Shown here in pieces: positions 1-64,000 of a DNA stretch of 64,000 nt (within the stretch, counting starts at the first letter, position 1; each line of letters begins with the position of its first letter). The translations under genes and the position numbers were made by a program. Source of the stretch: a candidate division FCPU426 bacterium (GTDB lineage: Bacteria > Oederibacteriota > Muellerivitia > Muellerivitales > Muellerivitaceae); the NCBI GenBank assembly GCA_963847625.1, contig CAWKAR010000034.1:49358-113357 (forward strand), read 5' to 3'. The notes under the pieces were generated by a model. That model saw only the letters and a list, made by a program, of their open reading frames with translations, ran no database searches and was not told the origin of the DNA.

Positions 1-16
1 AGTCGATTTTTGACAT
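1..16 (-). CDS. 5' fragment (MSKID...) of a gene running off the window edge; product unknown
   Basis: ATG at 16-14 preceded by a GAAAGGAAAG RBS-like sequence; lies downstream of the DUF2292 gene on the same strand. Confidence 0.4.
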
Positions 17-160
17 GATTCTTTCCTTTCTAATAATTCATATGTAGGCCCAGGATTATTTCCTGGGGTCTTGCCGGATTTTCCAGTGGACTGGTAAATC
101 GACATTTTGCAGGTTAATCATGGGTCCGGTTCGTCCGGTCCCGTTTTCATTTCCCAAAAA

Positions 161-349
161 CTAAATACCGGCTCCCCCTTCCAATTTCCAAACGTCATCG
201 AAGCGTTTGCGTTCCGTCACCTCGATTTGGATGATTTTTGATTCATGGACCTTAATGGTGACCACCCCATACTCCAGGGACCCGACCGCGTTCCCAATGT
301 CCCGGAGGATGGAATCATTCAGTAATTTCTTGTTTCCTTCCCGAGTCAT
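161..349 (-). CDS. DUF2292/YezD (OscA-like) small protein, typically linked to sulfur-assimilation genes
   Basis: Motif LEYGVVTIKVHESKIIQIEVTERKRF; ATG at 349 preceded by AGGGGAG. Confidence 0.8.
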   Translation of the reverse strand: MTREGNKKLLNDSILRDIGNAVGSLEYGVVTIKVHESKIIQIEVTERKRFDDVWKLEGGAGI

Positions 350-368
350 TGGCTTCTCCCCTTTTTCT

Positions 369-406
369 AAAAAAAATCCCAAACCACTTTGGAGCGGTTT
401 GGGATT
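369..406 (-). terminator. Intrinsic terminator/attenuator of the proximal leader element
   Basis: Minus strand AATCCCAAACCGC-TCCAAA-GTGGTTTGGGATT followed by a T-run, just upstream of the DUF2292 start. Confidence 0.75.
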
Positions 407-411
407 ATGAA

Positions 412-505
412 AGTCTCAATAATCTTTCGCCGCTTTAGCACCCTGTTTTTCCATTTTTGACGGGAAACCGCAAAATGGAACCGGCCGGAGCAAGTTGGTT
501 CAATA
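412..505 (-). ncRNA. Putative riboswitch-like cis-regulatory element, proximal copy
   Basis: CCAACTTGCTCCGGC-[hairpin]-AACAGGGTGCTAAAGCGG...GAGAC; the same blocks recur at 713-805; followed by a terminator. Confidence 0.55.
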
Positions 506-671
506 AAGGGTGTTCCAATCATTCAATTACTAGTTGGAATCACCCTGAATTGCCAGGGGTGAGAAAAAAATATTTCAATTTTTTCCCGAAAAAGCCTTCA
601 TTTTCGGCTTTTCATCCGCCTGTTAAAGTCACGCCGTAAAACCTTCGTTTTAAAATTTTCTGCCGCAAAAC

Positions 672-707
672 AAAAAACCCGCGTCGCTTTTTAAGCGGCT
701 CGGGTTT
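672..707 (-). terminator. Intrinsic terminator/attenuator of the distal leader element
   Basis: Minus strand AAACCCGAGCCGCTT-AA-AAAGCGACGCGGGTTT followed by a T-run. Confidence 0.7.
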
Positions 708-712
708 AGGAG

Positions 713-825
713 TGTCTCGTAAACTTTTACCGCTTTAGCTCCCTGTTGATCCCGTCTCCTTGAAAGCTTCGTCAAGGGCGGGAAACGCCGGGGCAAGTTG
801 GACCTTAACGCCTCGCGTTTAACTT
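713..825 (-). ncRNA. Putative riboswitch-like cis-regulatory element, distal copy
   Basis: CCAACTTGCCCCGGC-[hairpin]-AACAGGGAGCTAAAGCGG...GAGAC; begins right at the predicted transcription start. Confidence 0.55.
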
Positions 826-831
826 GATTGA

Positions 832-860
832 AGTCTACCGTTGGGTCAAAGATTTGTCAA
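832..860 (-). promoter_or_regulatory. sigma70-type promoter
   Basis: TTGACA (860-855), 17-nt spacer, TAGACT (837-832) on the minus strand. Confidence 0.7.
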
Positions 861-918
861 CGGCTGGACAAATTATTTATGTCGAATTTTAATTTCACTA
901 CTCAGGAATAAAAAGTAA

Positions 919-1101
919 CTAAGTTTCGCTTTCGGAACCGCCTTCCAGGATTTCCATGGTTTTCTCTAGGAAACCGTCAGGCAGGACGCGTTTTTTCCTG
1001 GCCCTTATCCAATCCCGGGCCCACATTGAATGGCGATTCAGGAAGTTTAAATCCGCTTGATCCAAGCGGCTCAACCAATCCTCAAAAGATTGATAATCCA
1101 T
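919..1101 (-). CDS. Small hypothetical protein (MDYQSFEDWL...)
   Basis: 60-aa non-overlapping part of ORF 919..1215, following the upstream gene on the same strand. Confidence 0.45.
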   Translation of the reverse strand: MDYQSFEDWLSRLDQADLNFLNRHSMWARDWIRARKKRVLPDGFLEKTMEILEGGSESET

Positions 1102-1150
1102 GGAGCCGTCCGGCCTCAATAATGAATTTTTCGCTTTGGCGTACTCCGAA

Positions 1151-2350
1151 TTAGTTACCCGGATTTCCGCCGGTAGGGTTCCCGTCCGAATCAAACAACG
1201 CGAAGGTTCCATCATTATATTCCAGCATCACCTGCAGGGGTTTGCCGTTGCTGGTGTTGGAAAATTTCACCTTCGTGACGTTCGAACCCAGGAAAGCCGG
1301 TTTGTTATCCACCCCCACGTCCGCCGTGTCATAGAGGAACGCGTCGTTCCCGACGACTTTAACCATCCGGGACCCATCCTGGCTTCGGTATTCCATGGAG
1401 GCGGTTCCGCCCGGCATTTCCGTGTTGGTGGAAGTAGAGGGAACATAACTACCGTTGTTATAAACGCACACAACTTCCGCGCGAGAAGGATCGTTCCACC
1501 ACCAATTACCCCCCCACCAGTAGCACCACCTAAAGGAAACCGGGTCGTACCACCACCAATAATTATTCCAGTGACGGGTCCAGAAATAGGAGCCGCCGAC
1601 GTACCAGCCATACCAGTGGTAACCCCAGGGGTCGTAGTAATGGCAGTAGTTGAAACCGTTGTAGGAATGCCAGTAATAATTATTCCTTACGAGTTCAACG
1701 TTGTTAAAATTGGTGATCTGGGCCCTGAAGGCGATGTTCGTGTTAACCAGGCTCATATGGTTCCGAACCACCAAGTTATTCATGGCCCGAGGCTCGATGA
1801 GGGTGGCGTGCAAGGGACGGCCCTGGGGACCTGAGGTGGGATAGGCAATTTTCGAATGTGCCCGGTCAGCCTGGAGAATTTGATGTTGATCCTTAAAAGC
1901 CGGCGGAAGTTTTTTCACGCCCATACGCTGAAGGGAGGGATTGATCCGCCCCGCCGCGGAATTTTGGCTGTGTTTGAATCCAGCCCCCGCATTCATCGAG
2001 GGATTTTTCCCTGAAGGAACGGGCCGGGACGCGTTGTTAAAATGGTGAAGGGCCGGAGCGCTCTTCATAGCCCCCGAAGTATTCTGGTTTCCACGGGGGG
2101 AGTTATTAAAATGATGCCCTCCTGAAGCCGGAGCGGCTTGGAAATGGGCGCCTCCAGTTTTTCGATTTTGGAAATTCCCGCGGGGTTTGGCTGGGCGGGC
2201 TTTCTTAGGGGACTTCTGGTAATGACCCTTTCCTCCTCCCGACTTGATCCCCCCCCCGCCTTCATCGCCATTGCGTTTTAAATCTTGTCCCTGCGCGGGA
2301 AAACTGACCGCCAAGAAAAGAATCGCTAAAACCGCCCATGTCTTGTTCAT
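1151..2350 (-). CDS. Secreted hypothetical protein with a Gly/basic low-complexity N-terminus and a Trp/Tyr-rich repeat segment
   Basis: Signal peptide MNKTWAVLAILFLAVSFPAQG; segment YYWHSY...WWWYDP...WWWNDP. Confidence 0.75.
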   Translation of the reverse strand: MNKTWAVLAILFLAVSFPAQGQDLKRNGDEGGGGIKSGGGKGHYQKSPKKARPAKPRGNFQNRKTGGAHFQAAPASGGHHFNNSPRGNQNTSGAMKSAPALHHFNNASRPVPSGKNPSMNAGAGFKHSQNSAAGRINPSLQRMGVKKLPPAFKDQHQILQADRAHSKIAYPTSGPQGRPLHATLIEPRAMNNLVVRNHMSLVNTNIAFRAQITNFNNVELVRNNYYWHSYNGFNYCHYYDPWGYHWYGWYVGGSYFWTRHWNNYWWWYDPVSFRWCYWWGGNWWWNDPSRAEVVCVYNNGSYVPSTSTNTEMPGGTASMEYRSQDGSRMVKVVGNDAFLYDTADVGVDNKPAFLGSNVTKVKFSNTSNGKPLQVMLEYNDGTFALFDSDGNPTGGNPGN

Positions 2351-2805
2351 AGTTTTTCCACCTTGATTTTTTCTATTCTCACCATAGATTCATGGCGTCA
2401 TCCGGAAAACCTCTATCTCATTCTTTGCCTATTTAGACGATTGAAAGAGCCTGGTAGTTTCGGTGAGCAGATCGAGACAGGTTTGAAAACCCTTTAAAAA
2501 TCGACCACACTCGCTATTGTTTATATGAAATCGTCTTATCAAGGCAGTTATAACCTTTAGAAATATCTTGCTTATCATACGTCATTCAACAATCCAGGGA
2601 GTTATTAAAAAGTCGCTAGAGGCCGAACTGGCATTTCCTTTCTTTGGTCAGATGGACATATTACGAACCGATTCATTCCGCGTTAATTTTTTAAAGCCCC
2701 CCTGGCGGTGAAAGAGGAAAAGTTTCTTTAGGCATTGTTGTTTCAATATTTCCTTTTAAGTTATAATACGACCCGCTCTCATAACCGAAAGGATCATCAA
2801 GACTC

Positions 2806-3939
2806 ATGAAAATCCTCCTGGCTCCGGACAAATTCAAGGAAGTATTAACAGCACAGGAACTTTCCGAAATCCTTCGGAACTTGATCCAAAAAAAGGTCCC
2901 CCAGGCCCAAATCCGCTTGTGCCCGGTTGCCGACGGGGGGGAAGGAACCCTCAATTCAATCATTTACCTTTTGAAGGGAAAATTGTTCACGGAAACGGTT
3001 TACGATCCCCTCATGCGGCCCAAGCAGGCCCAATATGGGATGGCTGATCTTCCTAAGAAAGGAACAGCCATTGTGGAAATGTCCCTGGCTTCCGGTCTTT
3101 ATCACCTGACCCCAGCGGAAAGGAATCCGTTGGAAACCACCAGCTACGGGGTGGGTGAGTTGGTGGGCAACGCGGTCAAGCACGGCGCTACCCAAATAAA
3201 AATATTCATGGGTGGAAGCGCCACAGTGGACGGGGGCCTGGGTTTTCTTCAAGCCTTGGGCGCGATCCCAAGGGGAAGAAGTTCCCTTCCAAAAGGCCTA
3301 TCCGGTAAACACCTTTCTTCCATTCTTTCAATCGATTTGGCCCCGGCCATTTTTCTTTTAAACGGCGTAACTTTGACTGGGCTCGTCGATGTCCAGGTTC
3401 CGTTATTGGGTGACCATGGTGCCGCCCGATTTTTCGGGCCTCAAAAGGGCGCTACCCCAGAGATGGTTGAAGAATTGGAAAAGGGTCTTTTTCACTGGGA
3501 AACAGTCCTCTCGGAAGCCTCCGGGCAATTATTGAAAAACAACCCACGCTCCGGTGCGGCAGGCGGATTGGGCATGGCCATACTGGCTTTGGGCGGATCA
3601 TTGGAAAAGGGTTTCGATTTCGTCGCCCAAACCTTGAAGTTGGAGGACCAAATGCGGGAATGCGATTTGGTCATTACAGGAGAGGGCTGGCTCGATTCAA
3701 CCAGCCGTGAAGGCAAAGCACCGGTAGCCGTAGCCCGGATCGCGAAAAAACTGGGAATTCCTTGCGTGGTTATCGCCGGAACCGTCGATTCGGAAGTAAA
3801 ATGGCTTTCCGAAGAGGGTATTTCGAAGGCCTACTCCCTTTTCGACACTCCTTTCGTAACCGACGATCCCCGCAAGCCTCAAGTTCCCCAGCGTTTGGCC
3901 GATATCATCTCCAAAATTTTTCCTCAAGGGAATATTTAA
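2806..3939 (+). CDS. glxK: Glycerate kinase
   Basis: Motifs APDKFKE, PVADGGEGT, GGSATVDGGLG, FGPQKGA, GAAGGLG, VITGEG. Confidence 0.95.
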   Translation: MKILLAPDKFKEVLTAQELSEILRNLIQKKVPQAQIRLCPVADGGEGTLNSIIYLLKGKLFTETVYDPLMRPKQAQYGMADLPKKGTAIVEMSLASGLYHLTPAERNPLETTSYGVGELVGNAVKHGATQIKIFMGGSATVDGGLGFLQALGAIPRGRSSLPKGLSGKHLSSILSIDLAPAIFLLNGVTLTGLVDVQVPLLGDHGAARFFGPQKGATPEMVEELEKGLFHWETVLSEASGQLLKNNPRSGAAGGLGMAILALGGSLEKGFDFVAQTLKLEDQMRECDLVITGEGWLDSTSREGKAPVAVARIAKKLGIPCVVIAGTVDSEVKWLSEEGISKAYSLFDTPFVTDDPRKPQVPQRLADIISKIFPQGNI

Positions 3940-4095
3940 TTTATTTCGGATTCTTTTAGGGCAGAAAACCTTTCATCCAAATTCCCCCACCTCATAATCC
4001 CCAAATGCAAAATGGTAAACAAACTCATAAAAGTTGAAAGTTTTCAGGGAAAAGCGAGAAAGAAACTTCTAAAAAAGCGGGTTAAACCGGCGGGT

Positions 4096-7000
4096 TTATT
4101 TCAGGATTAATACCTTAAACACCTTGTTCATCCGTTGGGTTCCGCTCATTTCCACCCTTAGGTAATAAAGTCCATCCGACACTTGTTTGCGGTATTGATC
4201 CTTCAAATCCCATTCGATGATTCCATCGTTCGTGAGCTGTATTTCCCCACTCACCACCTTCCGGAAGGACAACGTAAATACAGACCATTTCACGACGGTC
4301 GTCCCTGGTACCCACACATGCACTGACACAGGGCCATTCACCACGGGGTTTGGATAGGGACCCACGCATGTTGGCTGGGCAACCGGTGTCGACGTAGTGG
4401 TTGCCGCCGGCGCCGCCACATCCACTACCGCGCCCGTAACCGGCAATCCGCTGATATTTACAGGCTGGCCGTTAGTTCCCGCCGCTTCCACTGCGCTTAC
4501 TTGGTATGTCCCCGACGCCGTGATAGAGAATCCGGTCACCACCGTGAAGGTCACGCTTCCGGAGCCGACCAAAGGATCGTTAAAGGTAAAGGTGGCCGTC
4601 CCACTGTTTAAGCTGCCATTGGCAACCAGTACACCGTTTGCAAATAGCGTTACAGGGTTTATATCAATTGGGTTTCCAGTTCCCGATGCCGCTAGACTCA
4701 AGCTGGTCAGGGTGACAGTGGTTGAACTCGGATTGGTAAATAGGACTTGGAGAACCGTTACTCCCGTTGCGCCGGGAATCTGGGTCGTCGGGGCCGAGAT
4801 AATGGGAGTGGCCAATACGGCGACGATGGTTTTCGTGCTGGTTGGTGTGACTGTGGGCGTTGCTGTAAAGGTCCAGGCCGGCGTCAAGGTCGGGGTTGGG
4901 CTCAAGGTGTTTGTAGGCGTGTTCGTGGGTGACTGAGTCCCCGTCAAGGTGCGGGTTGGCGTGAGGGTATAGGCGGGTGTATTGGTCGGGGTATTCGTAG
5001 GCGTAGGGGTTGGTGTCGTCGTCGGAGTGGGAGTAAATGTGGGAGTAGGTGTCTTCGTCGGTGTGTTTGTGGGTGTCGGCGTGGATGTTGTCGTCGGTGT
5101 GGGAGTAAATGTGGGAGTGTTTGTCGGAGTGGGTGTCGGGGTCGGGCTCAAGGTGTTTGTAGGCGTACTCGTGGGTGACTGAGTCCCCGTCGGACTGAAG
5201 GTCGGCGTCAGGGTAATCGTTGGAGTGTTTGTCGTGGTCAGAGTAGGGGTTATGGTAGGCGTTGGGGTCGAAGTAGGCGTGGGCGTCCTCGTTAGCGTTG
5301 GCGTCGGGGTCGGGGTATTGGTCGACGTGGGAGTAGGAGTTGTTGTAAGCGTGAGCGTTGGTGTTGGAGTTGGCGTTCTCGTCGGTGTGTTCGTCGGTGT
5401 CGACGTGGGTGTTATTGTCGGGGTCGGGCTTGGGGTGTTCGTGGTCGTTGGTGTCAAGGTATTGGTTAACGTAGGAGTTGGGGTTGTTGTAGGCGTGGGC
5501 GTCCTCGTTGGTGTTGGCGTAGTCGTCGGGGTAGGCGTGGGAGTAGACGTGTTGGTAGGCGTCGGGGTTGGAGTCCGGGTCGGAGTGACCGTGGGAGTGT
5601 CCGTGGGTGACTGAGTCCCCGTCGGGCTGAGGGTCGGCGTAGAGGTAATCGACGGGGTATTTGTCGGGGTCAGTGTATGGGTTATGGTAGGAGTTGGGGT
5701 CGGAGTAGGTGTGGTTGTCCTCGTTGGCGTTAACGTCGGGGTCGGGGTATTGGTTGGCGTAGGAGTAGGGGTTGTTGTAAGCGTAGGCGTTAGTGTAGGA
5801 GTTGGTGTTCGCGTCGGGGTGTTCGTTGGTGTCGGCGTGGGTGTCATCGTTGGAGTCGGGCTTGGCGTGTTCGTGAGTGTCGGTGTCGAGGTATAGGTTA
5901 GTGTAGGAGTGGGGGTTGATGTAGGCGTGAGTGTTGGTGTTGGAGTTGGCGTTCTCGTCGGTGTGTTCGTCGAGGTCGGGGTGGGTGTAGTCGTCGAGGT
6001 CGATGTTGGCGTATTAGTTGGCGTTGTCGTTGGGGTAAGTGTGGGAGTGGGAGTAGGCGTATTAGTAGAAGTTGGGGTCAGGGTCCGGGTCGGGGTGACC
6101 GTGGGAGTGTTCGTGGGTGACTGAGTTCCTGTCGGGCTGAGGGTCGGCGAGGGGGTGACAGTTGGAGTGTTTGTTGGGGTCGGTGTAGAGGTTATGGTAG
6201 ACGTTGGGGTTGGAGTCGATGTGGGTGTCCTCGTCAGTGTGTTTGTGGGCGTAGGGGTCGGAGTATTTGTCGCCGTGAACGTAAGTGTCGTCGTTGGGGT
6301 CGGAGTGGGTGTGGGCGTCCTTGTCAGGGTGTTCGTTGGCGTAAGCGTAGATGATAACGTCGGGGTCGGCGTAGGGGTTACGGTAGACGTGGCTGTTAGT
6401 GTGGGTGTAGGAGTTCTTGTGGGCGTATACGTCGAGGTTGGAGTAGGTGTCGGCGTCAGAGTTGGGGTTGGCGTATTCGTTGACGTTGTTGTTGGGCTAG
6501 ACGTGGAAGTGGGAGTCAATGTGGGAGTAGGCGTTCTCGTCGGTGTCGGGGTGGGTGTCGCCGTAGGGGTCTGACTTAGCGTGTTCGTGGACGTCGGAGT
6601 CGGGGTATTGGTCGGGGTAGGAGTGGGGGTTGTTGTAGGCGTGAAAGTTGGTGTGGGAGTAGGTGTTCTGGTGAGCGTGTTCGTCGGGGTTGAGGTGGGT
6701 GTCATCGTCGGGGTGTTCGTCGGTGTGGGTGAGGATGTAATGGTAGGAGTGTTCGTGGGCGTGGGAGTCGGTGTCCGGGTCAAGGTGACCGTGGGAGTAT
6801 TCGTGGGTGACTGGGTGCCCGTCGGGCTGAGGGTCGGGGTTGGGGTGATCGTTGGAGTGTTTGTTGGGGTCGGTGTAGAGGTTATGGTAGACGTTGGGGT
6901 TGGAGTCGATGTAGGTGTCCTCGTCAGTGTGTTTGTGGGCGTAGGAGTCGGAGTATTCGTCGCCGTGAACGTAAGTGTCGTCGTTGGGGTCGGAGTGGGT

Positions 7001-10000
7001 GTAGGCGTCCTGGTAGGCGTGTGGGTCGACGTTGGCGTTGTCGTTGGGGTGGAAGTATAGGTAGGTGTAGGCGTAGGGGTTGTTGTGGGGGTTGGCGTGG
7101 GTGTTGGAGTAGCGGTCCTCGTCGGCGTAGACGTGGGTGTGATCGTAGATGTGGGAGTCAGGGTAACCGTCGATGTCGGTGTAAATGTTATGGTGGATGT
7201 ATTCGTAGGTGTCGGGGTCGGTGTCCGAGTAGGGGTGGAAGTTGGGCTATTCGCCTGTGTGGGAGTGGGCGAAACTGTTGGTGTCAAGGTCGGGGTGCTT
7301 GTTGGCGTTGGGGTGGGTGTCCGGGTCGGGGTGATAGTGGGTGTATAGGTTGACGTAGGAGTGGGCGAGATTGTCGGTGTCAAGGTCGGAGTGCTTGTTG
7401 GCGTTGGGGTGGGTGTCCGGGTCGGGGTGATAGTGGGAGTATTAGTCGGCATGGGGGTGGTCGAGACTGTTGGTGTCGGAGTCGGGGTGTTAGTCGGAGT
7501 GGGCGTTGGCGTCCGAGTTGGAGTAGGTGTGAGACTATTCGTCTGAGTGGAAGTAGGCGAAACAGTCGGCGTCCGGGTCGGGGTGATAGTGGGAGTATTA
7601 GTCGGCGTGGGGGTGGTCGAGACTGTCGGTGTCGGAGTCGGGGTGTTAGTCGGAGTAGGCGTTGGCGTCCGGGTCGGGGTGTTCGTGGGTGTATAGGTTG
7701 ACGTAAGAGTGGGCGAGACTGTCGGCGTCGGAGTCGAGGTGTTAGTTAGAGTGGGTGTATTCGTCCGGGTCGGGGTGGAAGTTGGGCTATTCGTCTGTGT
7801 GGGAGTGGGCGAAACTGTTGGTGTCAAGGTCGGGGTGCTTGTTGGCGTTGGGGTGGGTGTCCGGGTCGGGGTGTTCGTGGGTGTATAGGTTGACGTAAGA
7901 GTGGGCGAGACTGTCGGCGTCGGAGTCGAGGTGTTAGTCAGAGTGGGTGTATTCGTCCGGGTCGGGGTGGAAGTTGGGCTATTCGTCTGAGTGGAAGTAG
8001 GTGAAACTGTCGGCGTTCGGGTCGGAGTGATAGTAGTTGTATAGGTCGACGTAGGAGCGGGCGAGACTGTCGGTGTCGGGGTCGGGGTGCTCGTTGGCGT
8101 TGGAGTGGGGGTCCGGGTCGGGGTGTTCGTGGGTGTATAGGTTGACGTAAGAGTGGGCGAGACTGTCGGCGTCGGAGTCGAGGTGTTAGTCAGAGTGGGT
8201 GTATTCGTCCGGGTCGGGGTGGAAGTTGGGCTATTCGTCTGAGTGGAAGTAGGTGAAACTGTCGGCGTCCGGGTCGGAGTGATAGTAGTTGTATAGGTCG
8301 ACGTAGGAGTGGGCGAGACTGTCGGTGTCGGGGTATTGGTGGGGGTATTTGTTCGAGTGTTGGTTATAGTATTGGTCATGGTTAGTGTAGAGGTTCTGGT
8401 AAAGGTCGGTGTGTTCACGGGCTGGGTAAAGGTCCATGTCGGGGTATAGGTATAGGTAAAGGTGCGGGTTTGGGTGAATGTATAGGTATAGGTGGGAGTG
8501 GCCGTAAGACAGACCATGGTCGTAGAGATGGTATTGCTAGTCACGGGGCCCCCTCCCTGCCATGAGATCGACCCGTAATCCGTCATCACCTGGCAGGACT
8601 GGGTGGCAGAAAAACCATTATTTTGAACGTATAAAGGTATCGTCACGCAGGCCCCCCCGGGGATCGAGCTGACCGTCCAAGTCGTGGGGAAACTTTGGTT
8701 TAATGGGTTAATCGTGATGGGGTTTCCTCCCACCGTTACCGTCCAGGAACTGTAATTGGGCCCATCGAAAGTCATCCAATTGTAGTTCGTAGTCACGTCG
8801 GTCACGGTCGCCGGAGCCGGCGCAGATGATCCCGATGCGTTACACAGGGTAAAGGTCAGGGTGATGGGACCTCCGGTACTGTAACCCGATGTCGGCCCGC
8901 CGGTAGTCTTGGTAAAGGTGATGCTTGGCGGTTTAGGCGTGGCGGTAATAGTCGGGGTCGGAACGGGCGAACTGCACGCGGCATAAGGACTGGAAAGCCA
9001 GGTGGATACCGCCGATCCCCAGGTACTGTTGGTGACCCAGCCGGTCAGAAGGTTGGGGCAGGAGTTGGTGGACAGGGACCAAGCCGTGCCGCCCATCACT
9101 CCGCTTGTGCCATCGATCCAGGATTCGATAGCGGAGTCAAAAGAGCTGTTATCCTGGTTGCAGTTGGTATAGGGGCCGAATTCACCTACAAAAGCCGGAT
9201 GACCGGCCAGGAGGGAACTGGGCACCTCGGCGTTCCAACTAACCGCCGAATTGCCGTCATTGCTCCCGTAAAGATGCACACCCATCATAATCCCGTTTCC
9301 GACATTGGTTACGGAACCGGCGGGATAGCCGTTCAAATTGGCGCACCAGTGCAAGCCCCCCAAAACGCAGACATTGTTAGCGCCGGCGGACCTCACCGCA
9401 TTCAATAGCTTTTGCATGCCGGGCGTGGTAAAGGAAGCGCCTCCGAGCGTGCCGCCGTTGAGCCAAGTGTTGTAGCCGGTCGTATCGGTGACGACCGGCG
9501 GGCCCAGGTTATCGTTGCCGTTATCGTAGGGTTCGTTGTAAAGGTCGAAGAGGACGGCCGGATTATTTGCATAAGCCGCCGCAACCGAACTCCAAAAGGT
9601 GACTGCGTTTTGATCCGCCATGGCTTGCTGAGCTGTGGCTCCCCCCCATCCGCTGCCGCAGGGGGCTGAGGCCGTGGAAGAAGTTCCTGACCAATGCAGG
9701 TCCAAAAGCACGTAGACGTTTTGTCCCGAGCAATAGCTGACAATGGAGGACACGATTCCCTGGTACGCGGACGCCGTGGGCGACCCGTTTCCGTTAGAAC
9801 AACCGAACCAAAAGTCCTGGGCGAGTGGAAGCCGGATGATGGAGCATTTCCAGCCTGTCACCGCCTCCTGCGCCAACTGCAGGGTATCACCTCCATTGCC
9901 GAAACCGCCTCCGCTTATGGGGCCGTAACCAGTTGGGGAAAATTCCAGGCCATCGACATCCACACCTTTTAAGTGCACAACGCAACTGCCGCTAGTTTCA

Positions 10001-10323
10001 AGGTTGGCCCCCACGACTGAAAGGGCCGACGGTGCCGCATGGATCGGCGTGGTTGAATGAAGCCAGAGCAGGAACCCCATGGCCAATGCCAACAGGATTG
10101 CTTGAGTTTTTTGATTTTCAAAAAACGATTTTATTTGACAATAAAAAAAAGCGTTAAATGCGGAAACATTGCTTTTTTGGATAGAAGAGATAACTTGTTG
10201 TTGGATTTGGCCGAAAGAAACTAAAACGCTTTTACGGGATTTCACGGGGGTACGGCTCAAACCATAATTGATTTGGCTTTGTTTATCTTTTCCTAAAACC
10301 AATTTTATAATGGTCCAATTCAA
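4096..10323 (-). CDS. Secreted GH5 glycoside hydrolase (cellulase family) with a ~1200-aa Thr/Pro linker and a C-terminal FlgD-Ig/T9SS-CTD-like domain; true start may be downstream
   Basis: GH5 motifs IIRLPL, LLDLHW, FDLYNEP (acid/base), HLY, FVGEFG (nucleophile); TPT repeats; C-terminal PYPNP...WDLKD...SDGLYYL. Confidence 0.85.
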
Positions 10324-10395
10324 AACCCCACCTGATTCCGAGATCCTGATAACCTCTTATCATTTTATTGCTAAAAATCCTCTTTTTCAATGCTC

Positions 10396-13300
10396 TCACT
10401 GCTCCACTAGGATCTTGAGGGTCTGCCTGGCGACCAGGTACCCGTTGGCGTCCCTCTGCTCGGTCTTGGCGATGTAGAGCCCGCTGGCGATCCCCGCCGC
10501 GTTCCAGGTCACCTGGCTCGTCCCGCCCGCTCCATTGAGTTCAGTCACCAGCTCGCCCGCCACGTCGTAGATCTTCACTATCAGCTTCACCCCTGCCGAC
10601 GATCCCTGGAATGTCACCAGCCTCGTTCCGCCCGTCACCGGGTTCGGATATGCCCACACCCTCGGCGCCGCCTGTTTCACCCCGTTCACCACCACCACCG
10701 ACGTGATGATCACCGTCTCCCCGCCCTTCCCGTCCGTCGAGTGCACCTCGATGAAGTATTTACCGTTGGGCACCACCGTCCCCCCCGACCCGTGCCCGTC
10801 CCATACCGTCGTCACCCCGTTGTTCGTCGCGATCACCAGCGTCCCGTCCGTCGGCGACCCGGGCTCCAATACCGTGCTTGACAGCTTCACCCCCGTGATC
10901 ACCGTCCCCTGCGGGTCCTCCACCACGCTGTACAGCGTCTGCACGATCTCCCCAGCCTCGTTGTAGATGTCGATTGTCACTTTCTCCAGCGAACGGCTCA
11001 CCACCACGTTCAACACCACGCTCTTGTCCGCCCCGAAGGAGTCGATATTGTCCACCTTCACGTAGTAATCCCCGTTGGGCACCGGGTTCCCGTTCTGGTC
11101 CGTCCCGTTCCACACCGTGATTTGCGTGTTCAGGTCGTAGATCGCCACCGGGTCGTTCAGCCCGCTGATCAGGTTCCCGTTCTTCAATTGCAGGTCCACC
11201 AAAGGCTGGGAATACTGCGTCACCAGCAGTTCCTTCACCAGTTCCCCCGCCTCGTTGTACACCCCCACCTTCACCGTGTAACTACCCGTCACCTGCAGTA
11301 TCGCGCAGGCCGTCTGCGGAAGCGCCCCAGGAACGCTCATTACCGCGCAGTTCGTGATCGGCCCCGCCTGCGTGAAGTTGTTGATCGAAACTATGTAGGT
11401 CAGAAGGTAGTTCCCCGGTGCCAGGGTGGGCAGAGCCCAATTCATCACCGTCACGCCCCCCGCCACGTTCAGCGAGGCTGACGTGTTGGCCGGGGAGGTC
11501 CCGAACGTCACGAAACTGCAGTTGGCAGGGAGGGCATCCTGCACCACCAGCCCAGTCGCAGTGTTATTACTCACGTTTAGCATCAGCGTGTAGGTCACCT
11601 GGTCCCCTGACGTGCCAGTCGACTCCGATTCCTGCTTTTGCAGCGTCACCACCGCCGCGGGGGTGGGAGTGGGCGTCGCCGTGTTCGTGAAGGTCGGCGT
11701 CATCGTATTGGTCGATGTATTGGTATTCGTGGGGCTGAGTGTGTTGGTCGAAGTCGGCGTGTTGCTGGGCGTCCGGGTGGGTGTCGAGGTGTAGGTATTG
11801 GTGAGGGTGTTGGTCGAAGTCGGCGTATTGGTGTTAGTCCTCGTGTTGGTCGCCGTGTAGGTGTTCGTGGCTGTGGATGTGGAAGTCGGCGTGTAGGTGT
11901 TGGTGGGAGTGTTTGTCAGCGTGGAAGTCGAAGTGACGGTGGGCGTATTCGTGGGGGTGCTGGTATTGGTCGGTGTGGAGGTGTCGGTGAACGTGGCGGT
12001 TGGGGTCGACGTGTAGGTATTGGTAGAAGTATTCGTAGGCGTCGGCGTGTTCGTAGGCGTCGGCGTGTTCGTCGGGGTTGGGGTGAACGTATACGTGAAG
12101 GGAGGGGTGTTGGTCGAAGTGGGTGTGGCGGTGGAAGTGCTGGTTGGAGTCGGGGTGGGCGTCGAGGTGAACGTGTTGGTCGGAGTCGGGGTGGGAGTGT
12201 TGGTATTCGTCGCTGTGTTGCTCGGCGTCGGCGTGAAGGTATCGATCGGCGTGTTTGTCGGGGTGAGGGTTGCGGTTTCCGTCGATGTATTCGTCGGCGT
12301 ATTGGTAATCGTCGGGGTGAAGGTGAATGTTAGCGTGAATTTGGGGGTGTCAGTCGAGGTGGGAGTGTCGGTTGAGGTGCTGGTTGGAGTCGTTGTCAGC
12401 GTCATGGTAGGGGTATTCGTAAAAGTTGGCGTCGGAGTGCGGGTCGACGTATCGGTTTGAGTCAAAGTTGGTGTCAAAGTAGCCGTGTTAGTCGGAGTCG
12501 GAGTTGACGTATTCGTTAGCGTATTTGTCAGCGTAAACGAAGGCGTGATTGTTGGCGTATTCGTGGGTGTCGGGGTCCGAGTGGGAGTGAGCGTGTTGGT
12601 CGACGTGGGAGTGGGTGACTGAGTCCCGGTTGATGTAAGGGTCGCCGTGGGGCTGTTCGTCGGCGTGTTCGTCGGGGTTGGCGAAGGGGTGATGGTAGGC
12701 GAATTGGTAGGGGTAGGTGTTGATGTCTTTGTCGGGGTGTTCGTCGGCGTATACGAGGGCGTTATTGTCACGGTCGGCGTCGGGGTCCGGGTCGGCGTAT
12801 TCGTGGGTGTATTCGTCGGCGTAAGCGATGGCGTTATCGTCACGGTCGGCGTGGGGGTGTTCGTGGGCGTGGGAGTCTGGGTATTCGTCGGCGTGAACGA
12901 AGGTGTGATCGTCAAGGTTGGCGTCGGGGTCCGCGTCGGGGTGGAGGTGGGGGTATTCGTCGGCGTGAATGAAGGTGTGATCGTCACCGTTGGCGTGGGG
13001 GTGTTCGTGGGCGTGGAGGTGGGGGTATTCGTCGGCGTGAACGAAGGTGTGATCGTCACGGTCAGCGTCGGGGTCCGGGTGGGAGTGGAAGTCGGGGTAT
13101 TTGTCGGCGTAAGCGATGGCGTTATCGTCACGGTCGGGGTCAGGGTCCGGGTCGGGGTGGAAGTCGGGGTATTCGTCGGTGTGAACGTAGGCGTAATCGT
13201 TGGCGTATTCGTGGGTGTCGGGGTCCGAGTGGGAGTGAACGTGTTAGTCGACGTGGGAGTGGGTGACTGAGTCCCGGTCGGCGTGTGGGTAGGGGTGGGG

Positions 13301-15666
13301 CTGTTCGTCGGCGTGTTCGTTGGGGTTGGCGAAGGGGTGATGGTAGGCGTATAGGTCGGGGTTGGCGTGGGCGTCCTTGTCGGCGTGTTCGTCGGCGTAA
13401 ACGTGGGCGTTGTGGTCGGGGTCGGTGTCGGGGTCCGGGTCGAGGTGTTCGTGGGGGTATTCGTCGGCGTAGGTGTGGGGCTTACCGTCGGGGTCGGCGT
13501 GGGCGTAGGAGTCGGTGTGTTGGTCAGCGTGTTCGTGGGCGTGAAGGTAGGCGTGCGGGTTGGAGTAGAAGTCAGTGTGTTAGTGGGCGTCAGGGTGGGG
13601 GTATTGGTCGGCGTAAACGTGGGCGTTGTGGTCGGGGTCGGTGTCAGGGTCCGGGTCGGGGTGTTCGTCGGTGTATTCGTTGGGGTCGGGGTTGGCGACA
13701 CTGTGGGCGTGGGGGTGGGGGTCCGGGTCGGGGTGTTCGTGGGCGTATTCGTCGGCGTAGGTGTGGGGCTTACCGTCGGGGTCGGCGTAGGTGTGTGCGT
13801 GGGGGTGTTCGTCGGCGTATTGGTCGGGGTTGGGGTTGGCGACACTGTGGGCGTGGGGGTGGGGGTCCGGGTCGGGGTGTTCGTGGGCGTATTCGTCGGG
13901 GTCGGGGTTGGCGACACTGTGGGCGTGGGGGTGGGAGTCCGGGTCGGGGTGTTCGTCGGCGTATTCGTCGGCGTAGGTGTGGGGCTTACCGTCGGGGTCG
14001 GCGTAAGTGTGTGCGTGGGGGTGTTCGTCGGTGTATTCGTCGGGGTCGGGGTTGGCGACACTGTGGGAGTGGGGGTGGGAGTCCGGGTCGGGGTGTTCGT
14101 GGGTGTATTCGTCGGGGTCGGGGTTGGCGACACTGTGGGAGTGGGGGTAGGGGTCCGGGTCGGGGTGTTCGTGGATGTATTCGTCGGGGTCGGGGTTGGC
14201 GACACTGTGGGAGTGTTGGTCGGGGTCGGGCTCCTCGTGGGAGTTGGAGTGAGCGTGGGGGTGTAAGTATAGGTATAGGTGTATGTGTTGGTATGGGTAA
14301 AGGTGGGCGTGACGGCTGGGGTCGGAGTATAGGTATTGGTGTTAGTGGGAGTGGGAGTATAGGTATAGGTATAAGTGTTGGTATGGGTGAAGGTTGGCGT
14401 GACGGCGATCGTCGGAGTGTAGGTGAAAGTATGTGTAAAGGTGGCCGTAAAGGTATTGGTGAAAGTGTTGGTGTGGGTGAAGGTGGGAGTGACGGCCGGG
14501 GTCGGGGTATAAGTAAAGGTGTGCGTATAGGTAAATGTCGGACTGTTGGTTGGAGTGTTAGTGAAGCAAGGACGGTTCACCGTCACCGACGCGGAGGTTT
14601 TAGTGCCGCTGGAAATGGCTATGCTGGCTTGGTTGGTGATCGTTTGGCATTGGTTCCCCGCCCAGTAATAATCTTCAAAACAGGCCATAAGGGTCACGCA
14701 GGTACTCCCTTCAAAGTACCCCCATGTCGCAGCGTAGGTCCCGTAACTGGCTGCCGGAACCGGCCAACTTTCTTTTCCGCCGGATTGGATGGCAGTCGTG
14801 GAAACCGCCGGGACAATCCATCCGATAAAGGCCAAAGCCGTTCCGCTGCCGCCTTGTATGTCGTTAAGAATCGCGTTACCGCTTGTTACGGGTCCCCCGG
14901 TGTCGCAAACCACCACCTGGAAGGTCACGAACATATCCCCGCCGCTTTCGCTTGCCGACACAAGGCTCTTAGTAATCGTCATCGTGGCCGGCCCCACGGT
15001 CGGTTGGGGCGCAGGAATGGTGGTGGCTACGGATTCGAAAAGAGCGCCTCCGCAATTGCCAGTGCTGTAATCCCCGTCGGTGGTGGAAGCCACATATGGA
15101 ACTATCTTACCCGTCACGGGGTTGAATATATCTTGGCCCCAACAGCAAAGACCAGAAGTGGTGTCGACCACTGTCGGGCTGCCCCAGCCGCTGGTGCTGT
15201 AGTCGGTCGCGTACCAGTTGGTGGCGGGGGGAGTGGTGGGGTTCCCGGAACTGATATAATCCAATTTGACGCCGCTGGTACTGCTGGTGATTTCGGAATG
15301 ATTTCCGCCGGAACAGGTGATGTCCAGATCCCAGGAGGTGTAAAGGTTGTTGCAGGCGGTGTTTTGGGTATAGACACTGACATAAACTTGGCTGCCGGTT
15401 AAAAGGGATGTGGGAACAGTGATGCAACCCGGAGGACAGGACCCGGTGCCGTCCCAGTTGCAATAAGCCACTTGCCCCAGGTAAACGCCGCCAACATAGA
15501 CCTGCGACCAGTCGTCACTCGCCACGCAAATTCTGGCCGAAGTGGGCGTGCATTGTGCCCAAGTTAGGCCGGGAAAGATGAATGCAAAAAACATCAACCC
15601 CAAAAACCCAATCAGGGGTTTAGAGTCCTTAAAAAGCTTTAAATTGGAAAGGAGAATAAATTTCAT
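10396..15666 (-). CDS. Large secreted protein: Cys-containing N-terminal domain, ~950-aa Thr/Pro linker, DUF11-like domain, repeated FlgD-Ig-like modules and a PNP-type C-terminal domain
   Basis: Signal peptide; GDQVTYTL...VVQDALP (DUF11-like); repeated YNEAGE(L/I)V and W(N/D)G...VPNG.Y; AYPNP...ASGLY. Confidence 0.8.
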
Positions 15667-16065
15667 TTTTTATTCCGTTTTTGAGCCTTACTCACCCAAG
15701 AAAATAAACTTGAGTAAATACATTCTTTTTTTGCACTGGGTAAGTATTTCCCAGTTCCCTCAACTGCCTCGGGTAAACTTAATTAGAAAACGTGCAAAAA
15801 ACGTTCCAATTTCATCACTTTTAAAAAACCTAAAAACCATATAGTTCCACTAATTTGTGGAGAATCATCAGGAAATTCAGGGTTTAATTATGAGAAATGT
15901 CAGTTTTTTGAACCCTCCGGGTCTATTTTTGACTATAAAAAACGCGGAAAACCCATAATGGCTTTTTTGGCTTTCAGTCAAACTTTCGGGAAAAATGAAT
16001 ACAAGAAGATCTTATTTCATTAAAAAGGCTGTTATACTTCACCGCGTTTTTCTCTTAATTTTGGA

Positions 16066-17085
16066 ATGATTTCAGGATTAAAAATGAAAACCTTGATGCG
16101 GGATACTTTTTCGCTTTGGCAAAACATAGCCGAAAAAGCCATTCAAAAAATTCCTCCCACCCGCGAGGAGGGGCTCAGGATATTAATGTCTCCGCGGGAA
16201 GATACATTTTCCCTCGTTCATTCGGCTTACCTGGTGCGCCGGCATTTTCATGGCCATCGGGTGCGGATCCATGTCTTGCAAAACGCCAAGTCGGGCGCTT
16301 GTTCTGAGGATTGCGGCTTTTGCTCCCAATCCTCCAAATACCTGACGGCCTCTTCCCAATATCCCCTCATGGATGTGGAAACCCTGGTTTCGGGCGCCCA
16401 TAAAGCCAAGGCGGCCGGCGCATGGAAATATTGCATGGTGACCGCCACCCGCGGGCCCAGCAACCGGGATTTGGACGTCCTATGCGAGGCCACCCGCCGG
16501 ATCAAGGCCGAAGTGGGGATTAAAGTCTGCGCATCGCTGGGAATCCTTACCGCCGAGAAAGCCTCGCGTTTGGCGGAAGCGGGCGTCGACCGCTTCAATC
16601 ACAATCTGGAGACCTCAAAAAGCCATTTTCAAAAAATAGTCTCGACCCACTCCTATGAGGACCGGGTCCAAACGGCCCGCTTGGCCCGCGAAGCGGGAAT
16701 AGAAGTTTGTTCAGGGGGGATCATCGGTATAGGCGAGGGCCCGGAAGACGTGGTGGACTTGTGTTTTTCCCTCTTGGAAGTAACGCCTTCCTCCGTTCCG
16801 GTGAATTTTCTGGATCCCCGACCCGGCACTCCCTTTGGAGGGTTCCCTCGGGTGGACCCTTATTACGCCCTTCGTGTGCTTTGCCTTTTCCGGTTTGTCC
16901 ATCCCGAGGCAGATTTGAGGGCCGCCGGGGGCCGGGAGGTCACGTTTCGGTCCCTCCAGCCATTGATCCTTTATGTCGCCAATTCCATCTTCACAAACGG
17001 TTATTTGACCACCCCGGGCCAGGGGGAAAACGCGGATCATCAAATGATCAAGGACTTGGGGATGGAACCGGAAATCCCCGGGTAA
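16066..17085 (+). CDS. bioB: Biotin synthase (start may be 16084 or 16096)
   Basis: NAKSGACSEDCGFCSQS radical-SAM motif, FNHNLET, CSGGIIG, VPVNFL, YLTTPG. Confidence 0.95.
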   Translation: MISGLKMKTLMRDTFSLWQNIAEKAIQKIPPTREEGLRILMSPREDTFSLVHSAYLVRRHFHGHRVRIHVLQNAKSGACSEDCGFCSQSSKYLTASSQYPLMDVETLVSGAHKAKAAGAWKYCMVTATRGPSNRDLDVLCEATRRIKAEVGIKVCASLGILTAEKASRLAEAGVDRFNHNLETSKSHFQKIVSTHSYEDRVQTARLAREAGIEVCSGGIIGIGEGPEDVVDLCFSLLEVTPSSVPVNFLDPRPGTPFGGFPRVDPYYALRVLCLFRFVHPEADLRAAGGREVTFRSLQPLILYVANSIFTNGYLTTPGQGENADHQMIKDLGMEPEIPG

Positions 17086-17136
17086 GTCGGATGGTTTTTT
17101 CCTTTTAAATACTCCCGGCGGGTTTGGGAAGAGGGG

Positions 17137-19080
17137 TCATTTCTTTTCGGAACCAGGAATAGGATTGGTTAAAGACTTCAGGATTTTCAGGGCTTGCGGA
17201 TTATGGGGCTTGTCCGCCAGGACCCGCCTCATACACTGCTGGGATTGCCCTTGTCTTCCGGTTAAATAATACAAAGTCCCCAATTGCAAGAAAGCATCCC
17301 AGTATCGTCCTTGGGTGCGGCGGACTTCCTCGAGAAAAAGGGATTCAGCAATTTCCGGATGGTTGTTATTGGCGCAGAATATGCCCATTCGAAGCAATCC
17401 CGTGGAATAGGCGGTTCGTGTGGATAAATCCTCCCAAAAGCATTTCCAAAACGGATGTGGAGAAGACTGGATCAAGGCGGGAATCTCCTTGGATAAAATC
17501 AGGGCGCCATTTTCCGCCAATAACCTCGGATAATTTAACGTCGGGATTTTCTCTTCATAACCCTTCCTCAAGTAAATGGCCATGAGCCCATCCAGATATA
17601 CCAGCCTCCAATCCGGATTTTTCTGAAGTTCGAGATACCACTGTGTCGCGGGGATAAAACTAAAAAAGAGGATATCGGGCTGGTATTTTGCCAAGAGCGG
17701 CTGCAGCCCCCCGGGGACCAGGGACCCCATGAACTCCGAGTAAAAATCATCCCCCATGACTTCCAGGCGCGCGTCGATAAAGGTCTTTTGGGGGCCTTTC
17801 CAATCCAGCCATCCCCCGGAGTCCATGTGGTTCAAGACCCGCCCTTGAAGGCCGTTCTGGTTGAGGAATTCACAGGCTTTAACAGGCAGTTCTTCCAGGT
17901 TCAATCCAATTCCAAAGCGGTCCGTCCGCCGGTCGGAAACATAATAGGCGCCGCTGGCCACCCTTAGGGCCATGATGAAAAGGGCAAGGGTCAGGACCCA
18001 AGCGGTTGGGATTTTTAAGAAAGCCAACTTTTGAACCTGATGGAGCCAGGATGCCTTCATGTCGCTCCAACAGGATGCCGCGATCGGAAGGCAGGAAAGG
18101 AAAAGGAAGGGAATGTTCCGCAAGGCGGTAAAAGAGAGCCATAAAAAAAAGGCCGCAATTAGGATTTCATGGATTTTCCTCTTCCTGATCGTCACCAGGA
18201 TCATGACGATGAGAGCCGGGCAAAATAATTTGTAAAGGAGCAGGTAGAGGGTCGGGGTTGACCAAAAGGTATCATTGAGTCCCCAGGGCGGTTGGAATTC
18301 CTTGATGGTGGCCTTGAAAATACTGGAGGCGTTGAGCCTGTTCAGGAGAACGAAAGGGAAAGACATTCCTTGGAACCCGTAGGGATTCAACAGGCAAACA
18401 ATCAAGGATAAGGCCGAGTAACCCCAAAGTTTTTTGTCCCCTCCCTGCCTGAGAAAATCCGAAAGGCAATAGATCCACAACAAGCCCAAGCCGATGGGAA
18501 AAAGGCCTTCCAGGTTGGCCCAGGCGAGTTGGAGAACGGGAAGCAGGAAAAGCAAATCCCGTTTCCGTTGTGCCCTCAACTCCAGGACCCACAGGATGGA
18601 AACCGAAAGAACCCAGCTTAAGATCTCCGGGCGGATCCTGAAGCGGTATTCGCACCCAAACAAGGTGGCTGTCAATAACAGCGCGCACATCCAAAGGGGG
18701 GCGTCCGCGAGCCGGAGGCGCTTGAAGGTTGCGTAAAAAGCCAAGGCGATCAAAAGGGTATTGGCGGGGGCAAGGAAAGAATAACCGCCAAGCTTGAAAA
18801 GAAGAAAAAGAAGGACCTGGTAAAGCCATTGGATATCCAGGTACTCGTGGTCCGGGACGGAATAAGTGAAGGTGTCACAGGAGGGAAAGACGCGGTTTTG
18901 CAAAATCCATTGGCCGGCTCTCAAATGAAACCCCAGGTCGGTGTCATTGACCAGCCTAAGTCCTAAAAGCGCCAGCAGGAGAAAACAAGCCCATAAACAG
19001 TAAAGCCAGGGATCGGCAAAGGGTTTCGGAACAGGTTCTACGACTTTTTCAGCGGAATCGGCGGGGGGATTGGAATCCAT
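17137..19080 (-). CDS. Polytopic membrane protein, GT-C-like, with a C-terminal TPR-like region
   Basis: DTDLGFHLRAGQWI, RPE, WANLEG, TFIDAR motifs; many hydrophobic helices. Confidence 0.7.
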   Translation of the reverse strand: MDSNPPADSAEKVVEPVPKPFADPWLYCLWACFLLLALLGLRLVNDTDLGFHLRAGQWILQNRVFPSCDTFTYSVPDHEYLDIQWLYQVLLFLLFKLGGYSFLAPANTLLIALAFYATFKRLRLADAPLWMCALLLTATLFGCEYRFRIRPEILSWVLSVSILWVLELRAQRKRDLLFLLPVLQLAWANLEGLFPIGLGLLWIYCLSDFLRQGGDKKLWGYSALSLIVCLLNPYGFQGMSFPFVLLNRLNASSIFKATIKEFQPPWGLNDTFWSTPTLYLLLYKLFCPALIVMILVTIRKRKIHEILIAAFFLWLSFTALRNIPFLFLSCLPIAASCWSDMKASWLHQVQKLAFLKIPTAWVLTLALFIMALRVASGAYYVSDRRTDRFGIGLNLEELPVKACEFLNQNGLQGRVLNHMDSGGWLDWKGPQKTFIDARLEVMGDDFYSEFMGSLVPGGLQPLLAKYQPDILFFSFIPATQWYLELQKNPDWRLVYLDGLMAIYLRKGYEEKIPTLNYPRLLAENGALILSKEIPALIQSSPHPFWKCFWEDLSTRTAYSTGLLRMGIFCANNNHPEIAESLFLEEVRRTQGRYWDAFLQLGTLYYLTGRQGQSQQCMRRVLADKPHNPQALKILKSLTNPIPGSEKK

Positions 19081-19132
19081 TTCGAAATTATAACAAAAGC
19101 ACAGGTCTGGCCCAAACTGACCTTTTTAAATT

Positions 19133-21178
19133 ATGATGGTCTGGATGAAACCGGCCCCTACCCAAAAAGACCCTTTGACCCGCTGGCTTCTGCCCGCCGC
19201 CTGGATCGCGGTCATCCTCCTGGCCTATGGGCGTCTTCTGGTCCACCCGGATCTCCATATCGCTTGCCCGGAAAACGACACCTGGAACCTGCCCATCCGA
19301 TGGTCCGTCCTATCTTCCTTGAGGCAAGGTATTCTTCCCCTGTGGAACCCCCTTTCCGCATTCGGCATCCCCTGGCTCGCCACCTGGCAGACCGAGACCT
19401 TTTATCCAGGGACCTTGTGTTTCAAAATATTCGGTTTGAATTTCTGGAACTATTCCGGAATCCTCCACCTTCTGATTCTTTCGTTGGGCCTCTACCGGCT
19501 TTTAAGAAATGCCGGAGTGGAAACCTTTTGGTCTTTCTTTTGTTCAGCCATCGCCCTCCTGAACGGCTGCGCTTACAACCATCTGGGCAGTAATTCCTCC
19601 ATGGACACGATGGCCTGGGCGCCCTGGCTTTTAGTGGCCGTCCAGAACATGGCCCGTCAAAAGAAGGCCGGTAGTTTCCAATTCGCGGCTTTCCTGGCCC
19701 TTCAGATCTTCGCCGGTTATCCCCAGATTATTTTTTACTCCATTGTCGCCGCCGCGGCCTACGGCGTCTTCTTATCGGGTTGGAAATTCCCGTTGCAGTT
19801 TTTCTTCCCCCTTCTCTCAGGCCTCATCCTATCCGCCTGCCAATGGTTGCCTTCCGTGGAGTATTTTTTCCTGAACTCGGTGCGGTTTCCCGCCGTTCAG
19901 AACAACCCGGGATTTTTTCTTCCGCTGGAAAACTTGAAAACCTTTCTTCATTTCAACGTCCTTTGGCAGAACAACATCCCCGACTATGTGGCTTCCCCGA
20001 CTTTCTTTTATTTTAATTTCTATTCTGGCTTCATCCCTTTGATGGTGCTTATCCTTGGAATGGCCCGATGGAACAAGCTTAAAACCGAAACGCGATTTTT
20101 CCTTGCAGGTTTCCTTCTTTTTCTCATCTGGGCTTTGGGTTGGCCGGCCATGCTCGGCAACGCCCTTCACCTTCCCCTGCCGGCCTTCCTGGAACCTGCC
20201 AAATGCTGGGTCCTCCTGAACGTGCTGGAACTGGCGGCCCTGGGACTGATCGGCAAGGACCTTTTTCCCAAGCCGGGCGCCTGGAAATGGGCTGTTCTCA
20301 TGATAGCCCTCGCAGACCTTCTCTACGCGGTTTGGACCCGCCCCCTGGAAAGAAATTTCTTTCCTCCCCATCCGTTGTTGGCGCAGGAATCCGCAAAAAT
20401 AAAAGACAACCTGGAGCAGGGCCGTGTTTTGATCCTACCTGACGCACAGCGGCACCAGGAGGTTTATACCCCGCTTCCCTCGCACGATGGAAAACCTCTG
20501 TTCAAGCATTTTGTCCCCAATTCCAATCTTTTCGTTTCCCTGCCGGTGGCCAATTTTTACGGCTCCACCTGGCCGTCTTGGGGGTCCCTCGATGCGCAAT
20601 TTTATTTTTTCCGGGGGTTTCCCTACTTGCGGGGAACTTTAATGGACTTCCTGGGGGTGGATCTCCTACTCCTGACCGGAGGCAATCTGGCTCCCCCTTA
20701 TGAAAAAATATTCCAGGACCCCCCTTGGACCCTGTGGAAAAACCCACGGTCCCTGGGTTCCCATTTTTTCTTTTTCGGGAACCCCCAAGAGGGCAGCCGC
20801 AAAGAAGCGTTCCAAGCCTTCGCGGACGGCGCCAATCCCCTTCAAACCCTTTACTTGGACGCCAGCTTCGTTTCAGAACCTTCCCTTCATCAGCCGAGCC
20901 TCTTGGATCCCTCCAAAATCCTGTTTAACCTTCCCCGGGATCGAAAGGGTTTCTTGGTCATGGCGCAAAATGCCATGCCCGGATGGCGGGCCTGGATTGA
21001 CGGGAAAGAAACCGAAATCCGCCAAGCGGACGGGATTTTCCAATGTGTGTCGTTTCCGGAAGGATCCCGGACGGCGCATTTGCAATACGAACCCGCGAGT
21101 TTCCGCCTGGGTTTGTTCTTGAGCCTGGCGTCCTGGATGATGCTGTTATCTTTCGGAGGGATTAAAAAGGAATCCTAG
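19133..21178 (+). CDS. YfhO-family membrane protein (putative GT-C glycosyltransferase)
   Basis: LPLWNPLSAFGIPWLA..Q...FYP at the N-terminus; PGWRAWIDG...YEP..FRLG at the C-terminus. Confidence 0.8.
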   Translation: MMVWMKPAPTQKDPLTRWLLPAAWIAVILLAYGRLLVHPDLHIACPENDTWNLPIRWSVLSSLRQGILPLWNPLSAFGIPWLATWQTETFYPGTLCFKIFGLNFWNYSGILHLLILSLGLYRLLRNAGVETFWSFFCSAIALLNGCAYNHLGSNSSMDTMAWAPWLLVAVQNMARQKKAGSFQFAAFLALQIFAGYPQIIFYSIVAAAAYGVFLSGWKFPLQFFFPLLSGLILSACQWLPSVEYFFLNSVRFPAVQNNPGFFLPLENLKTFLHFNVLWQNNIPDYVASPTFFYFNFYSGFIPLMVLILGMARWNKLKTETRFFLAGFLLFLIWALGWPAMLGNALHLPLPAFLEPAKCWVLLNVLELAALGLIGKDLFPKPGAWKWAVLMIALADLLYAVWTRPLERNFFPPHPLLAQESAKIKDNLEQGRVLILPDAQRHQEVYTPLPSHDGKPLFKHFVPNSNLFVSLPVANFYGSTWPSWGSLDAQFYFFRGFPYLRGTLMDFLGVDLLLLTGGNLAPPYEKIFQDPPWTLWKNPRSLGSHFFFFGNPQEGSRKEAFQAFADGANPLQTLYLDASFVSEPSLHQPSLLDPSKILFNLPRDRKGFLVMAQNAMPGWRAWIDGKETEIRQADGIFQCVSFPEGSRTAHLQYEPASFRLGLFLSLASWMMLLSFGGIKKES

Positions 21179-22239
21179 ACCGGAAGGTTTAGCATTTCTT
21201 TGAGGGGCTGAAAAACCTGGGAAGGGGTGATCTTCCGGAGGCATTCCTGTTGGACATGCTTGGCCTTGTTACCCTCCTGCGGATAGGGGCACTCATTCCG
21301 GTCGCAAGGCCCGCAATCCAGGAAATGTTGTAGAAACCTGTGCCTGGAGTCCCCCGGTTTAACCCAGCTGATACCCCAATGGGGACCGCAAAGGGTGAGG
21401 CTCCGGGTTCCCAAGGCCTGGGCCAGGTGTTGGGGGGTTCCGTCGGCTCCCACGAGCAGATCTAGTTTGGAGATGAAAGCCGCCGCCTGGAAAAGGGTCG
21501 TTTCCGGCTTCACCAGGGTCTTGTCCTCCAACCCCGATCGGATTTCACCGATCAAGGCTTTGTCCCCCGGCCCCCCGAACAGGATCGGCTTCACTCCCAG
21601 TTGCCCAAAAATCAAGAGAACCAATTCCTTCCACTGATCCGGGGACCAGCGTTTGGAAGGCCAACTGCCGGTAGGATTCAACCCGATTTCCCATTTTAAC
21701 CCCGCCATTTCTCCCCGCGCAAATAATTCCTCGGCCCACTGGAGATCCTTCTCTGGGATGAATAATTCCGTCCGGTTCCCGTCGTCGGGCACATTCAGGA
21801 AACGGAGGATGTCCAGGTTCACCTCGGCCTGGTATTTGCGCACCTTGTTCTTGGGAATAGGATGGGTGAAAGCCCACTTGCGCACCCGGAAAGCGAATCC
21901 CGCCCGAAGCGGCGCGCCCGTAGCCAGGGTCAGCCAGGCCGACCGGGGCTCGGCGGCCAGGTCCAGGACCCAATCGTAACGGGACTTCCTGAGCGACCGG
22001 ATGAATTCCCATTTCTTCCGGAGGGATTCGTGCTTTTCAGGGTGCAGGATTAAACGGTCTAGGTTTGGATTTTTTTGGAGGATAGGGCCACTGACGGGGC
22101 GGGTGAGAAAATGGATCTCGGCTGTTGGGAATTTTTTCCGGAGAGCGCGCAACAGGGGTGTGGAAAGGATGACGTCCCCGATGCCCTTCAACCGGATCAG
22201 GAGGATTCGTTTCGGAAAGGAGGGAATGGGAACCGGCAC
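21175..22239 (-). CDS. Glycosyltransferase family 9 (heptosyltransferase-like)
   Basis: IGDVILSTP, SKRWSP, ADGTPQHLAQA, C-terminal CGPC...C. Confidence 0.88.
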   Translation of the reverse strand: MPVPIPSFPKRILLIRLKGIGDVILSTPLLRALRKKFPTAEIHFLTRPVSGPILQKNPNLDRLILHPEKHESLRKKWEFIRSLRKSRYDWVLDLAAEPRSAWLTLATGAPLRAGFAFRVRKWAFTHPIPKNKVRKYQAEVNLDILRFLNVPDDGNRTELFIPEKDLQWAEELFARGEMAGLKWEIGLNPTGSWPSKRWSPDQWKELVLLIFGQLGVKPILFGGPGDKALIGEIRSGLEDKTLVKPETTLFQAAAFISKLDLLVGADGTPQHLAQALGTRSLTLCGPHWGISWVKPGDSRHRFLQHFLDCGPCDRNECPYPQEGNKAKHVQQECLRKITPSQVFQPLKEMLNLPV

Positions 22240-22240
22240 C

Positions 22241-23158
22241 CTATTTCACGGGAGTTAGCCAATCGAAACGGTCCGGGGTTTCTCCCCGGATGATGTCGAA
22301 AAAGGCCTTTTGGACCCTCTCGGTGACCGGGCCCCGCTTACCGTCGCTGACTGGAATATTGTCGACCTTGGAAACATGGACGATCTCCGCAGCGGTTCCC
22401 GTCAGGAACACCTCGTCGGCAACATAGAGGCTTTCGCGGGGAAGCACTTGCTGGCGGATCTCAATGCCCAGGTCCCGGGCCAAAACGAAAACTGAATGCC
22501 GGGTGATGCCCGGAAGGATGGAGGAATTGGTGGGTGGCGTGAAGATAACACCGTTCTTCACCATAAAAACGTTCTCACCCGATCCCTCCGAAACAAATCC
22601 GTAATGGTCCAGGACGATTCCCTCGTCGAACCCGTCCTGGACGGCTTCCATCTTCACCAGTTGGGAATTCAGGTAATTCCCTGCCGCCTTGGAAAGGGTT
22701 GGAAAGGTATTGGGAGCCGGCCGTTGCCAGGAGGAGATCCTGACCGAGATACCCTTGGTGAGGGATTCCTTGCCCAGGTAGGAGCCCCAATTCCAGGCCG
22801 CGATGGCGCAATGCAGGGGGTTTTTCAGGGGATTCACGCCCACCGGTCCGTAGCCCCGGAAGACGAAAGGACGGATGTAGCAGGCCTTGAGTTTGTTGGT
22901 CCTCAACAACTTCACCACCGAGTCGCTGAATTGTTTCTTGGTGTAGGGGATATCCATCCGGTAAATTTTCGCGGAATCGTAAAGCCGGTCCATGTGGGCG
23001 TCAAGCCTGAATACCGCCGGCCCTCCCTTGGTGTTATAGCAACGGATGCCCTCGAATACGCAGGACGCGTAGTGGACGACGTGGGATAGGACATGGATGG
23101 TTGCTTTTTTCCAATCCACCATCTTCCCGTCAAACCAAATTTTTCCTTTACCGAACAA
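22241..23158 (-). CDS. ilvE: Branched-chain amino acid aminotransferase
   Basis: HVVHYASCVFEGIRCY, KAAGNYLNS, SEGSGEN, ILPGITR, GTAAE; TTG start at 23158 after GGAGG. Confidence 0.95.
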   Translation of the reverse strand: MFGKGKIWFDGKMVDWKKATIHVLSHVVHYASCVFEGIRCYNTKGGPAVFRLDAHMDRLYDSAKIYRMDIPYTKKQFSDSVVKLLRTNKLKACYIRPFVFRGYGPVGVNPLKNPLHCAIAAWNWGSYLGKESLTKGISVRISSWQRPAPNTFPTLSKAAGNYLNSQLVKMEAVQDGFDEGIVLDHYGFVSEGSGENVFMVKNGVIFTPPTNSSILPGITRHSVFVLARDLGIEIRQQVLPRESLYVADEVFLTGTAAEIVHVSKVDNIPVSDGKRGPVTERVQKAFFDIIRGETPDRFDWLTPVK

Positions 23159-23221
23159 GGTGATTCCTCCCTGAAAATAAAAAAGTGGCGTCATTATAGC
23201 AGGAAATATTTATATATCCCT

Positions 23222-24262
23222 TTATTTGACCCTGCCCTGGCGGCCCAATAGGTCAATTGCTTTCCCGGTAATGAAATCCACATCCAGCTGGTCCATGCAG
23301 GCCATCCGGGAACATTGCTCCCGTCCGCAATGACTGCAATCGACCTCGGCGTGGGCGTACGCGTGGGGGGCCTTGTAGGGAAACCAGATTTCAGGCTCCC
23401 CGGGCCCGAAAATCCCCAAGGTAGGCGTACCCACGGCCGGTCCGATGTGCATGGGCCCCGCGTCATTGGAGACCAACAGGTCCGACGCCTCGATCAGCGC
23501 TGTCAGGCCCCTCAAGGAAGGCTGGTTCGCGAAAAGCCAACCCGGTTCCATTTGGACCTCGAAGCTCCGCGCCAAGCCGGCATCCTTGGGTCCGAAGAGA
23601 AAAAGAGGCCTGGCTCCCTTTTTGGCAAGCCTCCACCCCAGCTCCACGAAACGCTCCAAGGGCCATCGCTTGGTGGGCCAGGTTGCCCCTGGAAAAAGAG
23701 CCGCTACTTTTTGTCCCGGCCTTAACAGCGCCCGTTTCAGGATGGTCTTGGCATGGACTTTCTCTTCCTTCGTCGTGAAGAGCGATGTTTTGTACGGTCC
23801 CTCGAATGAAAAACCCAGGGCCCTCACCTGGTCCAGGTAAGCGTCCGTGACGGGCCTGCGCCCGGAGGGGAGGGGTTTCGTCGCGGGCTTGGCTACGGTG
23901 GTATAAGCCCAGGACCGCCCTCTCATCTCAAAACCCACCCTCAAGGACGCCCCGCTGAAAAAGGACATTAGCACCGTCCGAAAATTCCCAAACAAGTCCA
24001 GGACGGCGTCAAACCGGTGCCGCCGAAGCTGTCGGTAAAAACCCCCAATGTAAAAGGGATTTTTTTTCTTCCCGGTCACAAAGGGGATGACGCCCGCGAT
24101 ATCCGGGTGATTCCCGAGTATTTCCGCATAGGGCGTCTCGGCCAGGTACCAAACCTCGGTACCGGGATTTTTCCCCCGCAGGACCCCGGCCAAGCCGGTG
24201 GCCAGGATCAGGTCCCCCAGGAAACGGGGGCGCAGGATCAAGACTTTTCGGGGAAATTCCAT
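23222..24262 (-). CDS. Glycosyltransferase family 9
   Basis: Start MEFPRK at 24262; LGDLIL, TKRWP, NDAGPMHIG. Confidence 0.88.
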   Translation of the reverse strand: MEFPRKVLILRPRFLGDLILATGLAGVLRGKNPGTEVWYLAETPYAEILGNHPDIAGVIPFVTGKKKNPFYIGGFYRQLRRHRFDAVLDLFGNFRTVLMSFFSGASLRVGFEMRGRSWAYTTVAKPATKPLPSGRRPVTDAYLDQVRALGFSFEGPYKTSLFTTKEEKVHAKTILKRALLRPGQKVAALFPGATWPTKRWPLERFVELGWRLAKKGARPLFLFGPKDAGLARSFEVQMEPGWLFANQPSLRGLTALIEASDLLVSNDAGPMHIGPAVGTPTLGIFGPGEPEIWFPYKAPHAYAHAEVDCSHCGREQCSRMACMDQLDVDFITGKAIDLLGRQGRVK

Positions 24263-24264
24263 GG

Positions 24265-25314
24265 TCAAATCGCCATTCTGGAATGTATCAAGGCTTTGAG
24301 CGGCCGGATCACCTCTTCCGGCTGCAAAGCCATCATGCACTCGTGCTTTTTCGCCACGCAAACCGAAAGCCCGCAGGGGCGGCAGGAAACTTCCTTGAAT
24401 ATAACCGGATGCTTTTGCTTGGTATAGGGGTGCCAGCGGTTCAGGGGTTCCGGCCCCCAGACCGTCAGGGTGGGGGTTCCCACCGCGGCAGCCAGGTGGC
24501 GCGGACCGGTATCCACGCTCAGGACGGCGGCGGCCTTCCGGAAAAGTCCCATCATGGGGACCAAACTGGTGCCGGCGTAAACCGGGAGGCTTTGGCCCAG
24601 CTCCTTCTCGATTTTCGGGATTCCCTTCCTCTCGAAGGAAGCGCAGGTGAAAAAAACCTTGAGGCCGTTTGAAAGCAGTTCCCGGATAACGGCGGCCCAC
24701 TTGTCGGGATACCATTCCTTGCTCGGACAGCTGGCGAAGGGATTGACGGCCACCACCAGGTCTTCCCCGGAAAACCGGTTGGCCTTCCAAAAAGTCTCGG
24801 CAAACTGCAGGGCCTTTTCCGGCACGGGCCAATAACCGCCCTCCCGGTCATGGGGCTTGGGTTCCAGTCCGATCAGGCTCAGGATGCGCCGGTCGAGTTC
24901 CCAGGCCGGTGCCGTCAACTCGTCGTCCCCCTTGGCACACGAATCGTAAAACCTCCGGATCGGGGGAAGGTCCAGCCCGATCTTATAGGCGGGCTCTCCC
25001 CAGGAGATCAACTGGGCGCTGCGGTGGGAGGCGGAAAAATCGATGGCCAGGTCGAAAGCCCGCTCGCGCAGGGCCTTGGCCATGAGGTGGTTTTTCCAGG
25101 CCCGGACCCAGAAGGGTTTCCGGTCGACAGCTCCCCGGTGGTAGGCCAGGACCTCGTTGGCCCATCCCGCCGCGCGGTACAGCTCGTGGGCCGGGGGCTG
25201 GATCAGGGCTGTGATCCAAGCCTTGGGAAAAGCTTCCCGCAGGGCCTCGAAACAGGTCCCGGCCAGGATGGCGTCACCGATGGGCCGTAGCTTGACCGCG
25301 AGAATGCGCTTCAT
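24265..25314 (-). CDS. Glycosyltransferase family 9
   Basis: IGDAIL, SKEW, VDTGPRHLAAAVG, CRPC. Confidence 0.88.
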   Translation of the reverse strand: MKRILAVKLRPIGDAILAGTCFEALREAFPKAWITALIQPPAHELYRAAGWANEVLAYHRGAVDRKPFWVRAWKNHLMAKALRERAFDLAIDFSASHRSAQLISWGEPAYKIGLDLPPIRRFYDSCAKGDDELTAPAWELDRRILSLIGLEPKPHDREGGYWPVPEKALQFAETFWKANRFSGEDLVVAVNPFASCPSKEWYPDKWAAVIRELLSNGLKVFFTCASFERKGIPKIEKELGQSLPVYAGTSLVPMMGLFRKAAAVLSVDTGPRHLAAAVGTPTLTVWGPEPLNRWHPYTKQKHPVIFKEVSCRPCGLSVCVAKKHECMMALQPEEVIRPLKALIHSRMAI

Positions 25315-26405
25315 GGTAGCGGTGTCTCCTGCCGGTTTTCAGCTTGGACCCGGGCCGGGTAATCCAACTTTTTTTGGATGGCTTTGAATACTTCTTCCAC
25401 GGAAATGGCGTGCAGGCATTCGTACCCGATCGGGCAGGTCCTTTGGAAACAGGGACTGCATTCGGTTTTTTTGTAGATCACTTCATGTCCCGTACCGAAC
25501 GGCCTCGTCCATGTGGGAGAAGTGGAGCCGAAAAGGGCTACGGTGGGCGTCCCAACGGCAGAGGCCATATGCATGGGGCCCGTATCGCTGGTCACTAAAA
25601 GCCGGCAACGGGACAAAACCTCTGCCAGGGTCAGGACGTCGGTCTTCCCCACCAGCCAGAGGAAGTGGTCCGCCCCTGAATCCCCAAGTCCCTTTTTTAA
25701 TCCCCCCGGGAAAACCTCATCACCTTCTCCGCCGAGGATAAGGATGGTTTCCTTCCGGGACCGCCTCAACTGATCGGTCAATTCCAGCCAATAAGGCAGG
25801 GGCCAGCGTTTGGCCGCCCCATAGGTGGCGCCGGGGCAAAAGGCCAGGAAATCCCCACCCCGGATGACATCCAACCGGTCCGCCTTTTCGCGGGCCTCCG
25901 GGGTCAAGGGGCTCGACAGGCGGAAGCTTTGGGTGGTGGCTTTCATTTCGAAACTTTTTTGGGCCAGGTCCAAATATTCCCAAACCAGGTGTTTTTGACG
26001 GGGAGTTTCATAGGGAATCACCCGGGTTAAAAAAAAGTCCCGGCCTTCCCCACCCCACCCGATGCGCGACGGGACCCCCGCCGCGAAAACGAAAAATGCG
26101 GATGAAAAGGACGTGGGAAGAACCAGCACGGTGTCAAATCCCTCCCGCTGGATCTCCCGGACCGTTCTCCAATAAGAGAGAAATCCCCGGTTTTCTCCGG
26201 TGGAAAACACCTGGTGGATTCCGGGAAAATTTTCCCAAAACTCGGCAAAGGGCTTCCGGGCCAGGATGGATATTTCCGCTTCTGGAAAGAACCGGATGAT
26301 TTCCGAAACGGCAGGCGTGGCCATCAGGGTGTCCCCAAGCCAATTGGGAACCCGCACCAGAAGTTTGCGGGGGCGGGTTGGAATAGGACTTGTCAGGGTT
26401 TGCAC
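25311..26405 (-). CDS. waaF: Lipopolysaccharide heptosyltransferase II
   Basis: PNWLGD, PGATYGAAKRWP, SDTGPMH, CSPCFQRTCP. Confidence 0.85.
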   Translation of the reverse strand: MQTLTSPIPTRPRKLLVRVPNWLGDTLMATPAVSEIIRFFPEAEISILARKPFAEFWENFPGIHQVFSTGENRGFLSYWRTVREIQREGFDTVLVLPTSFSSAFFVFAAGVPSRIGWGGEGRDFFLTRVIPYETPRQKHLVWEYLDLAQKSFEMKATTQSFRLSSPLTPEAREKADRLDVIRGGDFLAFCPGATYGAAKRWPLPYWLELTDQLRRSRKETILILGGEGDEVFPGGLKKGLGDSGADHFLWLVGKTDVLTLAEVLSRCRLLVTSDTGPMHMASAVGTPTVALFGSTSPTWTRPFGTGHEVIYKKTECSPCFQRTCPIGYECLHAISVEEVFKAIQKKLDYPARVQAENRQETPLP

Positions 26406-27553
26406 AGTAATTCATTGTAAGTTTTCCGGAGGGTTTTCGTGAGTTTTTTCGACGAAAACAATTCGGCGGCCCTTTTTCGCACTTTTAATCTCAGGGATTT
26501 CAAGTTTCGTTTTCGGAGCCTTTCCAATATCCCGCAAAGCTCCTCCACGGATCCGGCCGGGAAAATCATGCCGGGGTCGCCGATCACTTCAGGGATGGCC
26601 CCGCAATCGGACCCGACAGCGGGAACCCCGCAGGCCATGGCTTCCGCCAGGACATAGCCGAATTGCTCCACCCATCTCTTCGTGGGAAGACTCGGCAGGA
26701 CCAGCAGGTCCCCCAGGCGGTAATACCGGGGAATCTGGCCGTAAGGGATGAAGTCCAAAAGATGAATATTCTTTTGGAGGCCATTTTTTTGGATCCAAGC
26801 GGCCGCCCCTTCCTCGTCCTTGCCGATTAAAAGAAAGTGGTAATGGGGGCGGGACTCCGCCAGCCTTTGGGCCGCCTCTAAAAATGTGAAAACCCCCTTG
26901 CTTCGGGCCAGCCGACCCACGTAAAGCACCAGGAAGGCGTTTCCAGGGATTCCAAGGGTTTTAAGCAGGCGCGGCTCGGCCGGGCCCGGCTTGAAGAAAC
27001 CGGTGTCAATGGAATTGGAAATCCTGCGGATTTTTTCCTCCGGTACGCCTTCTTCTATCAGGGCCTTTTTGGCCCCCTCCGAGACGGCAAGAAAGAGGTC
27101 GGCCTGCGCCCCGACTGCCTTTTTGATGTGCCGTTCCATAAACTTATGCTCGTTCAAATGGGGGATGTTTTCGGCGACGGTCACCACCATTTTTGCCCCG
27201 TAGATCCGTTTGGCCAGGGCCGCCTCGTAATCAAAACAAAAGGGAAGGTCCTTGATGTGGTAGAGGTCAAAACCCTTGAGACGGTCCAGCATTCCGCAAA
27301 AAGTATGGGTGCTTCCGGTCAAGGCGTCGCGCGCGGCCTGCCATTTCCGGCGGGTCCGCTCGAAGGAAGTTTTTCCCGCGATGGGGCACCAGAGGATTTG
27401 CCGGGGAATTTTGATGGAGGAAAGGTCGAATTGGGTCCTGTGGGGGATAAAAGCCACCAGGTCGAAATCTTTTTGGAGGGGCTCGTAGGATTGCATCTCG
27501 AATGGATTCAAGAGGGGCCCCCGCAAAAGGGCCACGCGCGGTTTTCGTTTCAA
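26393..27553 (-). CDS. Glycosyltransferase family 4
   Basis: YVGRL...KG, EQFGYVLAEAMACG (EX7E); probable TTG start overlapping the upstream stop. Confidence 0.88.
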   Translation of the reverse strand: MKRKPRVALLRGPLLNPFEMQSYEPLQKDFDLVAFIPHRTQFDLSSIKIPRQILWCPIAGKTSFERTRRKWQAARDALTGSTHTFCGMLDRLKGFDLYHIKDLPFCFDYEAALAKRIYGAKMVVTVAENIPHLNEHKFMERHIKKAVGAQADLFLAVSEGAKKALIEEGVPEEKIRRISNSIDTGFFKPGPAEPRLLKTLGIPGNAFLVLYVGRLARSKGVFTFLEAAQRLAESRPHYHFLLIGKDEEGAAAWIQKNGLQKNIHLLDFIPYGQIPRYYRLGDLLVLPSLPTKRWVEQFGYVLAEAMACGVPAVGSDCGAIPEVIGDPGMIFPAGSVEELCGILERLRKRNLKSLRLKVRKRAAELFSSKKLTKTLRKTYNELLCKP

Positions 27554-28626
27554 CGGTTCCTCCTCAAGGATCTTTTCACCGCGCCTTCCACCAGGTCCAC
27601 CGTCATGTTTTCCATGCACTTGAAATGCCCGAGGGGGCAGGAATCCCGTCCATGGACGTGGCAGGGCCGGCAGGAAAGGCCGGCGACTTCCACCACCGTA
27701 TGGGGGCCCCAGGGCTCGAAACCCAGGGAGGTCGAGGTGGAGCCGTAAAGCACGACCACCCGGCATCCCCGGCCCGAGGCCAGGTGGACGAATCCCGAAT
27801 CGTTCCCGATGAAAAGGTCGCACCGTCCAAGCAGGGCGATGGATTGTTCCAGGGAGTGTTTCTCCGGCAGGCATTCCCCCCTTTCTAGGTAGGTCCCCCG
27901 CATCCGGGCCTGGATGGCCTTGATCAGGGGTATCTCCTCCCTGCTTCCGAACCAGAGCAACTGGCACCGGTAATCCTCCACCAGGCGCGAAGCCAGCTCA
28001 GAATAACTAAGCGCGGGCCAGCGCTTGGTAAACCACCTGGCGCCCGGGGACAAACCCACCACCAAACGGGTGGATGAGATTTTATGCCGTTCCGAATATT
28101 CCCGCAGGAAACTTTGATTCGCCCTGGAGATGTGGATGTCGAATGGCACGCGCAAGGGGGAAAGGATTCCCAGCGGTTCCAGGGCCTTGAGGTATTTCTG
28201 GATAGTATGCGGCCCCGGATTTTGGGCGATTTTACCCACCATCAACCGGCGCCTAAACTTTTCCTTGTCATAAACCAGGATCCTGGTCTTCCCAAGGAAA
28301 GAGCAAACCAGATGCGTCCTCAAGGAATCATGCAGGTCCAGGACCAGGGTGGGCTCCAGTTTTCTCAGTTGGCTGATATGGTGCCAGAGGTCCCAAAATC
28401 CCTTGCCCTCCAGCAGGAAAATTCCATTCAAGGCCGGATTGTGTTGGACAGCCGGGGCATATTGTCTTTTAGTGGCGAAATAAACGGGAACATTCGGCCA
28501 TACCTGCCGGAGCCGTTCCAATAGGGGGTTGGTCAAAGCCACGTCCCCCAGCGAGGAATAGCGCAGGACTAGAACTTTTTTCGGGATTTTTGGATCAGGG
28601 TTGATCTTCGCTTGCTTTCGTGCCAT
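27550..28626 (-). CDS. Glycosyltransferase family 9
   Basis: RYSSLGDV, TKRWP, NDSGFVHLA, CRPCHVHG...CPLGHFKCM. Confidence 0.88.
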   Translation of the reverse strand: MARKQAKINPDPKIPKKVLVLRYSSLGDVALTNPLLERLRQVWPNVPVYFATKRQYAPAVQHNPALNGIFLLEGKGFWDLWHHISQLRKLEPTLVLDLHDSLRTHLVCSFLGKTRILVYDKEKFRRRLMVGKIAQNPGPHTIQKYLKALEPLGILSPLRVPFDIHISRANQSFLREYSERHKISSTRLVVGLSPGARWFTKRWPALSYSELASRLVEDYRCQLLWFGSREEIPLIKAIQARMRGTYLERGECLPEKHSLEQSIALLGRCDLFIGNDSGFVHLASGRGCRVVVLYGSTSTSLGFEPWGPHTVVEVAGLSCRPCHVHGRDSCPLGHFKCMENMTVDLVEGAVKRSLRRNR

Positions 28627-28674
28627 GGGCCTTTGCTTTAATATTGATATATTATTTCAAACGGTTTGCATCAA

Positions 28675-29814
28675 CTAAGATTTTACATTTTCACAAGTCG
28701 TCGAGCAGGCCAAGGCGATGTTCTTCAAGACCGTGTCCCAATGGTTCTTCCCTCCGGTCACTTCCCACTTGATCCCTAAAACTAGGATGGGGATCGCCAA
28801 GTCCATTCCCTTGGGCAGCTTGACCTCGTCCTTTTCCGTCGTCACCAGGTATTTCAGGCCCCTCAACTTGGCGTCCTCCAAAATAGCCCGCAATTTCACC
28901 TGGGTATAGGGGTAATGATCCCGCAGGGTATAAGCGTGGCGCACCAGCACCTTGTAATCGGCCAAAGTTCGGATGAAGGAAAGGGGTGTGCCTAAGCCCG
29001 AAAAAGCTCCCACGGAAACGCGGTCCAGGGTGGAGGGCCTGACCGTCTTGCCGGTCTTGAAGTTCCTCAAAACCAGCGGTTTATAGCGCGATTCCACGAC
29101 GTAGGCCCTGGGGTTGTTCCGATGGAGAACCGTGTGGATGTCCTCCGGACTCCGGGCCAGGTTGACCTTGTTGAGGATAAAAACGTCGGCCTCCGCCAGG
29201 GCGCTGAGCGGTTCCCGGAGCAAACCTGCGGGGAGAACCCATCCCGTGCTAAAGGGATTGATGCCGTCCACCACCAGGATGTCCAGGTCCCGGTGGAACT
29301 CAAAGCGCCGCTGGAAACCGTCGTCCAGGATGATCAGGTCGGGTTTGAAATACCTAATGGCTGCCATGCCGGCGAGGTAGCGGTCCGTGCTGACCACCAC
29401 TGCGGCCTTGGGTACGCTCTTGGCGATCAACACCGGCTCGTCCCCTCCCTCCTCGGGCGTGGCCAGGAGGGTTTTCCCATCCGAGACCCAAACGAGCGGC
29501 GAGGACTTGTTCAAGCGGCGGTAACCCCGGCTCAAGACGGCGACTTTTTTCCCCTGCTCGCTGAAATGCCGGGCCAGCGCGATCACCACCGGCGTCTTTC
29601 CTGTTCCTCCGGTCGTGATGTTCCCAACGCTGACGACCGGGCAAGCCAGCCTTTTCCGCCGAAGGAAACGGGTCCGGTAGGAAGTCTTTTTTATCCACCA
29701 ACCCGCCAGGAAAAAAAAGGAAAGGCCTTCCAATAGGGAAAACACGATAAATTCGAACCAATTCCGCTGTTTCTCATGCAGGAATTTTAAGTAGGCGCTT
29801 TCCAAGTCGATCAT
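28675..29814 (-). CDS. lpxK: Tetraacyldisaccharide 4'-kinase
   Basis: [40 protein letters not shown]. Confidence 0.95.
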
Positions 29815-29861
29815 AGGTCTTTCCTAAACCATTCCAGGGATTTTTCAACAACCTTTCATGG

Positions 29862-31130
29862 TTATGAAAATTGAAGCGGCCATTTTTCTAAAACCTGGTC
29901 CAACATCTTTTGCGTAGCCCCTCGCATGGCGATGACGGATCCATAAGCCTTCCGGCCCGAATCCTTGGCTGTTTCCAGGTCGAGGAATTTTTTAAATGCC
30001 TGCGCCAATTCGCCGGCTTCTTTCAACTGGATTCCTCCGCCCGATTGGATCAGGGCTTTCGCCGCTTCCCGCACGTTCTGGGTATAAGTCCCGAAACAAA
30101 CCGGCACCGAGGATAAAGCCGGTTCCATGAGGTTGTGTCCGCCCACGGGCACCAATGTCCCCCCCACGAAAGCGGCCCGGGATAGGGCGTAAGCTAAAGA
30201 TAACTCCCCCAGGGTATCCAGGACAATCACCCGCTCGCTTCCGGCGCCTTTTCCCATTTCACTTCGCAATACGCTGCTGACGCCGGAATGGTCCAATTTT
30301 TGGCGGTATACCGGGATGTTCTTCAGGTGCCGGGGCGCCACCAGCACTTTAACATCGGGGGAATATCCCAGGATCTCGGGGACCAAGGGAAGTAAAAGAT
30401 CATCTTCGCCCCCCCTGAGGCTGCCGAGTGTGAATAAGATGTCCCCTTTTCCAACGTTGATTTCGTTCCGGAATTTTTCCACTCGGGCCGGATCAGGCGT
30501 CTGCAGGTCGTATTTCATCTGGCCCACGACTTGGATTCTTTTCTCCCCAACGCCAAGCTCCTGGAGCCTTTCCTGGTCCTCCCGGGTCTGGACCAGGCAG
30601 AGGTTGAAACAATTCAAAGGAGCGCGGAACAGGGCCCCGAATCTTTTATATTTCGGGAAACTGCGGTCGGACACCCGGCCGTTGATGAGTAGAAGCGGGA
30701 TTCCATTGGAGCCGGTTCTTAAAAGCCAGTTGGGCCAAATTTCGGTCTCGGCGGCAAGAACCATGATGGGCCGGAGGAATGAGAAAGCCCTTTTCAGCGG
30801 GCCGCCCGAGTCCAGTGGCGCCAGGAAAACAGAATCGGCAACGCCTTTTTCCAAGGCGATTTTTTTACCGCTCTGGGAAGTGGTGGTGAGGATGATTTTA
30901 GCGGAGGGCCGGGCCTTCCGGAACGCCCGGCAAAAAGGGGTGATGGCGTTCACTTCCCCGGTCGAGGCCGCGTGAAGCCACAGGTTGTATCCAATCGATA
31001 GTTTTTGTATTTCAGCGTCGGGGTAAAATCCAAGTCTTTCCGCCAGGGAGGAAGACCTGGCGAAAACATTCGCCAAACGGGCCATCCCGCTGATCGCACT
31101 CATGAGTAATCGGTAGAAAATAATGGCCAA
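29862..31130 (-). CDS. waaA: Kdo transferase (start approximate)
   Basis: WLHAASTGE, ETEIWPN, APRH, DTLGEL, GGHNLMEPA. Confidence 0.93.
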   Translation of the reverse strand: MAIIFYRLLMSAISGMARLANVFARSSSLAERLGFYPDAEIQKLSIGYNLWLHAASTGEVNAITPFCRAFRKARPSAKIILTTTSQSGKKIALEKGVADSVFLAPLDSGGPLKRAFSFLRPIMVLAAETEIWPNWLLRTGSNGIPLLLINGRVSDRSFPKYKRFGALFRAPLNCFNLCLVQTREDQERLQELGVGEKRIQVVGQMKYDLQTPDPARVEKFRNEINVGKGDILFTLGSLRGGEDDLLLPLVPEILGYSPDVKVLVAPRHLKNIPVYRQKLDHSGVSSVLRSEMGKGAGSERVIVLDTLGELSLAYALSRAAFVGGTLVPVGGHNLMEPALSSVPVCFGTYTQNVREAAKALIQSGGGIQLKEAGELAQAFKKFLDLETAKDSGRKAYGSVIAMRGATQKMLDQVLEKWPLQFS

Positions 31131-31186
31131 TGGATCGCCTTTAGAAACCGAAATGGTTGATTCAATCCACCCTTGCGGGCACTCGT

Positions 31187-31870
31187 TCATCTACATTCGT
31201 TCGCATCTTTTACGTTCTTTAATAAGCCGCCAAAGGATTCAACAAAAGGATAATTATCTTTTTCTCCGCTTTCCGGTGTTTCGAATAGCAGGACCCGCAT
31301 TCCCATATTTTTGGCAGTGGCCAAGTTGGAAGACCTGTCATCAACACAGAGGCATTCCTCTGGCTTGAAACCGGCTTTTTTCAAGGCAAACTTAAAAATT
31401 CCAGGATCGGGTTTTCGAATTCCAATTTCACCGCTGACGGCCCACCCGTCAAAATATTTTTCCAAATTGAACCTTTTTCTCAAAAGAACCGACCACTCCG
31501 CCACATCGTTGGACAGGCAATAAAGGCTGTAGCCTTCACGGTCCAGGGCCTGGAGGCCATCCACAACGCCTTCGTTAAGGACATAATTTTGAACGTAATC
31601 CCCGTCCCGGTTCCCATCCAATCCCGTTTTTTTCCAGAATTCCTGGGCCGTCATCCGCCCCAGGCTTCTGGCGATATAAAGATCCAATATTGCCTGGGCG
31701 CCGATTCCCGATCCGTTTCTTCGGCAAAAAGGGATCAACACCTCGGATACATCATCCCCCGACTGGTATAAAACCCCCATCGCGTCGATGAACAAGCATT
31801 TTATTCGCTCCAAGTTCAATCCCTGAAAACAAAATTTACCTTTATGATTTTTAAAAGGGTAAACGACCAT
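31187..31870 (-). CDS. HAD-superfamily phosphatase
   Basis: DAMGVL, LSND, KPDPGIF, VDD motifs. Confidence 0.8.
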   Translation of the reverse strand: MVVYPFKNHKGKFCFQGLNLERIKCLFIDAMGVLYQSGDDVSEVLIPFCRRNGSGIGAQAILDLYIARSLGRMTAQEFWKKTGLDGNRDGDYVQNYVLNEGVVDGLQALDREGYSLYCLSNDVAEWSVLLRKRFNLEKYFDGWAVSGEIGIRKPDPGIFKFALKKAGFKPEECLCVDDRSSNLATAKNMGMRVLLFETPESGEKDNYPFVESFGGLLKNVKDANECR

Positions 31871-31902
31871 TCGTCGTTCGAAATCATGACGATTTTCCCG
31901 GA

Positions 31903-32574
31903 CTATGCCTTCGAGGAATGGTTTTTGCGGAAATAACCTTCCGCTTCCCGGGTGACCCGGTCCATCTCTTTCTGGATCTTGTCCATGTATTCCTCATCCT
32001 TCCCGCCCTCGCGGGAGATCCGGATAGGGTCGCCATAAACGAACACCGCGCGGCTGAAGGGTTTGGGAATGATGAATCGATCCCAGCTTGTCAGCCGCCA
32101 GCAATGCTCCGCGGCGAAACCGTAGGGCACCACCGGGCAGCCCGCCTGCCGGGCGATATTGACCGCGCCCATCTTCATCTCCCGCCGGGGGCCCCTGGGC
32201 CCATCCGGCGTGATGGCGCACCGCTCGCCCCACTTCAGGCATTCCACCATCTCGAGGGAGGCTTCCTTCCCTCCCCTGGTGCTGGAGCCCCTCACCGTGT
32301 TATAGCCGAAGAATTTCCCAAGGGTGGCCACCAGTTCCCCGTCCCGGCTGGTGGAGATCATCACATGCACCCCCCGATGGCGGTGATGCCAGATGCCCAT
32401 GAGGATGGTCTCGTGCCACAAGACCCAAAGGGGCGGCTCGCTCTGACTGGCTCGGGGTCCCCACTCGGGTTTTCCCGCTTCCCGGATGCGGATGGTTAAA
32501 CCCAGCAGGTAAATCAGGGGCGTGGCGATGGCCAGGATCAACCAATCCAAGAGGGTCAGCCGGTAGGGGTTCAA
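31903..32574 (-). CDS. DUF374 lysophospholipid acyltransferase (LpxJ-like)
   Basis: WH, SRDGE, RGSSTRGG, ITPDGPRGP, SWDRFIIPKPFS; adjacent to lpxB. Confidence 0.88.
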   Translation of the reverse strand: MNPYRLTLLDWLILAIATPLIYLLGLTIRIREAGKPEWGPRASQSEPPLWVLWHETILMGIWHHRHRGVHVMISTSRDGELVATLGKFFGYNTVRGSSTRGGKEASLEMVECLKWGERCAITPDGPRGPRREMKMGAVNIARQAGCPVVPYGFAAEHCWRLTSWDRFIIPKPFSRAVFVYGDPIRISREGGKDEEYMDKIQKEMDRVTREAEGYFRKNHSSKA

Positions 32575-33728
32575 GCCTTGCTTCCCAGGAGCATCAGTAT
32601 TTCCCTTGCCGCGTTCCGGGAAGGCTGGGCTGGCCGGGAGAGGGCTTTTCGGATTTTTTGAAAGGCCTTCAACTGCTTTTCCCGGACCTGCTTCTTGTCC
32701 AGGAGCACCAGGGATTCAGCGTAAAGTTTTTCCGGTGTCGCCATTTCCTGCAGAAGCTCGGGAACCAAGGGACTGTCCAGTAAAAGGTTGGGGAGGGAGA
32801 TATATTTGAGCTTGATAAGCCTCTTGGCGAGGAAACCCGTCAAAGCGGCCACCTTGGCCACGACCACCAGGGGAATTTGAAGAAGCGCGGTTTCCAGGGT
32901 TCCGGTCCCGGATTTCACCCAGGCCAACTCGCAAATCTTCCGCAAATCCCATGCCGGGGCGTCCACGAAAATAATGGCGTCGTCCGGCGTTAAACCCGGA
33001 TAGTCCGCAAACTCCAGGCCGTGGGGTTTGGGCACGATGAAAGCCGCGTCCGGATAGTCCTTTTTCAAGAGCCGTGAGGCCGCGAGAAAGAGGGGCCATA
33101 TTTTTTCCACTTCTTTTTTCCGGCTTCCGGGCATGGCCGTGATGAGGGGAAACCGGGCCGGGTCCAGCCCGTATTTCTTGAGGTCCTGGAATCGCTTCGG
33201 CGGTTTCAGGTCCATCTCCTCCAATAAAGGGTGGCCCACATGGACCGCCTCCATGCCCCTTTCCCTGAAAAATTTTTCCTCGAAGGGCAGGATGACCAGA
33301 AGTTTCCGGATGTTTTCCCTCATGGCTTTGATGCGCCCCTCGCGCCAGGCCCAGGCCTGGGGGGCGATGTAATAGCAAACCGGCACTCCCAGGCGGTGCG
33401 CTTTTTCCGCGAGCCGCAGGTTGAACCCGGGATAATCCACGAGGACCAAAAGGTCCGGTTTTTCCTCCCGCAGCCACTTTTCGCAATTCCTGAAACGCCT
33501 CAGGCTCAAGGGAAGGTGCCTCACCACCTCCACCACGCCCATGATGGCGTTCCGGGTCAAATCCTCCCGGACTTCCATGCCGGCCTGGGCCATCAAGGGG
33601 CCTCCCAAACCGAAAATTTTCAGTTTCTTGTTTTTGGAAAGCAACGCCCGGATCACTCCGGCCGCGTGCATATCTCCGGAAGCCTCCCCGGCTACCATCA
33701 TTATTTTTTGCCCGTCGATTCGCGCCAA
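32571..33728 (-). CDS. lpxB: Lipid-A-disaccharide synthase
   Basis: AGEASGD, VDYPGFN, PQAWAWR, VGHPL, PGSR, SGTGTLE. Confidence 0.95.
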   Translation of the reverse strand: MARIDGQKIMMVAGEASGDMHAAGVIRALLSKNKKLKIFGLGGPLMAQAGMEVREDLTRNAIMGVVEVVRHLPLSLRRFRNCEKWLREEKPDLLVLVDYPGFNLRLAEKAHRLGVPVCYYIAPQAWAWREGRIKAMRENIRKLLVILPFEEKFFRERGMEAVHVGHPLLEEMDLKPPKRFQDLKKYGLDPARFPLITAMPGSRKKEVEKIWPLFLAASRLLKKDYPDAAFIVPKPHGLEFADYPGLTPDDAIIFVDAPAWDLRKICELAWVKSGTGTLETALLQIPLVVVAKVAALTGFLAKRLIKLKYISLPNLLLDSPLVPELLQEMATPEKLYAESLVLLDKKQVREKQLKAFQKIRKALSRPAQPSRNAAREILMLLGSKA

Positions 33729-33783
33729 AGAATATTCCCTATTTTAAAATTTAGAATTTGTAATCCGGCCCGTTTTCGAAGGG

Positions 33784-34899
33784 CTAGTATGCCGGGGTGT
33801 TCGGAATGATGGTAAAACGGAAATTAAAATAACCCAGGAGCGCGTAGCCCGATTGCCAACGCTCATAGGCGAGGTTGAACGCGAACAAGCCGTCGATCTG
33901 GCTGTTCAAAAGCACCGGATTCTGTGGCATGGGGAAAGGTTTCCAGATCTCGAACTTCCAATTGGTGCCGAGAAGACGCCAATCCCAACCGGTATAGAAA
34001 AGGCTCGGCGGCGCCCCCCCTTGCAGATCCTGGGGGTTGTTCGTCAGGAGGGGAAGAAACTGGGAATGATTCAGGTTTGGGGCGAAAGAACCCAAGCCGA
34101 TGCTGTTGAACGCATCCTTGAACCCGTAAACATAGCCGAAGTGGACCGCGGTGTTTTTGGCGATGGACTGGCTCATGACCGTGTACACCCCTCCCATAGA
34201 ATTGCCGGTGAGTTGGAAATTCTGGCTGGAGCCCCCGGTGGCCCCGGGGTTTCCGCCGTTCAAGAGAAGGGTCATCAGGAGGCCCGAGGCAAAGCCCGGA
34301 GTGGTCCTGGTCTGGTCCAGCCAACCGTACTTGACGTCGCTGGTCAAGAGCCAGAGCCGGAGGGGATTCAAGTATTGCGTCTTGGTGCCCGCGTCCTTTT
34401 CCGCGATGGAACCGATGTAATAGGAAAAACCGATGTCCCAATTCCAGCGGTCCCAATGGTCCCATCCGTTGGAATAGGCGGTGGATAACAACGCCAGCGA
34501 GGCCCTGGAAATGTTGGGAGTGTTGGTCATGGTGGGCGTGAAAGTCATGGTGGGGGATTGGGTGCCCGTCACGGTCGGAGTGAAGGTGATGGTGGGGGAA
34601 AAAGTTGCGGTCGGCGAACCCGGCGTGAAGGTATCGGTGGCGAAGGGGTCCCAGGTAAAGGTCCAGGTGGGGGTGGCGTATGGGTTCACCGTAGGGGTGG
34701 ACGTTGGGGTAACTGTGGGCGTAAACACCGAATTATCCGCATTGGAGTTCGCGGGGACAGGCGTGGAAGTCCAGGTGGGAGAAGTGGAGGCCGAATTCTG
34801 GGCCCAAGCGGTAGAAGCCTGGGAAAGGAATAAAGCCGGCAGGACTACCAGGATCAACCGTTTAGCGCAGGATGTAAACCGTGACGTTTTTCTTTCCAA
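33784..34899 (-). CDS. Secreted/outer-membrane hypothetical protein with a short Thr/Pro linker (start approximate)
   Basis: Signal peptide ending AWAQ, TPT stretch, aromatic beta-strand-like C-terminal half. Confidence 0.65.
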   Translation of the reverse strand: MERKTSRFTSCAKRLILVVLPALFLSQASTAWAQNSASTSPTWTSTPVPANSNADNSVFTPTVTPTSTPTVNPYATPTWTFTWDPFATDTFTPGSPTATFSPTITFTPTVTGTQSPTMTFTPTMTNTPNISRASLALLSTAYSNGWDHWDRWNWDIGFSYYIGSIAEKDAGTKTQYLNPLRLWLLTSDVKYGWLDQTRTTPGFASGLLMTLLLNGGNPGATGGSSQNFQLTGNSMGGVYTVMSQSIAKNTAVHFGYVYGFKDAFNSIGLGSFAPNLNHSQFLPLLTNNPQDLQGGAPPSLFYTGWDWRLLGTNWKFEIWKPFPMPQNPVLLNSQIDGLFAFNLAYERWQSGYALLGYFNFRFTIIPNTPAY

Positions 34900-35701
34900 A
34901 ACGTACCGCCTCTTCGTAAGTGTCGAAACAAAGGTCAATCTTGTTCCCCTTGATGGCGCCGCCCTTGTCGGCGGCAATGGCATAGCCGTAGCCCACAATA
35001 TAAAGCTGTGTCTTGAGCCGGATATACCGGGGATCCACCGCCGCCACCCCGTAGCCGGCCTTGAGGCCGGAGGCGGTGTATCCGGAGGCGTAAGGCCAGG
35101 TGTCCTCCGGGCCGGGATAATACGCCGTCGCCTGCATGGTCAGCGTCTTGCTGACCCTGGCCCTTTTTTTCAAGGTATAAAGCTTTTGGTTAAGCGCGGT
35201 CCCTTCCAATACTTTAGCATCCTTCGTGGGGATCAAAACCTTCGATTTTAGGACTTTTTCAAAAGCCTCCTCTCCGTTCAGGTAAAAATCCTCGGTTTCC
35301 AACTGGGCCATCCCGTCCTTGCCCTGCTGGATATCGATGATTTCCCCGACGTTGAGGTTGTCGGCGTAGTCGGTGTGGGTGTTGTAGTGGGATTTCTTTT
35401 TAAAATCCTTCACCCGCCTTTCCACCAACCCCAGGTCGATTTCCAAGCCCTCGGTGACCGCGGCCGAGAGGGGCGGCACGACCACGTCCTGGGTCTTGAG
35501 GGGTATGTTCATCTCCCGGACGACCTCCCCCACTGTTTTCCCCGCGGTCATAACGTCGGTTTCCCGGTCGCCTTGGAAAAGGCAGACATGGAGCCGGACC
35601 CGGTGCGTTTGGTAATAAAGCCACCCCCCCGCCCCGAGAAGAGCCAATCCCATGATGATTATGACGCCCCACATGATCTTTTTCTTCATGCTCACAGCCA
35701 C
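34862..35701 (-). CDS. YabE-like 3D-domain cell-wall protein (DUF348 + G5 + 3D)
   Basis: N-terminal TM helix; MQATAY, TASG, AVDP, AADKGGAIKGNKIDL. Confidence 0.88.
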   Translation of the reverse strand: MAVSMKKKIMWGVIIIMGLALLGAGGWLYYQTHRVRLHVCLFQGDRETDVMTAGKTVGEVVREMNIPLKTQDVVVPPLSAAVTEGLEIDLGLVERRVKDFKKKSHYNTHTDYADNLNVGEIIDIQQGKDGMAQLETEDFYLNGEEAFEKVLKSKVLIPTKDAKVLEGTALNQKLYTLKKRARVSKTLTMQATAYYPGPEDTWPYASGYTASGLKAGYGVAAVDPRYIRLKTQLYIVGYGYAIAADKGGAIKGNKIDLCFDTYEEAVRFGKKNVTVYILR

Positions 35702-35802
35702 CTCGCGGTTTTAAACCGGCATTTCAAGGGTTAATTCGCAGCCAGGAGTCACCGGTATATTAAGGAAGGAACGGTCTATCCCCCGCGATACCCACACATG
35801 GA

Positions 35803-36362
35803 TCATGACTCGATGAAGTTCCTGAGGAGTGTCCTGCCCGACTCGGTCAAGATCGATTCAGGGTGGAACTGCACGCCCTCCACGGCGAGGGTCTTATGCC
35901 TCACCCCCATGATTTCCCCTTCCTCGCTCTCGGCCGTCACGGCCAGGCAATCCGGGAGGGTTTCCCTCTGGATGGCCAGGGAATGGTACCGGGTCGCTTT
36001 GAAAGGATTAGGCATTCCCTTGAAGACGCCCTTGCCGTCGTGGCTGATCCGGCTGGTCTTTCCATGCATGATTTTTTTCGCCCGGACGATTTTTCCCCCG
36101 AAGGCGTATCCGATGCTTTGGTGCCCCAGGCAGACCCCCAGGATGGGGATTTTCCCCGAGACTTGCTGGATGACGTCCACGGACACCCCCGCTTCCTTGG
36201 GCGTGCAGGGGCCTGGCGAGAGGAGGATATGGCGGGGCCTTTTCTCCAGGATTTCCGCCACTGTGATTTCATCATTGCGGGCCACCAAGATCTCCAGGCC
36301 CATTTCGCCCAGGTACTGCACGAGGTTATAGGTGAAGGAATCGTAATTATCGATGACGAGTA

Positions 36363-36366
<4 letters not shown>
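35803..36366 (-). CDS. trpG: Anthranilate synthase component II / glutamine amidotransferase
   Basis: [32 protein letters not shown]; translationally coupled to trpE. Confidence 0.92.
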
Positions 36367-37928
<1,562 letters not shown>

Positions 37929-38039
37929 GGAAGAAACCCCCTTAAATTTGAATTTAAAAGTAAGCGACAGCGGTCCCAGGCTCTCAGGAGAGCCAAGCGG
38001 AGCGACGCCAACGGTTTAAATTCAAACCAAGAGAAGTCT

Positions 38040-38428
38040 TCATTTCTTACCGTAGACCTTTTTGGGGTCGAAAACCTGGACGCCCACGTCCTTCCAGTTT
38101 TCCCCCGATAATTTGTTAAAGAAGCAGGAGCGCTTGCCGGTGTGGCAGGCCGCCCCCCGATCTGCTCTATTTTTACCAGAATTGCGTCTTTATCGCAATC
38201 GGTGAAAAGAGCCTCCACCTTCTGGATATTTCCGGATTCTTCGCCCTTTTTCCACAGTTTCTTGCGGGTCCGGCTCCAGTAGGTCATGATGTTGCCCGAC
38301 TTGACCGTTTGCTCGAGCGATTCCCTGTTCGCGAAGGCGAACATGAGGATTTCCCCGGTTTTCGAGTCCTGCACGATGACGGGAATCAAGCCGTCTTCCT
38401 GGAATTTCAAAGTGTCGATCCAGCCCAT
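38040..38428 (-). CDS. hisI: Phosphoribosyl-AMP cyclohydrolase, with an apparent 1-nt deletion in a G6 run (38153-38158)
   Basis: YWSRTRKKLWKKGEESGN, DCDKD; the conserved ACHTGKRSCF continues in the -1 frame to TGA at 38040. Confidence 0.88.
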
Positions 38429-38563
38429 GTTTCCCTCCGAAAATAGAAAAGCGATATTAACCCAGGAAACCTCCCGAATGCAAACCTTTTAGCGGGTAGG
38501 CCCCGTCGCGGACAAGAATTTCAACACTCAAAAAGTTTTATTAATTTATTCCAAACCTGAAAT

Positions 38564-39179
38564 CTATTTCTCCGCGATATGGGCTTTTACCGGATACATC
38601 AGAATCGTCCTGCTCCCAAGGTGTTTTAAACCATTTTCAGCAAACATTTGCCCGAACTCACGGATACTGTATTGCTTTACATGCCCTTTATCGTATTTGG
38701 CCCCTATCCGATCGAACCATTTCATGGCAAAGTCATCCGGGGTTGCATCCAATATGAAAAATTTTCCTTTTGGTTTTAAAGCCCGGCGCACCTCGGAGAG
38801 GGCTTTGCCGGGATTTAAATAATGATGGAATGAAAAAGTGCAAATAACGTTGTCAAAAGAGTCGTTATCCAGGGGAAGGGCCTCCACACTGGCCACATGA
38901 AAGTGAATGTTCGCGAGCCCTTTTGAGTTCGAAACGGCCTTTTCTATCATTTTTCCGGAAATGTCGACACCGGCAAAAAGTCCCTGCCCCTCCAGCAACG
39001 TGGCAACGCGGCAAACGGCCCAACCGGTTCCGCAGCCTAAATCCAGGAATGCCGTGCCTTTGCGGGGATCCAAGAGGGAAAGAACCCATTTTGGAAATAC
39101 CGGAAGGCAAAACCCAAATGGTCAAAATGGCCGGCCCAGCGGTCGAACTTTTCCTATCGTGCGCGTTGTAAGTTTCCAT
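38564..39179 (-). CDS. Class I SAM-dependent methyltransferase, with two apparent 1-nt deletions in A-runs
   Basis: LDLGCGTG, GVDIS, SFHH; the N-terminus METYNAHDRK-FDRWA...FRYFQ- is restored by adding one A at each of 39149-39152 and 39089-39092. Confidence 0.78.
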
Positions 39180-39392
39180 TAAATTCCTCGTTAAGCTTGA
39201 GGGATTACCTCTTCATAACCAAATATTTGGAGTTAGGCCAAGTATCCATTTTTTTCTGTCCAACCTGGTTTCCCGGATTGGACGATTTTTGAAGCAGTCG
39301 TTTTGAGGTAATTCACAAATAAGTTCGACATTATCCCATAGTTGGAATGAAACCAACAACTCCGGGAATAACCTATTCAAAACGTTACTGTT

Positions 39393-40115
39393 TCAAGCCG
39401 ACAAGATTCCGGTTTCGACGGAATTTTGAAGAACCCCGTCCCGTAGGATCACTTGCCGGTCCGCCAACTGCGCTAGTTGCGGATTGTGCGTGACCATGAT
39501 GATGGTGATTCCATCCTCTTGGTTCAGGGTCTTGAGAAGGTTCCCGATTTCGGCGCTGCGCTTCATATCCAGGTTGCCCGTCGGCTCGTCGGCCAGCAAA
39601 ATCTCGGGCTTATTCACCAGGGCCCGCGCCACCGCCACCCTCTGCATTTCGCCGCCCGAAAGCTGTCCCGGCAAATGGTGGATGCGGTGTTCCAACCCGA
39701 GCCGTTGAAGGATACCCATAACATCCCCGCTCAAAGAAGCCTTTTTATAAAAGGTGAAAGGAAGCAGGGTGTTCTCCAGGACCGTCAGGGTCGGGATCAG
39801 GTAAAAACTCTGGAATATGTAGCCGAAATATTTCCTTCGGATGGCGGTCAATTTGGATTCCGAGAGGGGTATCTTTTGTTCGTCGAATAATTTCTCCCGG
39901 CCCACGGTCAGCCTCCCTGAGGTCGGGTTGTCCAGGCACCCCAGGATGTTGACCAGCGTGGTCTTGCCCGAACCGGAAGGCCCTACAAAAGAAACAAACT
40001 CCCCCTTCCTGATTTCCAGGGAAACGTGGTTGAGGGCCAGGACTTCCTCGCTGCCGCGCCGGTATTTTTTCACGATGTCTTCCGCCTGGATGACGGTTTC
40101 ATTTTGGGCACTCAT
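39393..40115 (-). CDS. ABC transporter ATP-binding protein (LolD/MacB type)
   Basis: GPSGSGKT, LSGGEMQR, LLADEPTGNLD; ATG at 40115 overlaps the permease stop. Confidence 0.92.
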   Translation of the reverse strand: MSAQNETVIQAEDIVKKYRRGSEEVLALNHVSLEIRKGEFVSFVGPSGSGKTTLVNILGCLDNPTSGRLTVGREKLFDEQKIPLSESKLTAIRRKYFGYIFQSFYLIPTLTVLENTLLPFTFYKKASLSGDVMGILQRLGLEHRIHHLPGQLSGGEMQRVAVARALVNKPEILLADEPTGNLDMKRSAEIGNLLKTLNQEDGITIIMVTHNPQLAQLADRQVILRDGVLQNSVETGILSA

Positions 40116-41305
40116 GAGTTCCCTCCCGCTTGGATGGCCTCGATGGGCCTGATGCGCGCCGCCTTCCAGGCCGGGTAAATCCCGCTGACGAGCCCGACGG
40201 CCAAAATGAGGCCCAGCCCGGTGAGCGCCAGCAGGGGGCTGATCTGGATCATGGAGCCGGTGGGCGCGTAAGGCAGGATATTCCGGATGGCCAGGTCCGT
40301 TCCCTTTTCCAGGGCAAGGGCCAGCAAGTTGCCTAGGACGCCCCCGGCCAGGCAAAGGAACAGGGTTTCCAACAGGACCAGTTTGAAAATGTCCCAGGGC
40401 ATGGCGCCCATGCTCTTGAGGATGCCGATCTCCTTGTACCTCTCGAAAACCGACATGATGATGGTGTTGATGACCCCGATCATGGCGATGAGGATGGCGA
40501 TCACCGCGATGGAGAAGACCATGATCCTGGCCGTGCCCACCAGGTTGATGATGGTGTCCTTCACCTGCGCCATGGAAACCACCTGCACGTCCGGCAGGTT
40601 GTAGAGCCGGTCCTCCAGCTTCTGGGAGTCCAGGCCTTTCCTGATCCTCACCCCCACGCCCGTCAACAGCCCGGCCTTCCCGAAGATTTTCTGGACGGTG
40701 CCCAGGGGGAGGAAGATCGTCCCGTCGTCCTGGGTGCCGGTGCGCTGGAGGACGCCGACGATCTTGATTTTGTCCTTTTTCCCCGGGATGAGGATCATGT
40801 CGCCGACCTCCCTTTGCTCGAGTTCGGCGGCCTCATAGCCCATGACCGCTTCCTCGGCCCCCGTGTCCTTGAACCAGGAGCCCTCCACGAATTTGAGGTA
40901 GGCCTTCATGTCCGGGAAGGTTTTCGGGTCCACCCCCAGGTAGGGCGTGATGCCGCCGCTTTCCCCCTTGTTGGGGTCGAAGACCGCCTGCATGAGCATG
41001 GGGGTCGTTCCCTCGACCTCCTTGTTTTGCAGGATCTTCCCCACCATTTTCTCGCTGATGTAACGCAGGCCCGTCCCGCCCTTGAGCATCAGGGTGGCGG
41101 CCTCATAGGGGCATCCCTTGGCGGCCACCAATATCTGGAACCCCATATTGTCGATGTCCCTGTTCAAGGCGGATTCATACCCCCGGTTGAATCCGTTCAG
41201 GCTCACCAGCACCCAGGTGGAGAGGGCGATGCCGGTCACGGTGAGGAAGGTCCGGGTCTTCTTGCGAAGCAGGTTCCTGGAAGCCACTTGCGCGATGTTA
41301 AGCAT
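40112..41305 (-). CDS. ABC transporter permease (FtsX/MacB family)
   Basis: RNLLRKKTRTFLT, ERYKEIGILKSMGA, YPAWKAARIRPIEA. Confidence 0.92.
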   Translation of the reverse strand: MLNIAQVASRNLLRKKTRTFLTVTGIALSTWVLVSLNGFNRGYESALNRDIDNMGFQILVAAKGCPYEAATLMLKGGTGLRYISEKMVGKILQNKEVEGTTPMLMQAVFDPNKGESGGITPYLGVDPKTFPDMKAYLKFVEGSWFKDTGAEEAVMGYEAAELEQREVGDMILIPGKKDKIKIVGVLQRTGTQDDGTIFLPLGTVQKIFGKAGLLTGVGVRIRKGLDSQKLEDRLYNLPDVQVVSMAQVKDTIINLVGTARIMVFSIAVIAILIAMIGVINTIIMSVFERYKEIGILKSMGAMPWDIFKLVLLETLFLCLAGGVLGNLLALALEKGTDLAIRNILPYAPTGSMIQISPLLALTGLGLILAVGLVSGIYPAWKAARIRPIEAIQAGGNS

Positions 41306-41307
41306 GG

Positions 41308-41952
41308 TTAATTTCCTTTCCGGGCCCCGGAGGGCCCCTGGGAGTGGTAAATGAACTCGTCCATGAGGATCAGGTTTTTCTTCACGGCCCGCAGGATGGC
41401 GGCAAAATCCCCCGGCCCGCAGGGGTCGGGGTTCTTCAACAAAGGCGGGTTCTCAAGTCCCGTGAATTTTCCCGCCGCAATGTCGTAATGGGAAAATTCC
41501 TTGAGGGACAAGCCTGTGAATTGCCGGCCGAATTCCTCGGCCCTGAACCTGCTTGACCCTTCCGAGGTTAATTTTTGGATGTAGAAGGCCGTGATCACGC
41601 CCTCCCTGGTCAGGGACAGGAAGACCTGGATTCCGCCGTATTCGCCCTTCTGGTTCACCCCGTGGATGTACCCGGCGATCTCCTTGCCCTTGTGGATCTC
41701 ATAGATGGTGTAAGGCACCTCCGCCGTCTCGTAGAGCCCCTTGAACTTCTCCCCCAGGCGCTCCTCCACGCGGTCAAGGAGCGCGTCCCCGCCGCTTTCC
41801 CGGATGGACATATAGAGGGTTTTGTACCCGGTGGAGTCCGGGAACAGCCGTTTCACGTCCCGGTCCGGGTCGTTGAGGTCGCACCCCACCGCCCCCCAAA
41901 GCCGCCCGGTAAGTAACACGAAGAAAGCCAGGAAAAACAAATGTGTTTTCAT
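41308..41952 (-). CDS. Exported hypothetical protein, possibly FMN-binding/RnfG-like
   Basis: Start MKTHLFF at 41952 with signal peptide; GYIHGVNQKGEYGGIQV...FGRQFTG. Confidence 0.6.
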   Translation of the reverse strand: MKTHLFFLAFFVLLTGRLWGAVGCDLNDPDRDVKRLFPDSTGYKTLYMSIRESGGDALLDRVEERLGEKFKGLYETAEVPYTIYEIHKGKEIAGYIHGVNQKGEYGGIQVFLSLTREGVITAFYIQKLTSEGSSRFRAEEFGRQFTGLSLKEFSHYDIAAGKFTGLENPPLLKNPDPCGPGDFAAILRAVKKNLILMDEFIYHSQGPSGARKGN

Positions 41953-42930
41953 AGGAAAAGCCTCCGGTACAGGTAAATTTGCCCGACGATGTTGTTGAAG
42001 TTCCCGCGCGAGTCGTAGGCATCCATGGCCCGCAGGGTGAAGGAGTCGTTGAGGACGAAGGTGATCCCCCCGTAAACCTTGAGGCCGTCCGGTTGTCCCT
42101 GTTGATTCAGGTAAACCGGCTGGACCTCCAGCTTGAGCTTGTTCTCCTCCAGCAAATTGACGCCCGCCCTGAACAGCGCCCCGGAGGTGAAGAGGCCGTC
42201 CCTGCCGCCGCCCACCGCCTCCAGCTTGAACTCGTAGTTCAGCCAGTTGAAACCGGCGTCCACCCCGGCCAGTTCCCGCTCGATCCGGGCTCCTCCCATT
42301 TGTTGGTAACCCATGATGTCCAGAACGCTTCCCTTGGAAAGGCTCAAGCCCGCGGTGAAATTGTCCCTTTCCAGGACGCCGAGGGAAAACCTCAAGTCGG
42401 CCAGGTAACCGCCGTTTTCGATCAAGGGCATGCCCGACCCGGTCGTGAGGGAAAAACTGAAATCCCCGTCCGCGAAGGGTTTGTAGAATCCCGCGCCCCA
42501 ATCCCGGTCGAAGCCGAAGCCCTCCATGTCCAGGGTTTGCAAAAGCGCCCCATGGGTGTCGAGAGAGGAGGAAAGCCCGAAGGCGGGGCGGTCATGGCCG
42601 ATCCACAAGGTCCGCCCACGGGAATTTCCCCTTGAGGTAGGCGTTGTAGAGTTGGGGTTGGACGGAACCCAGGCCGTCATAGGCCAGCCGAGCCTGGATC
42701 GCCGCCACCCCCCAGTCCCCGCTTTCCGAACTGAGGCGCTGGAGATAGTCGAGGCCCACCGAGGGCTTTTGCATGGGGTCCTCGGGGTCCTGGGAATAAT
42801 AGACGGCTTGCCGGCTTTGGCCGGAGTAACCGGCCACGCCCTGCCCCTCCAGGCACAAGAGCGATTCGGCCCCCTGGGTCGCGGAAACCAGGAGGCTTAA
42901 CCCCAGTAGGATTCCTGCCCGCTTAAACAT
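41949..42930 (-). CDS. Exported beta-barrel-like hypothetical protein, split by a +1 frameshift near 42607
   Basis: ORF 42592..42930 (signal peptide...YNAYLK.KFPWADL) joins ORF 41949..42680 (WIGHDRPAFGLSS...) if one base is removed. Confidence 0.65.
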
Positions 42931-43345
42931 CGAAGTTGATGACGCCGGTGAAGAAGGCCTTCTTTTTCTTTTCCACCCCCACCGTCACTTGCCACTTCCC
43001 CGGCATGGTGACGTTGACGGGCAGGAGGAAATCCTTCTTCTTGTTCTGGACGAACTTCACCTTCCCCGAATCGGAATCGTGCATCTCGGGCATTTCGGAA
43101 ATGCCGGTCAAGGAGATGCCGTCCACGGGGTTTCCGTCCGGGTCGGTCACTTTCACCTTGAGGATGACCATTCCCATGGCCGGGTGGGCGTTGAAGCTGT
43201 AGGTCAGCGTGAGGCCCATGCCAATGGCGGTTTTCGTCCCCGGCTTGCCGAGGTCTAAAGCCCCCGCGCCGGCCGGGACGTTGGACGCGAGAACTAGTAA
43301 AAACACCGGCAAGAGGACCATTAATAATTTTTTTAGGTTTTTCAT
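42923..43345 (-). CDS. FixH/YtkA-like exported protein
   Basis: Signal peptide; EMPEMH, VTMPGKWQV. Confidence 0.7.
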   Translation of the reverse strand: MKNLKKLLMVLLPVFLLVLASNVPAGAGALDLGKPGTKTAIGMGLTLTYSFNAHPAMGMVILKVKVTDPDGNPVDGISLTGISEMPEMHDSDSGKVKFVQNKKKDFLLPVNVTMPGKWQVTVGVEKKKKAFFTGVINFDV

Positions 43346-43425
43346 GATTCCACTCCTTTTGAGCGCAAAAGCTCGATTAAACGGAAGCCTAATGGCTTTC
43401 GCTGGACGGCCTCAAAAGGGATGGA

Positions 43426-43776
43426 TCAGATTCTTAAGACAGGGGGGCTTCGCGGGGGGGAAACAGCCGCAGGGACAACTTTGCCGACAGGGGCGGCCGC
43501 CAAAAATGGCGGTTGAAAAATTTTTACCGCGATCACGGCGGGAGCCGTAACCGGCGGATGAACGGCCGAGGGCGAAACCGTCGATTGGTTCATGATTTTG
43601 CACCAGGGGCTTCTCGGCGGTTTGGAGGTCTGGCAGCATTTCATGGGGCAGGCAGGCTTCATGGGGCAGGTTTTCATGGAAGCCGATCCCTGTTGGCACG
43701 CGGAACAGGGCGTCAAGGCCGCAAGGACGCCCAGCACCAAAACCATTCGATACATGATTGAAAAAAACTTATTCAT
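43426..43776 (-). CDS. Small Cys/Met-rich exported protein (DUF2946-like leader of metal operons)
   Basis: TM/signal segment, CSAC, CPMKPACPMKCC, C-terminal PPRSPPVLRI. Confidence 0.6.
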   Translation of the reverse strand: MNKFFSIMYRMVLVLGVLAALTPCSACQQGSASMKTCPMKPACPMKCCQTSKPPRSPWCKIMNQSTVSPSAVHPPVTAPAVIAVKIFQPPFLAAAPVGKVVPAAVSPPRSPPVLRI

Positions 43777-44062
43777 GATTGAATACTACGACCTTTTCCC
43801 GGAAATCTCAATTGGGCCTCTTATGGAATAAGTTTATTTTGGAGGAACCCAGTTACCAAGGGATACGATCAAGGCCGGATAAAAGCGGTTGTTTTACTTG
43901 GTTTGCGGATATTCGCTTAAAAACCGGGCCCTTTTTGGGAGGATTTGTTTGATGATGGATCGTTATTTTGGACGAATGGCGAACAGGTAAAATGCAATCC
44001 CTGTAGTGGGATGTTTTAACAAAAAATACCGTAAATACTATCGTCCATCCCACTGCTCCTCG

Positions 44063-44147
44063 CTGTGCCGATTCGCCATTAAGATAGAAATTGAAATCGG
44101 CACAATACCAATCTCTTTATAAGCTTCATGGAAGATTGGCGTGTGGC
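44063..44147. repeat. Dispersed double-inverted-repeat element, copy 1
   Basis: TGTGCCGATT..AATCGGCACA + TACCAATCT..AGATTGGC; homologous to 54195-54278 and 60841-60917. Confidence 0.75.
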
Positions 44148-44182
44148 GCGAGGAGTTCCACGTCGTGGACAACAAATTCCAT

Positions 44183-44737
44183 TTAGCGGGAAGGCCGGCG
44201 GTCTTTCTTTAAAACCGCGAACAGGAAGGAATCCCTCCAGCGGCCTTTTTGCCGAAGGTTTTCCCGCAAGCGCCCCTCGTACCGCATTCCGGCTTTTTGC
44301 AGGACGCGAGCCGAGGCCTTGTTCCTGGGGTAACAGGTGGCCTTAATGCGGTGGAGTTTTAATTTGGAAAAACCGAAACGGACCAGGGCTCTCGCGGCCT
44401 CGGTGGCATAACCTTTATTCCAATAGCGTCGGTTGAAGCAGTAGCCAATATCCGCTTCCCCAAACTCCAGGTTCCTTATCCTGATGCCGCAGCCGCCGAT
44501 GAGACGGTCCCCGCTTTTCAAGTGGACGGCCAACTCGTATTGCGTCCTCGGCTTTTCCTTGCGGTCCTTTTTGTGGAGCTTCAAAAAAGACTTGGTTTGC
44601 CCGGGCCGGTTGGGCCCCCAGGGCAGATAACGGACCACGATCGGATCGGAAGCGTATTGTTGGATTTCTTTCCAATCTCCTTTTTCAAATTCGCGCAGGA
44701 CCAGCCGGCGGGTTTCAATCGGCGGGAATTTTTTCAT
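44183..44737 (-). CDS. GNAT acetyltransferase, RimJ/RimL family
   Basis: IETRRLVLR, IGY...YWNKGYATEAA, NKASARVLQKAGMRYEG. Confidence 0.9.
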   Translation of the reverse strand: MKKFPPIETRRLVLREFEKGDWKEIQQYASDPIVVRYLPWGPNRPGQTKSFLKLHKKDRKEKPRTQYELAVHLKSGDRLIGGCGIRIRNLEFGEADIGYCFNRRYWNKGYATEAARALVRFGFSKLKLHRIKATCYPRNKASARVLQKAGMRYEGRLRENLRQKGRWRDSFLFAVLKKDRRPSR

Positions 44738-44771
44738 GACAGGGCCACCCATATTCTTGAATCAAAAAAAC

Positions 44772-45353
44772 TTATGGACAGGGAATCTTCGGCCAGGCGC
44801 CCAAGTCGGGCCAGGGTTCTTTCAGGAGGCGCTCCACCAGCTTGGCCGGATCCGCTTCCATCACCAGGGTCTCGATCACCGGCCCGTAGACGAATTCTTC
44901 CTCGACGGACTTTTCCAGGAAGGAAAAGAGGGTGTCGTAATACCCATCCACGTTTAAAAAACCGACCGGTTTGGCGTGAAGGCGCAATTGGTTCCAGGTG
45001 ACGACCTCCATCACCTCGTCCAAAGTGCCGAATCCCCCGGGCAGGGCGATGAACGCGTCGGATAATTCCGCCATCTTGGCCTTGCGCTCATGCATGTTCT
45101 TGACGATGTGCAACTCGGCCAAACCCGAGTGGGCCACTTCCAGAGTCCGGAGGGGATCAGGCAGGACGCCGACCACTTTCCCTCCCCCGGCCAAGGCCGC
45201 GTCGGCGAGAACCCCCATCAGGCCGGTTTTCGACCCCCCGTAAACCAGGGTGAGCCCCTTTTGGGCCAGGACTCTTCCCAATTGCTTGGCCGATTCGGCG
45301 TAGAGAGGCCTCTTGCCGAGGCTGGAGCCGCAAAAAACGCAGATGGATTTCAA
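44772..45353 (-). CDS. LOG-family phosphoribohydrolase (TIGR00730)
   Basis: ICVFCGSS, VYGG, MHERK, PGGFGTLDE. Confidence 0.92.
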   Translation of the reverse strand: MKSICVFCGSSLGKRPLYAESAKQLGRVLAQKGLTLVYGGSKTGLMGVLADAALAGGGKVVGVLPDPLRTLEVAHSGLAELHIVKNMHERKAKMAELSDAFIALPGGFGTLDEVMEVVTWNQLRLHAKPVGFLNVDGYYDTLFSFLEKSVEEEFVYGPVIETLVMEADPAKLVERLLKEPWPDLGAWPKIPCP

Positions 45354-45371
45354 AGGAGGTCCTTTTCCATG

Positions 45372-45653
45372 TTAAAACTTCCCCGGTTCTTTCTCGACAA
45401 TTTGGACCTCGAAATCCAGCGTTTCGCGGTTGATGGCCGCCTTGGCGGTGAAAGGATGGCCGTTTTTCCAGGCCCGGGTGAGGTCGGGCGACTGCTTCAT
45501 CATGCCGTCCAGGAAAAAGTCCAACTGCTTGTTGGCGAAAGCCTCGACCTTCTCCAGGGTTTTTTCCCCGTTCGGCTTGGAGGCGAAATACATGATGACG
45601 TTCTTGCGGATGATTTTTTCAAGCTGGGTGAGCATGCCTTTTGTGGGTTCCAT
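45372..45653 (-). CDS. Hypothetical protein
   Basis: ~93-aa ORF filling the gap on the operon strand. Confidence 0.55.
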   Translation of the reverse strand: MEPTKGMLTQLEKIIRKNVIMYFASKPNGEKTLEKVEAFANKQLDFFLDGMMKQSPDLTRAWKNGHPFTAKAAINRETLDFEVQIVEKEPGKF

Positions 45654-45959
45654 ATGGGGGACATCATACAATTATCATTAAAAAACAAAGCACTTTTTAG
45701 TACGGGAAGATTCTTCAGGAAAATGCGGATTTAAAGGGGTTTACAGGCCAACTGTATTTAACTTAATTACGAGCCACTCCCCATTGCGTAATCGGGGCTT
45801 GATTTATTTATGTTAAATAAAAATTGGAAGAATAGGCGTTCGTTGGTTTTACCTGGGTGTGGTTTTATTTAATGATTTTAAAAGTTCTAACTTCTAATTT
45901 CCCAACTCCTAACTTTGATTTTTGGGGTTGGGCTCTTGGACCCGCCCCTTTGTTACCGG

Positions 45960-46931
45960 CTATTCAATGGTGCCCAAGTCCTGGCGGGTGCTGTCCTCAT
46001 AAAAGTCGTAACAGTTGTCCCTCTTCCCCTTGTCCGCCCGCCACTTCATGGCGTCGCGCGGGTGCTGGTTGAGCAGTCCCGAAATGCCGTAAATGTCGTT
46101 ATAGCCCCACTCGATTTCCTTCCGGAGCGGGGCGAATTGCTCCTGAATGACCTTGTAAATGGGCTGGACGTCGAACTTGGGGTTCTGGAGGAATCCCAGC
46201 AAAAGTTCCAGGGGGCAATTGCCCGCGCCCCGGCCCATGCCGTTGATGGTGGCGTCGAGTATGTTCACCCCCTCGATGATGCACTGCTGGGTGTTGGCGT
46301 AAGCCAATTGGATGTTGTTGTGGCCGTGAAAACCCAGTTTTTCGATGGGCACGTATTTTTTGTAGAGGTTCAAGTAATAGGTGACCTGCTCGGAGTAAAA
46401 CGCCCCGTAACTGTCCACCAAATAAAGATGGTCCACCTCGGGCACCTTGGACACGTCCTCGAGCCCCTCGATGAGTTCCGTCTCGATGGCCGCCGACACC
46501 GCCATGATGTTGAGCGAGGTATGGTAGCCCTTGTCCTTGGAGCGTTTGACCGCGTCCAGCGCCTTGTCGATCTGCGGCACGTAGCAGGCCGTGCGGATCA
46601 TGTCCACGGGGCTTTCTTTCTTATTCTTGAGCCCGTTCAGGTCGATGCGGCCGATGTCGAACATCACGGCGATGAGGGGGCGGGCGCTCCCCTTATGGCT
46701 CCCCACGATGCGCTTGATAACGTCATCGTCGCAGAAATTCCACGGGCCGTACTTGGTGCGAGGGTAATCCGGGCTCTCCACAAGCTTCTTGCCCAGTTCT
46801 ATGATGTCCACCCCCGCCTCGCAGATGGCGCAATAAACCGCCTTCACGAAATCCTCGGAAAACTGGTAATTATTGATCAGCCCGCCGTCGCGGATGGTGC
46901 AATCCAAAACCTTGATCTCTTTTCGAAACAT
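45960..46931 (-). CDS. HMGL-like (DRE-TIM) aldolase-domain protein
   Basis: LDCTIRDGG, VDSYG, GFHGHNN, GMGRGAGN. Confidence 0.85.
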   Translation of the reverse strand: MFRKEIKVLDCTIRDGGLINNYQFSEDFVKAVYCAICEAGVDIIELGKKLVESPDYPRTKYGPWNFCDDDVIKRIVGSHKGSARPLIAVMFDIGRIDLNGLKNKKESPVDMIRTACYVPQIDKALDAVKRSKDKGYHTSLNIMAVSAAIETELIEGLEDVSKVPEVDHLYLVDSYGAFYSEQVTYYLNLYKKYVPIEKLGFHGHNNIQLAYANTQQCIIEGVNILDATINGMGRGAGNCPLELLLGFLQNPKFDVQPIYKVIQEQFAPLRKEIEWGYNDIYGISGLLNQHPRDAMKWRADKGKRDNCYDFYEDSTRQDLGTIE

Positions 46932-47050
46932 TTGTTTTCCTTTTCGTAAATTGGTTCAAAACCACAACTTAAAACAACGCAGGGGCCTACAATGTTTAAA
47001 AGATATGACTTTCAAAGTCCTGCTTTAAACGCCGGAACCCGAAATTTTTT

Positions 47051-48103
47051 TCAGCCGCTCTTTTTCCTGCCCGGTCTGAGCGCCCTGACCGCCGCGCCGG
47101 CTCTCCACATTTCGGAATTCTTGATCGCATCCAACTCTTTGGCCAGCGCTTCCCTGTAATTCGGGGCCAAACTGGATTCAAGGACTCTTCTGGTTTCCAC
47201 CCCGTCTTTGACGCTTTGATATAGTTTTGTGAATATTGGGGCAACCGCATCCCTGAATTTGGGTTTCCAATCCAATGCCCCTCTCCTGGCTGTTTCACTG
47301 CAATTGGCGTACATCCAGTCCATTCCATTTTCATCGACCAACCGGATTAAGCTTTGGGTCAACTCTTCCACGGTTTCATTGAACGCCTCGCTCGGGTCAT
47401 GGCCTCTTTTTCTTAATTCGGCGTATTGGGCTTCCAAAACTCCCGCCAGGCATCCCATGAGAACTCCCCGTTCCCCCGTTAAATCGCTCCAAACCTCCTT
47501 CTCGAAGGTGGTCGGGAACAAATAACCGGAGCCAATGGCGATTCCCACGGCTTTTGTCCTGTCCCATGCCCTCCCGGTGTGATCCTGATGGACAGCCATG
47601 CTGGAATTGATGCCGTCCCCGCTCAAAAAGTTTCTCCTGACCGATGTTCCCGAACCTTTCGGGGCGACCAAGATGACATCTATGTCTTTCGGGGGGATAA
47701 CCCCTGTTTGGTCCCCATAAACAATCGAGAACCCGTGCGAAAAATACAACGCGTCTCCCGGATGCAAATGGGGCTTCACTTTCGGCCAAGTGGCTTTTTG
47801 ACCGGCATCTTGCAATAAAAATTGAAGGATCGTCCCTCTTTCAGCGGCGTCTTCCAATGAAAGCAATGTTTTCCCGGGGGCCCAGCCTTCCTTTACCGCT
47901 TTTTTATAGTTGTCGGTGCCTTCCAATTCGGCGACGACAACATCAAATCCCTGGTCCCTCATATTCTGGGCTTGGGCGCCGCCTTGGATTCCATAGCCCA
48001 GAACGGCGATTTTTTCGTCTTTCAGGACATCCTTTGCTTTTTTCAAAGGGAATTCATCCCTTGTGACAATCTCTTCCTCGACACCGCCAAAATTAATTTT
48101 CAT
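47051..48103 (-). CDS. ilvC: Ketol-acid reductoisomerase
   Basis: GYGIQG, FSHGF, VAPKGSG, SDLTGERGVLMG, EAFNETVEE. Confidence 0.95.
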   Translation of the reverse strand: MKINFGGVEEEIVTRDEFPLKKAKDVLKDEKIAVLGYGIQGGAQAQNMRDQGFDVVVAELEGTDNYKKAVKEGWAPGKTLLSLEDAAERGTILQFLLQDAGQKATWPKVKPHLHPGDALYFSHGFSIVYGDQTGVIPPKDIDVILVAPKGSGTSVRRNFLSGDGINSSMAVHQDHTGRAWDRTKAVGIAIGSGYLFPTTFEKEVWSDLTGERGVLMGCLAGVLEAQYAELRKRGHDPSEAFNETVEELTQSLIRLVDENGMDWMYANCSETARRGALDWKPKFRDAVAPIFTKLYQSVKDGVETRRVLESSLAPNYREALAKELDAIKNSEMWRAGAAVRALRPGRKKSG

Positions 48104-48207
48104 TGCACAGGCCTCCCTAAGATGTATGTGACCTTCCCCAACAACCAACCTATTTTCGGATCAGTTTTCAGGGGAAGAGTCGGGTTGATTATTAGAAATT
48201 ATGTTTT

Positions 48208-48807
48208 TTACATGAATTTTTTCAAAATTCTTTTCAGTTCATCAAATGTTTCCGCGCGGCGCATTTCTATTTCTTGTTTTTTCAATGCGGCGCTTGCCTT
48301 GAATAATATCCCAATATCCGCTTCTTTCAGCATCTTTACATCGTTAAATGAATCCCCGACAGCAATGGTTTCAAATCCCGCTTCCTTAAAGCGCTTCACC
48401 ACTTCACTTTTTCCGTCCGGTTCTCGCAGCTTATAATCAACCACCATCCCATTTTTATCTATGACTAATGAATTCGCGTAAGTGAATGGATTTCCGATTT
48501 TTTCAATCAGCGGGTTAATATAGTCATAATAACTTCCAGTCAGTATGGCTACTTGCGCTATGGTCCTTAACCAATCCAAAAATTCTTTTGCCCCTTCAAA
48601 AGGGTTCATTTTTGAAACGATTTTGTGCATTTCATCTATGTTGATACTATGTTTTTTTAACACAGCTATCCTCATTTTCATCAATACATCATAATCCGGC
48701 TCATCCCTGGTCGTTTTCATGAGTTCGGGAATTCTCGCGATTTTTGAGAACTCTTCCCAAAATTCAGGGACAAGCACACCCTCTAGGTCAAAACATACCA
48801 CCTTCAT
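48208..48807 (-). CDS. thrH: Phosphoserine phosphatase / homoserine phosphotransferase
   Basis: DLEGVLVPEFW, TTRDEPDYDVLM, GDSFND. Confidence 0.9.
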   Translation of the reverse strand: MKVVCFDLEGVLVPEFWEEFSKIARIPELMKTTRDEPDYDVLMKMRIAVLKKHSINIDEMHKIVSKMNPFEGAKEFLDWLRTIAQVAILTGSYYDYINPLIEKIGNPFTYANSLVIDKNGMVVDYKLREPDGKSEVVKRFKEAGFETIAVGDSFNDVKMLKEADIGILFKASAALKKQEIEMRRAETFDELKRILKKFM

Positions 48808-49151
48808 AGAATGACCCCCGGATGAAGTGATCTAACCATGTCTGCCCTTCCCTAAGATTCAGCTCGAATTTAAGTCCGATAGTTTAACTGATTTTAGGGA
48901 AATTTGGGCCCTACTGATTAAAAGATAGAATTTTTTAGTTTCCAGGACGTTCAAGCTGTCATGGGCCAATTCACAATATGGCAACTAATGAAATTGATAC
49001 TATACCGAACACATTGAAAGCTTTATGGAGAGTCGGCATGCGAGCTTCGAATTTTGAAGCGAAGCAACCCTAGTTTATGGATGGTTTTACGGGCCAGGTC
49101 GCCTACCAGCACGCGGTGCGAAGAGCCGGGCGCCTTTTTGCGCAGCGGGCG

Positions 49152-50900
49152 TTATTCCCTGACCGCGTTTTGAACGGCGCGGGCATCCTTCTGCTTCACC
49201 TCGTCCGCTTTTTTTGCTGCTGTTTCAAGAATGGTATCGAGGGCCTCACCCGATAACGAATCCTTCATTTCCCACCAGGACTTATAATTTCTAGCCTTCG
49301 ATTCGGCGTTTAAATAGTAAAGAAGCGTTAAGGTGTAACCAAGGGGTCTTTCACCCTTGTCCACCAATTTCCCCTGATAGAAAATGGCGTTTTTACCGAC
49401 TGTTGGAAGTTTGGCTTCACACTGGTTGGTGTCCGCTTCCCTTTCGGCGTCGAGGTATGTCTTGGAGGCCGACCATTCGGCGATACCCTGGGAGCAGGTT
49501 ATATTCCAAGGAAAAAAAATAGGTTCGTTCGTGTGGGGGTTCCTGATAGGGGATGCCGCCAATTTCCGGTTCATCGTCCTGCGTATATTTTTCTCAACCG
49601 ATTCCCTGAAACGCTTCGCTTTTTCCAAAACCTCGGTCTCGGTCCCTTCGAAAACCCAAAGGAATTCGTCCCCCCCGACCCGGAAAGCCCTGTTGGGGAA
49701 ATGCGCCTTCAGCATATTCCCGAAAGCCACAATCACCTGGTCGCCTATTTCGTGGCCCAAACAGTCGTTAATGCTCTTGAAAAAATCTATATCCAAGCGG
49801 CAAATGAAAAATAACTTCGCAAGCGTTTTGGTGCGGAAACTAGGCAAGTAAGCGTCCACGGCGGCTTTTGAGTAAAGTCCCGTCATGGGGTCCATGTATA
49901 AGGCCCTGAAAAACGCACCCTTGATTTCCTCTTTTTCCATGAGGGATTTGGCCATGTCATTGAAGGCTTCTGTCAAGTCCCCCAGCTCGTCAGAGCGGTG
50001 AATGTCTATTTTTTGGGCGAAATTTCCCGCCGCGATGGCGGACACGCCTTTAACCAGGAGGCGGATGGGTTTGACCAGGATGCTTACGAACACGGTCATG
50101 CCGAGGATTCCTAAAAGCAGGATTCCTACGGTCGTCATAAGGATGGCTACCCCCACATACCGGACTACGCGGATAATGGTGTTTTGGTTCATGCCCAAGT
50201 GGACTTCCCCGATTTTAAATATTTTCCCCTCGAGCTTGGTGCTAATGGGGACGGCGATGTCGTAATAAGTCCTATTCCCCTGCCGGTAAGCTTGAGTCAG
50301 GATGGGTTCCTCTTTTCCCAGGGGCCGGGTGCCGGGAGGTTGTTGATAGGCGACATGTCCCATGACGTTCTGGATATTGTTATCCGCGACGATATTCCTG
50401 TTCTTGTCCAGGATCTTGATGTATTCCATGTCCCCTTTTTTCACCTCGGATTCGTCCGGCCAGAAAAATTGCCGGACCCATTCATCCGCCAGGTTGGTGT
50501 AAAGGAGCAGTTTCTCTTGGAACGGGTTTAAACCCGAGGATATGTCGCGGTCAGAGGCGTTGGTCCCCAAATTCATGGCGTCATGGGTTAATTGGAGAAG
50601 AACCAGGGAAGAATCTTCCCGTTCGAGACTCTGCTGGCGGGATGTTGAGCGCGGCAATTTGATCATGGGATCCACGCTGTTCAGGGCCAGGCTTCTGGCC
50701 TCGGATTCGCCCCGTTCGAGAACCTGTTGGATCAGGGTTCCGCGCATTTGGGCCTGAATCAGCCACGACACCACACCCATGACTCCGCAAATGAGGATTG
50801 TCAAAACCAGGATAAACTTGGCTCTGAGGGAAAACAGGTGGCGTTTGATGACAGCTTTGACTTTCTGGGTTCCTGTCGGTGATGGAATAATCTCGCTCAA
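49152..50900 (-). CDS. Membrane sensor with HAMP and GGDEF domains (diguanylate cyclase)
   Basis: Two TM segments, DELGDLTEAFNDM (HAMP), DPMTGL, DIDFFKSIND..GH..GD, RVGGDEF. Confidence 0.88.
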   Translation of the reverse strand: MSEIIPSPTGTQKVKAVIKRHLFSLRAKFILVLTILICGVMGVVSWLIQAQMRGTLIQQVLERGESEARSLALNSVDPMIKLPRSTSRQQSLEREDSSLVLLQLTHDAMNLGTNASDRDISSGLNPFQEKLLLYTNLADEWVRQFFWPDESEVKKGDMEYIKILDKNRNIVADNNIQNVMGHVAYQQPPGTRPLGKEEPILTQAYRQGNRTYYDIAVPISTKLEGKIFKIGEVHLGMNQNTIIRVVRYVGVAILMTTVGILLLGILGMTVFVSILVKPIRLLVKGVSAIAAGNFAQKIDIHRSDELGDLTEAFNDMAKSLMEKEEIKGAFFRALYMDPMTGLYSKAAVDAYLPSFRTKTLAKLFFICRLDIDFFKSINDCLGHEIGDQVIVAFGNMLKAHFPNRAFRVGGDEFLWVFEGTETEVLEKAKRFRESVEKNIRRTMNRKLAASPIRNPHTNEPIFFPWNITCSQGIAEWSASKTYLDAEREADTNQCEAKLPTVGKNAIFYQGKLVDKGERPLGYTLTLLYYLNAESKARNYKSWWEMKDSLSGEALDTILETAAKKADEVKQKDARAVQNAVRE

Positions 50901-51107
50901 GATGCCTGCCCTCGGGAGTAATTGGGAATAAGAAGTATATTAATATAGACAAATAGCCGGGGCCTGTCAAACAAGCCTGTGGTTACGGCACCTCAGCGAG
51001 TGGCATAAGCCATGTTTCCTAGGGTCATGCTGGGTTTACCTAGGGACATGGACCCGGGTTTCTGGTAAACGGAGCTCGCAACCCGGTAAATATAGGACCC
51101 TATGGGA

Positions 51108-52682
51108 CTATGAAACCGTATCTGTGACTGACAGCCGATTGGATGCCTGTAGTATTTCCTCGAAAGTCCTGCGGTCGTCCGAGGGGATTAAAGAATAGTC
51201 CAAGCGAATGCCGAAACGATAGGATTTTTTGGAGACAGTGTTGGCATCCTCCGCTTTTCGGCCGATCGCCACGATCAAGTCTTCGGCCTCCTCCGGACCG
51301 CAGCGTGGGCGCACCACCGTGAATTCCCCCCCTCCAAACCTTGCCAACAACGCGGTCTCTCCGAAAGTTTCCTGGAGAACACGGGCGGCCTGGAGAATGA
51401 CTTCATCCCCTTCCTCATGGCCCCATCGATCGTTGATGGCTTTCAAACCCTCGACATCCCCGAACAGGATCAAGGTCATCATGCCTTCAGCGCGCTCGCG
51501 TTGGAGGTACTGGTTGGCCATCTGGTTTAAACCGCGGCTGTTGTAAAGGCCGGTCAAGGAATCAATCAGGGACGGTTTTTGGTGGCTGATCTGTTTTTGC
51601 TTGTACAACCTTTGGTCCGATTCCAGCAATATCTCGTCGAGAGTCCGGGGGTCGTCCGGGGAAAGCAAGGAATAGCCCAAGCTAATGCCGAGGTGGTACT
51701 GTTTTTTGGAGCCTTCGTTGTATTCCTTCAATTTCCGGCCGATCAAAACCATGAAACCTTCGGCCGCCACCCCGTCGCTGTGCCGAAGCACTACCGTAAA
51801 CTCATCCCCGCCGAACCGGGCCACGAGGGCCGTCTCCCCGAAAGTCTCCTGGAGAATACGGGCGGTCCGGATGATGGCTTCATCCCCCTGCGCATGGCCC
51901 CATTGATCGTTGATGACTTTCAAGCCATCGATATCCCCGAAAAAGACCAGGGTTTTCACGCCTTCCGCGCGCCCCAGTTTGAGGTACTGCTCGGCCAAGA
52001 GGTTCAAGCCACGGCGGTTGTAAAGGCCGGTTAAGGTATCCTTCAGGGACAGGTTTTGGACCTCCTGATAGGCTTCTTTCAAGCGCGCCCTGATGCCCTG
52101 CTGAAGGCTTATCACCTGGCCTTGCCGGTAGAAAAGGTAGATGCTGATGACAACCAAGTTGGACGCGATGAAGATCTGGGCCGTCAAGCCGGTTAGTTGA
52201 AGGCCCGGGATGCCCCAATGGCTGCCTATGACAATCGAGAGGGTTTCCAACAGGATAAAGACCGCCAAATTGGTGATACGGTAGGAGGTCTTATGAACGA
52301 CGGCCGACATGGGCGCCAGCATGGCCCAAAGCCCAAAACCGCCCGAAGAAACGAATCCGCCCATCAAGGCCTGGGTCATCAAGGGCAGGAGCATGATCAG
52401 GGTGAGCTCGAGTTGGAGCAGGACCGGGAAGGCCCGGGCTGAGCGGAAAAAGATCACGGCAATGACGATATCGGCGAGGATAAAGAACACGGAGGGAAGG
52501 GCCGCCACCCAAAACCCCATCACGCATAAGGAGATCACCACCATGGACGCGGCGATAAAAATGGTTTTTAAACCGCTGACGAAAATTTTATCCAGGGCGG
52601 CTTTTTCTTCAGCCGCGCTGGCATCCAAAAGCGTCACGGGCACGTTGGTTTCGATCTTAAAACCTCCAAGTTCCGCCCTCAT
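51108..52682 (-). CDS. Membrane diguanylate cyclase with tandem GGDEF domains (second one degenerate)
   Basis: Multiple TM helices; DTLTGLYNRR...RFGGDEF; DSLTGLYNSR...RFGGGEF. Confidence 0.88.
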   Translation of the reverse strand: MRAELGGFKIETNVPVTLLDASAAEEKAALDKIFVSGLKTIFIAASMVVISLCVMGFWVAALPSVFFILADIVIAVIFFRSARAFPVLLQLELTLIMLLPLMTQALMGGFVSSGGFGLWAMLAPMSAVVHKTSYRITNLAVFILLETLSIVIGSHWGIPGLQLTGLTAQIFIASNLVVISIYLFYRQGQVISLQQGIRARLKEAYQEVQNLSLKDTLTGLYNRRGLNLLAEQYLKLGRAEGVKTLVFFGDIDGLKVINDQWGHAQGDEAIIRTARILQETFGETALVARFGGDEFTVVLRHSDGVAAEGFMVLIGRKLKEYNEGSKKQYHLGISLGYSLLSPDDPRTLDEILLESDQRLYKQKQISHQKPSLIDSLTGLYNSRGLNQMANQYLQRERAEGMMTLILFGDVEGLKAINDRWGHEEGDEVILQAARVLQETFGETALLARFGGGEFTVVRPRCGPEEAEDLIVAIGRKAEDANTVSKKSYRFGIRLDYSLIPSDDRRTFEEILQASNRLSVTDTVS

Positions 52683-52990
52683 TCCGCGAAACCAGTTCGA
52701 TTAACCTGGGATTTCCGGTTAAATTGTTGCTCATTATATTGTTCCCCTCCGTTTCTACAACCACAATTCCGAATTTACCGGCCCTTGGGTAGGCCCAAGC
52801 TGTTTTAGATAGAACCCTCAAGGTCAAGGATGAAAGTTTCATAATTTGAAACCCCTGAAAAACTAAAAAAAGCGGCCAACAGAGGTTTCGGCCCCAAAGA
52901 TTTCCGCGCCATTTTTCCATATAAATCTTCACACCTGTCCAAAATAGACTTTTGCCTTAGCAGTTCATTCATAATTCAAAATTTAGAATT

Positions 52991-54045
52991 GCCGAATTCA
53001 CGGAGTAAGTGCAACACTTCGCCGGAAGACTTCCGCCGGAGTTTTAAAGCCCAAACATTTCCTGGGCCTGTTATTGAGCCATCTTTCTATGGTCCTGAAT
53101 TCTTTGAAGGACACTTTAGCAAGATCAGTCTTTTTAGGCAAATGGCGGCGGACAAGACCGATAGTATTTTCCACCGTACCTTTTTCCCAACTGTGGAAAG
53201 GGGCGCAGAAAAAGGATTTTGTACCAAGCACGTGGTTGGTTTCCAAGTGGTTGGTGTTTTCGGTTCCGTTGTCATAGGTCAGACTCAGGCGGGCGTCTTG
53301 AGGGAAGCGGCATAAAGCGCGGTTGAGGCTATGACTCATTTGGCGAGCGGTCTTTCGTTTGAGCTTTCCCAACTTGGAAAAACGGCTTTGACGCTCGACG
53401 AGAGCCCGCATAGCAACTTTACTCTGACGAGAGACCATGGTGTCGGTTTCCCAATGGCCGAATTGCTTGCGTTGATTGGCGATCTCGGAGCGCTTATCGA
53501 TGGAAACACGGCCTGGGATATGGTTTTTGGCGTGCTTACGGCTATGGCCAAATGAGAATCGTCGCCGGTGGTGTCGAACTAGGCAAGGAATCAGCTCAGT
53601 GGCTTCAGCATAAACCCACTGATAGATAGCTTCAGGACCAATGGTTTGCTTAGGCCGTAGGTGACCTAATCGACCTGAAATGAGTTCTGGAGACCAGCCT
53701 CGTTTCAATTGACGACGGACGTAGGCACGAATTCGTTTTGTTTTCAGGCGTAAACGGCGTGCTCGTTGTTGGTTGCGGTCAACATACCGTTGATGGGCTC
53801 GATGAGAAAGATAATAACCAGAACGGATAGGGGGAGCATTGCGCTTGAGTTCCCTGGAGAGGGTGGAAGGAGACCTCTTCAAGGCGCGTGAAATTGCTCG
53901 AAGGCTAAGACCCTTTCCTTTCAAGACGGATAAATGATCTCTTTCTTCAACGCTTAAATGCTTGTATTTCTTTTTCATAGCCGCATATCCTATTCATGCG
54001 GCCTTCTTCAGACACTAAGTGTTGCACTTACTTATGGAACTCGGG
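52991..54045 (-). mobile_element. IS30-family insertion sequence
   Basis: Imperfect terminal IRs sharing AGTAAGTGCAACACTT; ATT duplicated at 52988-52990 and 54046-54048. Confidence 0.88.
52998..53978 (-). CDS. IS30-family transposase
   Basis: STLSRELKRN HTH, WSPE, GHWETDT, TYDNGTE, WEKGTVEN, LNNRPRKCLGFKTP. Confidence 0.95.
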   Translation of the reverse strand: MKKKYKHLSVEERDHLSVLKGKGLSLRAISRALKRSPSTLSRELKRNAPPIRSGYYLSHRAHQRYVDRNQQRARRLRLKTKRIRAYVRRQLKRGWSPELISGRLGHLRPKQTIGPEAIYQWVYAEATELIPCLVRHHRRRFSFGHSRKHAKNHIPGRVSIDKRSEIANQRKQFGHWETDTMVSRQSKVAMRALVERQSRFSKLGKLKRKTARQMSHSLNRALCRFPQDARLSLTYDNGTENTNHLETNHVLGTKSFFCAPFHSWEKGTVENTIGLVRRHLPKKTDLAKVSFKEFRTIERWLNNRPRKCLGFKTPAEVFRRSVALTP

Positions 54046-54109
54046 ATTCATAATTCATTCCTGGATTTTTGGAATGTCATGCATCCCCTGCATCTGTGGC
54101 TAAGAAGGG

Positions 54110-54199
54110 TTTGCCTTAGCAGTTCATTCATAATTCAAAATTTAGAATTCATAATTCATTCCTGGATTTTTGGAATGTCATGCACCCCCTGCATCTGTG
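54110..54199. repeat. Intact copy of a ~90-bp direct repeat containing AATTCAT/AATTCAA heptamers; the other copy (52951-52990 + 54049-54098) is split by IS30
   Basis: TTTGCCTTAGCAGTTCATTCATAATTCAAAATTTAGAATT...CCTGCATCTGTG occurs twice. Confidence 0.8.
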
Positions 54200-54278
54200 C
54201 CGATTCACCATAAGTCAGTTAATGAAATCGGTACCATACCAATCTCCTTAAAAGCTTCATGGAAGATTGGCATGTGGC
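54195..54278. repeat. Dispersed double-inverted-repeat element, copy 2
   Basis: Near-identical stems to 44063-44147. Confidence 0.75.
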
Positions 54279-54375
54279 AAAGGACTTGGTTTTGCTTAAC
54301 GCCTTACAGATAAAAGAATTCCTGATTTTATTTATCTTTGTTACCTGGATTTTGTTTAATTTGGACAGGTGTGAT

Positions 54376-55086
54376 TTAAAATTTAAAATTCATCCCTATC
54401 TGTAGTGGAAACAGGATGATGGGATTGTCGGAATACAACTCCCCTTTCGACGCGTTGCTTTCAACCGTCGTCTCGAAATCCATCGCCATTTTCACTTGCG
54501 CGAATAAATCCAAACCCCCCGCCAAATTGAACCCTAGGCCGATGCCTGGGTCCAATTCCATATTGGTCCAGCTCGTAACCGCGCTCGCCGGGGGCGCGGG
54601 GGTCATACTTAATGAATCCATCGCGATTCCGGCGCCCAGCAGGGCGAAGGGGTAAAATCCGGCCCCTATCGGGAAATCGTATTGGGCCACGATCTCCAGG
54701 GGATTGTGGGATAGGTTCGCGGAATAACCGGAAGGCATGTTTTTAAAGGAAAAATTCCCGATACCATATTCCAAGCTTAGGGAAAAGTTCCCGGGGAAAG
54801 AATATCCCGCTTGGATCTTGCCGCAGGATCCCGCGTTTAAATGCGAAACCGCGTCGCTGCTTGAGGGGAAAATTTCACCGCCCTGCAATTGGATAAATAC
54901 ACGCCCTTTTGGTTTTGGGGGGATGGGTTTCTTTTCCACGGTTTTAACCGCCACGGTTTTCTTTTTCTCGGGTTTAACGGACTTGGGTGGGCTCGAACTG
55001 TTATCACTTAAGGAATTCGAACTAATGCCATACGCTGCCGAAGACATGAGGACCAGTGCGGCGAAGCAACAAAACAATTTTTTCAT
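54376..55086 (-). CDS. Outer-membrane beta-barrel protein
   Basis: Signal peptide, amphipathic strands, C-terminal GMNFKF. Confidence 0.75.
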   Translation of the reverse strand: MKKLFCCFAALVLMSSAAYGISSNSLSDNSSSPPKSVKPEKKKTVAVKTVEKKPIPPKPKGRVFIQLQGGEIFPSSSDAVSHLNAGSCGKIQAGYSFPGNFSLSLEYGIGNFSFKNMPSGYSANLSHNPLEIVAQYDFPIGAGFYPFALLGAGIAMDSLSMTPAPPASAVTSWTNMELDPGIGLGFNLAGGLDLFAQVKMAMDFETTVESNASKGELYSDNPIILFPLQIGMNFKF

Positions 55087-55185
55087 ATTTTCGAACCTTC
55101 CATAAAGAATAGCTGAAAGCGGCCGGCCAATGGGGGCCGTTCATGGAAACAGCCTTTCGCCGAATTCAGCCCGGCCCCGTTTGCA

Positions 55186-55533
55186 TTATGAATGGGCTAG
55201 TCCCGTTAATTTACCGGCCATTTCATACAAAAGCCGTTTAGTTTGGGATGGATGGGTTTTCAACCCTTCCGCCCAATAGCCGACAGCGGCCGGTATGGGA
55301 TTTTTTCCCTGCTCCCATTTTTTAACCGTTTCGGGGCTCACTGCCATGATCCGCGCGAATTTGGGCTGGCTGACGTTAAGGATATTCCTTGCTTCCTTGA
55401 TGTCCTTCCCCGTTGTCCGTATCAGCAAATTTTCAACTTTCACCTTGGCTTTCCTGCCTTGCGCGTATTTCAAACCTTCGCGAAGGCTTGCCTTGAGTGA
55501 ATCCAGTTCTTTTGGTTTATTTTCGTTTTTCAC
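55186..55533 (-). CDS. XRE-HTH antitoxin (HigA-like)
   Basis: IKEARNILNVSQPKFA...TVKKWEQG..P; overlaps the toxin stop. Confidence 0.85.
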   Translation of the reverse strand: MKNENKPKELDSLKASLREGLKYAQGRKAKVKVENLLIRTTGKDIKEARNILNVSQPKFARIMAVSPETVKKWEQGKNPIPAAVGYWAEGLKTHPSQTKRLLYEMAGKLTGLAHS

Positions 55534-55925
55534 GATTTCCCTCCCCTGTCTTGGTAAGCCCTCTTAAAGGCATCCGCCATATCCTTTAAAACTTTCTTTT
55601 CATCCGCCGCAAGGCCGGATTTAAAACGGTGGTTATAAACGGTTTGAAGGTATATATCGTGTTGGACCCGGAAAAGAAGGTAGATGAACCTGAACCCCCC
55701 GCTCTTACCAATATTCCTGCTTGGGGAACCAGCCCTCCCTTTTATCCATCCACCAGTGCCTTTCATCTCGTCAAATTTCCCGGATTCAATCGCGGTCTTT
55801 ATACCCGCCCTCACTTCGTTGTGAAGCCCGGGCTCCAAACGCCGAAGGGTTTTAATGTCCTTCACGTATTGGGGGAGGAGAATCAACTTATAGTTGATCT
55901 CCGAGACCGCCATTTCTTCCATCAT
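55530..55925 (-). CDS. RelE/HigB-family toxin (start approximate)
   Basis: GTGG..K.R....GKSGGFRFIY motif; toxin-first gene order. Confidence 0.8.
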   Translation of the reverse strand: MMEEMAVSEINYKLILLPQYVKDIKTLRRLEPGLHNEVRAGIKTAIESGKFDEMKGTGGWIKGRAGSPSRNIGKSGGFRFIYLLFRVQHDIYLQTVYNHRFKSGLAADEKKVLKDMADAFKRAYQDRGGKS

Positions 55926-56051
55926 GGACCCCAAATCCGATATATGGTATTTAATACCATATGTGCTTTTTATTGTCAACGGGGCGAAAAGGGTTTAACC
56001 AAGTGGAAGCGCCGCTCCCGGCGGCAAGGGCCTTCCCGCCTTCCAATGGGT

Positions 56052-57983
56052 TTATTGCCCCGTGCCGCTTTGCGGCACCATCATCTCCAGCGTCATCCTG
56101 GGCGTCTTGGGGGACACCTTCGCGTCCCGGATCACGTAAACCTCATGCCTGCCCGGCTTGAGCGCGTCCATCCGGCGCACCATGTCGAGGGGTTTCAGCT
56201 GGCGGGCGCCGTCCCGGTCCACGCCCCATACCGCGTCGCTTAATTCCAAACCCGGCTTGTCCGCCGGGCTCCCTGCCCATAACGCCCCGACTTTCCCTTC
56301 GTTGTCGGGCACCAATCCCTGGTGAAGGTAAGGCAGGCCCGAGGGCGCGATGTTCTTGGCCCAATAGAGCAGGGCTGAAACCAGGCTGTTGAAATCCTCC
56401 CGGGAGGGACATACGATCTCGACGGCCTTTTCAAGGTTGGATGACACCAGCCCGCATTGGTACAGGATCTTTTCCTTGTTATTCGCGTATATCCGAATCT
56501 CGTCGCAATGGATGGCCTTCAGGTTATCCCAATCAAGCGACGCGGTTCCTTTATCCATGAATGCCAAGGATAGGGAGGTTGGGTTCGCGGTGGCCGATTC
56601 AACGGTAACGCTGTCATTCCCGTACCAGACGGAATACTTGTGGGAATCCTGTAGGAGGGCAAGCAGATTATCCGCCATCGTCGCGTCCATTCCCGCCACC
56701 GGGGGAAGGATGGGCTTGATGACGCAGTAACCGGGAATGGGAAATAATTCGTTGTCCCTTTGTAATTCGGTTTCGAGGGAAGGATTCCAAGCTACGGGCC
56801 CTAAAGGGCCCGAATTTTGAATTTCGAATGATGAATTATGAATTGCGGAAGGTTCAACGGGCGCGATTGCGCCCGAATTTTGAATTGAAGAAGATTCGTT
56901 ATTCGTACCCTCATTCGAACCTTTTGTGTTTGGGAACCGGCTGGAAATGAATTGGGTTGTTTTGTCCCAGAGAGTACTGGTCAATTTGTGAAAAGTGGCA
57001 TGGAAGCCGAAATAAAGGACGATGCCAGCAAGGATGATCAGGCTAACAACCTTTTTTACCGGCCTCCCCACGACAGACCAAGCTTCCTTGAATGGCCATT
57101 TAATCACAATCCAAATTACTTTGAAGAGCCATTTTATTAAGTGCCCAATCGCCTTGAAAATCCCAATTAAGATTTTGCGGCTGAGCACCCCCAAGTTTCT
57201 GGCCTCAAAGTCCTTCCGGGTGATATCAAAAAACCCTCCCAGGAACACCAAAATACTGTTCGTTGAGCCCTTGGACTTGGCATGAGCGGGCTTTTCTGGA
57301 TCAGGTTCCGCCTCTGGTTTAGCCACCTCTTGGCCGCTTGAGGCGCCACCTCGTAATACCTCAACCGCCAATCCAAGCTTTTCTCCTAGGGTCAGCGGTT
57401 TACCCCCCGCCCCCTGGACCGAGGCCACAAGCCGAGGTCCATGATTTGGGTGTGTTGGTTCCATAGGGGAACCAGCCTTGGCTTCTTCCAGCCGCTGGTC
57501 CAAAGCCATTTGGGCTTTTTCGGTCTTTTCTATAACCCCCGTTTTTTTATCGGAACGCGTCTTTCTTTTAACCTGTTTAGGATCAAAATCCTTGGCCGGT
57601 TTGCCGCTGATAACATGGTCCACCAGGGCATTGATTTGCAAAGTAACCAAGTCGTTTTTTATGGCGACATCCAATACTTCATGAACCACGCGAGGAAGGT
57701 CCGCGACATTTTCATCCAGTTTGGAAAGGACTTTGGCGTTATTAAAAGAAAGGGTAAAAGGGGGGTTACCCTCTGCCGCGTGGATGATCTTTTCGAGGGC
57801 TAATGGGTCTAAACAGTTGTTAAGGGCCAAAAGGAAAGTTGTTTTTGTCCGGTTTTTACCGAGGATAGGGGCTAACTTGCTAGCTACGGCTGAGGGGTCT
57901 TTTTTTAACTCGGCTTTTAGGTCATCAAGATCATCCAACCAAGCTAAAGATTCTGGTCTTTTACCGGCCATGGTAATCTCCAT
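56052..57983 (-). CDS. Hypothetical membrane protein with a C-terminal PDZ-like segment
   Basis: 643-aa ORF; central hydrophobic segment; GSPADKPGL...D.V..VD. Confidence 0.65.
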   Translation of the reverse strand: MEITMAGKRPESLAWLDDLDDLKAELKKDPSAVASKLAPILGKNRTKTTFLLALNNCLDPLALEKIIHAAEGNPPFTLSFNNAKVLSKLDENVADLPRVVHEVLDVAIKNDLVTLQINALVDHVISGKPAKDFDPKQVKRKTRSDKKTGVIEKTEKAQMALDQRLEEAKAGSPMEPTHPNHGPRLVASVQGAGGKPLTLGEKLGLAVEVLRGGASSGQEVAKPEAEPDPEKPAHAKSKGSTNSILVFLGGFFDITRKDFEARNLGVLSRKILIGIFKAIGHLIKWLFKVIWIVIKWPFKEAWSVVGRPVKKVVSLIILAGIVLYFGFHATFHKLTSTLWDKTTQFISSRFPNTKGSNEGTNNESSSIQNSGAIAPVEPSAIHNSSFEIQNSGPLGPVAWNPSLETELQRDNELFPIPGYCVIKPILPPVAGMDATMADNLLALLQDSHKYSVWYGNDSVTVESATANPTSLSLAFMDKGTASLDWDNLKAIHCDEIRIYANNKEKILYQCGLVSSNLEKAVEIVCPSREDFNSLVSALLYWAKNIAPSGLPYLHQGLVPDNEGKVGALWAGSPADKPGLELSDAVWGVDRDGARQLKPLDMVRRMDALKPGRHEVYVIRDAKVSPKTPRMTLEMMVPQSGTGQ

Positions 57984-58085
57984 GGGTTAAAAAATAGACT
58001 ACGGTTAATAAGCTTTAATTTATGGTAATAAATGGCAAAGCAACTGTTAACAAAAATAACATGGATTTTAAGGCGTAAAATAAGG

Positions 58086-58207
58086 TGTTCCCGGCTTAGC
58101 CGTTTTTGTTCCCGGCTTAAGTCCCCTGTTCCCGGCTTATCCCGGCTTTGTTCCCGGCTTAAGTCCCCTGTTCCCGGATTATCTCGGCTTTGTTCCCGGC
58201 TTAAGTC
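58086..58207. repeat. Left part of the 42-bp tandem repeat array
   Basis: TGTTCCCGGCTTAAGTCCCCTGTTCCCGG(C/A)TTATC(C/T)CGGCTT units. Confidence 0.9.
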
Positions 58208-58298
58208 TGGAGTGCGCCCTACCGGTTGGACAGTTCAGCTGAAAAATAGACAATAGGGAAACGGCTCAAGGGGTAGCCCCCCAAAGGAGCGTTTCCAG

Positions 58299-58646
58299 AT
58301 GGGTAAAATACGACGAAAATTCAGTGTTGATTTCAAACAACAGGTTCTCCGGGAAATAGAGGCTGGCCAGTCCCTGAATGGGGCCGCCCGCCAATATCAA
58401 ATCGACCCTAGCGTCATAAAACATTGGCGGGATAAATTTCGCCAAGGAACCCTCGTTGAAAAGCCTTCCGCCCGCGAAAAAGCCTTGGAGAAAGAAAATG
58501 AGAAGCTCAAGGCCAAAATCGGGGAAATGGTCATGGCCATGGACCTTTTAAAAAAATTCCAAAAATACGTGGAAAACCAGAAAAAGCTCGATACCTCCGT
58601 GATCACCGCGAAGAATTTGGCTCAATTTCAAAAGGATGTCGAATGA
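58299..58646 (+). CDS. IS3 transposase OrfA (HTH)
   Basis: RRKFSVDFK, AARQYQI, coiled coil LEKENEKLK. Confidence 0.9.
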   Translation: MGKIRRKFSVDFKQQVLREIEAGQSLNGAARQYQIDPSVIKHWRDKFRQGTLVEKPSAREKALEKENEKLKAKIGEMVMAMDLLKKFQKYVENQKKLDTSVITAKNLAQFQKDVE

Positions 58647-59488
58647 TGGAGATCCCTCGAAGCACCTATTATTCGGCCCTCAAGAGTTCACGGGAAACTC
58701 AGGAGCAAAAAGATCAATCCTTGAAGGACCTCATTGAGAAGGTGAGGCTGATTTTCCCCTATTACGGTTATCGGAAGCTCTACAAACACTTCTTACGGGA
58801 AGGATTAAGAATCAACGCTAAAAGAATTCGGCGAGTGGTAAGGAAATACGGCCTTTTCCCAATTTATTGGATGAAAAAGTTTAAAGTCCAAACCACCCAA
58901 TCCGACCACGACCTGCCGGTTTTTCCCAACCTCTTGAAAGGGTTGAAGGAAACTGCCATCAATCAAGTTTGGGTGGCGGATATTACTTATATTCGGATCC
59001 TCACTTGTTTTGTGTATCTGGCGGCCATCCTGGATCGTTTTTCCAGGAAGGTGATTGGTTGGGCGATTTCCAGGAGGTTGGATCGGGAGATTTCCCTTCA
59101 AGCCTTGAAAATGGCTTTGGAAGAAAGAAAACCACCCGAGGGCTGCATTCACCACTCGGATCGCGGGGTGCAGTATGCCTGTTGGGACTATGTGAGCCTT
59201 CTTCAAGCCAAGGGCTTGAGGGTCAGCATGTCCAGAACAGGCAACCCTTACGACAACGCACACGCGGAGTCATTTTTCAAGACATTGAAATACGAGGAGG
59301 TGCATCTTTTCAATTACGAAACGTTTGAGGAAGTGCTTCAACGGCTTCCTTACTTCATCGAGGAGGTGTATAACAAAAAACGGTTGCACTCTTCCCTCGG
59401 TTATCTGCCACCGGAGGAGTTTGAACGTCATGTGGTCTCAAGGCCACTGACTGAAATAGCCGTTAAACCTATTCTCAACTTAGAGTGA
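58643..59488 (+). CDS. IS3 transposase OrfB (DDE integrase core)
   Basis: YGYRK, WVADITYI, HHSDRGVQY, DNAHAESFFKTLKYE; ATGA overlap with OrfA. Confidence 0.95.
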   Translation: MMEIPRSTYYSALKSSRETQEQKDQSLKDLIEKVRLIFPYYGYRKLYKHFLREGLRINAKRIRRVVRKYGLFPIYWMKKFKVQTTQSDHDLPVFPNLLKGLKETAINQVWVADITYIRILTCFVYLAAILDRFSRKVIGWAISRRLDREISLQALKMALEERKPPEGCIHHSDRGVQYACWDYVSLLQAKGLRVSMSRTGNPYDNAHAESFFKTLKYEEVHLFNYETFEEVLQRLPYFIEEVYNKKRLHSSLGYLPPEEFERHVVSRPLTEIAVKPILNLE

Positions 59489-59518
59489 AACTGTCGCTGG
59501 TAAGGGCGCAGTCCAGTC

Positions 59519-60040
59519 CGCTGTTCCCGGGTTATCCCGGCCTGTTCCCGGCTTAAATCCCTTGTTCCCGGATTATCTCGGCTTGTTCCCGGCTTTAGCC
59601 CCCTGTTCTCGGGTTATCCCGGTTTTGTTCCCGGCTTAAGTCCCCTGTTCCCGGTTTATCCCGGCTTTGTTCCCGGCTTAAGTCCCCTGTTCCCGGCTTA
59701 TCCCGGTTTTGTTCCCGGCTCAAGTCCCCTGTTCCCGGTTTATCCCGGCTTTGTTCCCGGCTTAAGTCCCCTGTTCCCGGTTTATCCCGGCTTTGTTCCC
59801 GGCTTAAGTCCCCTGTTCCCGGTTTATCCCGGCTTGTTCCCGGCTTAAGTCCCCTGTTCCCGGCTTAAGTCCCTTGTTCCCGGATTATCTCGGCTTGTTC
59901 CCGGCTTTAGCCCCCTGTTCTCGGGTTATCCCGGTTTTGTTCCCGGCTTAAGTCCCCTGTTCCCGGTTTATCCCGGTCTCGTTTAATGGGTTATCTCCCC
60001 GTTTAATGGGTTAAGTCCCATTTAACGGATTATCCTGGTT
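59519..60040. repeat. Right part of the 42-bp tandem repeat array, degenerating into GTTTAATGGGTTA variants
   Basis: About 11 units of TGTTCCCGGCTTAAGTCCCCTGTTCCCGGTTTATCCCGGCTT. Confidence 0.92.
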
Positions 60041-60044
60041 CTGT

Positions 60045-60611
60045 TTATCGGGTTCGGTATAAGGCCCTGGTTTCCTCCAAATAACCGATCCTGCGTTTGG
60101 GTTTCTCGGGGACTTTCATCAGTTCCCTAATGGCGTCAAACACAGCCTGGAATTGGGCATCGTGGGATCCAACCTTTTTCTCCAAAGCCTCTAATTTTCG
60201 GGCCAAATCCTTATGAACCACTAAGGCTTCCCTTAGGCGTATAAACGCGCGCACGACGAAAACACTCATTCTCACTGCCTGTTTACTGTTTAGGACATTA
60301 GCCGCCATAATTGCCCCGTGTTCAGTAAAAACCCATGGCAATTTCCGTACCCCGCCGTGGCTTTTGTCTGCGATTAAACTTGAAGTCGCAAATTGCGACT
60401 TCAAGTTTGATGCCTCTTGATTTGTCATTTGAAACATGAAATCTTCAGGAAACCGGTCTTTATTACGTCTAACCTGTTCGTTCAAGCGTTTCGTCTGGAC
60501 TCCATAAATACGAGCTAAATCGGAATCCAATATGACTCGATGCCCACGAATAATGAAAATCAATCCCTCGACAACAGCCGGAACCTTATATTCAACCCGG
60601 TCTTCCGACAT
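60045..60611 (-). CDS. ORF6N-domain DNA-binding protein
   Basis: IRGHRVILDSDLARIYGVQTKRLNEQVRRNKDRFPEDFMFQ, FTEHGAIMAANVLNS, VVRAF; ATG at 60611 after GGAGG. Confidence 0.92.
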   Translation of the reverse strand: MSEDRVEYKVPAVVEGLIFIIRGHRVILDSDLARIYGVQTKRLNEQVRRNKDRFPEDFMFQMTNQEASNLKSQFATSSLIADKSHGGVRKLPWVFTEHGAIMAANVLNSKQAVRMSVFVVRAFIRLREALVVHKDLARKLEALEKKVGSHDAQFQAVFDAIRELMKVPEKPKRRIGYLEETRALYRTR

Positions 60612-60631
60612 AAATGCCTCCATACCTTGAT

Positions 60632-60756
60632 CTTGAAGTTACAATTTGTGATTTCAAGTTCGCTTTTCGATCCGGTCACAATTTGTGACCGGATCCTTTG
60701 TTTGAGGTCGCAATTTGCGACCTCAAACTTGATATTCCAATTTGGAATTTCAAGTT
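60632..60756. repeat. Array of four 27-31 bp palindromes with a CAATTTG core
   Basis: 60632-60658, 60669-60695, 60700-60728, 60726-60756; each resembles the palindrome inside the ORF6N gene at 60376-60408. Confidence 0.9.
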
Positions 60757-60840
60757 CTTGAGGCCCTTTCTTGCCCAAGTAAACTGGGTTTTCGGCCCCA
60801 ATGACCTGGTCAAAAATTGCTAATTTGTGGTTTGATTTCC

Positions 60841-60917
60841 GTGCCGATCATCCATAAAAACATAAGGAGATCGGTACAGTACCAGCCTCATTGTTAGTTT
60901 TATGGAAGGCTGGCACG
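60841..60917. repeat. Dispersed double-inverted-repeat element, copy 3 (diverged)
   Basis: GTGCCGATC..GATCGGTAC + GTACCAGCCT..AGGCTGGCAC. Confidence 0.65.
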
Positions 60918-61121
60918 CGTTTTGGAAATCCTCAATAATTCAAAATTCAGAATTTAAAATTGCCGTTCCAGTCATACGGTTAAGTGGCCAATTGGGGTAA
61001 TTTTAAAAGGGGGGGTTAAAAAAGTGCCATAAAAAAAGGCAGAAATTAGGAAAAAGGTTTCCTAAACCGTATTTTTGGCCCGAATAATGGAAGGAAAAAG
61101 GGGGGGATGGAATAAAGCAGA

Positions 61122-61451
61122 TTACTTCCCCTTATTTTTTTCCGGTGAAGCCGGAATTTTCTGGGCGATGGCCCTCAAGGGGTAGCCGAGGCCGTCGAAG
61201 ATCTTCTCGATCCGGACCCAGGTGGGGTTTCCCTTGCCCGAAAGCGTGAGGTATAGGTGCTGGCGGTTGAAGCCGGTTCGTTTGGCCAATTGGGTCATCC
61301 CTCCGGCCACCTTGGCGACGTTCCGGAGGGCCTGGAGAATCATCCGCTGGTCCTCATGGGCGAGCGCCTGGTTGAGATATTCCAGGCGAAAAGCCTCATC
61401 CCGGCTTAATTTCCGCAATAAAAGTTTCTGGTCAGAAACCGTCTTTTTCAT
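61122..61451 (-). CDS. Addiction-module antidote protein (HTH), no adjacent toxin
   Basis: EYLNQAL...ALRNVAK..GGMTQLAKRTG..RQHLY.TLS..GNPT. Confidence 0.85.
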   Translation of the reverse strand: MKKTVSDQKLLLRKLSRDEAFRLEYLNQALAHEDQRMILQALRNVAKVAGGMTQLAKRTGFNRQHLYLTLSGKGNPTWVRIEKIFDGLGYPLRAIAQKIPASPEKNKGK

Positions 61452-62484
61452 TCATGGCATCCTAACTTAGGTTGTCGGATATACACGACAACCTGTCATG
61501 AACCCACAAGGTGAATGACTGGCCTTGGTGGTGCCAATTGCAAATGACAATTGGCCAACATACCAGAGAGTGTTGTTTTTGGGAAGGTAGTTGATGAAGC
61601 CATAATGGAAGACATAGGTGGGGAAACAAAAGGCCCCTCATCAGGTTGTCGGATATACGCGACAACTTGTTCTGAGACCTCAGGCTCTTGCCACGAGGCC
61701 ACAAGCCGAGTGGCATGCTTTAGATGTGCCGGATCTAACGTTATTAAGATCCGGCGTCGAAGAACATGGTTATGTAGTGCCAATTGTTATAAACAATTGG
61801 CCAGCATAAGGAAAGACCAGAGGGATTGAACACCAAGGTCTAAAAAGCAAAGGATTAAAGACTTAGCGGACAAAACCCAGCGGAAGAGGCATGGAGGCTT
61901 GGGGAAATAGGTTTCCTTGGCCTTATTTATAGCCGGAAAACAGGATGGAAAAGGGGCCTGAACTAGGTTGGTTGAAAGAACTCAATTTAAAACATTGCGG
62001 TAAGTGGCCTTGCGATGAGGTACTCGAACCGTTCGGGCACACCAGCTTTTGCCAATAATCCCAGCGGTTCGAATGAGGCCGCGAATGAAGAACCTTCCGA
62101 AATTCATAATTCATCATTCAAAATTCAAAATTCGGGCCCTTCCGGGCCCGTTAGTTTGTTCCCCGAAAGATTTCTATGATGAACCAAGATCCTTAAAAAT
62201 AATTTGGAGTCGTCCCAGGGGAAAAAAAGGATGAGGTTTGATTGGTCCCGCCGAGCATCAGAGGGGATTTACCCACCAATCAACCACAAGTTGATTGGTG
62301 GTGGTTGGTCATGCCATTTGAAAAAACAAATGGTATTCGTGGGATTTGCCGATCACTTAACCACCAGTTAAGTGATAATGCTTGGCAATGCCAATTGAAA
62401 AACAATTGGTATAAAGCGGGGGGCCTCAGCGGCCTAAAGCGGAATATGTACCCTATCGCACGCTGTGGTGCGTGTGATCTGACC

Positions 62485-64000
62485 CCTGATATGTATGGGC
62501 CAGTCAACCTTCAGATTCTAGGGTGTTGGTCTTTTCACGGACCAGCACGACAGAGCCCTGATTCCAAGAGCGTAGCCATTTCCGACGGTTGATCAAACTG
62601 ATATTCGCGTATTACCCCAAAGGGCAGGGACGCATGATGACCTGTCGTCGGGAGCTGCCTCGATCTTTGTCCGTGCGTCATGAAATAAGACTTCATTGCA
62701 CAAGGGGTCGTCGAGGGTTCTCCGTGCCGCGCCACGCTCCTGAAATCAGAGCTCGTCCTTCTTTTTCTTCTCATCGGATCTATTACTGATCGGATGGGAT
62801 CATCTGTCCAATCGCCCAGATAAAGCCAGCCAATTCCCGTGCGATGGCCACTACCGCCACCTGGGAACGTTTGTTTCGGCTTACCATCCGCCGAAACTTC
62901 AAATGCAAACGTTCATCAGCTTTTCGTGCTAAATGTATAACTTCCGGGGGACAACCTTTTCTCCGTTTAGCGAGTGTTGGACTCCCAAGGCTTCGTAGCT
63001 GATAGGTCCATGCCCCTTGGACTAGCACTCGCCTCAAATGGGCATTTCCGGATTTGACAATCCCGCCCCGGTAAACATGGCTTCCGGTGCTGTCTTCCCA
63101 ACTGACCATTCCCGTATATCGCATATAACTGCGGGCGTTTTTAAACCGCCTGAAATCTCCGCTTTCTGCTAATAAAGTCATGGCCGTGAGTGTGTTAACG
63201 CCTTTCAGGCATTTCAAATAGCTGACAGCAATTCGATATTTCTCGTCTTGTGCCAGCAATTCAACTTCACAATTCAAATCAGCCAAGTGCACGTCAATCT
63301 CAGCCAAAATTCGGTAATTCGCTTCATAGGTCTTTACGAGATTTGGCAGCTCAAACTTCTGGTGTCTCAACCATTCCCTATGGGCTTGGGTCCAGTGTTT
63401 GCCACCCCGATAAATCCGGCCTTGCCTAAGCAGGAATTTCAATAACCGATGACGGGCTCTCAACTGGTTTGCGAGAACATCTTCCCGGACACGCAGCAAA
63501 TCCCTCACGGATTCTTCTTCGGGCGTGGGTACCCGGACTTCTTTCAAATCCCTCATGCGCCAATACCAAGACAGCTTTTCTGCGTCCTTTCGGTCCGTCT
63601 TGACTCGGTCCCCAGGTTTCATCGGCATCCATGCGGGCGCAATCACCGCACAAGGGTGTCCCAATTGGGTAATCTGCCTATACAAAGCAAATCCCCCAGG
63701 CCCAGCCTCATAAACGAATTCCAGTGGGGCATGGCGGCGATTAAGTTCCCGTACTTTCTTTTCAATGATTGATGGCTGATTTTCAACCGTAACCGAGGGA
63801 TCAGGACGATCCTTGTCGGGCCTTAAAACTGCAATCGTGATCGTTTCCTTATGAACATCCAGCCCTACCACCGTGCTATTATTTCCCATGGGTCAGCCCT
63901 CCGTATGCGGATAGGCTCCTTACCAGGAGCAACCCGCGTTATTTTGATCAGCTACTATTGATCAAAGCTACTACGTAGGTTGCTGGCCCATACATGCTAT
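62485..64000 (-). mobile_element. IS110-family element of IS1111 type (ends approximate)
   Basis: 13-bp subterminal IR ATGTATGGGCCAG (62491-62503) / CTGGCCCATACAT (63983-63995); long non-coding region 3' of the transposase. Confidence 0.82.
62783..63889 (-). CDS. IS110-family transposase/recombinase
   Basis: VGLDVHK, YEAG, KTDRKDA (DEDD), STGS, GNAHLRRVL, VAIAREL. Confidence 0.95.
   Translation of the reverse strand: MGNNSTVVGLDVHKETITIAVLRPDKDRPDPSVTVENQPSIIEKKVRELNRRHAPLEFVYEAGPGGFALYRQITQLGHPCAVIAPAWMPMKPGDRVKTDRKDAEKLSWYWRMRDLKEVRVPTPEEESVRDLLRVREDVLANQLRARHRLLKFLLRQGRIYRGGKHWTQAHREWLRHQKFELPNLVKTYEANYRILAEIDVHLADLNCEVELLAQDEKYRIAVSYLKCLKGVNTLTAMTLLAESGDFRRFKNARSYMRYTGMVSWEDSTGSHVYRGGIVKSGNAHLRRVLVQGAWTYQLRSLGSPTLAKRRKGCPPEVIHLARKADERLHLKFRRMVSRNKRSQVAVVAIARELAGFIWAIGQMIPSDQ

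Follow-up and report, generated by a model that had tools for sequence, protein, structure and literature searches.

Palindromes inside and upstream of an ORF6N gene as candidate docking sites for ORF6N-family proteins

The ORF6N gene and its five palindromes

The window (the whole stretch of DNA analysed here, 64,000 nucleotides) carries at 60045..60623 on the minus strand a gene whose product matches the ORF6N profile (PF10543) and profiles of the PADLOC class PDC-S05. The ORF6N domain is widespread and occurs on plasmids, phages and defence islands; to our knowledge, no mechanism has been described for it. The PF10543 match reaches 112.1 bits against a cut-off of 27.8 (E=1.5e-32) and covers model positions 3-86 of 86. 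According to Pfam, ORF6N is the sole domain of the protein, which does not classify as BstA-type. Among the PDC-S05 models, applied here without a curated cut-off, PDLC04869 and PDLC04856 are both matched with E=1.6e-49, and PDLC04849 with E=2e-33. The reading frame encodes 192 amino acids from its first ATG and 188 from the second (60611). The second ATG is likely the true start, because GGAGG, a ribosome-binding site as read from the sequence (60617..60621, minus strand), lies 5 nt ahead of it. The 4,430,899-bp assembly (93.9% complete) has three ORF6N family matches, two of them frameshifted or truncated, and the gene in the window is the sole intact one. Its neighbours include IS3 and IS110 transposases and toxin-antitoxin genes; for a neighbouring protein of 643 amino acids, Protein Atlas gave no usable match.

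In the AF2 model of the ORF6N protein, a helix-turn-helix with a wing is followed by a long helix (residues 110-147). The predicted recognition helix, TKRLNEQVRR (residues 40-49, encoded at 60465..60494 on the minus strand), is modelled with pLDDT above 90. The closest structural matches of the N-terminal domain are DNA-binding winged-helix proteins (pSK1 Par on DNA with Z 6.8, RacA, MerR and Mbp1), all of them weak, with Z below 8. A Foldseek comparison of the model with the PDB returned nothing at E<=0.001, and a profile search of PDB sequences with the protein returned coiled coils only.

The initial annotation had described a perfect 33-bp palindrome encoding NLKSQFATSSL within the gene and four further palindromes upstream of it, and all five were recovered where it had placed them. 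The internal palindrome (60376..60408, 16+1+16) can be widened to 60373-60411 at the cost of one mismatch, and its peptide, read in the ORF6N frame, corresponds to residues 69-79 of the 188-residue protein. Its inner bases are of the GTCGCAA type, which is also the type predicted for the window's own ORF6N protein. Upstream, P1 is nearest to the gene (60632..60658); it has 13-nt arms with 2 mismatches, both G-T on the plus strand, and ends 20 nt ahead of the ATG at 60611 and 10 nt ahead of the ribosome-binding site. P2 (60669..60695) is a perfect 13+1+13 palindrome of the CCGGTCACAA class. Both P1 and P2 have A at position 4 of the site, and no protein of the type matching P2 is found among the ORF6N proteins of the assembly. 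P3 (60700..60728) is perfect with 14+1+14; it has the same seven inner bases as the internal palindrome and is on that account predicted to be the cognate site of the ORF6N protein itself. P4, furthest from the gene (60726..60756, 15+1+15 with one T-T mismatch), belongs to the CCAA class and overlaps P3 by 3 bp, the two centres being 27 nt apart. The four upstream palindromes all lie within 125 bp, packed 27-37 bp apart.

A chance origin of this cluster is excluded. The 4,430,899 bp of the genome contain 49 odd palindromes in which at least 12 arm positions match, 8 of which are family members. Three lie within 125 bp here, whereas arithmetic from the genome count predicts about 0.0014 in a stretch of that length. 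The genome has 667 CAAWTTG sites, and the 6 with perfect arms of at least 12 are all on the contig of the window (C34) or on two others, C21 and C45. The heptamer by itself shows no enrichment in the window (15 sites versus 16.2 expected). Cassette sites of 28-30 bp known from the same genome are absent at this locus, as judged by two palindromes picked as likely examples.

Family palindromes occur in the 4.43-Mb genome only at the three ORF6N genes, both broken ones included, and at one related locus on C45. That locus has two family palindromes and no ORF6N gene, with a paralogous gene downstream of the sites, an arrangement consistent with control in trans. The window and the C45 locus also share a leader (60974..61109, minus strand) of 136 bp, 126 of which are identical to C45:865-1000; in alignments, the similarity amounts to 94.7% over 131 bp with C45 and to 97.6% over 84 bp with the end of C63. 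The leader may be part of the same unit. Among the external sites of this genome, 5/8 have A at position 4, and a protein of the matching type is absent from the 93.9%-complete assembly.

The internal palindrome as a DNA-level feature of the ORF6N family

Across the ORF6N family as a whole, the internal palindrome is a feature of the DNA itself. Of 80 homologous loci, 69 have it at the homologous codons, far more than the encoded protein would demand: an average of 11.16 of 13 arm positions matched, compared with 5.0 after synonymous resampling of the same 80 loci, and palindromy exceeded the synonymous-codon expectation at p<=0.01 in 70/80. The segment had been called hypervariable in the initial annotation. 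This holds when paralogs of the same genome are compared, which differ most in this segment, but not for the family as a whole, in which its DNA is strongly conserved.

The only extragenic stretch in which family palindromes accumulate is the 0-270 nt preceding the start codon. When the 80 loci were divided into 100-bp bins, 71 palindromes coincided with the internal site, and the three bins ahead of the start codon held 15, 9 and 7. Other bins covered by at least 60 loci contained 0-2, except for 5 and 3 just after the gene.

Self-complementarity of this kind could also serve structure rather than protein binding. The palindromes would then be hairpins or cruciforms in DNA (acting in recombination, integration or replication) or hairpins in RNA, located in the 5' untranslated region and the coding sequence (acting on stability or translation), read by a factor outside the ORF6N family. 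In its favor, arms remain self-complementary over 13-16 nt despite the differences between classes, with compensatory changes between paralogous arrays, and strong folding is predicted for the single strands (-16.5, -5.0, -13.5, -15.4 and -9.7 kcal/mol for the internal palindrome and P1 to P4, with z-scores of -9.8, -2.4, -7.8, -8.4 and -5.5, respectively). P1 to P3 are moreover terminator-like on the plus strand, but the count of terminator-like elements is not above that of shuffled sequences (5 versus 2.8 +/- 2.1), and no palindrome is followed by a U-run on the strand of the gene. Nor is there the excess of G-U pairs among sense-strand mismatches that RNA hairpins would suggest: G-T and A-C mismatches number 6 and 10 in internal palindromes, and 6 and 9 upstream. 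The initial annotation had described the cores as inverted relative to the gene. In the window this is correct for the central base only, and it is not a rule elsewhere, as the central base on the strand of the gene is A in 19, T in 10 and C in 2 upstream palindromes, and T in 38, A in 30 and C in 1 internal ones. The lack of strand bias, together with a central A or T in either orientation, fits recognition of the duplex better than an RNA hairpin. In a search of 58000-62000, no Rfam family reached its threshold (best rivX, 17.6 bits against 100). The structural reading also leaves the link between site and recognition helix described below without explanation, and we regard it as improbable.

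The upstream palindromes have coding potential of their own. Each of them spells an ORF6N-like peptide in some frame, although not all four in a single plus-strand frame as originally proposed; such a frame exists for P1, P3 and P4, and P2 needs a different one. The initial annotation had likened the four peptides to those of homologs at this position, which is partly correct: LRSQFATSN (P3) occurs exactly in four homologous loci (L016, L017, L062 and L063), and close relatives exist for the other three. Likeness to homologs follows from the similarity of the DNA and does not separate a reading of the palindromes as cassettes from one as target sites.

The initial annotation had suggested a library of cassettes, in which the internal palindrome is converted by upstream hairpins serving as donors, with diversification of the protein as the result. 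The palindrome region is indeed the most divergent segment between paralogs of one genome. Such paralogs are mosaics, with array ends and C-terminal halves 82-100% identical, DNA-binding halves 55-75% and the palindrome region lowest at 45-62%, which points to recombination between copies. However, no reverse transcriptase, invertase or dedicated recombinase is encoded nearby, and the palindromes are packed 27-37 bp apart, two of them overlapping. The putative donors lack flanking homology, since the resemblance of the upstream copies to ORF6N ends with the approximately 17 residues that the palindrome spells. A swap of the palindrome alone would also uncouple protein and site, because the distant recognition helix changes together with the site. 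No alternative allele was seen, in a weak test, in contigs from three public DNA runs of one study, which yielded short pieces only, many of them from ORF6N genes of other organisms and none spanning the region. We consider cassette swapping very improbable.

Upstream arrays and the recognition helix

The layout of an internal palindrome combined with an upstream array recurs in many bacteria, and a literature search found no description of it. Arrays of palindromes upstream of ORF6N genes were found in 23 loci, with members that differ and usually mix specificity classes. Within the set of 80 loci, 22 have a family palindrome upstream. A sigma-70-like promoter was not found on the strand of the gene in the window or in locus L004; in another locus, L290, one promoter-like site spans two distal palindromes.

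The order within arrays is conserved. Wherever an array contains a CCAA-class member, which is the case in 5 arrays, this member is the most distal (joint chance 8e-4, or about 4e-3 when two arrays of one genome are counted once); in 4/5 the neighbouring member is 27-28 nt away. Such regularity argues against upstream palindromes being neutral scars, i.e. what is left of former ORF6N genes or cassettes after recombination at the palindrome had replaced them. The mosaic structure of paralogs from one genome, which indicates recombination between copies, and the persistence of palindromes in both broken ORF6N genes would agree with scars. No ORF6N coding remnant was found beside any upstream palindrome, however, and P2 and P3 are perfect and P4 has a single mismatch even though they are free of protein-coding constraint. 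We consider scars quite improbable.

A single upstream palindrome is often cognate to the internal site (distance of 0-2 out of 26 positions in 7 of 14 compared loci; mean distance 5.74 to the own internal site versus 6.68 to others, permutation p=0.03). Members of arrays were no nearer to their own internal site than random ones (mean distance 8.8 of 26, and 2/37 at a distance of at most 2). At least one upstream palindrome of the type predicted for the adjacent protein was found in 28 of the 43 loci that have any upstream palindrome, and only 33 of the 72 upstream palindromes were of that type. External sites did not match internal sites of paralogs from the same genome significantly either, in summed Monte-Carlo tests (genome G000, p=0.29; G002, p=0.97; G001, p=0.25, with 0.057 for non-own sites).

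Three individual matches to a paralog nevertheless stand out. The second palindrome of the C45 locus (C45_U2) is at distance 2 from the internal site of L002, with 0/67 pool sites as close; L206_806 is at distance 2 from the internal site of L212, with no pool site as close; and P4 is close to the internal site of L003, with 6% of the pool as close.

Site type co-varies with the recognition helix. By mutual information, site position 4 is linked to residues 42, 45 and 46 of the protein, and position 7 to residues 41 and 37. Arg42 and Glu45 of the recognition helix track site positions 4 and 5; in particular, Arg42 is present in 52/52 loci with G at position 4 and in 0/11 with A or C (Fisher 1.6e-12). 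The codon for Arg42 is located approximately 100 nt from the palindrome, so that this residue is not encoded by it. In a tree computed without the columns concerned, the trait changes at least 9 times, and 7/7 independent pairs changed in the same direction (p=0.016). A separate metagenome set agreed with the rule linking Arg42 to G at position 4 in 38 of 42 cases. A site that changes together with the DNA-reading residues, as an operator should, is apparent from the tables of loci, from the tree and from the metagenome set. Because Arg42 tracks position 4 without being encoded in the palindrome, binding by ORF6N-family proteins is the most likely role of the palindromes.

With moderate confidence, we interpret the five palindromes of the window as operators, at which dimers of winged-helix proteins of the ORF6N family would dock to double-stranded DNA. 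The protein of the window carries Arg42 and Glu45 and would recognise P3 as well as its internal site, both of them with GTCGCAA as inner bases. Occupancy of the two would repress its promoter, perhaps through a loop of the intervening 322 bp. Other ORF6N specificity classes would have their sites in P1 and P2, with A at position 4, and in P4, of the CCAA class. The promoter region may then be a panel that answers several ORF6N-type proteins, including those arriving on other mobile elements. The second reading offered by the initial annotation, a store of operators or targets of ORF6N-family proteins, is partly supported in that site type co-varies with a helix residue and other arrays mix classes. 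With 27-33 bp of perfect self-complementarity, the palindromes are longer than a typical dimer operator, and a hairpin or cruciform may also matter. Further points that weigh against docking sites are the weak fold matches, the failure to find a promoter on the strand of the gene, the minority of upstream palindromes that fit the adjacent protein, the array members' lack of likeness to their own internal site, the absence of a protein for the A-type sites of this genome and the non-significant comparison with paralogs.

We offer a further-reaching version of the docking-site reading more tentatively. The array might be a deliberate panel with one site for each ORF6N class (CCAA, GTCGCAA and GTCACAA), by which ORF6N-type proteins encoded on other mobile elements are sensed by the resident defence gene or neutralise it; a code of cross-talk or cross-immunity would then be written in palindromes that also spell part of the protein reading them. 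It is the mixing of classes, in conserved order, that suggests that ORF6N genes listen to each other's products. Such cross-listening, if true, would be a new layer of regulation or immunity among mobile elements. An in-gene site with DNA-level conservation across phyla and a link to an arginine of the recognition helix makes a direct and cheap test possible. Irrespective of cross-listening, the sequence of one stretch of the protein is in large part set by a DNA signal, which bears on how conserved motifs in the ORF6N family are to be read.

Relation to defence genes and to other systems

The ORF6N protein is a candidate defence protein by its match to PDC-S05 (E=1.6e-49). According to the passages on the tested gene in a preprint (10.1101/2024.09.26.614923), a PDC-S05 representative, described with a RhuM domain, lowered phage plating in E. 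coli by about 1000-fold for T7 and T5 and about 10-fold for T4, so that phage defence by this PADLOC class is now backed by one experimental report. Those passages mention no palindrome; the gene that gave protection carries the RhuM domain, whereas the gene in the window is a candidate by profile match. In a second case, as described in the passages of PMC8585504 that deal with it, BstA has a KilA-N-like DNA-binding domain and a cognate DNA element of 63 bp, aba, which spans its own start codon, each homolog having its own element.

These cases raise the possibility of self-immunity, with the palindromes as decoys like aba that switch off an anti-phage ORF6N protein, itself active on replicating DNA, on the element carrying them, and a multi-class array conferring immunity to several such proteins. 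Consistent with this, arrays hold site classes without a matching protein in the genome, and orphan palindromes without an ORF6N gene exist at C45. However, aba as described in those passages has terminal direct repeats and no palindrome, and extragenic palindromes are almost confined to the promoter-proximal 270 nt, which a decoy would not need. The window is not recognisable as a prophage, and viral contigs contain few family arrays: a loose three-core pattern gave 122 stretches, among the 80 examined of which 2 had at least two palindromes, loosely similar and of a different kind, and a second scan with a two-palindrome pattern gave 9 loci. We consider self-immunity doubtful. As it, too, needs binding of the protein to the palindromes, it overlaps with the docking-site explanation.

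The ORF6N locus resembles BstA and aba in combining a defence-type DNA-binding protein with a short element that functions at the DNA level in and just before its own gene. In aba, as far as PMC8585504 describes it in those passages, the 63 bp with terminal direct CCCGCC repeats lie at the start codon, whereas here palindromes are found mid-gene and upstream; BstA is not an ORF6N (PF10543) protein and has no variant array, and binding of BstA to aba is likewise not shown there. An aba-like pair of terminal direct repeats was not found at the ORF6N locus, and the resemblance is functional only.

In fold, the ORF6N protein is similar to pSK1 Par (8csh) and RacA (5i41), in which a long helix likewise follows the DNA-binding domain; the Z scores are 6.8 and 5.8. 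The likeness is weak, with 53-56 aligned residues and 6-16% identity. pSK1 Par binds repeats upstream of its own gene, and the sites of both proteins are repeats of one kind. No evidence was found for a role of the window's ORF6N protein in partition.

Several silent variant copies beside an expressed gene are also a feature of cassette-variation systems. In gene conversion at pilE/pilS and vlsE, in shufflons and in diversity-generating retroelements, donors share flanking homology or need a dedicated enzyme; the ORF6N locus has neither a dedicated enzyme nearby nor flanking homology of donors.

Known operators offer another parallel. Auxiliary operators lie within coding sequences in the case of lacO2 in lacZ and galOI in galE, and OR1-OR3 of lambda are three adjacent variant near-palindromes. 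The ORF6N locus shares with these systems a site in a coding region combined with one or more sites in the presumed promoter region, and with lambda the adjacency of variant near-palindromes. There are also differences: lacO2 and galOI are located in regulated genes rather than in the gene of the regulator itself and are not conserved family-wide, and OR1-OR3 serve the same two proteins, whereas the classes of the array members described here track different recognition helices.

Palindromes at the ORF6N gene and their copies in the genome

The ORF6N gene (60045-60623, minus strand; PF10543, 112 bits) likely starts at its second ATG (60611), which is preceded by GGAGG. Its codons 69-79, encoding NLKSQFATSSL, form a perfect 33-bp palindrome (60376-60408). 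Upstream, between 60632 and 60756, lie four more palindromes, P1 (nearest the gene) to P4 (furthest), which have the core CAA-W-TTG in common and differ in their arms. P2 and P3 are perfect, P1 has two mismatches, and P4 has one mismatch and overlaps P3 by 3 bp. The initial annotation had described a palindrome inside the gene and four upstream variants, and all are present. The assembly (4.43 Mb, 63 contigs, 93.9% complete) contains 49 odd palindromes of comparable quality; 8 belong to this family, and all 8 are found at just four loci. CAAWTTG sites with perfect arms of at least 12 occur six times in the genome, every one on contig C34 (whose positions 49358-113357 are the window), C21 or C45. 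The cluster at the ORF6N gene is real, and chance is excluded as its origin.

Three ORF6N genes were found in the assembly. In the copy on C21, which is frameshifted, the same codons still form a perfect palindrome, and two further palindromes lie upstream. The copy on C3 is cut about five codons past its internal palindrome, which is of a CCA class. The beginning of C45 provides a fourth locus, where two palindromes of the family occur without an ORF6N gene. They are placed between a 136-bp leader, identical to window positions 60974-61109 at 126 of 136 positions, and a tandem array preceding a paralogue of the window's 643-aa gene. No RhuM or Bro-N genes were found in this assembly. The end of another contig (C63:93801-94509) is a nearly exact repeat of C45:1-1000, leader included, and stops within the leader. 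The assembly breaks at the repeated leader/palindrome unit, and the copy number may therefore be undercounted.

Other repeats and mobile elements surround the unit. The sequence at 60830-60925 belongs to a dispersed repeat, about 80 bp long and containing inverted repeats, that has 78 BLAST matches in the genome, 54 of them at least 65 nt long, on 25 contigs. It resembles a REP or miniature-element family, and one copy lies between the leader and the palindrome array of the window. The 643-aa gene (56052-57983, minus strand) has at least six other paralogous segments in the genome and no Pfam, PADLOC or Atlas match. In the three copies inspected, a tandem array of ~21-bp units directly precedes the start codon (58086-58207 and 59515-59983 in the window, with a 42-bp period; C45:1100-1520; C37:1-140). 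The unit sequence varies between copies, and the layout resembles that of iteron or centromere arrays. In the window, the array is split by an IS3-family element (58208-59515; orfA 58299-58646, orfB 58643-59488), which shares 99.9% identity with a C35 copy over 1308 bp, so the insertion is recent. Toxin-antitoxin-type genes flank the ORF6N unit (61122-61451 and 55186-55979), the pieces being an HI1420-type antidote protein (PF21716) and a pair in which an HTH protein accompanies a weak RelE-like match. The corresponding place before the common leader is taken at C45 by another toxin-antitoxin pair, PemK/MazF-like by eye.

The internal palindrome and the predicted recognition helix

A search for relatives with one genome per species gave 603 candidate stretches, of which 595 were confirmed. 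The best 80 of these (49-62% identity, many phyla) were used for comparison. A palindrome was present at the homologous codons in 69 of the 80 loci. On average 11.16 of 13 arm positions matched, versus 5.0 after re-encoding the same peptides with each gene's own codon usage (p ≤ 0.01 in 70 of 80 loci), and in several loci the palindrome was kept in another reading frame. The internal palindrome is a family-wide DNA feature.

Numbered outward from the palindrome centre, half-site positions 1-3 and 6 are nearly invariant, and positions 4, 5, 7 and 8 are variable. Palindrome-encoded residues aside, the residues of the protein alignment that share most mutual information with site position 4 are 42, 45 and 46, and with position 7 they are 41 and 37. 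These residues fall in helix 40-49 of the AlphaFold2 model (pLDDT above 90 there, mean 73.4), whose codons lie about 100 nt upstream of the palindrome. All 52 loci with G at position 4 have Arg42, against none of the 11 with A or C; an arginine contacting guanine is a classic protein-DNA contact. Glu45 accompanies C at site position 5, and Gln45 the other types. When a maximum-likelihood tree is computed with the helix and palindrome columns removed, at least nine changes of site type are needed, and Arg42 changes in step in all 7 independent pairs on supported branches (sign test, p=0.016); a quicker tree, in which 4 of 4 pairs agree, is underpowered. The Arg42/position 4 rule also holds in 38 of 42 separate metagenome loci (Fisher, 9e-8). 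This co-variation argues against the palindromes acting as RNA hairpins, as do the mismatches, which show no bias towards G-U on the sense strand (6 versus 10 internally, 6 versus 9 upstream).

From the order of secondary-structure elements and weak winged-helix matches, we infer that helix 40-49 is the recognition helix. The matches were to winged-helix DNA-binding domains (pSK1 Par bound to DNA, Z 6.8; RacA, 5.8; MerR types; Mbp1, 3.9), and Foldseek alone gave no significant match. In the model, the palindrome-encoded peptide forms the end of helix 64-72 and a low-confidence loop (75-86) between two wing strands. Site positions 9 and 13 associate with residues 85-90 of the loop in a raw association that ignores kinship. 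Some ORF6N genes have two internal palindromes, 36-42 nt apart (for example L251:1151 and 1187, or L285:1219 and 1261), the second in the segment matching this loop.

Upstream arrays as candidate docking sites

On balance, we lean towards reading all five palindromes of the window as docking sites for ORF6N-type dimers, with both binding and dimerization presumed; the weakness of the structural matches counts against it. The window protein has Arg42 and Glu45, hence its predicted site is of the GTCGCAA type, and the inner seven bases of the internal palindrome and of P3 are exactly GTCGCAA. Position 4 is A in both P1 and P2. P4 belongs to the CCAA class; its closest relative is the palindrome inside the truncated C3 gene, and the helix encoded by that gene carries the residues that accompany this class. 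No protein of the A type was found in the 93.9%-complete assembly, even though P2 and the A-type sites at C45 and C21 are perfect palindromes. By acting on P3 and on the internal palindrome the protein would control its own gene, and further forms of the protein would recognise the other array members. Promoter position and direction of regulation are likewise presumed. A search of the gene's strand located no promoter in the window or in L004, the closest homologue, which also counts against this reading.

Beyond the internal site, palindromes cluster just ahead of the start codon. In 100-bp bins over up to 2.5 kb on each side of the 80 loci, the internal site had 71 palindromes, and the three bins leading up to the start codon had 15, 9 and 7. 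Other bins with at least 60 loci covered had 0-2 each, except for 5 and 3 just after the gene. The initial annotation had named a lack of arrays near other ORF6N genes as evidence against its proposals. They exist: 22 of the 80 loci have upstream family palindromes (31 in total), with five in L004 and three in L018.

Searching for two adjacent family palindromes gave nine viral loci and at least 120 metagenome stretches, 80 of which were analysed (89 loci in total). An ORF6N-like gene was present within 2 kb in 65 of the 89. The 89 loci have 192 palindromes: 100 lie inside ORF6N-like genes, 43 are upstream and 9 downstream, and the other 40 are in loci without an ORF6N-like match. At least two upstream palindromes were present in 16 loci. 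Members of one array differ at a mean of 9.7 of 26 positions (1 of 27 pairs near-identical). Their mean distance to the gene's own internal site is 8.8 (2 of 37 at 2 or less), no closer than to random internal sites, which counts against docking. When positions 5 and 4 defined the site type, and residues 42 and 45 the protein type, 28 of 43 loci had at least one site of the adjacent protein's type, and among 17 typed arrays 12 had an own-type member and 13 were mixed. Operator or target sites, as first proposed, are partly supported, by the mixing of classes and by the tracking of the helix. Against them, under half of upstream sites (33 of 72) are of the adjacent protein's type, and external sites did not significantly match internal sites of same-genome paralogues in any of three genomes.

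Arrays have an internal order. With a slightly looser detector (23 arrays), a CCAA-class member was present in five and furthest from the gene in all five (joint chance 8e-4, rising to about 4e-3 when the two arrays from one genome are treated as one). In four of the five, the window among them, 27-28 nt separate the CCAA member from the next. At L290:706-733, a promoter scan assigned a -35-like element (TTGGCA) to the distal CCAA-class palindrome, in its arm facing the gene, and a -10-like element (CACAAT) to the core of the neighbouring palindrome. In the window and L004 the centres are likewise 27-28 nt apart, but the score there is below the scan threshold. This geometry may explain why the CCAA member is always distal. 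One genome (G001) has two ORF6N loci with five-member arrays, four members being in the same order and one pair differing by a compensatory double change; each locus also has a near-copy of the other gene's internal site. The arrays are thus organised, inherited units and not debris.

Same-genome paralogues (L206/L212 in G001, L208/L211 in a second genome, G002) are mosaics, with 82-100% identity in upstream array ends and C-terminal helices, 55-75% in the DNA-binding halves and only 45-62% in the palindrome region, a pattern that suggests exchange of common parts or divergence of specificity. The mosaic identity shows that ORF6N genes recombine, as they would if upstream palindromes were scars of replaced cassettes, but the conserved architecture and the absence of flanking ORF6N remnants beside them make this improbable. 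Still harder to credit is the initial proposal that upstream hairpins are donors for the internal palindrome. No dedicated enzyme is nearby, donors lack flanking homology, no variant was seen among short metagenome contigs (none spanning the region), and swapping would break the link between the site and its co-varying helix.

Relation to known systems

A serious alternative, though one we consider rather unlikely, is that the palindromes are immunity or decoy elements that switch off or divert the protein. It is serious because the window protein matches the PADLOC candidate class PDC-S05, of which one gene is reported in a preprint (10.1101/2024.09.26.614923) to protect E. coli from T7, T5 and T4, and because BstA, a KilA-N-type defence protein, is switched off by a cognate DNA element spanning its own start codon (PMC8585504). 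It would also explain site classes without a resident protein, and it has the binding step in common with docking.

The literature covered, with most subscription journals out of reach, gave no description of this layout for ORF6N, for palindromic binding by KilA-N proteins or for the core sequences. That a DNA-binding protein has sites both beside and within the gene encoding it is a mechanism of a known kind; what is new is that, throughout a whole family, the wing-coding segment contains such a site, and that the arrays are ordered and combine different specificity classes.
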